This document shows, in pieces, positions 1 through 64,000 of a DNA stretch of 64,000 nucleotides. A program made the position numbers and the translations under genes. The DNA is from Pecten maximus (Eukaryota): the NCBI RefSeq assembly GCF_902652985.1, contig NC_047016.1, forward strand, positions 53,940,001 to 54,004,000. Direction: 5' to 3'. The stretch's first letter is position 1. Each line of letters opens with the position of its first letter. The notes below the pieces were generated by a model. The model did not search any database, was not told the origin of the DNA, and was given only the letters and a program-made list of their open reading frames with translations.

Positions 1-1928
1 ACACCCATAATTTTATATATTACTAACATAAGTCAATTAGTAACTTACTTCCAGCAAATCAATATCTGATATTTGTGTGTCTTAGTTCAATCTCTTTTGA
101 AACAATTTACAGCAGCATAAGAATTTGAGGAATGCATCTAAAAAAAAAACATTTTTCATTTTTGAAAACATCTTTCAGCTAAAACTCTTGAATGGTTTTA
201 GTTAAAGTGTACTAATCAACAATGATTGGTATTGGTATGGATAAGTCCAACAGGCCTGAATGTTCCTGTTTGTCTCCTTGTGATTATAAATGAAGCGTTT
301 TTGACCAATAATTTAAACATTCAATGTGATGCATTCCAAAATCTGAAAATTCTCATGGGTCAATCAAGCCCCATTTCTTTACCATTTATGGGTAGTTTCT
401 TCAGCTGAATTGGTTTCCCCCGTTCTTAAAAATTCTGATAGAAGTTATAACCTTGCAAAAATTACCCAATTGACTGGTTTATTTTCCCCCATGAAAGCAT
501 TAATTGTCTTTTTATAGCAGTTATTTTGCCAGTGATCTTCAATAATTAGGCCTGTCAACTTCATTTACATTATCTTCATTCAAACAGATTATGAATCCCT
601 TATGCTATGCTTACAAAATATAAATTGGAATCATCTTGAAAAACCTGAAAATCATATGCTTCTGAGATGGGGAACAGCACCCATGGCCCCATGGAACTCA
701 AGTATTTATTCCCCTAAGATATTAAAATGGGTATATATTCCTGTATCATGCGGCATTGCCTTGATACATATTTCTAGTTTCATGAAGTGTCCAAACCATT
801 GGAAAGTACTGTAGCATTCTAACATCAGGAGAAGTTCTGATCATCTCTTTTGAAGATTACTAAAGCTTTCATTATTTATTCACTGATTATTTAATAAATA
901 TAAACTTTATTTAGTTTAAAACAATTGCAAAACAAGTTATATCAACCTATATTAATCACACATATTGGATCAAAGCGTGTATGAGGCCTAACTGTGGGAG
1001 GTAATTTTTACATCACTACACCACGTCAGCAAATTGCGGCGTCCGGGTGTAAGGCTCCAGAGCGTCTTCGTTGCCACTGGTATAAAATACCGAAATGTTT
1101 AATTTTCCTATTCAACTATTTTATCAATCAATCCAATAAGACTTGATAATGTCAAAATATATAATTCCGATAAACTGTGAGATTTAAGTCATTTCGATCG
1201 CGGATTTTGCTGTATATGTTTCATAATCATAATTCGTGGATTGGAGCATAATTTGGTCATACCCGCCTACACTGTGGGCGAATTAGAAAAAAATGAGTGT
1301 TTTTCCTGTCCGTTATCCTTGCAAGTTATAGCTGCCAATTTATCATATATTGTTCCGTGGTCGGCTTATTTTCCTTGAAGGACAGCATTATCACATCAAA
1401 AAAAAAAAAAAGAGAAAAAAATATCTCAACCGTTCTTCCGATCCCGTCTTTTATTCATATTTCATTTTCTATAGAAATTATCGTTGCCCTGGGGGTAAAA
1501 TTTATCGACGCCCAGGTGTAAACACCGGCGCCCGGTCAGTACGATTGAACCCGGTGGTTGTGCGCTTTGCTGTTATTGACATATCGGCACTGCAGCAGAC
1601 TGATTGCGAACAGGCAAAATCTTAATCAACAACAAATTTCCGATAACAAACAAACTAGCAGTACAACTAAAACTAAAAAGAATATAAATAATGTACATTC
1701 TGTCACAAAAATCCACTGCTTCGAGCCAATATTGAACAAGAAGAGCGAAATAAATGTGAGCATACGACCCCATACGGCATAACGCAGTAGACAGTGAATT
1801 TGACATAACAGACATTTCCTGGGTGGATGTTTTCGTAATTTAGAAAAGAATGCCAGCGTGCAAATTGAATAAAATATGTTTTAAAAGTGTATATATTAAC
1901 TTTTTATACAGTTGGCAAGTTGGCTTAC

Positions 1929-1988
1929 CGTTGATGTGTTGGAGTTCTCATTGTTTTTCTTCCGCTCTAATTTGACAGAGAGCGCCAT
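1929..1988 (-). CDS. Candidate first exon of an unidentified gene running off the left edge (MALSVKLERKKNNENSNTST)
   Basis: caATGGCG start and strong donor ACG|gtaagc in a CpG-containing region. No in-frame partner exon found. Confidence 0.25.
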
Positions 1989-2271
1989 TGACTCATGTTG
2001 CCGTATGTATGCTAATTAGCTGTTGTCCTTTCTTCCCTCCAAACAGAAGAGTGCCACAGAAGGGAATAAACCGCGAAACTGACAAAATGGTACTAATATG
2101 AAACACTGTACAACAGGTGCCCGAGATCTTTGCTGTCGTCGATATTTTAACATTCTATATACATATATGACAAGGTAGTTATATATAGGTCTCCGGTTAA
2201 AGGTATTCTTTGTGTAATTATAATTTAAATTAAAGGGGCATGGTAAGCTATAACTTTAAAGAGACGTTATA

Positions 2272-2485
2272 CTGGGCCGTTTTCGTTTTGCGGTCCAAAC
2301 GGTTCGGTGTTGTTTGTTTATGAAATAAAGACGGACCTGGTGATTTTATATTGTTTTCAGACGAGCCTTGACAAAGACTTCCAAGGCCTGTATTAACATT
2401 TTCAGGTCCGTCTAGATATTTGATTGAATTTATTACATTTAAAAACTGACGAACCGGTTTGTCCGCATAAACCAACAGACCCCTG
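2272..2485. mobile_element. ~215-bp MITE, copy 1
   Basis: Imperfect TIRs (ctgggccgttttcgttttgcgg / ccgcataaaccaacagacccctg), TA on both flanks, and a collinear copy at 41990..42213. Confidence 0.75.
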
Positions 2486-3519
2486 TACAAAACTATGGTA
2501 GGATTTTAAATGGTTTCGGTCGATTTTTTTTCTGTTTAAGTACATAGAACCATGATATATCCTAACAAACAAACAAACAAAATCTGTCCGTTTTCATCGA
2601 TTTCTTGTTCCGTATAATGTTTAATGAAAAAAACACGTTAATTTCTTTTACTATCCTCGAGAAATGAAGCTATTGTATATTGAAAATCGGGATCGTTAGG
2701 AATATATAAGTGATCCCGGTTGGCGGAAAGCAGTTGTCTTTATTACGGTTGTGAGAGTGAAAACAAAACAATTCAAGGTATTTTCAGATTCATTTGATAT
2801 ACATGTACTTTTTCACGTCGTATATCGTATGTAGACCCTGACTTTAAATTGACATCCTGGTTAATCACAAACTACGTACTTACGTTGCCGTAGAAATCTA
2901 TTTTCTAGTGATAGGGGTGATCTCATCAGACGTCAATGATAGACTCTTTATTTAGCAAGCGACGTCGACTTTGATGGAGTTTTATACTGGGTCGTGAATT
3001 GGGTACAATATATAAAGATATGACTTTTGATGAACGAGCAGACGACATAGGGCATACGTTCAATGTCACCTTGGATACGCTATATAGGTAATACATGCTG
3101 TACCCGTAACGTGATACATGAAGTCCTAGTCTTGTGTCCATCAACCCGATGACTACAATGTCTTCCTGTATCGAGTGAATGCCATTAAAATGCTAAATTT
3201 ACGTTCAGTTTTATGTGGTTAAATTCGTATTGGGATATCATATTTAACAAATTAATAATAATAATAAAAAAATATGCTGTGTAATTAAACGCCACTAACA
3301 ATAAATGGAACTTAATTTAATGCAAACTTTGTTTATTTTACAATTCTTAGGCGACAGGCGGTTATGTCTCTGTGCTATCCGACCACTGCACGACCAGTTT
3401 GTATGAACAAGGGGACTATAACACACTTCATTCTTTTTGTAACATTGGATAATAATTAATGCGGATTTTATGTTATCTTCTTCATTTCACTTTAACAGAT
3501 CCGTACGTATTAATATATA

Positions 3520-4225
3520 AAGTGACGTGCCAAAAGTCTTCCACGTTTTTATCATTTGTCTATATTTTCTTTTGTATTTCGAACTTTTTTAAAAGAAATT
3601 TTACGACTTTGATAATTGATCAGTTTTAATGAAATTCTGTGTACTTATAGAGAATTATTTCCTGTTCCATCTCATTTTCACCGTTTTCTGTTGTGCATGA
3701 CTAGAGAAATCATAATTTATTTACACCATCCATTTTTTGGGACGCCATTTTGACGTCATTTTGGTAGCACTATGCACTATGCCGCGGTGGCCGAGTGGTT
3801 AAGGTGTCCCGACACTTTAACACTAGCCCTCCACCTCTGGGTTGCGAGTTCGAAACCTACGTGGGGCAGTTGCCAGGTACTGACCGTAGGCCGGTGGTAA
3901 GTTCTCCGGGTACTCCGGCTTTCCTCCACCTCTAGAACCTGGCACGTCCTTAAATGACCCTGGCTGTTAATAGGACGTTAAACAAAAACAAACAAACAAT
4001 GTAGAAAAATGGCGTCGCACTGAAATTAGCAGTGTATAGATAATTCTGTATAACTCCAGAAATGCACAACGGGAAATTAAACAAATATCACGAGCAGAAA
4101 CCTTGATGATTTGTACCCAATAATCAAAAAGTCAAAATTTATAATGGAAACTGCAGATGGAGTAATGTGGAACATCAAAATAGAATATGTTCAAACTGTG
4201 ATATATTCGTGCAATGAGTGACGAA
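3520..4225. mobile_element. Old fold-back (long imperfect inverted repeat) element with the SINE inserted at its centre
   Basis: Left-arm motifs (aaattttacgactttgataattg, ctgttgtgcat, gacgccatttt) are mirrored in reverse order in the right arm (aaaatggcgtc, atgcacaacgg, caataatcaaaaagtcaaaattt). Confidence 0.6.
3781..3999 (+). mobile_element. tRNA-derived SINE (V-domain-like core)
   Basis: A box TGGCCGAGTGG, B box GTTCGAAAC, core ttctccgggtactccggctttcctcc and an (aaac)n tail. Second copy at 24988. Confidence 0.85.
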
Positions 4226-5617
4226 TTTCATTATTTGTTACAATGTCCATTTTTTGCTAACGAAAGAAAGTTATTTTTCGAAAAAAAATATTATTCATGG
4301 CCAAATATTAAGTTTTCAGACCTAATTAATACTTAAAATATCAAAGTATTCACGTACACTTGTAATCTGCGCAAGTTGTTCTCCTGTGTATTATATTGAG
4401 GTCAATGTCAGATTGAAACGTACGGGACCTTGTTTAAAAGAAACCCTTGAAATTGATGTGGTAAGATTTGATGTGTTCGTCCCCTAATTTTGTTCCAACT
4501 TTTCATGACGTATGATGGCACCAGTTCTGAATTCGCAAGAAATGTAAATCTTTTACATTGTATGCTACACTTGTATATATCCAAAATAAATCAAACCCAT
4601 TTATCACGGGAACAGTCCGGACCATCCTTTCTCATTTTAACTTTTATTTTGTCTCTTATTTTAAATGTATTTACTCATTATTGATTTCCATGATTTTGGT
4701 TCCTCTGTAGCATAGAGTTAGTGTATAGATGTCTCCACCTATTACTAGCTTTTGTCTCATCAACTAAAGCCATTGTTCTGTCAGCCTGGTACAACTCGTC
4801 ATACACTGTCTGATCTAAATTGTTCTAACATTATATACAAGCTTTCCAGAGTTAGCTCCCTTGATCCCAGACCGATGTTTTGAAAAAGTATACATTGTAC
4901 CATAAGTGTTTAGCAAATTTATAAGTCCAAGGCCAATTATAAACTAATATATAGAGAGACAATATTGTCGGTCTTGGACTTAAACACGTGCTAAGCACCT
5001 ATGATTGTACCTATATAAAAACAAAACTAATATAAACAAATATATCATTTAATAAATAACGTGCATCATAAGAGAATCATTTGTAAGACATTTATGTCAA
5101 TAAAGTGTTACTGTTACAGATGCTGGGCGTGTTCGTTATGGTAGGCTAGTCTGTATATATCCATAGCACCAGTGACTGAGCCTTAAAGGAGAAAACGCCA
5201 GAGAAACTGCTATTATAATAAACAAAGATGTTTCTTAATCATAACAAAGAAATTAACTCATTATATTGCACGATCTGGTTAAGATATTAATCCGATGTAC
5301 CTAAGCGTTATCTGCCGGAGACTTAAGTAATGTTTTTAATATATAATGTGATAACTTCTCATAGAAAAATTATACACATATAAGAAATTAGTCTCGTAAA
5401 AATCAGAATATTTTGATTTTGTCTTGCATTGTATTTCCTGATCAGAAATGTACGTGACGCCATTTTGTTTGGTGGTTCGTCATGTACGACAGTTACTAGC
5501 TCTTTGTGGTTGTTTATGAAGCAGAACAATTTCTGCGTATATATGTGTTTCGGATAAAATGATAGACATACCCAAGATACTGATAGGGTTTCTGAATTTT
5601 TTGGACCCTTTGATGTT

Positions 5618-6360
5618 TTAGCAATCGAAAAAGTGGAATTTACATTGGAATATAGATTTATCGGCTTTACACATATCGAAGTAAAGATTATTTGAATTGT
5701 TTTGGTCTTCCCAAGTATATACCGTGACGGTGTCGTCCATAAAGCTCTCACCACAATAGTGTAACTCAACTCTATGTAGACCTCTCGCCAAATTGTCGTC
5801 AAAGTGTTTCAAGTCGCCTTTACGTGACGAATAGTGTGCCGCGTCGACGACGAATCTAGCGTACGACGCCCAGTTTGTGTGACAATAAGCATCTGTATCA
5901 CTCCAGGCCACGTGACATTCATATACACTAGCACAGTCTGGACGCGTCAGTTTGTCAAATTTCAGAGACACATACTTTTTCGCGGACTCCGCGTATTTTT
6001 CCCGCCACCAATCCGGAAGTGGTTTCGGTCGCCGGGTCGCTTTGTCGATGCTAACAACCTGAGTAATATTTGAAGCTAATAACACCTTTTCTGTCGAATC
6101 ATACATGTTTGTGATAGTGTTTAATGACGAGCTGCCAATGTATCCGCCAATGACATGCATTCGAAGTGGTGTTTTTTTAATGGAAAAGTCGTAAAGTTCT
6201 TTGTAGAATGTGATCTCCGACGATACCATGAATGTCATCCGATCACTGGTCATTTTTGAAAAATCTCTGAATGTTCTGCCTTCTTGGTCCAGAGGGTGGG
6301 AATAAGCGAAGAATCTGGCCGCTCCCATCAGCTTCATCATCTGCCAGAGTTTAGGTTGAC
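5618..6360 (-). CDS. Thioesterase-like gene A (double hotdog fold, acyl-ACP/acyl-CoA thioesterase-like), last coding exon
   Basis: Open frame with acceptor tatttttcag|GT CAA CCT at 6361/6360 and stop TAA at 5618. Motif SDTDAYCHTNWASYARF resembles the D-x-D-x-N-x-H-V-N-N-x-x-Y motif of hotdog thioesterases. Collinear with paralog exon 13143..13879. ORF-track residues upstream of GQPK are intronic. Confidence 0.85.
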
Positions 6361-6654
6361 CTGAAAAATAAGTGGAACCGTTATATGAACACAACCGTGT
6401 TATACCAATATACAATATATATTGTGACCACCAATATCCTAAATCATTGTCCGTATTCTGTTTCATTGCATAAGAATTAGCATCATCGTTAGCCAAGACT
6501 TCTGATTACGTTACACTCAACGAACAGTCTAACGTAATTTCCGCTACTCGAACATTTATCAAAATGTGTGTCTATTACACAACAACCGGCTTCGAGTGTT
6601 TTTTTGTTGTTTTTTTTACTTGTATGCTTGATACCGGTATATATGGGCTTACTT

Positions 6655-7520
6655 TGGTACAACTTACCATTGACGTCATAGTCATCAGAATCCATGCCCG
6701 ACTTACCATTGACGTCATAGTCATCATAATCCATGCCTGACTTACCATTGGCGTCATAGTCATCAGAATCCATGCCCGACTTATCATTGACGTCATTAGT
6801 CATCGGAATCCATGCCCGATTTATCATTGACGTCATTAGTCATCGGAATCCATGCCCGACTTATCATTGGTAAAAACTTATCATTGACGTCATTAGCCAT
6901 CGGAATCCATGCCCGACTTACCATTGACGTCATAGTCATCGGAATCCATGCCCGACTTACCATTGACGTCATAGTCATCAGAATCCATGCCCGACTTATC
7001 ATTGACGTCATAGTCATCAGAATCCATGCCCGACTTATCATTGACGTCATTAGTCATCGGAATCCATGATCGACTTATCATTGACGTCATTAGTCATCGG
7101 AATCCATGCTCGACTTACTATTGACGTCATAGTCATCAGAATCCATGCCCGACTTATCATTGACGTCATTAGTCATCGGAATCCATGCCCGACTTACCAT
7201 TGACGTCATAGTCATCAGAATCCATGCCCGACTTATCATTGACGTCTTTAGTCATCGGAATCCATGCCCGACTTATCATTGACGTCATTAGTCATCGGAA
7301 TCCATGCCCGACTTACCATTGACGTCATAGTCATCAGAATCCATGCCCGACTTATCATTGACGTCTTTAGTCATCGGAATCCATGCCCGACTTATCATTG
7401 ACGTCATTAGTCATCGGAATCCATGATCGACTTATCATTGACGTCATTAGTCATCGGAATCCATGCCCGACTTATCATTGACGGCATTAGTCACAGAAAC
7501 CATGCCCGGTAGCATTGGTA
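6655..7520. repeat. 39/40-bp minisatellite (~22 copies) derived from the gene A exon-2/intron-2 junction
   Basis: Unit on the minus strand gggcatggattctgatgactatgacgtcaatg|gtaagtc matches the exon end gggtatggtttccggtgactatgacgtcaatg|gtaagtt. Confidence 0.95.
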
Positions 7521-7528
7521 AAACTTAC

Positions 7529-7650
7529 CATTGACGTCATAGTCACCGGAAACCATACCCGGATGTTCGATTACAGCCTTAACCGCATCCCGGTCCTCCG
7601 AGATGAACTTGCAACCAAGGATGTGGACGGACGCTGACTTCCTGATCTCC
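7529..7650 (-). CDS. Thioesterase-like gene A, exon 2 (EIRKSASVHILGCKFISEDRDAVKAVIEHPGMVSGDYDVNG)
   Basis: Acceptor ataattcccag|G and donor AATG|gtaagt. 122 nt, phase 2/1, joins the last exon in frame. Homologous to gene B exon 2 (AVVKHPGLSYGVYDSNG). Confidence 0.85.
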
Positions 7651-8693
7651 CTGGGAATTATAAAAAGTGCAAGTATTTGATGAAAACCAATTCTGATCAT
7701 ATTTTAGAAATCCGTTTGCATTCAATGTTGTGATTCAATAGTCGAGGCCTCTAATTAATATAAATAAATTGTAGTTATGGACAGGGAGTGACATGTTTGT
7801 TTTTATCGACAATTCGGTTCTACTCAGATTTCCATCCCAATGTCATCAATGTTCATTCCAGTGAGTGTGCAGTGGGGCGTGTTAAGCAAGTGATGTAGGG
7901 GGTGTGCCCCTGGAGTTGATTTTTCATTCTGGGTCATCGGAACGTGTCAAGCCCCTGTGCCACCACTTGAGTAGACCTACCTATAGGGGTTCGACACTCC
8001 CATATTTGTTTCCCTAGCTTATCGAGAAGAATGTATTAACCACAGACCACTCATCAGTTGGGTTCATTTGAACACATGCGTCTACATTTTGTAATATTTA
8101 TTGACAGAAATCAGCACTTTTTTTCGAAGGTAAATTAAAAAAGTATAGGAGTCGTTTACACAAATCATGTACAGTTGATTCACGTAATCGGTACTTTAAA
8201 CGCTTGAGATTTTTACTGATTATAATTATAAGCTCTTGTTGAGTATGCGCTCTTCAATACCCAATGTGTATAATGATACATCCGCATATGTCAGACGAGA
8301 TGTTTGTAGAAAAAAAACGAATAATATATATATATTTCCTTTGGTTCTGTAAACTTCAGTGTATATTTCCTTTAGAACTGAAATGCAAATTTGCTTCGCA
8401 TATATATACACATTTGTAAACATATAGATCAGAAACGATCGAGTCTACATCACATCACTCTCAGTCGACCTTGTATGGGCTCCTTATGATCTGTCACGAA
8501 TAATCCTCATCAGAATCTGAACATTATATACTGTAAACTACCCTCTGGGAGAACATAATACTAGAATATAAAAATCTCAGGATACACGTGAATGATATAC
8601 GTACGTGTATTAAAACTATTGATACCCTATACACATTTTTCTATAAAAATAACATTCACAGTGAAACCAATTCTCTCATCGTGACTTACAAAC

Positions 8694-8722
8694 CTCAGTT
8701 TCTCGGCCCTGGCATTATCCAT
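8694..8722 (-). CDS. Thioesterase-like gene A, probable first coding exon (MDNARAEKLR)
   Basis: ATG at 8722 and a phase-2 donor AG|gtttgt, matching the phase of exon 2 and the EKYR junction of gene B. A possible acceptor (gtttgacag) at 8741 suggests a further upstream exon. Confidence 0.6.
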
Positions 8723-9263
8723 ATCTGTCGGTTGTGATTTCTGTCAAACAGAACTTCTGGTGAGCTGGTCAGGTGGCAATGTATGACGGTCTAGATCTGT
8801 AGCCTCATGGATATGGTCCTAGATATTGACCCCTGCACAGTGATGTGGTGTTGATGGAAATTTTAAGTGACGACATTTGTTCCGGATATGACGAATACAC
8901 CAAGACTATAGTAGATAAAAGAGGCGTGTCAAAATGAAGATATTTCAGATATTATCCAGTCCACCTTATCACCATAATTATATGATCCCGATACAATATC
9001 GTAGATAATTAGGACTCTTTTCGTCTGGGTTTCTCGATAGAATTATACATATGCTCTACTTCCATATATTATGAAGTTATAGAAAAAGTTTGATGGTAAA
9101 TAGTGTGTGAATTATAACACCATTCAATTTATTTGGAATGAAAAGAATTACGCAGTCCTTTTAATTACTACGTAATATATTGGTAACTTTGGTTGTGCCG
9201 CCCGGATATATTTAGTGTGTACATTAAATTACCCGGTCACATATTTCACAACAAACGGGCACG
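8723..9263. promoter_or_regulatory. Putative bidirectional promoter between thioesterase genes A and B
   Basis: Only ~540 bp separate the two divergent predicted start codons. Confidence 0.5.
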
Positions 9264-9376
9264 ATGCTACCGGTAGTTTGGAGAAGTACGCTCTTGACGA
9301 AGCGATTACTGAATTACAGAAGTTGTTTACCAGCTCACAAACTTTTGTATTCTACTGATAATGTCGAAAAGTACAG
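9264..9376 (+). CDS. Thioesterase-like gene B, exon 1 (MLPVVWRSTLLTKRLLNYRSCLPAHKLLYSTDNVEKYR), mitochondrial-presequence-like
   Basis: ATG at 9264, open for 37 codons, donor AG|gtacgt in phase 2 matching exon 2. The first 31 aa are rich in R/K/L/S/T with no acidic residues. Confidence 0.75.
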
Positions 9377-9475
9377 GTACGTAAATGAGGCGGAGTATAG
9401 GGTGCAGTGTGTACTCAAAGACACTTGTATCTGGTAACGCCTATGTGTGCATCAGCATATAACGTTATCACACAG

Positions 9476-9552
9476 CACAGGTGCCTGACTCGTTTTTATA
9501 AAATAATAACATATAGAGTACATATTTTATAAAAACGAGTCAGGCACCTGTG
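9476..9552. mobile_element. 77-bp mini inverted-repeat element in gene B intron 1
   Basis: Perfect 30-bp arms cacaggtgcctgactcgtttttataaaata with a 17-nt loop, flanked by a CACACAG direct repeat. Confidence 0.8.
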
Positions 9553-10805
9553 CACACAGTTAGATACACAGGGACACGAAAACTGGTTTCTATGCGAGTA
9601 TAGCTTCTATAATTAGCAAATCTTATTGTATATTACTCGGGAAAATTGTGTCAGCTGGCCCCAAAGTCTGGTGATAATGTAGAATCTAAAATCGTCCAGC
9701 CCTTCTGTTGATGTATAGTGAGTCACTGAGTGGCCTTTGGACTCTGGCGATCGTACTGCCCCGATATGCCTACCTGAAGTGCGCAGCACAGGTGTCTCCG
9801 GTGGCAGGTAGTAAATACAGAGAAGCCGTTTGGAGCATTCAAGATCTGGCGTAATTAGAGCTTGAAACCGAGTATGATGCAGAAGTGATCCAGGATTTTG
9901 ATCTTTTTACATGAGCCTGTATATGGCTGCATATGTTTAAGAATTATTGTGCTAAACCAATTCAAAAAGGGAGTTTGAAACAATATAGTCGGTGATATAA
10001 AATAAACGAAATGCACACCAAGACATGTAGATTGTTTTCCATTGTAATGACCATAGAAGGCTGGTGGGTTTGAGAGTTCAAAAGTAAAAAATCTGATTTG
10101 ATCATGGTCACTTCATATACTTTCCAGAGTTGAGGATTTTTATTAGAAATTACACAAAGTAGTGATCAACATTTGAGAGCATTGTCAAGACATCGTGCAT
10201 TTGAAAACTAACAGAATAAAGTTCGTCGTGTGTAGAATCTCTTGTTTACAATGCATTGTTAAAGTCCAACCTTTGTGACACTCTGTACCTGTTCTAGTCG
10301 CTAGTACACCTCTTAGCAAAGCTAATAACACTAAAATGACTCCTCAACTTTCTTGGTAACCGGCGCCCTGACACATTTAGTTATGCTGTACCTTTCATGA
10401 AAATCTGTGTAAAAATAATGAGTGATCTTGCTCAGTTGATCACAATTTCCCTTTAGCCTTTCCAAGTGGTAGGACGTCAGCCCAGAGAGCGAGCGGTCGC
10501 TAGTTTGAGCCCAGGCAGGGTATTTTAGTAAATTATTTGTATTCTGTAAATGACATTGACCTTTTGGTAGGAATTTCTAAGTCATTGACACTCTACCATT
10601 TCATCTCCGATCAGGGAATTGAACCCCAGACGGCTTTTGAACTAAGAGCAAACTATCCACTACGCCATCCGCGACACTGTTAAGCCTCACATGTATGCTT
10701 GTTTTATCCGGCGAAGTATAACTTTAGCGAAGCCCATTTTTACTGAGGAAGGATTTATTGAATAGATTTATAAATATAACATACTGATTACTGTGTTTGT
10801 TTTAG

Positions 10806-10924
10806 GTCTCTACGGAGGGACGTTTTAATGTCACTGAATTATCACCTCGACCACGTGGACAACGATGTACCGGAGGCTGTGGTCAAACATCCGGGACTCT
10901 CGTATGGCGTCTACGATTCTAATG
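10806..10924 (+). CDS. Thioesterase-like gene B, exon 2
   Basis: Acceptor gtttgttttag|G and donor AATG|gtagga. 119 nt encoding SLRRDVLMSLNYHLDHVDNDVPEAVVKHPGLSYGVYDSNG, homologous to gene A exon 2. Confidence 0.85.
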
Positions 10925-11250
10925 GTAGGACATTCTAACACCAGAGGCCAAAGATAATCCAACTATACTTGTCTGAGAACAGCAGATCTGCAAGATATTT
11001 GTACAGATGATCTCATACAGAACTGCACCACAAAATATACCAGCGCCCATTACCACCATTATTCCTTAACTTTGGAAACTCACTAGGTTCAAAGTCCTAA
11101 AGTATTTTTTTAATTAAGTAAATTCCTTATCCCAAATTTTAAGGAACGTTGGGAAATTCGGGTCCTGGATCTTAAACGACATCTTGTATGGCAAACTTGT
11201 CAACGTTACTGTTTACGGCATCAATACATAGGATTTCAAAGTCAACAAAG

Positions 11251-11720
11251 CAAATAGGTATTTATATGTTGGGGAGAACAACAAATAGGTATTTATATGT
11301 TGGGGAGAACAACAAATAGGTATTTATATGTTGGGGAGAACAACAAATAGGTATTTATACGTTGGGGAGAACAACAAATAGGTATTTATATGTTGGGGAG
11401 AACAACAAATAGGTATTTATACGTTGGGGAGAACAACAAATAGGTATTTATACGTTGGGGAGAACAACAAATAGGTATTTATACGTTGGGGAGAACAACA
11501 AATAGGTATTTATACGTTGGGGATAACAACAAATAGGTATTTATACGTTGGGGAGAACAACAAATAGGTATTTATACGTTGGGGAGAACAACAAATAGGT
11601 ATTTATACGTTGGGGAGAACAACAAATAGGTATTTATACGTTGGGGAGAACAACAAATAGGTATTTATACGTTGGGGAGAACAACAAATAGGTATTTATA
11701 TGTTGGGGAGAGCAACAAAC
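11251..11720. repeat. 31-bp minisatellite (~15 copies), gene B intron 2
   Basis: Unit caaataggtatttatacgttggggagaacaa. Confidence 0.95.
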
Positions 11721-11899
11721 GAGTAATGTTTGATCGCATAATATGGATACCATAGAATGTATAGAGGTCGCAAACAAGTTGTTTTTACTGAAAAGTATAC
11801 AGGCAATCTAAAACGATTTGAATATTCTGGTGGCGAGCTTTATTGTTTTAGTCTTTGACTAAACTGCAAACTTGTACATATTGTCACAATATAACATAG

Positions 11900-12685
11900 A
11901 TATAAACGGAGCAAGTTATATCAACATACATGTATATATATAAACGCAGCAAGTTATGTCAACATACATGTATATATAAACGGAACAAGTTATATCAACA
12001 TACATGTATATATATAAACGGAACAAGTTATGTCAACATACATGTATATATAAACGGAACAAGTTATATCAACGTACATGTATATATAAACGGAACAAGT
12101 TATATCAACATACATGTATATATATATATAAACGGAGCAAGTTATATCAACGTACATGTATATATAAACGGAACAAGTTATATCAACGTACATGTATATA
12201 TATAAACGGAACAAGTTATGTCAACATACATGTATATATAAACGGAACAAGTTATATCAACGTACATGTATATATAAACGGAACAAGTTATATCAACATA
12301 CATGTATATATATAAACGGAACAAGTTATATCAACATACATGTATATATATATAAACGGAGCAAGTTATATCAACATACATGTATATATAAACGGAGCAA
12401 GTTATATCAACGTACATGTATATATATATAAACGGAGCAAGTTATATCAACATACATGTATATATAAACGGAACAAGTTATATCAACATACATGTATATA
12501 TATATAAACGGAGCAAGTTATATCAACATACATGTATATATAAACGGAGCAAGTTATATCAACGTACATGTATATATATATAAACGGAGCAAGTTATATC
12601 AACATACATGTATATATAAACGGAACAAGTTATATCAACATACATGTATATATAAACGGAGCAAGTTATATCAACATACATGTAT
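11900..12685. repeat. ~39-45-bp minisatellite with variable (TA)n, gene B intron 2
   Basis: Unit tataaacggaacaagttatatcaacatacatgtata(ta)n. Confidence 0.95.
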
Positions 12686-12779
12686 CACAGTTGTTGGTGG
12701 AAGAAGATCAAGAAGCAAACCCACAAACACACAAACACACAAACACACCAATTTTACCTTTCACCACGATTCATTATCA

Positions 12780-13111
12780 CGGAATAAAAGAATGTTACAG
12801 TGTAAAAATAATGATAGGACTATTACAGTGTAATAATTAATAGGAATGTTACATTGAAATTGTTATAAAAGGAATATTACATTGTAATAGTTGATAGGAA
12901 TGTTACAGTGTAATAATTTTAATAGGAATATTACATTGTAATAGTTATAATAGGAATGTAACATTGTAATACAAATGTAGTTATAATAGGAATATTACAT
13001 TGTAATAGTTGATAGGAATGTTGCATTGAAATTGTTATAATAGGAATATTACATTGTAATAGTTATAATAGGAATATTACATTGTTATAGTTATAATAGG
13101 AATATTACATT
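12780..13111. repeat. Degenerate ~28-bp tandem repeat ending ~30 bp upstream of the gene B acceptor
   Basis: Unit taatagttataataggaatattacattg. Confidence 0.85.
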
Positions 13112-13142
13112 CGCGTGATTCCGTGATGTTTATTTTTTGTAG

Positions 13143-13879
13143 GTAAACCAAATATTTGGATGATAATGAAGATGATGGAGTCCGTTAGATTTTTTGCCCA
13201 TCACTATCCTCTGGACGATAATGGACGCACATTCCGGGACTACGAACAGATGACAAGGGATTGTATGATATTCTTAGTCACGTCAGAAGTGGTGTTGAGT
13301 AAAGAAATCTACAAACCCTCCGAGGTCACGCCCTGGCTGAAAACCAGTATACAAGGGGGCTATGTAGGAAAGACATCATTGAATTCCATAACGGAAATGA
13401 GGTCTGAAAATGGAGGACACGTCTTGGCGTCAAATATCAACCAGGTCGTCTGTATCGACAAACAGAGCAGACGACCCATGCCATTCCCGCTGTGGTGGCG
13501 GGAAAAGTATTCAGAATCTGGAAAAAGTCATAAACGTTTAAATTTGGAAAAGTTTGAAAAACCAAAGGAAACCGGCACTTATTCTACCAAGATTGCTTGG
13601 AGTGATACGGACATAAACTTGCACACAAACTGGACAACATACGCACGATTTGCTGTGGACGCTGCTCATCACTGTCATCAAAATGGCACGTTAAACAATT
13701 TTGAGGACAATTTTTCTAACGGTATCCACAAAGTTCAGATATACTTTTATGGAGAGAGCGTTCAGGCCGACACATTAACCGTTCATACATGGGAGGACCC
13801 CGATAACCATCGTTTATTAATGTTGGATATTTACAACAAAGGAACGTCTATTTGTCAAATCAAAATTGTTTTTCATTAA
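13143..13879 (+). CDS. Thioesterase-like gene B (double hotdog fold), last coding exon
   Basis: Acceptor ttttttgtag|GT AAA CCA. Motif SDTDINLHTNWTTYARF and stop TAA at 13879. Aligns end to end with the gene A last exon. Confidence 0.85.
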
Positions 13880-13913
13880 ACCATTGTTTTGAAGAAAAAA
13901 AATAGAATTTGAT

Positions 13914-14345
13914 GTTTAGCTGGTCTCTTCGGAGATGAGGAAGAGCTTATATGTTGTCACCCCGGCGTCGGCCTTGGTTTTTCAAATGTTAAGTTTTTGG
14001 TGCAAGTGTGGAAAGGCATAGCAATTTATGGTAATATGGTCCATGTTGGGGTTAAACTATCCCCTGCCGGAGTCCAACTAAAAGATTTTTGGGGGAAAAA
14101 ACAACAGATTTTTTTAAATGTTTTGGACTTAGAATATTTTTGCATTAAGCTTTTGGTGCAAGTGTTGAAAGGTACTGTATTAAAACATCACTTTATAATT
14201 GTACTAGGGTGCTGATATTTCGCAATAGAGTCCCTCTGGAGTAAGACTATCCCTTCTTGGAGTGAAACTGAAAAAAAACTATGTGAAAATGCTCACATCA
14301 GACAATGTATACGGGTCCACATTTTTCAAGGGAGACAACTCTCAT
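13914..14345 (+). mobile_element. Helentron/HINE-like non-autonomous element fragment
   Basis: Starts tttagctggtctcttcggagatgaggaagagctta...cggcgtcggc, followed by two internal subrepeats (ttaag.ttttggtgcaagtgt.gaaagg). Family call is from recalled resemblance only. Confidence 0.45.
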
Positions 14346-14834
14346 TAGGATAATTATTTTGTCAAAAAATGAAAGAAATAGGTCCAACAGCTATTATCTA
14401 ATATATTCATTCAATTTACAGCAGCATAGCTTGTCTCCCGAATGTTTGTCAATAAATAATTTACATATATATATAAATTGGTATGGTTTTTAAAATTGCA
14501 TAAATACACAATACACTATCTCATCAAGTACACTATATAAATATTATGAATGCAATTTGCGAAACCATAACAATTAATATATTTTGATTATATATATGTA
14601 ACTTGTTTCTGATAGAATTACTGTCGCGTTGTATACAATATGTAACACACAATTCGCCATCTTGCTGCTGTAATGACACTATCGTGTACAGGTAAGTATG
14701 GGCTAGAGGGTGTGCGATAGGCTGTTCCAAAGGTCAAAGTCTGTCCGGAGTTTCTTGCCAATATATTTCAGGAATTGATTCCGTAGTGATTATTTAGTAA
14801 TTGGCGGAATAAGGAGTGTGTATATGAAGTTTGT

Positions 14835-15075
14835 AAAATGTAAATTTGATTATCTTCCCAACAATTGCGAAACAAGTTATATAAAATTATATTAATTACG
14901 CTTGTTGGCCCGAATGGAAGCACGCGAGGGGTATTTGTGTTGGAAAAAACCGGAGTACCCGGAGAAAACCCATGTGGTTGGGCAGGTGACCACATACTTT
15001 TCCACAACAAGCGTGTTACCACTCTGTCGCCGGACCTCACGTCCGATCGGGGAATCGAACTCCGACCGGTGAATT
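14835..15075 (-). mobile_element. tRNA-derived SINE of a second family sharing the same core
   Basis: Minus-strand B box GGAGTTCGATTCCCC and core gggttttctccgggtactccgg, with a different 3' part. Confidence 0.7.
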
Positions 15076-15694
15076 TTGTACAGGTATCATGTGTATGGGG
15101 AAATCGCTTTACGTTACATCGTCGCACAAAGTCACAAACACGTCCTTCCAGTTCCAAGTCTTTTATCTGAATCCCAAAAAGTATCTTGCAAACAAAAAGA
15201 ATTACAATCTAGGGGAAGAACTTTGAAGTCAGATTATCTCCCTTTGACCATACAAATATGTAATCTCATCACACTCATACGACCTTAAATTTGAAATTAA
15301 ATTTTGTTTTACAAAAAGAAATTAAAAAAAAAAAAAATCGTACACTTTAATCATTGCGAGTTTAATCAGTTTTAGTATTAATTATGATTAGTCACGATGA
15401 ACTAAATTGCGACAGTCAATATTTAAAGACTGGGATAATGTTTGTTTTTCCCAATCCAAAGGGCTGTGCCTGTATCGATAGATAACTGGTAGAAATGGCT
15501 TAGAAAGGGGGAAATCTCTGTAGACAGACAGTGAAGGATTCAATTCAATTCATTTCAATTTTTATTCCAGGGGTCTTACGGCCCATAGATAAACATGGAT
15601 ACAAAACAAGCATACAAAATACATGATTTGGAGAGTGATATCCCGTAATTAAAGGATGATAATATACATTGATATCACTTCCATGCACCTTTGC

Positions 15695-16512
15695 GCACCC
15701 AACCATATCATTCACGTTCTCTCACCCACCAATATCATTCACGTTCTCTCACCCACACATATCATTAACGTTCTCTCACCCACATATATCATTCACGTTC
15801 ACTCACCCACACATATCATTCACGTTCACTCACCCACACATATCATTCACGTTCGCTCACCCACATATATCATTCACGTTCACTCACCCACATATATCAT
15901 TCACGTTCACTCACCCACACATATCATTCACGTTCTCTCACCCACACATATCATTCACGTTCACTCACCCACACATATCATTCACGTTCGCTCACCCACA
16001 TATATCATTAACGTTCTCTCACCCACACATATCATTCACGTTCGCTCACTCACACATATCATTAACGTTCACTCACCCACACATATCATTAACGTTCACT
16101 CACCCATACATATCATTCACGTTCACTCACCCACACATATCATTCACGTTCGCTCACCCACCAATATCATTCACGTTCGCTCACCCACCAATATCATTCA
16201 CGTTCGCTCACCCACCAATATCATTCACGTTCGCTCACCCACCCATATCATTCACGTTCGCTCACCCACCCATATCATTCACGTTCGCTCACCCACCAAT
16301 ATCATTCACGTTCGCTCACCCACCAATATCATTCACGTTCGCTCACCCACCCATATCATTCACGTTCGCTCACCCACCAATATCATTCACGTTCGCTCAC
16401 CCACCAATATCATTCACGTTCGCTCACCCACCAATATCATTCACGTTCACTCACCCACCAATATCATTCACGTTCGCTCACCCACCAATATCATTCACGT
16501 TCGCTCACCCAA
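15695..16512. repeat. 27-bp minisatellite (~30 copies)
   Basis: Unit cacccacacatatcattcacgttcgct. Confidence 0.95.
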
Positions 16513-16690
16513 GCAGATACTCTGTCAGTCACTAAATACATTCAAATATCATGAATATTATGAACATAATTCACTTCAATAAACGCAAGCGCACAATATC
16601 ATTCCTTTTTACACACATGTGTACATTACATCCTTCACTTAAATACACATAAGTCCATAAGTGCACAATGTTCATTTCTATATACACATG

Positions 16691-17657
16691 CAGTGGCGTA
16701 GGAAGCGGGGGGGCAGGGGGGGCAATTGCCCCCCCACTTTTTTCAGTGGGGGGGCAAACATATCTTTTTGCCCCCCCACTTTTTGACATCCAAAATCTAA
16801 AAAAGGGGATAAAACGCGAATTTATATATTCATTTCGATAAATATCTGTATATTTCCGAACCGATAATGTTTTCTTGAAGGCAACGGTAAAAACTTTATC
16901 TTGTACATCCGGAACATTCCGACTTTTATACTAGTATATCAATCCTCAGACCTGTGTGTCGGTCGTCTGCAATAGCCTGGTAAGTCAATATTTATATCTT
17001 AATACGCAATTTTGCTTAACTTCATCACATAGATTCAATAAGTTGATGATAATCTGTGAAGTTAATTGAGTTCATAATGAGAAAAAGACAGAAACTCAAC
17101 ATGAAGAAGAATGCGCGGTTTTAACGTGAATAGAGTGATACTAATTACCGACAGGTACGAGAAAATACAAAAAAAAATCGGCTCGCACCTACGGCGCGAG
17201 CTTTATCACTAAATTACTGCCCCCCCTTTCGATTGCAGATCTACAGGGGGGCTTCGCCACCCTGGGACCCGCTGGGCGGCCCCCAGACCTCTCGCAAAAA
17301 GGAAAAAAAATCGGTTCGCGCCTACGGCGCTCGCTTGGTCACTTAATTACTGGACCACCCTTTCGAAAACTCCTGGATCCGCGCCTGATCCCGAATTATT
17401 GGAAATGTGCTATATTCATTTTCCGCGGAGGCTTAGACCCCCTTGAACCCCATATCAGGGCGCTGTCCTGGACCCGCTGGGCGGCCCCTCGGACCCCACA
17501 AAAAAAATTGGCTCGCGCCTACGGCGCTCGCATTATTGCTAAATTACTGGACCCCCCCTAATTTTGCGGAGATGGCATACGATTTGTTTAGTGCGTAAAA
17601 TTTAAGGTTAAAAAAAAATTGTGCCCCCCCACTTTTTGACGACTTCCTACGCCACTG
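16691..17657. mobile_element. Non-autonomous DNA transposon (MITE), 15-bp perfect TIRs
   Basis: CAGTGGCGTAGGAAG ... CTTCCTACGCCACTG, flanked by an ACATG direct repeat. G/C-run subterminal motifs and three internal subrepeats (aaaaatcggctcgcgcctacggcgc). Confidence 0.88.
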
Positions 17658-19054
17658 ACATGTCCATCACATCATGATGGTTTAAATACACGCATGTCAT
17701 AATATCAATCGTTTGTATTCACTCGTGTTAATTACATCAATATTCATTTAAATACACGCATGATATACAAAATATCCAAAAAGATTTATCCCGTAATTCA
17801 ATCAACCAGTACCTATACACATACAAATTAATTACCTGCACATTACATTGCTTCTGAGCGACGTTTGAATGCATTATGGGTAAATTTCCTAAGGTTATTT
17901 TAACATTTTTTTTTTAAATCGAAGTTGGCTAAGTCTGAAAACACTAGGTCTACGGAAATAGTATTTCTTTAGATATTTTGCCTGTAGATCATCATAAAAA
18001 GGACACTTTAAAATAAAATGGAATTCATCCTCGACGTCTCTATTATCACATTAACTACAAACTATTTTCCCTGGCTATGTTATTGTATCTTCCACTTTCT
18101 ATATGTAACTTATGTGACGACATTCTAATTCTTAATATACTTTTCCTTGTATTGATTTTCTATAGGTTTCCTTAGATAAAATTGCAAACCCCAGTTGTCA
18201 ACTAAATGCTGATATGAATAACCTTTTCAGGAGTTTTCCATGTTGCACAGCAGTTCTTGACTATGGATTTCATGATATTAACTCTCAATGAACATGTACT
18301 AAGTATATCATTTTTCTATCAAGACTACTATATTCCACAAGTATCCTAATCCTAGACGATCTAATTCCAACTTTATATTTACAATCCACTTATCATTATC
18401 TTGCAATTTTTGCTTCATAGCACGCTTTCAGTTATCCGTATCTTTGATTTTTTTCCAATATTTGAAAATGTCCAGCTTTCTAACAACATGCATAGATAAT
18501 CTCCCTAATTCATAATATACTAAGTCATGATATGTACTATTTGTAACACCTAAAATATGTTTACAAAAACGTGTGTGAACCATTTCGACATCTGTGGCAT
18601 ACACTACAAACATATGTGTCGAACACAGAGCCTAACGTTTCAGTATTACAATTGTGATATTTCATATTATTTGACAGTCTAAAATAAGCTTTTCTACCTG
18701 TTTCAGCAGCATTCCCAATTCAATTGACAACTTTCATTTATGAAATTCATTTCAGTCATTTACAAAAAGACTGTGAGACTGCGAGTTCTATTTAACATTA
18801 TCGTACAAATATTTTACACTTTCCAAGCTGTATTCCTTGTTTTATTATCTTACACCATAGACTACTTCTATCGAGGAGATCAAAACGCTTTCTTGTAATC
18901 TACAAAGCAACAATAAATTAAGTCTGCGCTTATCTTTCCAAGTTATATTAATTAATGCACAAATATTGCGTCGGCCGTAGAACAGCCCTCATTAAAACCA
19001 AATTGAGCATCAGACATAATGTTGTTTTCTTTATCCCATTTCAACAGTCTACTA

Positions 19055-21235
19055 AACCCCCTACATTGGGAAACATTCAGAAAAATAAGAAATACTTGTG
19101 TTGGTGCTATCCGCAATGCAAAAAACAATTTTTACAAAAAAATGTCTTCTAATCTTCAATTTACGTCTAGTTCGTCTAGAAAATGGTGGAAAATGTTGAA
19201 CTCTCTTACACAGTTTTCATGCAAATCAACCGACATACCTACACTGATTTACAATGACATAGAATACACAAATGATAAAGAAAAAGCCAATGTACTTAAT
19301 AACTATTTTGTCCAGCAGACTTTAATTGACGATTCACATCATAACCTACCAATTATCAATGACAACAACACCAGAATGCTAGATAATATAAATATTACAG
19401 ATCAAGACGTGTCTGACGCCATTGATATTATAGATGCTTCTAAAGCCTCTGGACCGGATAAGATTAGTGGTAAACTTATAAAAGAAGGGAAAAGACAATT
19501 AATAGGGCCTCTTTGTAATATTTTTAACAAATCGTTACATAATCAATATTACCCTGCAATATGGAAAAATGCCAATGTTATCCCAATATTTAAAAAAGAC
19601 GACCCAAGTGCTGTTTCCAATTATCGTCCTATTTCATTAATAAGTATAATAGGCAAAGTTATGGAAAGGTGCATTTTTAAACATGTTTATAATTTTTTGC
19701 GTGATTCTTCTTTTTTTACTGAGCACCAGTCAGGTTTTAGATGTGGCGATTCTGCTATTAATCAGCTATTGATTATCACAAATGACATTGGTAAAGCTTT
19801 AGATTTTGGGAAGGAGGTACAGGTTGTGTTTCTTGACATAAGTAAGGCGTTTGATCGCGTCTGGCACAAGGGTCTTCTCTATAAATTACAGAAAGCAGGC
19901 TTTGAGGGAAATATTTTAGGGTGGTTCAAAAGTTATCTTTCTGATAGGAAACAACGAGTTGTGGTAAATGGTGAATTTTCAAACTACAGTACTATTAAAT
20001 CTGGCGTTCCTCAGGGCTCTATATTAGGGCCCCTGTTGTTTTTGATATTTATAAATGATATAATTTCGGATATTGGCAGCATTATCAAATTATTCGCTGA
20101 TGACACCACTCTTTATCTCGTAATAGATGATACAATTAATTCAGCAAATATTATAAATAACGATCTTTTTAAAATTCATACATGGGCCACTCAATGGTTA
20201 GTTACGTTTAATACAAATAAAACGGAGTCGTTATTAGTCAGTAAGAAAATTTCAAAATGTAATCTTCCACAACTAAGTATGGACAATACGAATATAAAAC
20301 AAGTTTTATTACATAAACACCTAGGTTTATATTTCAACTCTGAATTAAGTTGGACTAACCATGTAGATTGTATTATTTCTAAAGTATCAAAAAGGCTAGC
20401 AGTTCTCCGCAAACTTAAATTCCTTCTTGACCGTAATACCTTGGAACGTATATATTTCTCATATATAATGCCTATACTCGAATACGCCGACGTTGTATGG
20501 GATTCTTTACCAGCTTTCCTTATAAATAAACTAGAATTAATTCACAAAGAATCTGCAAGAATAGTTACGGGAGCAACAAAACTGGTAAGTAGTGAACTAT
20601 TATATAAAGATACATGTTGGGACACATTAGCAGAACGTAGGAAAAAACATAAGATAATTAAGCTTCATAACATGGTTCATAATCATACTCCTCCTTCCCT
20701 TTCTAACTTACTTCCAAGAAGAAATTCTGAAATACATAGCCAAAGAACTAGACAATCAAACCAATTATCCATCATCAAAACTAATACCAGTTCCTACAAA
20801 AACTCATTCCTTCCAACCACTATTCATCTATGGAACAACTTACCCTCCACCATTACAGAAAATGCATCCGTGTCAGTCCTAAAAAAATATCTTGATAGAG
20901 ACAGAAATAAATCGCCAAGTTATCTATCCTGTGGAAACCGTAAAGCCCAAATTTATCACACCAGACTCCGATTAAAATGTAGTAGCTTAAAAGCACATCT
21001 TTTTGAAAAAAATCTTAATGATGATCCTTTTTGTTCATGTGGATACATCGAGGACAACTTTCATTTCTTATTTGCATGTGAAAAGTATACAGATATAAGA
21101 GAACAATATATATATACATTAAACTATGACTTAGATACGGATTGTTTACTCTGGGGAAGTCCAGACCTTACAGTACAAAAAAACGAAGAAATTATATTGG
21201 CAGTACAAGAATTTATAATGAAGAGTGAGCGTTTT
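19055..21235 (+). CDS. LINE ORF2 reverse transcriptase (5'-truncated; runs into assembly gap)
   Basis: About 727 stop-free codons with all RT motifs. The related copy at ~34480 ends KRFD*, so the stop probably lies at the start of the N gap. Confidence 0.85.
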
Positions 21236-21420
21236 NNNNNNNNNNNNNNNNNNNNNNNNNNNNNNNNNNNNNNNNNNNNNNNNNNNNNNNNNNNNNNNNN
21301 NNNNNNNNNNNNNNNNNNNNNNNNNNNNNNNNNNNNNNNNNNNNNNNNNNNNNNNNNNNNNNNNNNNNNNNNNNNNNNNNNNNNNNNNNNNNNNNNNNNN
21401 NNNNNNNNNNNNNNNNNNNN
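21236..21420. other. Assembly gap (185 N)
   Basis: Run of N. Confidence 1.
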
Positions 21421-22246
21421 CGAACATGTGTATTGTTATGTCTTACAATATATATATATATATATAGATATGCTTAGTCAAAGCTTACAAAGTTCCTGTG
21501 ATTATATAGTATTTACTTAGATCAGTCGTTTTCTCATATGTAAAATACATTGTACCTATAGTGTAACTTTACTACATTAGTCTCTTATTGTGCGTTGTAT
21601 ATTTATTTGTATGTAATTATGAAAACATGAACAGTGCTCGGACAGTAATATTATTGTTTAACGTCAGCATTCCCATGATCACTCTACTTTATATCTATGT
21701 CTATCATTAATAAGGAGATGGTTTTACATAAGCTCTAAGCTTGTTACCAAATCCTCTTGTATACTTTTGATTTATTGTACTGTATTACTTATTCTCAAAT
21801 AAATATTGTTTAAACTAACAGTCTACTATCATATGTTAAGAACTGATATAAAAATTAACTTACCAAAGTTATGCCTCTATATTTACCTGTGTCATTTAAG
21901 TCACCATTTTTGAAAAATGGAACTATAATTATAATGCCTCGTGACCACATTTCTGGAAATATTCCGAAATCAATAATTTAGCAAAAAGTTTCGTTATGTA
22001 GGATGTAAGCAGAGACATTGTCAGGTGTAGTAGATTTTTGGGAGGTACAATAAAGGCCTACACCATGAAGTAATTTCTGGACATCATTGCCAGTGGTGTT
22101 GATCATTGTACCGTATAGGCTTGGACCTTTAATTAACGAGGATGCCACCTAGGCTATCAGTTGTATAGATGGATTTAAATTGACGATTTAGGGTGAAGAT
22201 TGGTTTTGTGGATCATCATACAGTAATTATAATCCATTGCTATATC

Positions 22247-22278
22247 CAGAGACCTATATACTAGTATATAGGTCTCTG
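22247..22278. mobile_element. 32-bp perfect palindrome with 7-bp TSD
   Basis: ctatatc|CAGAGACCTATATACTAGTATATAGGTCTCTG|ctatatc. Confidence 0.75.
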
Positions 22279-22694
22279 CTATATCTTATAGATTTATGAG
22301 TGGCCAAAATCTCTTGGAGTTCAGGACTTAAATATGATAACTCATTTCATCGGAGATTAAAGAATCACAACAGTTTCTCTTCCTACTTTTATACCACACT
22401 TTACAAATTCAATTATCACCAACATATAGCATCATGGTCATACTTGAGGTCGAGTCACAGTCAGGTGATGGATTCGTGACGGGGAGCGATTCGTGATGGG
22501 GTCCGATCATAAATTATCTATTTTGAATAAAACTTTCTCATCACATTATTTATTTTTATTGCATAAATAATTTGCAAGTGCTATGACAATAAAAAAATAA
22601 CTATTTGACAAAATTTGCAATCAATAAGTTTAAGATCTTGTAAATTTAAGGATACAAAAAATATTTCACATTTACAAGTAATGCAGACTCCCTA

Positions 22695-22740
22695 CCGGAT
22701 GTGACGTCATTATTAATCAATCTTTTCTGTTTACTTCCTG
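22695..22740 (+). promoter_or_regulatory. CHMP5 proximal promoter with overlapping ETS-CRE motif and a second ETS core
   Basis: CCGGATGTGACGTCA at 22695..22709 and ACTTCCTG at ~22733, within 100 bp of the ATG. Confidence 0.55.
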
Positions 22741-22793
22741 ACATTAGTGAGGAATCAGTTTCATTTCAGCTTCTTAACAAATAATCGTCGAAA

Positions 22794-22862
22794 ATGAACC
22801 GACTTTTTGGGAAAGGCAAGGACAAAGCTCCCCCACCGAATCTGACTGACTGTGTATCGAAC
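22794..22862 (+). CDS. CHMP5: Charged multivesicular body protein 5 (ESCRT-III, Vps60), exon 1
   Basis: aaaATG AAC CGA encodes [23 protein letters not shown], the recognisable CHMP5 N-terminus. Donor gtgagt. Confidence 0.95.
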
Positions 22863-23394
22863 GTGAGTAATCGTAGGATTTGTATTTTTCTTCGAAATAT
22901 TGGAATGGGACCTGGATTATTGTTATGAGTGTGGGGCATAGATAGAGATAAGAGCAAGCTGATCAAACGGACATGCATGTCAGACGATATATGTATAGGC
23001 TAAGACATGTCTTTTATATGTTAACATGGTAGAATTGGCAATCATAGTCAGTGTCACGCACGTGCACGTACTAGCAGTGTTGTCAACAGGTCAAGACTTT
23101 GTAGTGAAGCAGAACACAGGTGAAAGTGAAAATAGATCGTATCCAAATACATTTTATTGTACGTAGCTAGCTTATATAGCCAGCCTGGAATTAAATGTAT
23201 AAATATAGTTATCAAACTCGAGTAGGATGGTGTATTAAACGTTGGAACAATTAACTCTTCAAGTGCATGATAAGTTTTTAGATTGAAATAGTTCAATTGT
23301 TCCCAAAATTGTATAACTATAAAGAAGAAATATATACATGAATAGATTTATATCTTTACTGTAACTAACTGTTGTATTTTATTTTATCTCACAG

Positions 23395-23499
23395 ATTGAT
23401 AGTCGAGGAGAATCTATAGACAAAAAGGTAGCAAGACTTGACGCTGAATTGAATAAATATAGAAATCAGATGAAAAAGATGAGAGATGGGCCATCAAAG
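23395..23499 (+). CDS. CHMP5: CHMP5 exon 2
   Basis: cacag|[35 protein letters not shown]|gtatgt. Confidence 0.95.
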
Positions 23500-23766
23500 G
23501 TATGTGTCAATGAAGACATGTTTGTGACATACGTTAAAAGTAATTCTGATAAATACATGTAGGTGTATGGAATTTTTGCAGAAAAAGGTATCAAAATGTT
23601 TGTATATTCTAGGTTTCACTTGTTTTGACCTTCTTGCAACAGATATGGTCATATACAGATTACCATATAGAGTACGTATTTATATAGGAATGTGAAATAG
23701 CACATATAGAATGAAAATGTGGTTTTGTGCAAGATAAAGACACTTCTAAATTGTTCCTAATTACAG

Positions 23767-23813
23767 AATATGGTCAAACAGAAAGCTATGCGAGTGTTGA
23801 AACAAAAGAAGAT
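23767..23813 (+). CDS. CHMP5: CHMP5 exon 3
   Basis: ttacag|NMVKQKAMRVLKQKKM|gtaagt, phase 0/2. Confidence 0.95.
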
Positions 23814-24606
23814 GTAAGTATCAATATAATCTGGTTTTGTTTATATTTTTGTCTGCTGAATGTCCTAAAGATCGGAAATAATAAAAATAAAATCTGTCAT
23901 TAATTTGTTATTTCTTTATATAATAAGTTAATAGTTTCATCATCGAAAATATAATCACAATTCGTTAAGAAATGACAAACTATTTTCATGATAGGAAAAT
24001 TAAAATATGATGGTGAATTTATAAAATTCTGTAAGTGTTATGTTTCGAATCTGGTGTTTTAGTACAATAAGCAGAAGTGAAAGAGAGCTATAGGTATGTT
24101 GGTTCAAGAGATCTCTCTTTGATAGTGATACATATACACCAAACATACTCCCTCCCAAAGAAAACAATGTGTTTCCTTCAGAGCAAAGATTATTGCTTAT
24201 AAATCTCCATATCACAAAACGAGAAAAAATCCAGGTCCGATGGCTAAGGCCAGTAGATCTGGTCTGTGAGAAAGTTAATATTGATGACTTCTTGCCTGTT
24301 TGGCGAGTGCGAAATTTCTGGTAACTTTTATCTTTTCCTTGGGAGTAATTTAAGATACTACTAATTCAGTTTAATTGGACAGCTATGTTTTACATTTGGA
24401 AGAGTACTTTTGAACACAAACTTGTCCGAAGGAACAGTGATGCTGATTTTTTTACCTGTCCTGTTATTAAGGAACTGTTTACTTTTATATATATTACACA
24501 GCCACACTGTAGGGTACCTTTAACATTTCATCACTTAATGGAATAGATGCTTCACAAATTACAATTTTTCAGCATAAACTTCTTCATGCTTTTTTCTTCT
24601 CTGCAG

Positions 24607-24700
24607 GTATGAAAGTCAAAGAGATAATTTAATGCAACAGAGTTTCAACATTGAACAACAAAACTATGCTATACAGTCTCTGAAGGATACAAAAACAACA
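24607..24700 (+). CDS. CHMP5: CHMP5 exon 4
   Basis: ctgcag|[31 protein letters not shown]|gtaagt. Confidence 0.95.
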
Positions 24701-24987
24701 GTAAGTGTCTGTTACCTACTCAAAAACGACAGAATTCATTTATGAAATTAAAGTTTGTTCAACAAAATATTATAGAAATATTTGTTTATGATTTATTGAT
24801 GTAACTAAGTTAACCATGTCAGTGAAATTGTTTAAATATGAAAATTTGCTGTCAGAATCAACATGGTCATATCAAAGTACATTTCTTATTTTCCAGTAAA
24901 ACTCCCCACTGTTTTCATGGGTGAAAGTTTGAGGTTGGGTGATGACCATATACACACATGTAATACACTCTTATTGCTATTTAGTGA

Positions 24988-25211
24988 GGGGCCGCGGTGG
25001 CCGAGCGGTTAAGGTGTCCTGACACTTTATCACTAGCCCTCCACCTCTTTGTTGCGAGTTCAAAATCCATATGGGGTATATATTGCCTAGTATTGACCTT
25101 ACATCAGTGGTTTTTCTCCGGGTACTCCGGCTTTCCTCCACCTTCAAAATCTGTCAAAATATGACCCTGGCTAGCTGTTAATAGGACGTTAAACAGAATA
25201 AACCAAACACC
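24988..25211 (+). mobile_element. tRNA-derived SINE, same family, in CHMP5 intron 4
   Basis: Collinear with the 3781 copy. 9-bp TSD ATTTAGTGA at 24979..24987 and 25212..25220. Confidence 0.88.
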
Positions 25212-25534
25212 ATTTAGTGAATATTGATACACCTTGTATAATTTCCAGACACATCACTGTATCGTCTACTCCTATACGTATATGAGGTCTTATTCCACCT
25301 GATTACATTGGTGGATATTTGCGCCTGTCAAAAGTTTCCTGTCGTGTAAACCTCTAATATTATTGGAGTATGTATCGTCATGTTCTGTAATACCTGATGA
25401 ATTGAAAGTGGTAAACGTTACTAAGGTTGAATAGTCTGTATAGATACAAACCATAAACCCCTGGGTTATCAACACTTACCTTCGTTAATTTAGTAATTTA
25501 CTCTCTAGAATTTCCATATCTTTTATTTTATCAG

Positions 25535-25606
25535 GTTGATGCCATGAAGGTTGGTGTGAAACAGTTTAAGAAGGAGTACAAGCATGTTAACATCGACAAA
25601 ATTGAG
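25535..25606 (+). CDS. CHMP5: CHMP5 exon 5
   Basis: tttatcag|VDAMKVGVKQFKKEYKHVNIDKIE|gtgagt. Confidence 0.95.
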
Positions 25607-26536
25607 GTGAGTATATACCTTAGACATGTTTCAATTTGTATGATGACAAATTTATGTAAAAATGGTGAGAAATTGAATAAACACTTTCATTGCAATCATA
25701 TAATTATGTTAAAGAAATAGTTTAAACCACAAAATAGTATTATCATTAAACACCATGTTTGTTTTGCAGTAGAGATATGAAAAGCTGACAGTAAAATTTA
25801 ATGGAAATTGAGTAAATATTTAAAATAAATTGAGTCAAGTTGTAGCCCTGTAGCGAATGTTTGGTTATGAATAGGTGTACATGTAACAGTGTATGGTGGT
25901 GTTATTGTACTGACATATTTCTGTTTCGGTGTAATTTATGGTACAGCATCTATTAAAGGTGGTACATATACCATGGTCAGGAAATCTATGTAGTGGGGCT
26001 TTTTTAACTGCACAGGAAGAAAAAGTGATTTGTTTTCTGTCTAAGCAATAAAAGCATGCACATCCACAAAACACATACAGTCACACCACGAAAACAAACC
26101 AGCATATATAGGTATTTATCCTGCAACTGCCATCGCATTGTCGGAATACATCCACCGTATATATTTTTGCTGTATACGGCAGTGACGGAAAACAGCTGTA
26201 TTTTGGAATCTTAGCTTGTGCGTCAATTCGACTGACCTACTTCAAAGTGAAACAACGTTTAAAAGGCGAACATATTTCTAATTTTTTGACACCGTTTCAC
26301 TTCAAAATGATTATTTTTGATGACTACATGCAGGATAAATACTCAGGACATCAAGACAAATGTGGCTCGCCACTTTTGTCTTTCTTTACCCTCGCCAAAA
26401 TACAGCTTATATTTTAAGACACTGACCATGTATTCTCTCTATATATATACATGTACATAAGACATACACATGACAGACTTGGGAGATAATTACAGATTCC
26501 TACTCCATTTTAACACCAATGTTTTCTCTGGGTTAG

Positions 26537-26758
26537 GATTTACAAGATGAGTTAGAAGACCTTACAGAACAGTCCAGTGAGATCCAAGAGATAATGGGCC
26601 GGAGTTATGGAATGCCCGAGGTGGACGATGACGAGTTGGAAGCAGAGTTAGATGCCCTTGGGGACGAGATCGGACTCGATGAAGATTCTTCGTATCTTGA
26701 TGATGCTGTGTCTGCTCCCTCAATACCCACCGCAGAACCTGGAGCGGACAGTTCTCGG
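26537..26758 (+). CDS. CHMP5: CHMP5 exon 6
   Basis: ggttag|[44 protein letters not shown]...DSSR|gtaagt. Contains the Snf7-family acidic motif. Confidence 0.95.
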
Positions 26759-27230
26759 GTAAGTTACACAAAAAATGGCCTCTGGGATTGGGTGGAGGAC
26801 ATCAATCTGAACAGCAAATTGATAATTATAAATAAAATATCATTTGATGTGAGCAATTCTTTATTGAGTGTCCTTCCTTTTATAATGCTGACATTTTGCT
26901 GACAAAAAAAATGTGTGAGTAAGGACGTCTGCACTGACTAGAGTTTGTAACACTTAATTAGTTTGTAAAAGGTCAATGTGACTTGTATATATTGTTAAAT
27001 ATTTTAATCTGTACCTCAGCTGATGGATCATGCTTCTTTACCCCAGGAGGTAGAGTCTGTGATTATCATGGCATACACTGTTAGGTTCTTACTAAGCTAG
27101 GCTGGAATGTGATTTTCCTTATTCTTTTACAAGTTAGATATATGTATAACATCCTAATAAATTCATTTTTATCACGTATTTGTATGTTTTAACCACTGGA
27201 ATCTGTAATTGTTAAAATTTGTGTTTTCAG

Positions 27231-27284
27231 GATGTTCCTGTGGACGAGTTTGGGTTACCACAGATTCCTCAGACGGCAAAATAG
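27231..27284 (+). CDS. CHMP5: CHMP5 exon 7 (terminal coding exon)
   Basis: gttttcag|DVPVDEFGLPQIPQTAK*, the conserved VDEFGLP C-terminus. The seven exons sum to 663 nt in frame. Confidence 0.95.
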   Translation, partial: DVPVDEFGLPQIPQTAK

Positions 27285-28479
27285 TGCAGTGAACAACATT
27301 TATATGACTATGTATAATGTGAATACCATTGTGTTTCAACTGGAACAAAACAAAATGACAAAATGTGAATTATGAAGTGTGGTTTTCATGTAAACCAATC
27401 TTACCATGTTGTGATAATATGGATAGGGAATGTGATATAGGGGAGATAAATCCGGAGTTAACAGCTAGCTCGTGATGGAAGGGAAGTAACTCCTGAAAGA
27501 CAATATCCTGGTTTTTTTTTAATTAAGTTTATTCTAACCTAACCTCAATAACGATATTTAGTTTTTAAAACATTAAATAGCTCTTGTCAGAATCCTTTTT
27601 CAATTCTTGAAACATTTATAGGATTATTTTTAGTATAATGTTAGAAAGTCTTAACTAATTGTAAGCAATTTTAAGATGAGTTTGTGTGGAAAATTCTAAA
27701 ATTTCACAGAAATCTTTGTAGCTTTTCTTCACCTGGGATTTTGAATAGAATATTAGGGAAATAAAAGCTTGATGCTTAGATTCTCATGATATTGTGGAGC
27801 TTTAATACAAATCAATATATCACTTTCACTCACTTGAAACAGAGCTTAGTAAATTCATTGGGAAAAGATAATTTTTTGCCTTTTTAGGGAAAAGTACCTG
27901 CGTGATACTTAATCAAAATCTATGATTGAAGGATACCAAAGACATGTTCTGAAATTTTGAAAGAAATTTTGAAAGAAAAATAAGTTTTTAAATCATCCAT
28001 CCACTAAAATGAATAATAATGATTTGATCTATGAGCTGTAGTCTATGACTTGGGTTACAAGATTCTGACAGCTTATTCTGAAATAATCACCGTAATGTTA
28101 ACAGATGTTGTGCAGCATTCATTAAGAATTGGTGGTTAGAGTGTCGTTACTTTTAAATGGTGATAATTATTTTGAGTGTTAATGGAGAGCATGTTGGTAT
28201 AAGATGTTTATCATTCAAGCAAATATAATTATCTCAGATCTTGTTTGCCTATACAATGTATGATGCCTGATATTTTACCAAAAAACGTCAGAAAAATACA
28301 TGATATTGTAAACTTTATTTATTAAAGCCGTATCATCTTTAGTAGGTTTAACTCTAGAGGGTTAAGTGTTGATAACTTGATCATCAAATATTGTAAATAA
28401 TAAAATTAATTACTACAAAATTTTCGACTTTTTCTGGACATGGATGAATTAAGAGAAATAGCTGATTATTGAGGCGAAC

Positions 28480-29718
28480 CATCAGTACATATTTTACAGA
28501 ATAGAGGTACACTTGTATATTAGGATCATACACCGGTACATATTATACAGAATAGATGTACACTTGTATATTAGGATCCATACATTGGTACATATTATAC
28601 AGAATAGAGGTACACTTGTATATTAGGATCCATACATCAGTATATATTGTACAGAATAGAGGTACACTTGTATATTAGGATCAATAACCGGTACATATTG
28701 TACAGAATAGAGGTACACTTGTATATTAGGATCAATAACCGGTAGATATTATACAGAATAGAGGTACACTTGTATATTAGGATCCATACATCAGTACATA
28801 TTATACAAAATAGAGGTACACTTGTATATTAGGATCAATAACCGGTAGATATTGTACAGAATAGAGGTACACTTGTATATTAGGATCAATAACTGGTACA
28901 TATTGTACAGAATAGAGGTACACTTGTATATTAGGATCCATACATCGGTACATATTGTACAGAATAGAGGTACACTTGTATATTAGGATCAATAACTGGT
29001 ACATATTGTACAGAATAAAGGTACACTTGTATATTAGGATCCATACACAGGTACATATTGTACAGAATAGAGGTACACTTGTATATTAGGATCAATAACC
29101 GGTAGATATTGTACAGAATAGAGGTACACTTGTATATTAGGATCCATACATCAGTACATATTGTACAGAATAGAGGGTACAACTGGTATAATTAGGATCA
29201 ATAACCGGTAACATATTGTACAGAATAGCGGTACACTGCGTGTATTAGGAATCTATATACCCGGTCACATATTGTACAGAATAGAGGTTACACATGTGCT
29301 ATTAAGGATACAATACAACCGGTTACATCTTGTACAGAATAGAGGTACACTGGTGTATTTAGGATTATATACCCGGTACATATGTACAGAATAGAGGTAC
29401 GCTTGCTACTATATATATATTCGGATCCATACACAGGTACATATTGTACAGAATCAGAGGTAACACTTGTATATTATGGTATTACAATACACTCGGTACA
29501 TATTGTTTACAGAATAGAGGTACACTGGTGTATTCGGATCCATAATCCGATACATTTATTGTACAGAATAGAGGTACACTTGTATATTAGGATCAATAAC
29601 CGGTAGATATTGTACAGAACAGAGGTACACTTGTATATTAGGATCCATACATTGGTACATAATGTACAGAATAGAGGTACACTTGTATATTAGGATACAT
29701 ATACCGGTACATATTGTG
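28480..29718. repeat. 51/52-bp minisatellite downstream of CHMP5
   Basis: Unit gtacatattgtacagaatagaggtacacttgtatattaggatc(aataaccg/catacatca). Confidence 0.95.
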
Positions 29719-31007
29719 CATTAATTATTTAATTAATTCAATTCTTTATTTCCTGCAAAATATTGAAGTGTACAGTGAAAAAAAAAAAATGAATTAAGTG
29801 CCGATAAATATTTGAAAATTAGAAGGTGCAGACAAACATATACATATGTATTTGATCATTGATAATAATTGTTTTGATTGAGAAGCCATAGATTCATCAA
29901 GGATTATCTAGTTTAAAATTACATACTTTTGAACAGTTATATTAATGACAGTGTGTTGAAAATTTAACAAATGTACACAATTCGCTGAAAGATCAAAACA
30001 GGCAATCTTCAGTAAAGGATATAATGGACGGTTCATCATATTGAAATGCTGCAGATACAGCTTCACTTGGGACACCCGATCCGAGGTATAGCCAACCCGA
30101 GGATGATCCGAATGGGATATGGACATGACAAAGAAAGAGTTATCTTTCTTAGTTCTGAAATGCGGGTTTCCTCTCATAAATATTTTACTACAGATGATAT
30201 TTAACGTATTTGGATTTTTGCGGCCTCCAATTGGCGATATTTTACAGAAAACTGTATCTTCTTCCATTAACAATTCTTCAAGCACCCCTCATCGCCGACA
30301 GAAACACTTTTACAATCGTGGCATATTTTGTTTTCTATTTGACGAAGCAGCAGCCCCTCGTGCACATTTTGACATATTCTTTTTCCCGAAAAATAATTCT
30401 TCAGCAAAGGGAAAGGAAATACATGCATATATAAAATAGCCACAGGGATTTGTAAATAGTGTGGTATGTTGACCCGCAGTACTATTTTCTCTTATTCCGA
30501 AAACGTCTGTACAGTGATATGTTGTTGTTTTTTGACATTTTAATGCATTTTGTCCCCTCTATAAAACTTGACATTGAATTTTACCTCATCTTTGCATGGT
30601 ACCTGAACAACTGATCTACTGGAATCGGAATGTATGACAACCAATGGTCTCGCTGGAATATGAACCTTTGGGGTTCAAGAAAGTATGATTGATGTCTCGT
30701 CCCCCGTATGTAACTAAAAGTTGTCTCGGATTACAATTACTGTACTCTATCCGCTTGGCCAGTTGTTCAGTCGTCAGCAAATTGGGGATACATTTGGCCC
30801 AAAACGTTTAAAATTCTGTGGTGCCTTCTGAAATGCCAATGGCACGATCTATCTCGGAAATAATGTAATGGACATCTTTTCCATCCACTGCTCTCACAGC
30901 AGAAATATTCTGTTTTATGCTGAATATCATCTCGTAGTGTTTCTCCTTCCATATCGGTTTACCATTCTTACTGGCCTACAGAAGTGTCACAGTCTACTAC
31001 ACAAAAT

Positions 31008-33908
31008 GTAACACACATTTTTAATAGTGGTACGTAACACACAGCCAGTTTTAATAGTGGTACATGTAGGTAACACACAGAGAGTTTTAATAGTGGTAGG
31101 TAACACACAGCCAGTTTTAATAGTGATACGTAACACACAGCCAGTTTTAATAGTGGTACGTAACACACGGCGAGTTTTAATAGCGGTACGTAACACACAG
31201 CCAGTTTTAATAGTGGTAGGTAACACACAGCCAGTTTTAATAGTGATACGTAACACACAGCCAGTTTTAATAGTGGTACGTAACACACAGCCAGTTTTAA
31301 TAGTGGTACGTAACACACAGCCAGTTTTAATAGTGGTACGTAACACACAGCCAGTTTTAATAGTGGTACGTAACACACAGCGAGTTTTAATAGTGGTACG
31401 TAACACACAGCGAGTTTTAATAGTGGTACGTAACACACAGCGAGTTTTAATAGTGGTACGTAACACACAGCCAGTTTTAATAGTGGTACATGTAGGTAAC
31501 ACACAGAGAGTTTTAATAGTGGTACGTAACACACAGCCAGTTTTAATAGTGGTAGGTAACACACAGCCAGTTTTAATAGTGATACGTAACACACAGCCAG
31601 TTTTAATAGTGGTACGTAACACACAGCCAGTTTTAATAGTGGTACATGTAGGTAACACACAGAGAGTTTTAATAGTGGTACGTAACACACAGCCAGTTTT
31701 AATAGTGGTAGGTAACACACAGCCAGTTTTAATAGTGATACGTAACACACAGCCAGTTTTAATAGTGGTACGTAACACACAGCCAGTTTTAATAGTGGTA
31801 CATGTAGGTAACACACAGAGAGTTTTAATAGTGGTAGGTAACACACAGCCAGTTTTAATAGTGATACGTAACACACAGCCAGTTTTAATAGTGATACGTA
31901 ACACACAGAGAGTTTTAATAGTGGTAGGTAACACACAGCCAGTTTTAATAGTGATACGTAACACACAGCCAGTTTTAATAGTGGTACGTAACACACGGCG
32001 AGTTTTAATAGCGGTACGTAACACACAGCCAGTTTTAATAGTGGTACGTAACACACAGCCAGTTTTAATGGTGGTACGTAACACACAGCCAGTTTTAATG
32101 GTGGTACGTAACACACAGCGAGTTTTAATTGTGGTACGTAACACACAGCGAGTTTTAATTGTGGTACGTAACACACGGCGAGTTTTAATAGCGGTACGTA
32201 ACACACAGCGAGTTTTAATAGTGGTACGTAACACACAGCGAGTCTTAATAGTGGTACGTAACAGACAGCGAGTTTTTATTGTGGTACGTAACACACAGCG
32301 AGTTTTAATTGTGGTACGTAGCACACGGCGAGTTTTAATAGCGGTACGTAACACACAGCGAGTTTTAATGGTGGTACGTAACACACAGCGAGTCTTAATA
32401 GTGGTACGTAACACACAGCGAGTTTTAATTGTGGTACGTAACACACAGCGAGTTTTAATGGTGGTACGTAACACACAGCCAGTTTTAATAGTGGTACGTA
32501 ACACACAGCGAGTCTTAATAGTGGTACGTAACACACAGCGAGTTTTAATTGTGGTACGTAACACACAGCGAGTTTTAATTGTGGTACGTAACACACAGCG
32601 AGTTTTAATGGTGGTACGTAACACACAGCGAGTTTTAATAGTGGTACGTAACACACAGCCAGTTTTAATGGTGGTACGTAACACACAGCCAGTTTTAATG
32701 GTGGTACGTAACACACAGCCAGTTTTAATAGTGGTACGTAACAAACACAGCCAGTTTTGATAGTGTTACGTAATTAACTTTCAATATTATATCACTGATC
32801 AGCAGTACATTTATAAATCGATAAATTTAACTTGCTGCGAGTTTTAATAGTGGTACGTAACACACGGCGAGTTTTAATAGTGGTACGTAACACACAGCGA
32901 GTTTTAATAGTGATACGTAACACACAGCGAGTTTTAATGGTGTTACGTAACACACAGCGAGTTTTAATAGTGGTACGTAACACACAGTGAGTATTAATGG
33001 TGGTACGTAACACACAGCGAGTTTTAATAGTGATACGTAGCACACAGCCAGTTTTAATAGTGATACGTAACACACAGCGAGTTTTAATAGTGATACGTAA
33101 CACACAGCAAGTTTTAATGGTGGTACGTAACACACAGCGAGGTTTAATAGTGGTACGTAACACACAGCGAGTTTTAATTGTGGTACATAACACGGCGAGT
33201 TTTAATAGCGGTACGTAACACACAGCGAGTTTTAATGGTGGTACGTAACACACAGCGAGTTTTAATGGTGGTACGTAACACACAGCGAGTTTTAATACTG
33301 GTACGTAACACACAGCGAGTTTTAATAGTGGTAGGTAACACAGAGCGAGTTTTAATACTGATACGTAACAAACAGCGAGTTTTAATAGTGGTACGTAACA
33401 CACAGCGAGTTTTAATAGTGATACGTAACACACAGCCAGTTTTAATAGTGGTACGTAACACACAGCGAGTTTTAATAGTGGTACGTAACACACAGCGAGT
33501 TTTAATGGTGGTACGTAACACACAGCGAGTTTTAATGGTGGTACGTAACAAACAGCGAGTTTTAATAGTGGTACGTAACACACACACAATTTTAATAGTG
33601 GTACGTAACACACAGCGAGTTTTAATAGTGGTACGTAACACACAGCGAGTTTTAATGGTGGTACGTAACACACAGCGAGTTTTAATAGTGGTACGTAACA
33701 CACGGCGAGTTTTAATAGTGATAGGTAACACACAGCCAGTTTTAATAGTGGTACGTAACACACAGCCAGTTTTAATAGTGGTACGTAACACACAGTCAGT
33801 TTTAATAGTGGTACGTAGCACACAGCCAGTTTTAATAGTGGTACGTAACACACAGCGAGTTTTAATAGTGGCAGGTAACACACAGAGAGTTTTAAAAGTG
33901 GTACGTAA
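31008..33908. repeat. 30-bp satellite, two arrays (~90 units)
   Basis: Unit gttttaatagtggtacgtaacacacagc(c/g)a with 36-bp variants. Interrupted at 32771..32836. Confidence 0.97.
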
Positions 33909-34096
33909 TTAACTTTCAATATTATAACACTGATCAGCAGTACAAACTTGCTCGATTCTTGTCGGACTGTTAAAAAATCGCTCTGTGTGTGCCAGGGCGG
34001 CGTTTATTGTCTCAGTATATTGGAGTCGTATAGTGACAGAATTTATTGAATGACCCCCGTACAGACTGCCTAAGGGACTATAATAATATATTTTAT

Positions 34097-34590
34097 TAGT
34101 TTAAACAGTATTTTATTTAATTCATATACATTGCATACAAAAATACAAAATATCAGTTCATAATTTGCAAAAAGATCTGGAAACAAGCTTAAAGCTTATA
34201 TCAATCCATCTCCCTCAAAAGGTCAGCATAAGTTTTATGTAGCATAGTGGTCAAGTCACAACACTGCTTAATCATTTTACAATTTGTATAAGTAGTTAAA
34301 AATATATTAAAACATAATATGTACATTCAAGGAATGATATCCAGGTTAAGAACATTGGTTGAATATATATAACGAAAATTTGTTGAGAGTTATTTGAATA
34401 TTTTACATTGATACATAACTGTCATATTCATAGCTTCAATGTGATTTTTTTACTGGGGGTATTCAGATTCCTTTTAGTCAAACCTTTTAGAATAAAGAAT
34501 AAAATTCTGCACCGCATCAATAATTGTTTCATTTTCTTCGTCAGATAAGTCTTGGTGTCCTGATAACAGTATATCGGTGTTCGTGGGTTA
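34097..34590 (-). mobile_element. 3'-end fragment of a LINE related to the 19055..21816 element
   Basis: Minus strand encodes NTDILLSGHQDLSDEENETIIDAVQNFILYSKRFD* (compare DTDCLLWGSPDLTVQKNEEIILAVQEFIMKSERF). Shares the 3' motif ggagatgg..ataagct.taagcttgtt.cca.atc and the terminus aataaaatactgtttaaact. Confidence 0.8.
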
Positions 34591-34628
34591 GAAACTTGTA
34601 CCAGGACGGCGTTTTGACTGCCCCCGTA

Positions 34629-35247
34629 TAGACTACCTAAGGGACTATGATAGTGTATTTTATTGATCATGGACTAGGGATTCGTGTCAAGTCCCTGTGT
34701 ATAGAGCCGTATATATATCAGTATCACTGATAGTTCGACACTAGCTAGGGATTCGTGACAAGTCCCTGTGTATAGACTACCTAAGGGACTATGATAGTGT
34801 ATTTTATTGATCATGGACTAGGGATTCGTGTCAAGTCCCTGTGTATAGAGCCGTATATATATCAGTATCACTGATAGTTCGACACTAGCTAGGGATTCGT
34901 GACAGGTCCCTGTGTATAGACTACCTAAGGGACTATGATAGTGTATTTTATTGATCATGGACTAGGGATTCGTGTCAAGTCCCTGTGTATAGAGCCGTAT
35001 ATATATCAGTATCACTGATAGTTCGACACTAGCTAGGGATTCGTGACAGGTCCCTGTGTATAGACTACCTAAGGGACTATGATAGTGTATTTTATTGATC
35101 ATGGACTAGGGATTCGTGTCAAGTCCCTGTGTATAGAGCCGTATATATATCAGTATCACTGATAGTTCGACACTAGCTAGGGATTCGTGACAGGTCCCTG
35201 TGTATAGAGCCGTATGTATATCAGTATCACTGATAGTTCGACACTAA
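34629..35247. repeat. 144-bp tandem repeat (~4.3 copies)
   Basis: tagactacctaagggactatga recurs at 34629, 34773, 34917 and 35061. Confidence 0.95.
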
Positions 35248-35989
35248 AAGCAGTGCCTCACTGACTGTTGTGGTACATGGTTGTATTTAGATCATTACGT
35301 GTTAAATTGGACATAATGAGATTCCAGTTTAATAGCAATATTAATGGGATATGGAATAATTCGGATTACTTTGGCACCTTGGCATTTCCATTGTCTAATA
35401 TCCTTTGTGGCCAAATATGGTGATTAATGTAAGCCTGCTTCGCGAGCGCGACAGAGGTACATGAACCAGTGCTAAAGTTTTCTTGTGCATACAATTTTTA
35501 CTATACATTTTGATTAATTTTCAATGTATTCTCATGACTTTGTTTTCAAAGCATTTTATTAAAATTCCATACACTAGAAGAAAATTATTAGTTCTTTCAC
35601 ACGATATTTTTTCTGTGACCTAGACGAATATACATGTATATATATTTATAACAAAAATGTGACTGTGTTTAATTATTTAATCTTACTTAATAATACCTTT
35701 TCAAAAATGAAACAAAAATGTAATGTGTAATATCGCTCGCAATTCACGATGGAAAATTATACAATTTTCAAAGAAGGATCAAATATTTTTTTCAAAACTT
35801 TGTGAAATTTCAATAAAATCCATTGAAAACGTAGTCAGAAAAATTATTGAAAATTTATCAAAACGAATGAATGTATATAATAAAAATATTTCGTATACTG
35901 TACTAATTTTATTTAAAAATTTATCCAAACGAATGAATTTATATAGTAAAAATAGTTCGTATACTAATTTTGTGTGGTTCTGTATACGC

Positions 35990-36295
35990 AGTTTCTGTTG
36001 AAACTGGCAGATGGCACCAGATTGAGTATAAGGAAAGAAAATGTCCACATTGTAATGGTCAACAAATTTGTGATGAATTTCATTATTTACTTGAATGTAC
36101 AGCGTTATCTACTCCCAGAATTTTATATATAGACAAATACTATTGGTCAAGAATGAAAATATTTTGTTTTGAAACTGTGCCATGTATCAACTACGATCAC
36201 AACTTTAATTGTATATATTATATTATAAATATGTTTTTCTCTATACATCATATCAATATGTGAAAAGAGAATAAAATGAATTTGAATTTGAATTT
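35990..36295 (+). mobile_element. LINE 3'-end fragment
   Basis: VETGRW..ERKCPHC..DEFHYLLEC zinc-knuckle-like C-terminus followed by an aataaaatgaatttgaatttgaattt tail. Confidence 0.75.
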
Positions 36296-51179: not shown

Positions 51180-51628
51180 ATTGTCATATTAAAATACACA
51201 TTTTATACAACGAAGGGATTATTATATTAGAATACACAGTTTATACAAACAAAGGGATTGTTATATTACAGTTCACAGTTTATACAAAGAAAGGGATTGT
51301 TTTATTAAAATATACAGTTTATACAAAGAAAGGGATTGTTATATTAGAATACACAGTTTATACAAACAAAGGGATTGTTATATTAAAATACACAATTTAT
51401 ACAACGAAAGGGATTGTTATATTAAAATACACAATTTATACAAAGAAAGGGATTGCTATATTAAAATACACAATTTATACAAACAAAGGGATTGTCATAT
51501 TAAAATACACAGTTTATACAAACAAAGGGATTGTTATATTAAAATACACAATTTATACAAAGAAAGGGATTGCTATATTGAAATACAGAATTTATACAAA
51601 GAAAGGGATTGTTATATTAGAATACACA
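51180..51628. repeat. ~39-bp minisatellite
   Basis: Unit tttatacaaagaaagggattgttatattaaaatacacag. Confidence 0.9.
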
Positions 51629-54600
51629 TCAATTATATGTCCCCAGTACTGCAAGTGCTATTTCATGTCTTTTGAGTTTAAAGGATGTTATTTCATGTTG
51701 AATTATGGGCCCAAATCTTCATAACGAAGGATTGCATAAAAGAAAAAGCAGATACTTAGTAAATATGTTTAGCAATATATTAAACATAATAACACAGCAA
51801 TTGCGTCCTGTTGTTGTTGCTGTTTCATTATGTGCAAGTATATTTGTTATATTACATTAGCTAAGGTGTTCATGTCATCTGACAAAAACAATGTCTTTGA
51901 TTTAACACGACTTTTTATTGGCCAAGTTACGTAATTCAAAGGAATTAGTGTTTACAAAAAATTACTGCGACTTTGGATATACAAGGTGAATTCACAGGCA
52001 AAAATATCTTCATGTCAATTAAGGTTTCTTCAGGTCAATTCACCTCTAAATGACATTTACTTTTTTCTTTATGTGAAATTGACGTCATTTTCAGGTCATT
52101 TTGAGATCATTTTCATGTCAAGTTTTTCTTTCTGGTCAGATTTACCTCAATACATTTTTGCCTGTGTAGCACTTTGTATGATTTTGTATAATTTATGCCT
52201 CACTGGTGAAAATGAAAAATATTATGTTTGATTAACAAGCGTTATCAAATTTGTGTGCAATTCTGTGAGAATTACAGAACCATAACTTTCTTAAGAAAGT
52301 AGTTCAATCCTTAATTATCCACCTAACATAATATTACAAACATACGTGCATAGCTGCATGATCTGTCAATTTGTTTCAAGTCATTTCGTCCTTCGATGCA
52401 ATAATGTAATTCTGTATCGAAATGGTTTGCTTCAGATGCATGCTGCTGTGACGAAAAGGTTTGCTTCGATGACATCGACAAATTGGCAATTTGCCCTAAA
52501 AATGAAATACACACATTTCAAAGGTCATCAGAACGTGGCCCCTTATGCGATGTCGTTAGATGTTCATGTAACGTAGTGAGAATGACCATCTAGATTTTAA
52601 TTAGATTGGCTTTTTCACGGAAATGAATATATATTTGTTTAGTTCTTTGACTGTGTTTATTATATTTGATCATCCTGTGATTAGTGTTGGATTGTATATT
52701 TGCTATGTGATGGATATTTCTATTTACCCTACGTGTGTAAAGGATACGTAAAACACTTGTTGACACGTACAACACACTAAGTACAAAAACACGCCATGTT
52801 TTTCCGCCATGTTGCTCGCTCCGCTGTTTACATTCACGGTAGGTGCTCTACACGGAGCTGTGTTCGATTTCCTGCCAACTGTGGAGGTGGCAGGGTGTCA
52901 AGCTTAAAGAGGATCGAGACGATATGGAATCTCAATCATTTTCACGCTTTCTTTAGCCGGTAATTTAACTGTTGTTTTGAGAGTAAACTGTATGCTTTGA
53001 TATTGTATTTGGTCCATGGGATCGAATGTAGTCGACCAATGATGTTCTCCTCGGCGTCAAGTAACACTAATATAACAGTCATGCTGCATGTTATTTACCT
53101 TTCGAATCATATTGAATGTTTTACTACATTGGTATAAAATATAAACGTTGATGATATTTTCTGATAAGAGAAACTGCTTACTCAATGTTGGTTACCAAGG
53201 GTTGTACAAAATACACATATGAGAAAAGTAGCTTTAAGTATGAACCCAGTAACAGATACAGCATATGCTGAATAAACATATAAAAGTCTAGGACCCGTTA
53301 GTGATGGCCGAGACCAAACATACAATAAAAATCTTAAAGAAAAGTCAGGGAAGTTAAAAGCACCAATAGGTAAGGACAGGCAACATAGACGGGGATATCC
53401 ATCACCACAATACTCCATAAACATGATAGTGACATACTAACATCGGGAAATATTGGAAACATGCCACAGTACAAAAACATAGAATATAAAATCCAATATC
53501 AAAATCATTTCAGACTGAAAACAGTAACAATGATAAGAAAAAAAAACCAAGAAAGAACAATGTATCGTTTAAATGAATCATACATAAGGTGTGAAACACA
53601 AGGTAGGTCTGACGCTTCGTGTCCATCCTCATTTAGACTAATTGTCGCCACTAACATTGTGGGTATACACTAGGTTAAGTTAACGGATTACGCTTAATGC
53701 GTCTTATTGTCAATTAAGGGTTTACAACTAGAATTAGTTTGAATAAAATACCATATATCTGTCATTTGTTGTGGGATATTTCTGGCTGTTAATTCATGGC
53801 GAGGTTTTCATTGTCCCTTAACTTCATTATACGCTGTCATTATGTTGAAATAGTGACAATTAACTTCAGTCTTTAACACTTCGCAGTAATCTTAGTTTGA
53901 AAAGTTTTCAAAACAAGAAATAAACCGGATGTTAAAATTCAAATGGACTGGAACGGGGAGATAACTCGATGACAGATTAACTGGGTGTAAAATCAAGAGT
54001 CGGCAACATGCGCTGATCCGGAACTATTTCAGATCATCACGTGACCGTAATTAATCCCCATGGACCTCTGGCCCCATACACACGCGCTGAGTTTGGACCT
54101 GCCAGACTGTGTATTTGATGTAGTATAATTATTTTTCTTCGCATTATGACCGTTTTACAGTTTACTATAGAAGGAATATGAAATCTTGATACTGTCGCTG
54201 GTTTATCTATTGGAAATTTGAGTTCAATTTTTTTAACATATAAAGATGTTCGCTATTTCTAGATGCGAACTAGTTTTCTCTTAAGATAACCTCGGGTGAC
54301 TTTGAGCCCTAATGAAACATGGAGTTGATATGAATATGTAATTCATTTGTAAACATGGAATCGGCATAAGATGAACTTATGATTTTGTTTTCTATAAATA
54401 CAATAATGTTTATATACAAATGATCATGACCGTTTATACGAGGGACACCGACAGTAATAAATTCAGATTTAAAGCCATGGACACTGGTCATCCTGTGGTC
54501 AACTGTAGCTCCCTGTACAATCTTTCTTTGGTAATATTCTATTATTTAGGTGATGTATTAATAGAGATGGACAACAGGGAACACACACGGAAGCCCTGTG

Positions 54601-57600
54601 AAGGAGAATCAAATCCTGACTGATAAATTGACTTCATGATTTTGGTGGCAATACAAGCTAATAACAATTTTACTAAGGGATTCATTTAACGTGATTGAGA
54701 ATATAACAGTGTTATTTGGGTTGAAAAAGGATACATGTATCTATATTATAGAATTATACCAAATATCTTTTTAATCTTTTTGAGGTAGGTACAAGAGGTA
54801 ACAATAAGTCACTTTTGTAAGACAGATATACCGAAGCATCTACAATGTTTATTAACTTAGCTATACTTAAACTTTGTGTACATTCCTTAACACCTTAAAG
54901 CGTTGTAGAAACAAAATAGACATATCACCACATGTTAGGCTTAGGGCTACTTTTAATCAACCGTAAGAGATTTTCCACAATATGGCAATTTGTTTGCGAG
55001 ATTTCGACACGTTAGTGAGATATAGCGGTCAGACACTTGGGCTTCGTTAGTACACTGGTGTGTATCCAGTCAGAACACTAGTCCTTATGGTACCTTTGGG
55101 GTGAATTCCTAATGGTTCCTGTCAAATAACATAAATTCTTACCTGTCTTGCAACAGTTCATATGTCCCAAAACTGTTCTTCTAAAACAGTGTTAAATTTT
55201 TTATAAATTCGTGGTGAGGAGTTTTCGTTTTCAGTTCTTCCCTTTAGTCTATTCTACTGTTTATACAAATGTCTTCGGTATATATCAATGCATGTTGAAA
55301 AAAGAATAAATGAATAAATATATAAGAAAATGCCGACGTGTAGGTAAGGTCGTATTTAATTCAAAATCAATAAAATCAGGGCGAAATATAAGCAAAATAT
55401 ATACTGAGTAATCGAGTACAAGAGCATTATCGAGTGTTCGGGAAGGATAAGCGTCTTTTGCTTCATAATATATCATATTCGCCAAATAAGTCTAAGTCAA
55501 GGGAATATGATGTTACGTCCTCTAAATGAGAATCGCAGTGATGACAACAGCATTAAACAATAGTTTTACTAAAGTAGGCTAAGGAACTGGAGTAAAATAT
55601 AAATCCAATCTCTCAAAAACTGGAATAGAAAACAGTGTTTGATGATGTGCTCTCCCATATAATGGCCGTAGGGGAGTGCAAGTGTTATCAATGTTACACA
55701 AATGGAGATCCAGATATCGGATTATCTAGGGCAGACTATACTGATACATAGTAGGTGAGCATGGTATATCTTTTGTTGAATCGCCGATAATTCTGAAATA
55801 TGGCTACATATACTTCCGTCACTCTGTTCGTACGGTCTATATCTACACTCGAGTGAGGGTTTTAAGGGGACGTATATAGCCGAAAAGGTAGGCCCATGGA
55901 ATGTATGTAAGTCACATAGGCTGTAATACGATGTCCCCGGTGTATGACGGAATGGTTTGGTCCGTTTATGATATATGTTTGTGTATTTAAAGAGATTAAT
56001 GTCCCTCCTGATAAGAAATCGTACGTCTATGTAGATTTTCCCATTCACGCATTGCCGTATATGATATCAGGAGAATATTTGATAACATGAAAAAAAATAA
56101 AATTGCGAAGTCACCCACAAAAATAAATGTCATTGTGGATTCGGTCAAATTTCTCTAATTTCTAATTTATTCTGATAAGAAAATTATCTTTTGTGTCCGT
56201 AGATGTGTCGTATGTCTCATGAAGATGTCGATTATGGGTGTAAAATGTTATAATAACTATCATATTTGTCATTGCCAGTGTCTTTGTTATCGTCTGTCAT
56301 CGCTCTCATTGCTCCAGTTATTTACCCTTTGTGTTTACCTTGAAGTGTTTTTTATCTCATCACCGCTCCTTTCCACACCGGTACCCCTGTTGATAATTGT
56401 TTAGACAAGTTCTCTTTTTCCTCGTGATAAAAACAAACTTATCAGTGATATATATTTTATCATCACGTGCTCGCAGACTTCTAATATTTGATCCCAATGT
56501 CCCATCCGTATAGGGTAAATGTTCGGGCTGATCGGAGATACTAGAAGGAGGGATAAACAAAAGTTAGGTACAAATGGCCACGTGATCAGTTCTAACTGTA
56601 AACCTAAGAGTTTTCAATTTCTCATCAAGAGAACCGGACAGGCGACTAGAACTACCAGTCATATCAACAAACATAAGACAATATCGATAATATATATACA
56701 AGGAGATGTTTTCAATCTCAAATTACACGTGGAAACGTTTAATGTATTTGCCAATGAACTCGAATATTAAAATTAATGTAAATTAGTCTTCACCATAGTG
56801 CTCATTTTGAGATTGTGACTTAAACCTTGACTACAACCGGATTTAACCTAGATTTAGTTTGGCGGATGTCAATGAGGCAGACGACGCCTAACCTCCAGAA
56901 TACCTGGTCCCCACATACTTGTCTAGGGCTCCATACAAATATATATAAGTTTGTCCCATTTGTTATCGATTTTGAGTTAGAATTACGGATTCGTTATTAT
57001 GTGGGTGTCACCTGTTGTTTCTATGGTAATTTTAAGTGTAAATAAGCTCAGCACATAACATATTAAACATAATTAGCCATGATGTCTTCACCCACCGATT
57101 ATTTAAGAGTCACACGTGGTAATACCGAGTCGAGTCAGTGGTGAACTCGGACTGTCCCCACACTTCCGCGAGCCTCTTCATATTATTCATGCAATGTAGA
57201 CGATTCAGCCACTGTCGCTGGGAACTATTGAGACTTCATGGAACCCGGTACTGGTCAGTATACAGGGTAGTCTAATGATGTCAACAGTAAATTTGGAAGA
57301 TTTTCAACAACAGACAAGCGTATAACGTTAAAGTAGCCCATTTCATGTCCGATACAATAAGCCCTTATAGTGACTAATTAACATTTTAGCAGATTTTTGT
57401 CGCCTTTTCAGAATAAGTCAAAACCTATTGGCCAATTAAGATGTAATCAGGGAACAGGAAGGGCAAAACGGGGAAACACAATGTCGCCCTTTTAAGGTTA
57501 AATCATCGGACCTCGGACATTGGCACGAGTTCGGTCATTATGGGGGAACATTATTTACAAATATATGTCTAAATAGGTTATTCTTTACATTTAGAACTCC

Positions 57601-59346
57601 ACCGTGGCACATACCTCACTATAAATCTTACACGATAAGCTGTTTACTGTCGACTCTACATGTTCTAACATATAGCCCGTACTTTTTACTCGCGCATGCG
57701 CCCGGAGTTCTGACATTGTACTACCAACGATTGATAATTAATCCCGCCTTGAAGCTTCCGTCTTTTCATTACTCGACTTGAGTTAAGATGGATTTATTGT
57801 TGACGGAAATTCATACAAGCTAATAATTATTAGATATCTCGTATTTATATGAAGAAGAACCATTTTATTATATGTATTTAGCATTTTATCTATTAGCATA
57901 AATTAAATGATACTGTTATATCTAACGATGAATTCACATATGTTATTAAATTATTGACAAAATTATCTTCTATCGGAACCTGACATTTATCAATTATGGA
58001 CCTCTGGTGAGGTTAAGATGATGGTATACCGATAAAATATCACAACATATTGACCTCCACGTAACCATGGTTCAGCCAATGAGAATTGAGAAAAACGGAC
58101 CATATCTAATTTAAATGTGTATAAAAAACAGGAGCGAATTGCGATTCGATATGTTTGTTTATTTTTGTGATGTGTTATGCATTAATATATATTTTGAATA
58201 TAATATAAATTTAATGATGCTTTTATGATTAATATAATAATATTTAAACACTGGATCTGAATAGTTTGGATCAGAACGTATCATAAATATATAAATATTT
58301 TATAAAAAAAAAAAGAAGCACAGTTTCAATTCGATGAGTTTGTTTAGGTGTTTTTATTTAGTTTCAAAGTAATGGTCCTGGTTACAAAGAAACCCCATTT
58401 GGGACCTCTATTTCTTCTCTAAAAGTAAAAATCGTTCGTGAATGGAGTCTGAAAATCTGTCTCCCATTATTGCATTTCCATGGACTCCGTGCTAGCGACC
58501 GTTTCAATTATTGGGATTTCGGAGAATTCCATTATTTAAACCTTTATTTCTGTAAAAGAAGTCCATCGTTTACCCAAGAAAAAACAAACATGGCACGGTT
58601 CGTTGCATTAGTTTGTCATACATCCTTGTGGAATTGCTCTCCCCGGATTCGTGTTGTCAGCGAACGTTTGGTGAGGCGATAACATCGACAGCACCACATG
58701 GTCTTACAGCCAGCGTAAACCACATCATTTTACACAAAGTCATAACCACATTTTAAATCAATCAAATCGGCCTGTAAAGATGTTATGAAATATTGCGTAA
58801 AATTAAAATTGAAAATTTGAAATGTTCCTTTGTTTAGATTTGATCACTTTATTATAAATAAGACGATAATTAGACGAGAGAATGTGTATCAGAACACACA
58901 CACACTTTATGTATACATTGTACATATTTATTAAAACCATATTAATATAGCAATTCATCTTTACACACTATTGTCGAAGTCCAAAACATCGACATTGGCA
59001 GCAAAACGCTGGGATTTGGAATATACTGCTTCAGGACAACGACACAAAAAAGCAAAGAGACCAAACTCTGAGATTTGGAATAGATTGCTTCAGGACAACG
59101 ACACAAAAACAAAATAAAACAAAGAGACCCAACTCTGATATTTTGAATATAATTATGGCTTTAGAAAAACGACACAATACAGAAAAGAGACCCCAATAAA
59201 CAAAGGTCACAATATATAAAGGAAAGGTGTTCCGAAAGTCAATGGTATTTGGTGCCAGACGTGTGAAGGTATATCGGAGGTAGAGATAATTCTACGATGA
59301 AGACCGAGTTCATGTAACTCTTCGTTATTCCTTCTACTTCATTTGC

Positions 59347-59612
59347 TTTCCCGTTTCCCTTTCCGGTTTATCTTTCCCGTTTCCCTTTCCGGTTTATCTT
59401 TCCCGTTTCCCTTTCCCGTTTATCTTTCCCGTTTCCCTTTCCCGTTTATCTTTCCCGTTTCCCTTTCCCGTTTATCTTTCCCGTTTCCCTTTCCCGTTTA
59501 TCTTTCCTGTTGCCCTTTCCCGTTTCCCTTTCCCGTTTCACTTTCCCATTTCCTTTTTCCGGTCCCTTTCCCCGTTGCCCTTTTCCATTTCCTTTTCCCG
59601 TTTCCCTTTCCT
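59347..59612. repeat. Pyrimidine-rich simple repeat
   Basis: (tttcccgtttccc / tttatctttcccg)n. Confidence 0.9.
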
Positions 59613-60606
59613 GTACAAATGATACTTACCGGACCATTGTAATATAAACTGAAGCATTATATCACCATGGACTCTTACTAAGTTGTGTCCTACACATTAC
59701 TACTCCACTTCCGGTATATTCGTAATTCTAGCATTACTTTTAATTACTTACAAATTAGTATGTCACGCTGACATCCTCGTTATTTTCCGAATAGCTGTGG
59801 CAAAAAACATAAAATGACATATCCGTGAGGATTAAGGCGTCCGCGTTAATTAACATTTGCAAATATAAAACTTTCGTGTTCAAGACAAAAGAGACAGTTG
59901 GTTTTCAAGTTGAAACGGGAAAGTCAAGCTTATAGCTTATCATCTGAATCAAAACTTAAACTACCTTGCCCGATGTCATGATAGTCAGTCGAACAGGTAT
60001 GTCTGATGATTGTATACCAGTCAAACACAGAAGTCAGAAAGCATAACGGATATATTTTACACAGTCGATCTTCAAAGTCATGGTAACAAGCAAAAATCAC
60101 AGAAGTTAACAGAACTCGAAAATGAGACGTCGACCTACACACGAATGAAAAGTGTCCAATGACCATCTGAAAGTGAATGTTTGATTTTGTTTCTTTAAGT
60201 TTTATCTTCACCGAAGAACTCTTATTGATAGTCCCAAGTGTCCTTGTATGGAATCAAATGAACCCAACGACCATTATATATTGTATCGTCTTCTTTTTTC
60301 ACAGCCTGCAAATATTTAATGATATAAAATATCCATTAACAACTTATTTACTTTAGGTTCGGAAATGATGAGCTTTCTGATGATGAAAATGTTACACTAT
60401 TTTCATGTGTGCAATCTTTCATTGTTAACTCCAAACGATTAAACTGTGGTCTTTCAGCCATTCTTGTTCCATGCCAGTTATATTATATTCTCATTTGCAT
60501 GGGCAATCCTCCGTCTTCCACATCCATCCAACCCAACCTCTTCCCACATACCCCTCTCCTCTCATTCTTCTACAACCCAACTTCATCCCAATCTCACATC
60601 CCCCCC

Positions 60607-60641
<35 letters not shown>

Positions 60642-61251
60642 GTAAACTCTCAAACTGTGTTTAAAATCATTCGAAGTATAAAGACTTGTTTCCGGATCCT
60701 TCTATACTGTTTTAAATATTTATAATGAAATAAAGTTTATATTAATTTTGTTTTATCAGTAAAACACAGAGATCAGGTACAGAAGTAAATACCACCTTTG
60801 ATTGTTGCTTGTTTGGACATACCAAAAATGTGTCCGAAGTCATCTTAAGGTACGATAGTGAAGAAACAAGATGAAATGATCGGGACATTAAAATCTTATG
60901 TCCTAGTTATAAAATGATAGGATCGTTATAATCTTAAGTCGTAATTTACACGAAACTTAAAACATTCGAACATTTTTACAAATAAAACGTTGGATGTTAT
61001 TATTTTAAAATGAAAAGGCTTTAAAGTCACATACTCCCGAAGAAACATATATCAATGTTTACATTTTGAACTTTTTACAGTTTTCGGACTTGATACATAC
61101 CTAACAGATTATCGTGAATCAGAAACTGAAAGAAAATGGGAATTATGAAAGTATACGGGGAATTCCCAAAAATAATAACTGTGGCTGCCGGACCAAGTTT
61201 CTCTGAAAATTAGTCCCACAATGCAACGGCGGGTTTTACAGTCCATACAAA

Positions 61252-61320
61252 ATGGCGGAACTCCGCAAGCGCGGAACTGCGAAAACGCAGACAGATTGTG
61301 CCAAAAAAAGGTTAACAAAA
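61252..61320 (+). CDS. Candidate first coding exon of an unidentified downstream gene (MAELRKRGTAKTQTDCAKKRLTK)
   Basis: caaaATGGCG context in a CpG-rich patch and a phase-0 donor AAA|gtatgt. No downstream exon identified in the window. Confidence 0.4.
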
Positions 61321-63359
61321 GTATGTGAAATCGGCAAAACTCGGTTATTTCCTTAGGAAAGGAAATGATTCGTTGGAAATTAACGAAAGTAGAAAAAGGA
61401 ATAGACTCGAATTCCGATTTTTCCGGGCGTCTATTGGATTGCTGGTTAGCTTTTGAACATTTTCAACTTAACCGAGCTAAGATTTTATGGATGGGTTGTT
61501 GTATGCATATCGCTACATTTTAAAATTAAGTATTTAATTGTAAACTATGTTTGTTTATTTTGTTAAGTAATCTAGGTATTACGCAATTATTCTGTTAATA
61601 TGTTTAAATGAAAGCATTATTAGGCAAAGTTCACGTATGCTCGATGTGTAAACAACGGCCATGTGTGTAGTTTATTCGCATTGCACGTTGTTATAGCCTC
61701 GTTCTCGGTTCCGGGACAAATCTCGCTATAAATATAAATATAAAAAGGACTCCCCCCCGGTCAAGCGTCCAGGCCAGTGGTCATTTTAATGTTGGGAGAG
61801 CGTGAATGAGCATCTTGGATTGCCTTTAATACATGTGTGCAACTAGAATTTTAGGTTGTTCGGGAGTATGTGGCTTTAACACATAAATAACAGTGACATG
61901 ATTTGTCATAACGTCATAACTGGAACAAGAACTGTGTGTCATTGTTAAAAAACCTGCAAACTCCATTAAAAAAGAGAAACATGAAAACGTGCACATGTCG
62001 AGTTACATAATTGTTTTCTATGGCTACATCATGTACCGTGCATACGCGCGCGCACGCAAACACCCTCCCTCTCTCACACACACAAACGCACACAAATGAA
62101 AGGAAAACAACTACCACGTTGAATAAAGCTCTATTGAGAGTGAGAGTTTTGTAAACTTACCCGATTGGACGCTGTCGATACAAAAATAAATTACATAAAT
62201 ATTACTCGGTGTGTTCATGATGCCATTGTTTAAAGTTTTTATTTTATTACAAACAGGACAAAACTTTACTAATTTCTATTACCTAAATAAAATCCTGTCA
62301 TATTTTTCCTCGGTACGTTAAGATTTGTTTGCTATTGATATTTGATTGGTAATTGCGTATGCTTTTTGAAATAGACACTTTCAGATTTAGATTTCAAGAA
62401 ATGAGACAAGACACGTTTTTGAGGTTAAAGTGTCACAAACATTATACAACTTTGTATACGGCATCACGTGAGCGTGACTCCCTGACTGCTCCTAACCATT
62501 GTTACAGGTCCGGAGATAAATATCCGTGTCGGAGACAATTATCTTTACACTTAAGTCTGGTGATTTACGTACGTCATAGTTATAATGTAACTTTACGCTG
62601 ACGGACACTGCCATAAGTGAGTTTTGCACGCGTAAGTTAAAGTGATTTCGGCAATATTTTTGTTCTGTAATTTATCTGTAAAACTTCAGTTTACATTTTT
62701 TTTATCTCGTGTTCAGTAATCCTCTTTTGTTGACTAGTTCCGGGATTTGAACGCCGAACAAGTTATGGTATTAGTCAGACTAATAAACATACCTCCTTTA
62801 GGATTCGAATCAGCGATCATGTTATCACTACGCTCCGGGCGTGATTTTGTACGCATGGCGACTTTGATAGGATGTAAAAGGACGCGATTTCCTCTTTTTC
62901 TAGATACATTATATCATCAACGTTCCATCCTAGCCGGTTTACATATCACAGTTTATCTGTATTCAAAGACATGTTCCGAATATCCCAATTTCAGCAGGGA
63001 GTGAATAGGGTAGAAAGGTGGTGGTGGTAACTGTGAACTGTTCATGGCCGTCATAATAGTATCACTGTGAAGAATATCTTACATGTTACAAAGATTGAGG
63101 CTTTTGATGCTGGTGATTACATGTTCATAATCATTGTTTTTTTTCTTTCTATTTTTAGAGAGTGGCATTATTGGAATTCGATCTACATATACATTGTACA
63201 TATCGCAAATAGTGAATGAAGCTGAAAACGTTTATTCTTACGAACCAATTGTAATCTATGGATTCCCTGTTGTTTCTCCTGTAAAAATCTCTTTTATAGA
63301 TGTATTGTCTGAATATTTCGTACAGCTTGTGTGCCAGTGCGGCAGGCAGAAAGTTCATC

Positions 63360-64000
63360 ACCCCCACCCCCACCATACCCTCACCATACCCCTACCATAC
63401 CCCTACCATACACCACCAAACCCTCACCATACCCCAGACCCACCAGACCCCACCAGACCCCACCAGACCCCAACCATGACCCGCACCAGACCCCAACCAG
63501 ACCCCACCAGACCCCGACCAGACCCCACCAGACCCGCACCAGACCCGACCAAGACCCACCAGACCCCACCAGACCCGACCAGACCCGCACCAGACCCGCA
63601 CCAGACCCCCACCAGACCACACCAGACCCTACCAAACCCACACCAGACCCCAGAACGCACCAACCCCCCACCAGACCCTCACCATACAACCCCACCAGAC
63701 CCCGACCATGACCCCACCAGACCCACCAGACCCACCAACAGACCCGCACCAGACCCGACCAGACCCCCACCAGACCCACCAACCAGACCCCACCAGACCC
63801 CACCAGACCCCGACCATACCCCAACCACCCCCATACCCCACCAGACCCCGACCAGACCCACCAGACCCCCCGAACAAACACCAACCACCAACCCCACCAG
63901 ACCCACCAGCCCCCACCAGACCCACCAGACCGCACCAACCCAACATACCCCCACCAGACCCAACGCACCAGACCCGCACCAGACCCCTAACCGAACCACA
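63360..64000. repeat. C/A-rich low-complexity ~10-bp repeat, continuing past the window end
   Basis: (ccccaccaga)n-like units. Confidence 0.9.

Follow-up and report, generated by a model that had tools for sequence, protein, structure and literature searches.

A head-to-head pair of scallop paralogs with a predicted TE14 thioesterase fold, candidate acyl-CoA hydrolases of two compartments

The 64,000-nucleotide stretch of the Pecten maximus genome analyzed here (the window) carries two transcribed paralogous genes, A and B, of predicted TE14 fold, which with moderate confidence are regarded as encoding acyl-CoA hydrolases, one predicted to be mitochondrial (B) and one cytosolic (A), of an animal family whose founding members were probably peroxisomal.

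Structure and expression of genes A and B

Gene A (297 aa) occupies three coding exons on the minus strand: 8694..8722, with the ATG at 8722 and two orthologues having a like start; 7529..7650, with the HPG..YDVNG motif; and 5618..6360, which comprises the bulk of both hotdog domains and ends with FFDC, without PTS1. Gene B (322 aa), on the plus strand, consists of exons 9264..9376, 10806..10924 (whose HPG..YDSNG motif falls on the predicted dimer interface) and 13143..13879 (C-terminal IVFH, also without PTS1), and is identical letter for letter to LOC117322511 of the NCBI annotation of Pecten maximus. All the introns are GT-AG, of phase 2 and then of phase 1, and lie at homologous codons. 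With 46% identity (135 of 292 aligned columns) and ATGs 541 bp apart, the genes correspond well to their first-pass annotation as diverged paralogs on divergent strands with common intron positions and phases and starts ca. 540 bp apart; the motifs YDxNG..R and SDTDxxxHTNWxxY..GES, ascribed to both, were indeed found in A and in B. The phase-1 intron is family-wide, with all 13 further paralog loci that were tested carrying its AG acceptor at the corresponding codon, and is therefore no special feature of this pair.

Splicing was traced in the assembled contigs of eight public runs from seven studies (one run recorded as RNA, the others presumed to be so). The joint of A intron 1 (7650/8694) was present in three of the eight runs, that of A intron 2 in six, that of B intron 1 in six, and that of B intron 2 in all four runs examined over it. 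Both genes were spliced in the same run in five cases of eight; one run displayed A joints alone and two B joints alone in the stretch examined, where missing contig cover counts as no evidence. Transcription of both members of the pair is supported by these spliced contigs. A single contig in one of the eight runs joined 7668 to 10806, giving B an alternative first exon and hinting at an isoform from which the presequence exon is missing; this joint was not seen in four further runs. Among 31 listed transcript variants of the coding sequences (14 further ones being outside the list), 21 were synonymous and none affected a catalytic residue.

The 5'-most contig of A ends at 8812 and that of B at 9239. 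The 426-bp gap between them (8813..9238, 34% GC) is a candidate bidirectional promoter, through which the two genes may be regulated together. A look-up of the conservation of the head-to-head arrangement reached seven metagenome loci, each with a single family gene on a short contig. In Mizuhopecten, the longest contig common to A and B (446,339 bp) and their near LOC numbers suggest that the two genes are linked, this evidence concerning linkage and not orientation. Of the other genes in the window, a LINE reverse transcriptase and a Snf7/CHMP5-like gene could be recognized, and inspection by eye of open reading frames of at least 90 aa revealed no further family copy in the 20 kb to the left. 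Intron 2 of A contains a tandem repeat (6662..7508, minus strand) of about 21 copies of a 40-bp unit made up of the end of exon 2 and its donor site. Seven of the copies retain GTAAGT; splicing from these donors was seen in none of the eight runs, and all seven would lead to a stop at codon 62, so they were rejected as splice sites of A.

Predicted fold and catalytic residues

The structural comparison relied on two models, one for B and the other for its partner's orthologue in Mizuhopecten (gene A), each with two hotdogs per chain. For both models the five best VIA matches were all TE14 enzymes, with Z 22.6–24.1 and rmsd 2.6–3.0 Å over 235–244 aligned residues for B and Z 23.0–24.3 and rmsd 2.7–3.1 Å for the A orthologue (235–245 residues over both models), while the Foldseek match to TE14 had an E-value of 2.6e-17. 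LnmK followed with Z 19.6–19.9, 3–4 units lower, and ACOT7/12 with Z 15.7–17.7, about 6–8 units under TE14. A and B are predicted from these models to carry the tandem-hotdog fold of acyl-ACP thioesterases (TE14), and the architecture originally proposed for them agrees with the Z range of 22.6–24.3. They resemble the plant FatA/FatB (PDB 5X04, 9MQF, 7HQQ) and bacterial (2OWN, 2ESS, 4GAK) TE14 proteins in the predicted tandem hotdog (about 240 residues, rmsd 2.6–3.1 Å), in the Asp/His/Glu of the C-terminal domain and in the basic TRR patch. However, identity to TE14 amounts to only 11–16%, and A and B are distinguished by a helical insert of about 10 residues before the Glu, by HxNW in place of HxNN, by an extra N-terminal strand and helix, and by the lack of a match to the Pfam Acyl-ACP_TE N-domain; unlike TE14, the scallop family is an animal one, contains introns and bears peroxisomal or mitochondrial-type tags.

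The predicted catalytic residues are D207 (5891–5893), H211 (5879–5881) and E255 (5747–5749) in A, on the minus strand, and D234 (13610–13612), H238 (13622–13624) and E282 (13754–13756) in B, on the plus strand. In B numbering, D234 and H238 are conserved in 200 of 202 family sequences and E282 in 191 of 202, and the three residues fall in the alignment on the D, H and E that all 13 bacterial TE14 proteins compared have without exception, as well as on the center of FatA. The motif D-x-N-x-H-x-N-N is represented by D-I-N-L-H-T-N-W in B and by D-A-Y-C-H-T-N-W in A, where Tyr takes the place of the bacterial Asn (DAYCH). This Tyr, as well as the Trp of both genes, may be tolerable, since in the center proposed for FatA (D262/N264/H266/N269/E300) N264 and N269 act via their backbone nitrogens (available part of PMC12713704). 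Catalytic residue numbers were not found in the available parts of PMC11043601, PMC11707169 and PMC10095102.

Both A and B passed the cut-off of Pfam 4HBT_2 (PF13279; 36.2 and 27.2 bits, respectively, against 25.5). Their exon-3 proteins remained below that of PF20791 (Acyl-ACP_TE_C; 18.2 and 14.4 bits against 21), which three of four animal relatives checked did pass, and gave no match to PF01643 (Acyl-ACP_TE). Across the family, 4HBT_2, a domain of the acyl-CoA type, was matched by 35 of 36 members, while at E<=0.1 the Acyl-ACP_TE N-domain was recognized in only 3 of 36. The 4HBT/YbgC acyl-CoA thioesterases (PF13279; PDB 5BYU, 1S5U, 2FUJ) have the D-x-D..H-x-N and G-x-S-S motifs in common with A and B, but they are single-domain oligomers, whereas A and B possess two fused hotdogs in the TE14 arrangement; the NCBIfam YbgC score of the pair is far under the cut-off. 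ACOT7/ACOT12 and THEM6 also belong to the hotdog superfamily, the former being double hotdogs with a fold more distant than TE14. A single-protein search of the PDB gave no match, and the 28 PDB sequence matches of the family profile included no human or mouse chain except an unrelated cadherin (E 0.84).

Family composition and origin

The Pecten maximus genome contains at least 18 family matches, A and B being two of them, so the pair is not the stand-alone module that it had been suggested to be. Further members come from other molluscs, annelids, amphioxus and a hemichordate, and no vertebrate member was seen among 30 looked up. In the library search, clusters formed at 50% identity numbered 409 with E<=1e-30, and the best 150 of 3347 matches were examined. 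The A and B clades appeared as weakly supported sisters inside a bivalve clade (80/86). Identity between scallop genera within the A/B clade is 76–85%, and the paralogs are 18–27% identical to B, a wide divergence that suggests specialized substrates. A well-characterized animal orthologue, looked for among THEM6 and type I ACOTs, was absent: both have separate candidate genes on contigs other than that of the pair, namely 17 type I ACOT/BAAT-like matches and THEM6-like genes, the latter having only a 22-column motif in common with A and B. In the presence of these genes, a plain housekeeping role of the pair would be redundant.

In the rooted tree, all 202 family sequences formed one clade against 13 bacterial TE14 proteins, with weak basal support, which is 0.75 where the animal clade branches off and drops to 0.1 just inside it. 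In 201 genomes of one bacterial phylum the highest score was 41 bits, compared with 160 bits or more in each of the best 150 library matches. A pattern scan of prokaryotes based on A/B returned one ordinary TE14 only, a similar scan for a prokaryotic relative of the amphioxus protein returned none, a prokaryote search for relatives produced one weak 71-aa plasmid match, and no relative was found in viral contigs. Recent horizontal transfer was judged unlikely, as these searches found no close bacterial relative and the family is a single clade against the 13 bacterial TE14 proteins; an ancient transfer may still have taken place. Clusters of Myxococcota/Binatota lie near in the Atlas (0.88–0.92).

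The existence of these proteins is already known from automatic database labels, some orthologues being named 'Acyl-ACP thioesterase' in UniRef. Our literature search (mainly open literature, titles and abstract starts) found no published study of this animal family, and neither the targeting pattern nor its implication for the substrate turned up in it. The available parts of PMC3176148 and PMC516016 present TE14 as a family of plants and bacteria; a large bilaterian branch of this fold, with many peroxisome-tagged members, would be a side of lipid metabolism in invertebrates that has escaped notice, could bear on the handling of algal fatty acids by filter feeders, and would offer many new thioesterases for chain-length engineering.

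Targeting signals

Of the 187 family proteins whose C-terminus is complete, 41 end with a canonical PTS1, compared with 0.29% of internal tripeptides. In the A/B clade the signal occurs in 1 of 42 members and in the rest of the family in 42 of 160, all these counts being taken over related sequences. Its bearers include named proteins from amphioxus, a hemichordate, annelids and gastropods; a scallop paralog at 49822763 of the contig of the pair, ending with SRM, is likewise tagged. Approximately the first 30 codons of B (9264–9353) encode a predicted, conserved presequence of mitochondrial type, assigned by our own composition rule: the first 30 residues include five R/K and no D/E, three orthologues have the same character, and pLDDT of the B model is <50 at residues 1–23 and 27–29. 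Judging by these signals, B is predicted to reside in mitochondria and A, having none, in the cytosol.

Type I ACOTs have an alpha/beta-hydrolase fold unrelated to the hotdog, and the scallop BAAT_C-family genes are separate from A and B. The mammalian type I ACOT cluster nevertheless offers a functional parallel, being composed of clustered paralogs split by targeting signals: Acot1 is cytosolic, Acot2 mitochondrial and Acot3-6 peroxisomal (available part of PMC4356623). By this analogy, the predicted cytosol/mitochondrion/peroxisome split of the family appears to parallel that of ACOT1/2/3-6 and would be its convergent copy on a different fold.

Proposed function and alternatives

We propose that the bilaterian family was peroxisomal at its root and that its peroxisomal tag disappeared in bivalves, in the common ancestor of A and B; an inverted duplication would have followed, after which B carried a presequence, so that one short common upstream region would supply two compartments. 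In both of them the enzymes would release fatty acid and CoA, in a manner similar to ACOT1 and ACOT2 of mammals. If the mechanism resembles that of FatA, the acyl chain would be held by the N-terminal hotdog, and Asp234 of B, kept in place by His238 together with the backbone of residue 236, would attack the thioester with the assistance of Glu282, the enzyme working as a helix-to-helix homodimer.

Peroxisomes are not known to contain ACP. According to the available part of PMC8919083, they run on acyl-CoA and use ACOTs. The peroxisomal signals across the family therefore favor acyl-CoA over acyl-ACP, an argument that is indirect for A and B, both being without PTS1. What points against acyl-CoA is that every one of the nearest structures bears the name of an acyl-ACP enzyme and that the basic T-R-R/K patch is kept (R187 in 178 and R/K188 in 188 of 202 sequences), a patch proposed to bind ACP in the plant enzyme (available part of PMC5830452). 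The pair might then be true acyl-ACP thioesterases setting chain length, B on mitochondrial type II ACP and A in trans on the ACP of a cytosolic FAS/PKS, and this is the alternative that survives best, albeit an unlikely one. Mitochondria contain free-standing ACP, so that a carrier would be at hand at the predicted location of B; the genome is also rich in ketosynthase genes (41 matches), and the automatic UniRef name agrees with this reading. Against it stand the PTS1 of many relatives, the scoring of the N-domain as 4HBT_2 and not as Acyl-ACP_TE, and the location of the ketosynthase matches, none of the 41 being on the contig of the pair; moreover, named TE14 enzymes may hydrolyze acyl-CoA too (available part of PMC3176148). 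Still more doubtful is the combined scenario of an ancestrally peroxisomal animal branch of the plant/bacterial TE14 fold, present in molluscs, annelids, hemichordates and amphioxus, in which re-targeted B frees acyl chains from mitochondrial ACP and cytosolic A depends on the same promoter; if true, B would be an animal acyl-ACP thioesterase of type II FAS, performing the chain-terminating step of bivalve mitochondrial fatty-acid synthesis.

Very unlikely, in our estimation, is that A and B are no simple hydrolases and transfer the acyl group to an acceptor, as in conjugation of dietary or xenobiotic acids. In its favor, the fold ranking next after TE14 is that of LnmK, an acyltransferase/decarboxylase with a double hotdog, the covalent Asp intermediate conceivable from the FatA center could be transferred, and detoxification families typically show such large expansions with fast divergence; but the TE14 motif D-x-N-x-H..E is nearly invariant, TE14 exceeds LnmK by those 3–4 Z units, and the A/B clade is a conservative one. 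The specialized-metabolite module suggested by the first-pass annotation was rejected, since no FAS/PKS linkage was found among the 41 ketosynthase matches and the window neighbors are those named above.

Quaternary structure

Modeling supports a homodimer of B: the B–B complex scored 0.63 against 0.01 for the best control, at least 60% of contacts agreed between runs, and pLDDT was at least 86. In calibration, 21 of 30 homodimers from microbes attained this mark and none of 23 monomers did; for eukaryotes the figures were 17 of 29 homodimers (7 of 16 from animals) and none of 30 monomers. As only one of seven eukaryotic homodimers without an older solved relative attained it, the B–B score may reflect likeness to solved TE14 dimers.

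An A–B heterodimer of co-regulated subunits, also anticipated earlier, seems very unlikely. It is physically plausible, given that seven of the nine core residues of the predicted B–B interface are identical in A. In its favor, too, transcript starts are at most 426 bp apart, five of eight runs have both genes spliced, and the 7668–10806 contig hints at a B isoform devoid of the presequence. The predicted locations, however, differ, as the conserved presequence of B, absent in A, argues against heteromers in vivo; each protein has a full catalytic set, so that neither needs the other; and over the whole predicted interface A orthologues match 14–17 of 33 positions, as against 18 of 33 for the unduplicated ark-clam protein. 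The predicted helix-to-helix dimer of B is like that of TE14, around the equivalent of FatA Arg258.

Structure and transcription of the gene pair

The head-to-head genes A and B (5618..13879) are present as the first-pass annotation described them, as two diverged paralogs (46% identity, 135/292 columns), with 541 bp between their ATGs against the ~540 bp claimed. Gene A (minus strand; coding exons 8722-8694, 7650-7529 and 6360-5618) encodes a product of 297 aa, and gene B (plus strand; 9264-9376, 10806-10924 and 13143-13879; NCBI LOC117322511, Pecten maximus) one of 322 aa. The shared intron positions and phases were likewise confirmed, both genes being interrupted at the same codons by a phase-2 and a phase-1 GT-AG intron. 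Splicing was checked in assembled contigs from eight public runs of seven studies, only one run being on record as RNA. In these contigs A intron 2 was joined in 6/8 runs and A intron 1 in 3/8, B intron 1 in 6/8, and B intron 2 in all four runs compared over it; joined introns of both genes thus speak for their transcription, the absence of which had been named as grounds for rejecting the original proposal. Judged from contig ends, the gap between the A and B transcripts is at most 426 bp. The 31 coding variants listed comprise 21 synonymous ones and none at catalytic residues, a further 14 variants standing outside these 31.

Within intron 2 of gene A, the end of exon 2 with its 5' splice site is repeated in tandem about 21 times (6662-7508). 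The GTAAGT donor survives in seven of these copies and the GT is lost from the other 14; the run contigs show splicing from the first, true donor alone. In one run of the eight (X11), a contig splices plus-strand sequence that lies just beyond A exon 2 and ends in a GC donor onto the genuine exon-2 acceptor of B (7668-10806). This joint could reflect a chimeric assembly or an alternative first exon of B, overlapping gene A in antisense, whose product would lack the presequence. In B intron 1 (9475-9553), two 31-bp arms form a perfect inverted repeat around a 17-nt spacer; this element, of high contig depth, resembles a MITE or another dispersed repeat. A five-codon upstream ORF (8791-8808, minus strand) lies at the 5' edge of the longest gene A contig.

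Predicted fold and active site

Of the Acyl-ACP_TE and 4HBT hits anticipated for the pair, the exon-3 proteins of A and B passed Pfam 4HBT_2, whereas the Acyl-ACP_TE_C match fell below the cut-off. A hotdog-fold match was obtained with two AlphaFold models, one for B (pLDDT 87) and the other for A's Mizuhopecten orthologue (pLDDT 91), Foldseek being concordant: the top five matches of both models are acyl-ACP thioesterases (Z 22.6-24.3, rmsd 2.6-3.1 Å, 235-245 residues, 11-16% sequence identity), followed by LnmK (Z 19.6-19.9) and then ACOT7/ACOT12 (Z 15.7-17.7).

The predicted catalytic D, N, H and E positions of the family coincide in alignment with residues that are invariant in 13 bacterial proteins of TE14, the acyl-ACP thioesterase family described as plant and bacterial (PMC3176148, PMC516016). 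Among 202 family sequences (gene B numbering), D234 and H238 are each found in 200 and E282 in 191, while 123 have Asn and 60 have Tyr at position 236. Since the centre proposed for FatA (D262, N264, H266, N269, E300) has both Asn acting via backbone nitrogens (PMC12713704), the Tyr of gene A would, by analogy, be compatible with the predicted activity. The family is predicted to work like hotdog thioesterases, TE14 membership in the strict sense being putative.

Distribution and origin of the family

Queried with gene B, the scallop genome yielded 18 matches, 15 of them on the contig of the pair, and a second query added two degraded ones. The phase-1 acceptor that opens the large last exon is shared by 13/13 other paralog loci tested. 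The one paralog on another large contig (L009, G000:C11:9508503-9509189) lacks both His and Glu of the catalytic set (SDTDISQRT; GST) and, from its sequence, is likely an inactive, long-branch member.

At E<=1e-30 the profile search returned 409 clusters (50% identity), rising to 3347 at E<=0.001, and the library sequences examined were the best 150 of these 3347 matches. Among 30 representatives checked, 16 clusters with a species name came from a bivalve, gastropods, a chiton, the annelids Owenia and Capitella, Branchiostoma and Ptychodera, with no vertebrate or ecdysozoan member among those 16. One protein of 571 aa (P0051) apparently comprises two family units, and several gastropod-clade members (P0069, P0108, P0110) have a ~60-aa insert in the second domain.

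The ML tree of 36 sequences gives good support to the A clade and to the B clade, joins the two as sisters with weak support (80/86) and nests them in a bivalve group, where the oyster-side, ark-clam and clam proteins form separate branches; from this topology the A/B duplication appears to have taken place within bivalves and to predate the scallop genera sampled. Searches of prokaryotic and viral sequences found no close relative (best bacterial score 41 bits, 201 genomes of one phylum), and recent horizontal transfer is unlikely. Some animal members are already labelled automatically by UniRef and Pfam; in literature listings drawn largely from non-subscription journals, no study turned up on the animal family or on the targeting of its members. 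The genes are real and the fold is known, and the animal branch, with its predicted compartment split, is apparently uncharacterised.

Targeting signals and predicted substrate

A canonical C-terminal peroxisomal signal (PTS1, [SAC][KRH][LM]) was found in 41 of the 187 proteins with a complete C-terminus (193 examined) versus 0.29% of internal tripeptides, the sequences being related and so not 187 independent trials. Tagged proteins are spread over different 50% clusters and several phyla, SKL being the commonest tail (20). With four fragmentary or fused proteins excluded, one canonical tag occurs in the 42-member clade containing A and B versus 42 in the other 160 sequences. The 13 other scallop paralogs include two with canonical tags (SRM, SKM) and eight with weaker forms; among these, SSL and SKI are listed as PTS1 (PMC8919083). 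With the tree rooted on 13 bacterial TE14 proteins, the tagged proteins of deuterostomes and annelids fell near the base with weak support.

Gene B encodes ~30 extra N-terminal residues (5 basic, 0 acidic), which three orthologues share and which the model leaves disordered; the first 30 residues of A orthologues include 4-6 acidic ones. By a simple composition rule, a mitochondrial-type extension is present in 15 of 88 members with enough N-terminal sequence. An Owenia protein (P0151) combines such an N-terminus with a C-terminal ARL, which suggests dual targeting.

We consider it probable that A and B hydrolyse acyl-CoA, A being predicted cytosolic, B mitochondrial and many relatives peroxisomal. 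The N-domain scores as acyl-CoA-type 4HBT_2 in 35/36 family members and as Acyl-ACP_TE in 3/36. Peroxisomes are not known to contain ACP. Peroxisomal metabolism is described as acyl-CoA-based, thioesterases releasing acids and CoA there (PMC8919083), and the predicted split mirrors that of mammalian Acot3-6, Acot2 and Acot1 (PMC4356623). Against this reading, the family keeps the basic patch proposed to bind ACP in plant enzymes (PMC5830452), the closest structural matches bear the name of acyl-ACP enzymes, and scallop has other ACOT-like genes. A reading in which B acts instead on mitochondrial ACP, its variant with A acting on FAS included, appears rather unlikely.

Dimer models

FatA requires dimerisation (PMC12713704), and a dimer is described for DdhA (PMC2698920). 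The model of two B copies (residues 48-322) scored 0.63 versus 0.01 for the best control, with run-to-run contact agreement of at least 60% and pLDDT of at least 86. In calibration, the score was passed by 21/30 microbial dimers, 0/23 monomers and 17/29 eukaryotic dimers (animals 7/16), but by only 1/7 of those without an older solved relative, so the B-B pass may reflect likeness to solved dimers. The predicted interface is centred on W230, the position of the FatA dimer Arg258, and would include the HPG..YD motif flagged by the first-pass annotation. The heteromers suggested there would be sterically plausible, A and B sharing 7/9 core interface residues in the model; yet over the entire interface A is no more identical to B than an unduplicated relative is, and the two are predicted to differ in location, which makes an A-B heterodimer improbable. 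An acyltransferase role for the family seems equally doubtful.

Genomic context

The proposal of a specialised-metabolite module found no backing: none of the 41 ketosynthase matches in the genome lies on the contig of the pair. The scallop genome holds many FAS/PKS-like genes, these 41 ketosynthase-domain exon matches forming about a dozen clusters on contigs C8, C10, C12, C17 and C19. Recognisable neighbours in the window are a LINE-type retrotransposon with a long ORF (19007-21235, plus strand; RVT_1 reverse transcriptase domain) and a Snf7-family gene (exons within 25457-26899, plus strand), which we take to be CHMP5-like. Two single-hotdog genes, presumably THEM6-like and separate from the A/B family, lie on contig C6 at 6.01 and 7.09 Mb (L038 and L039).
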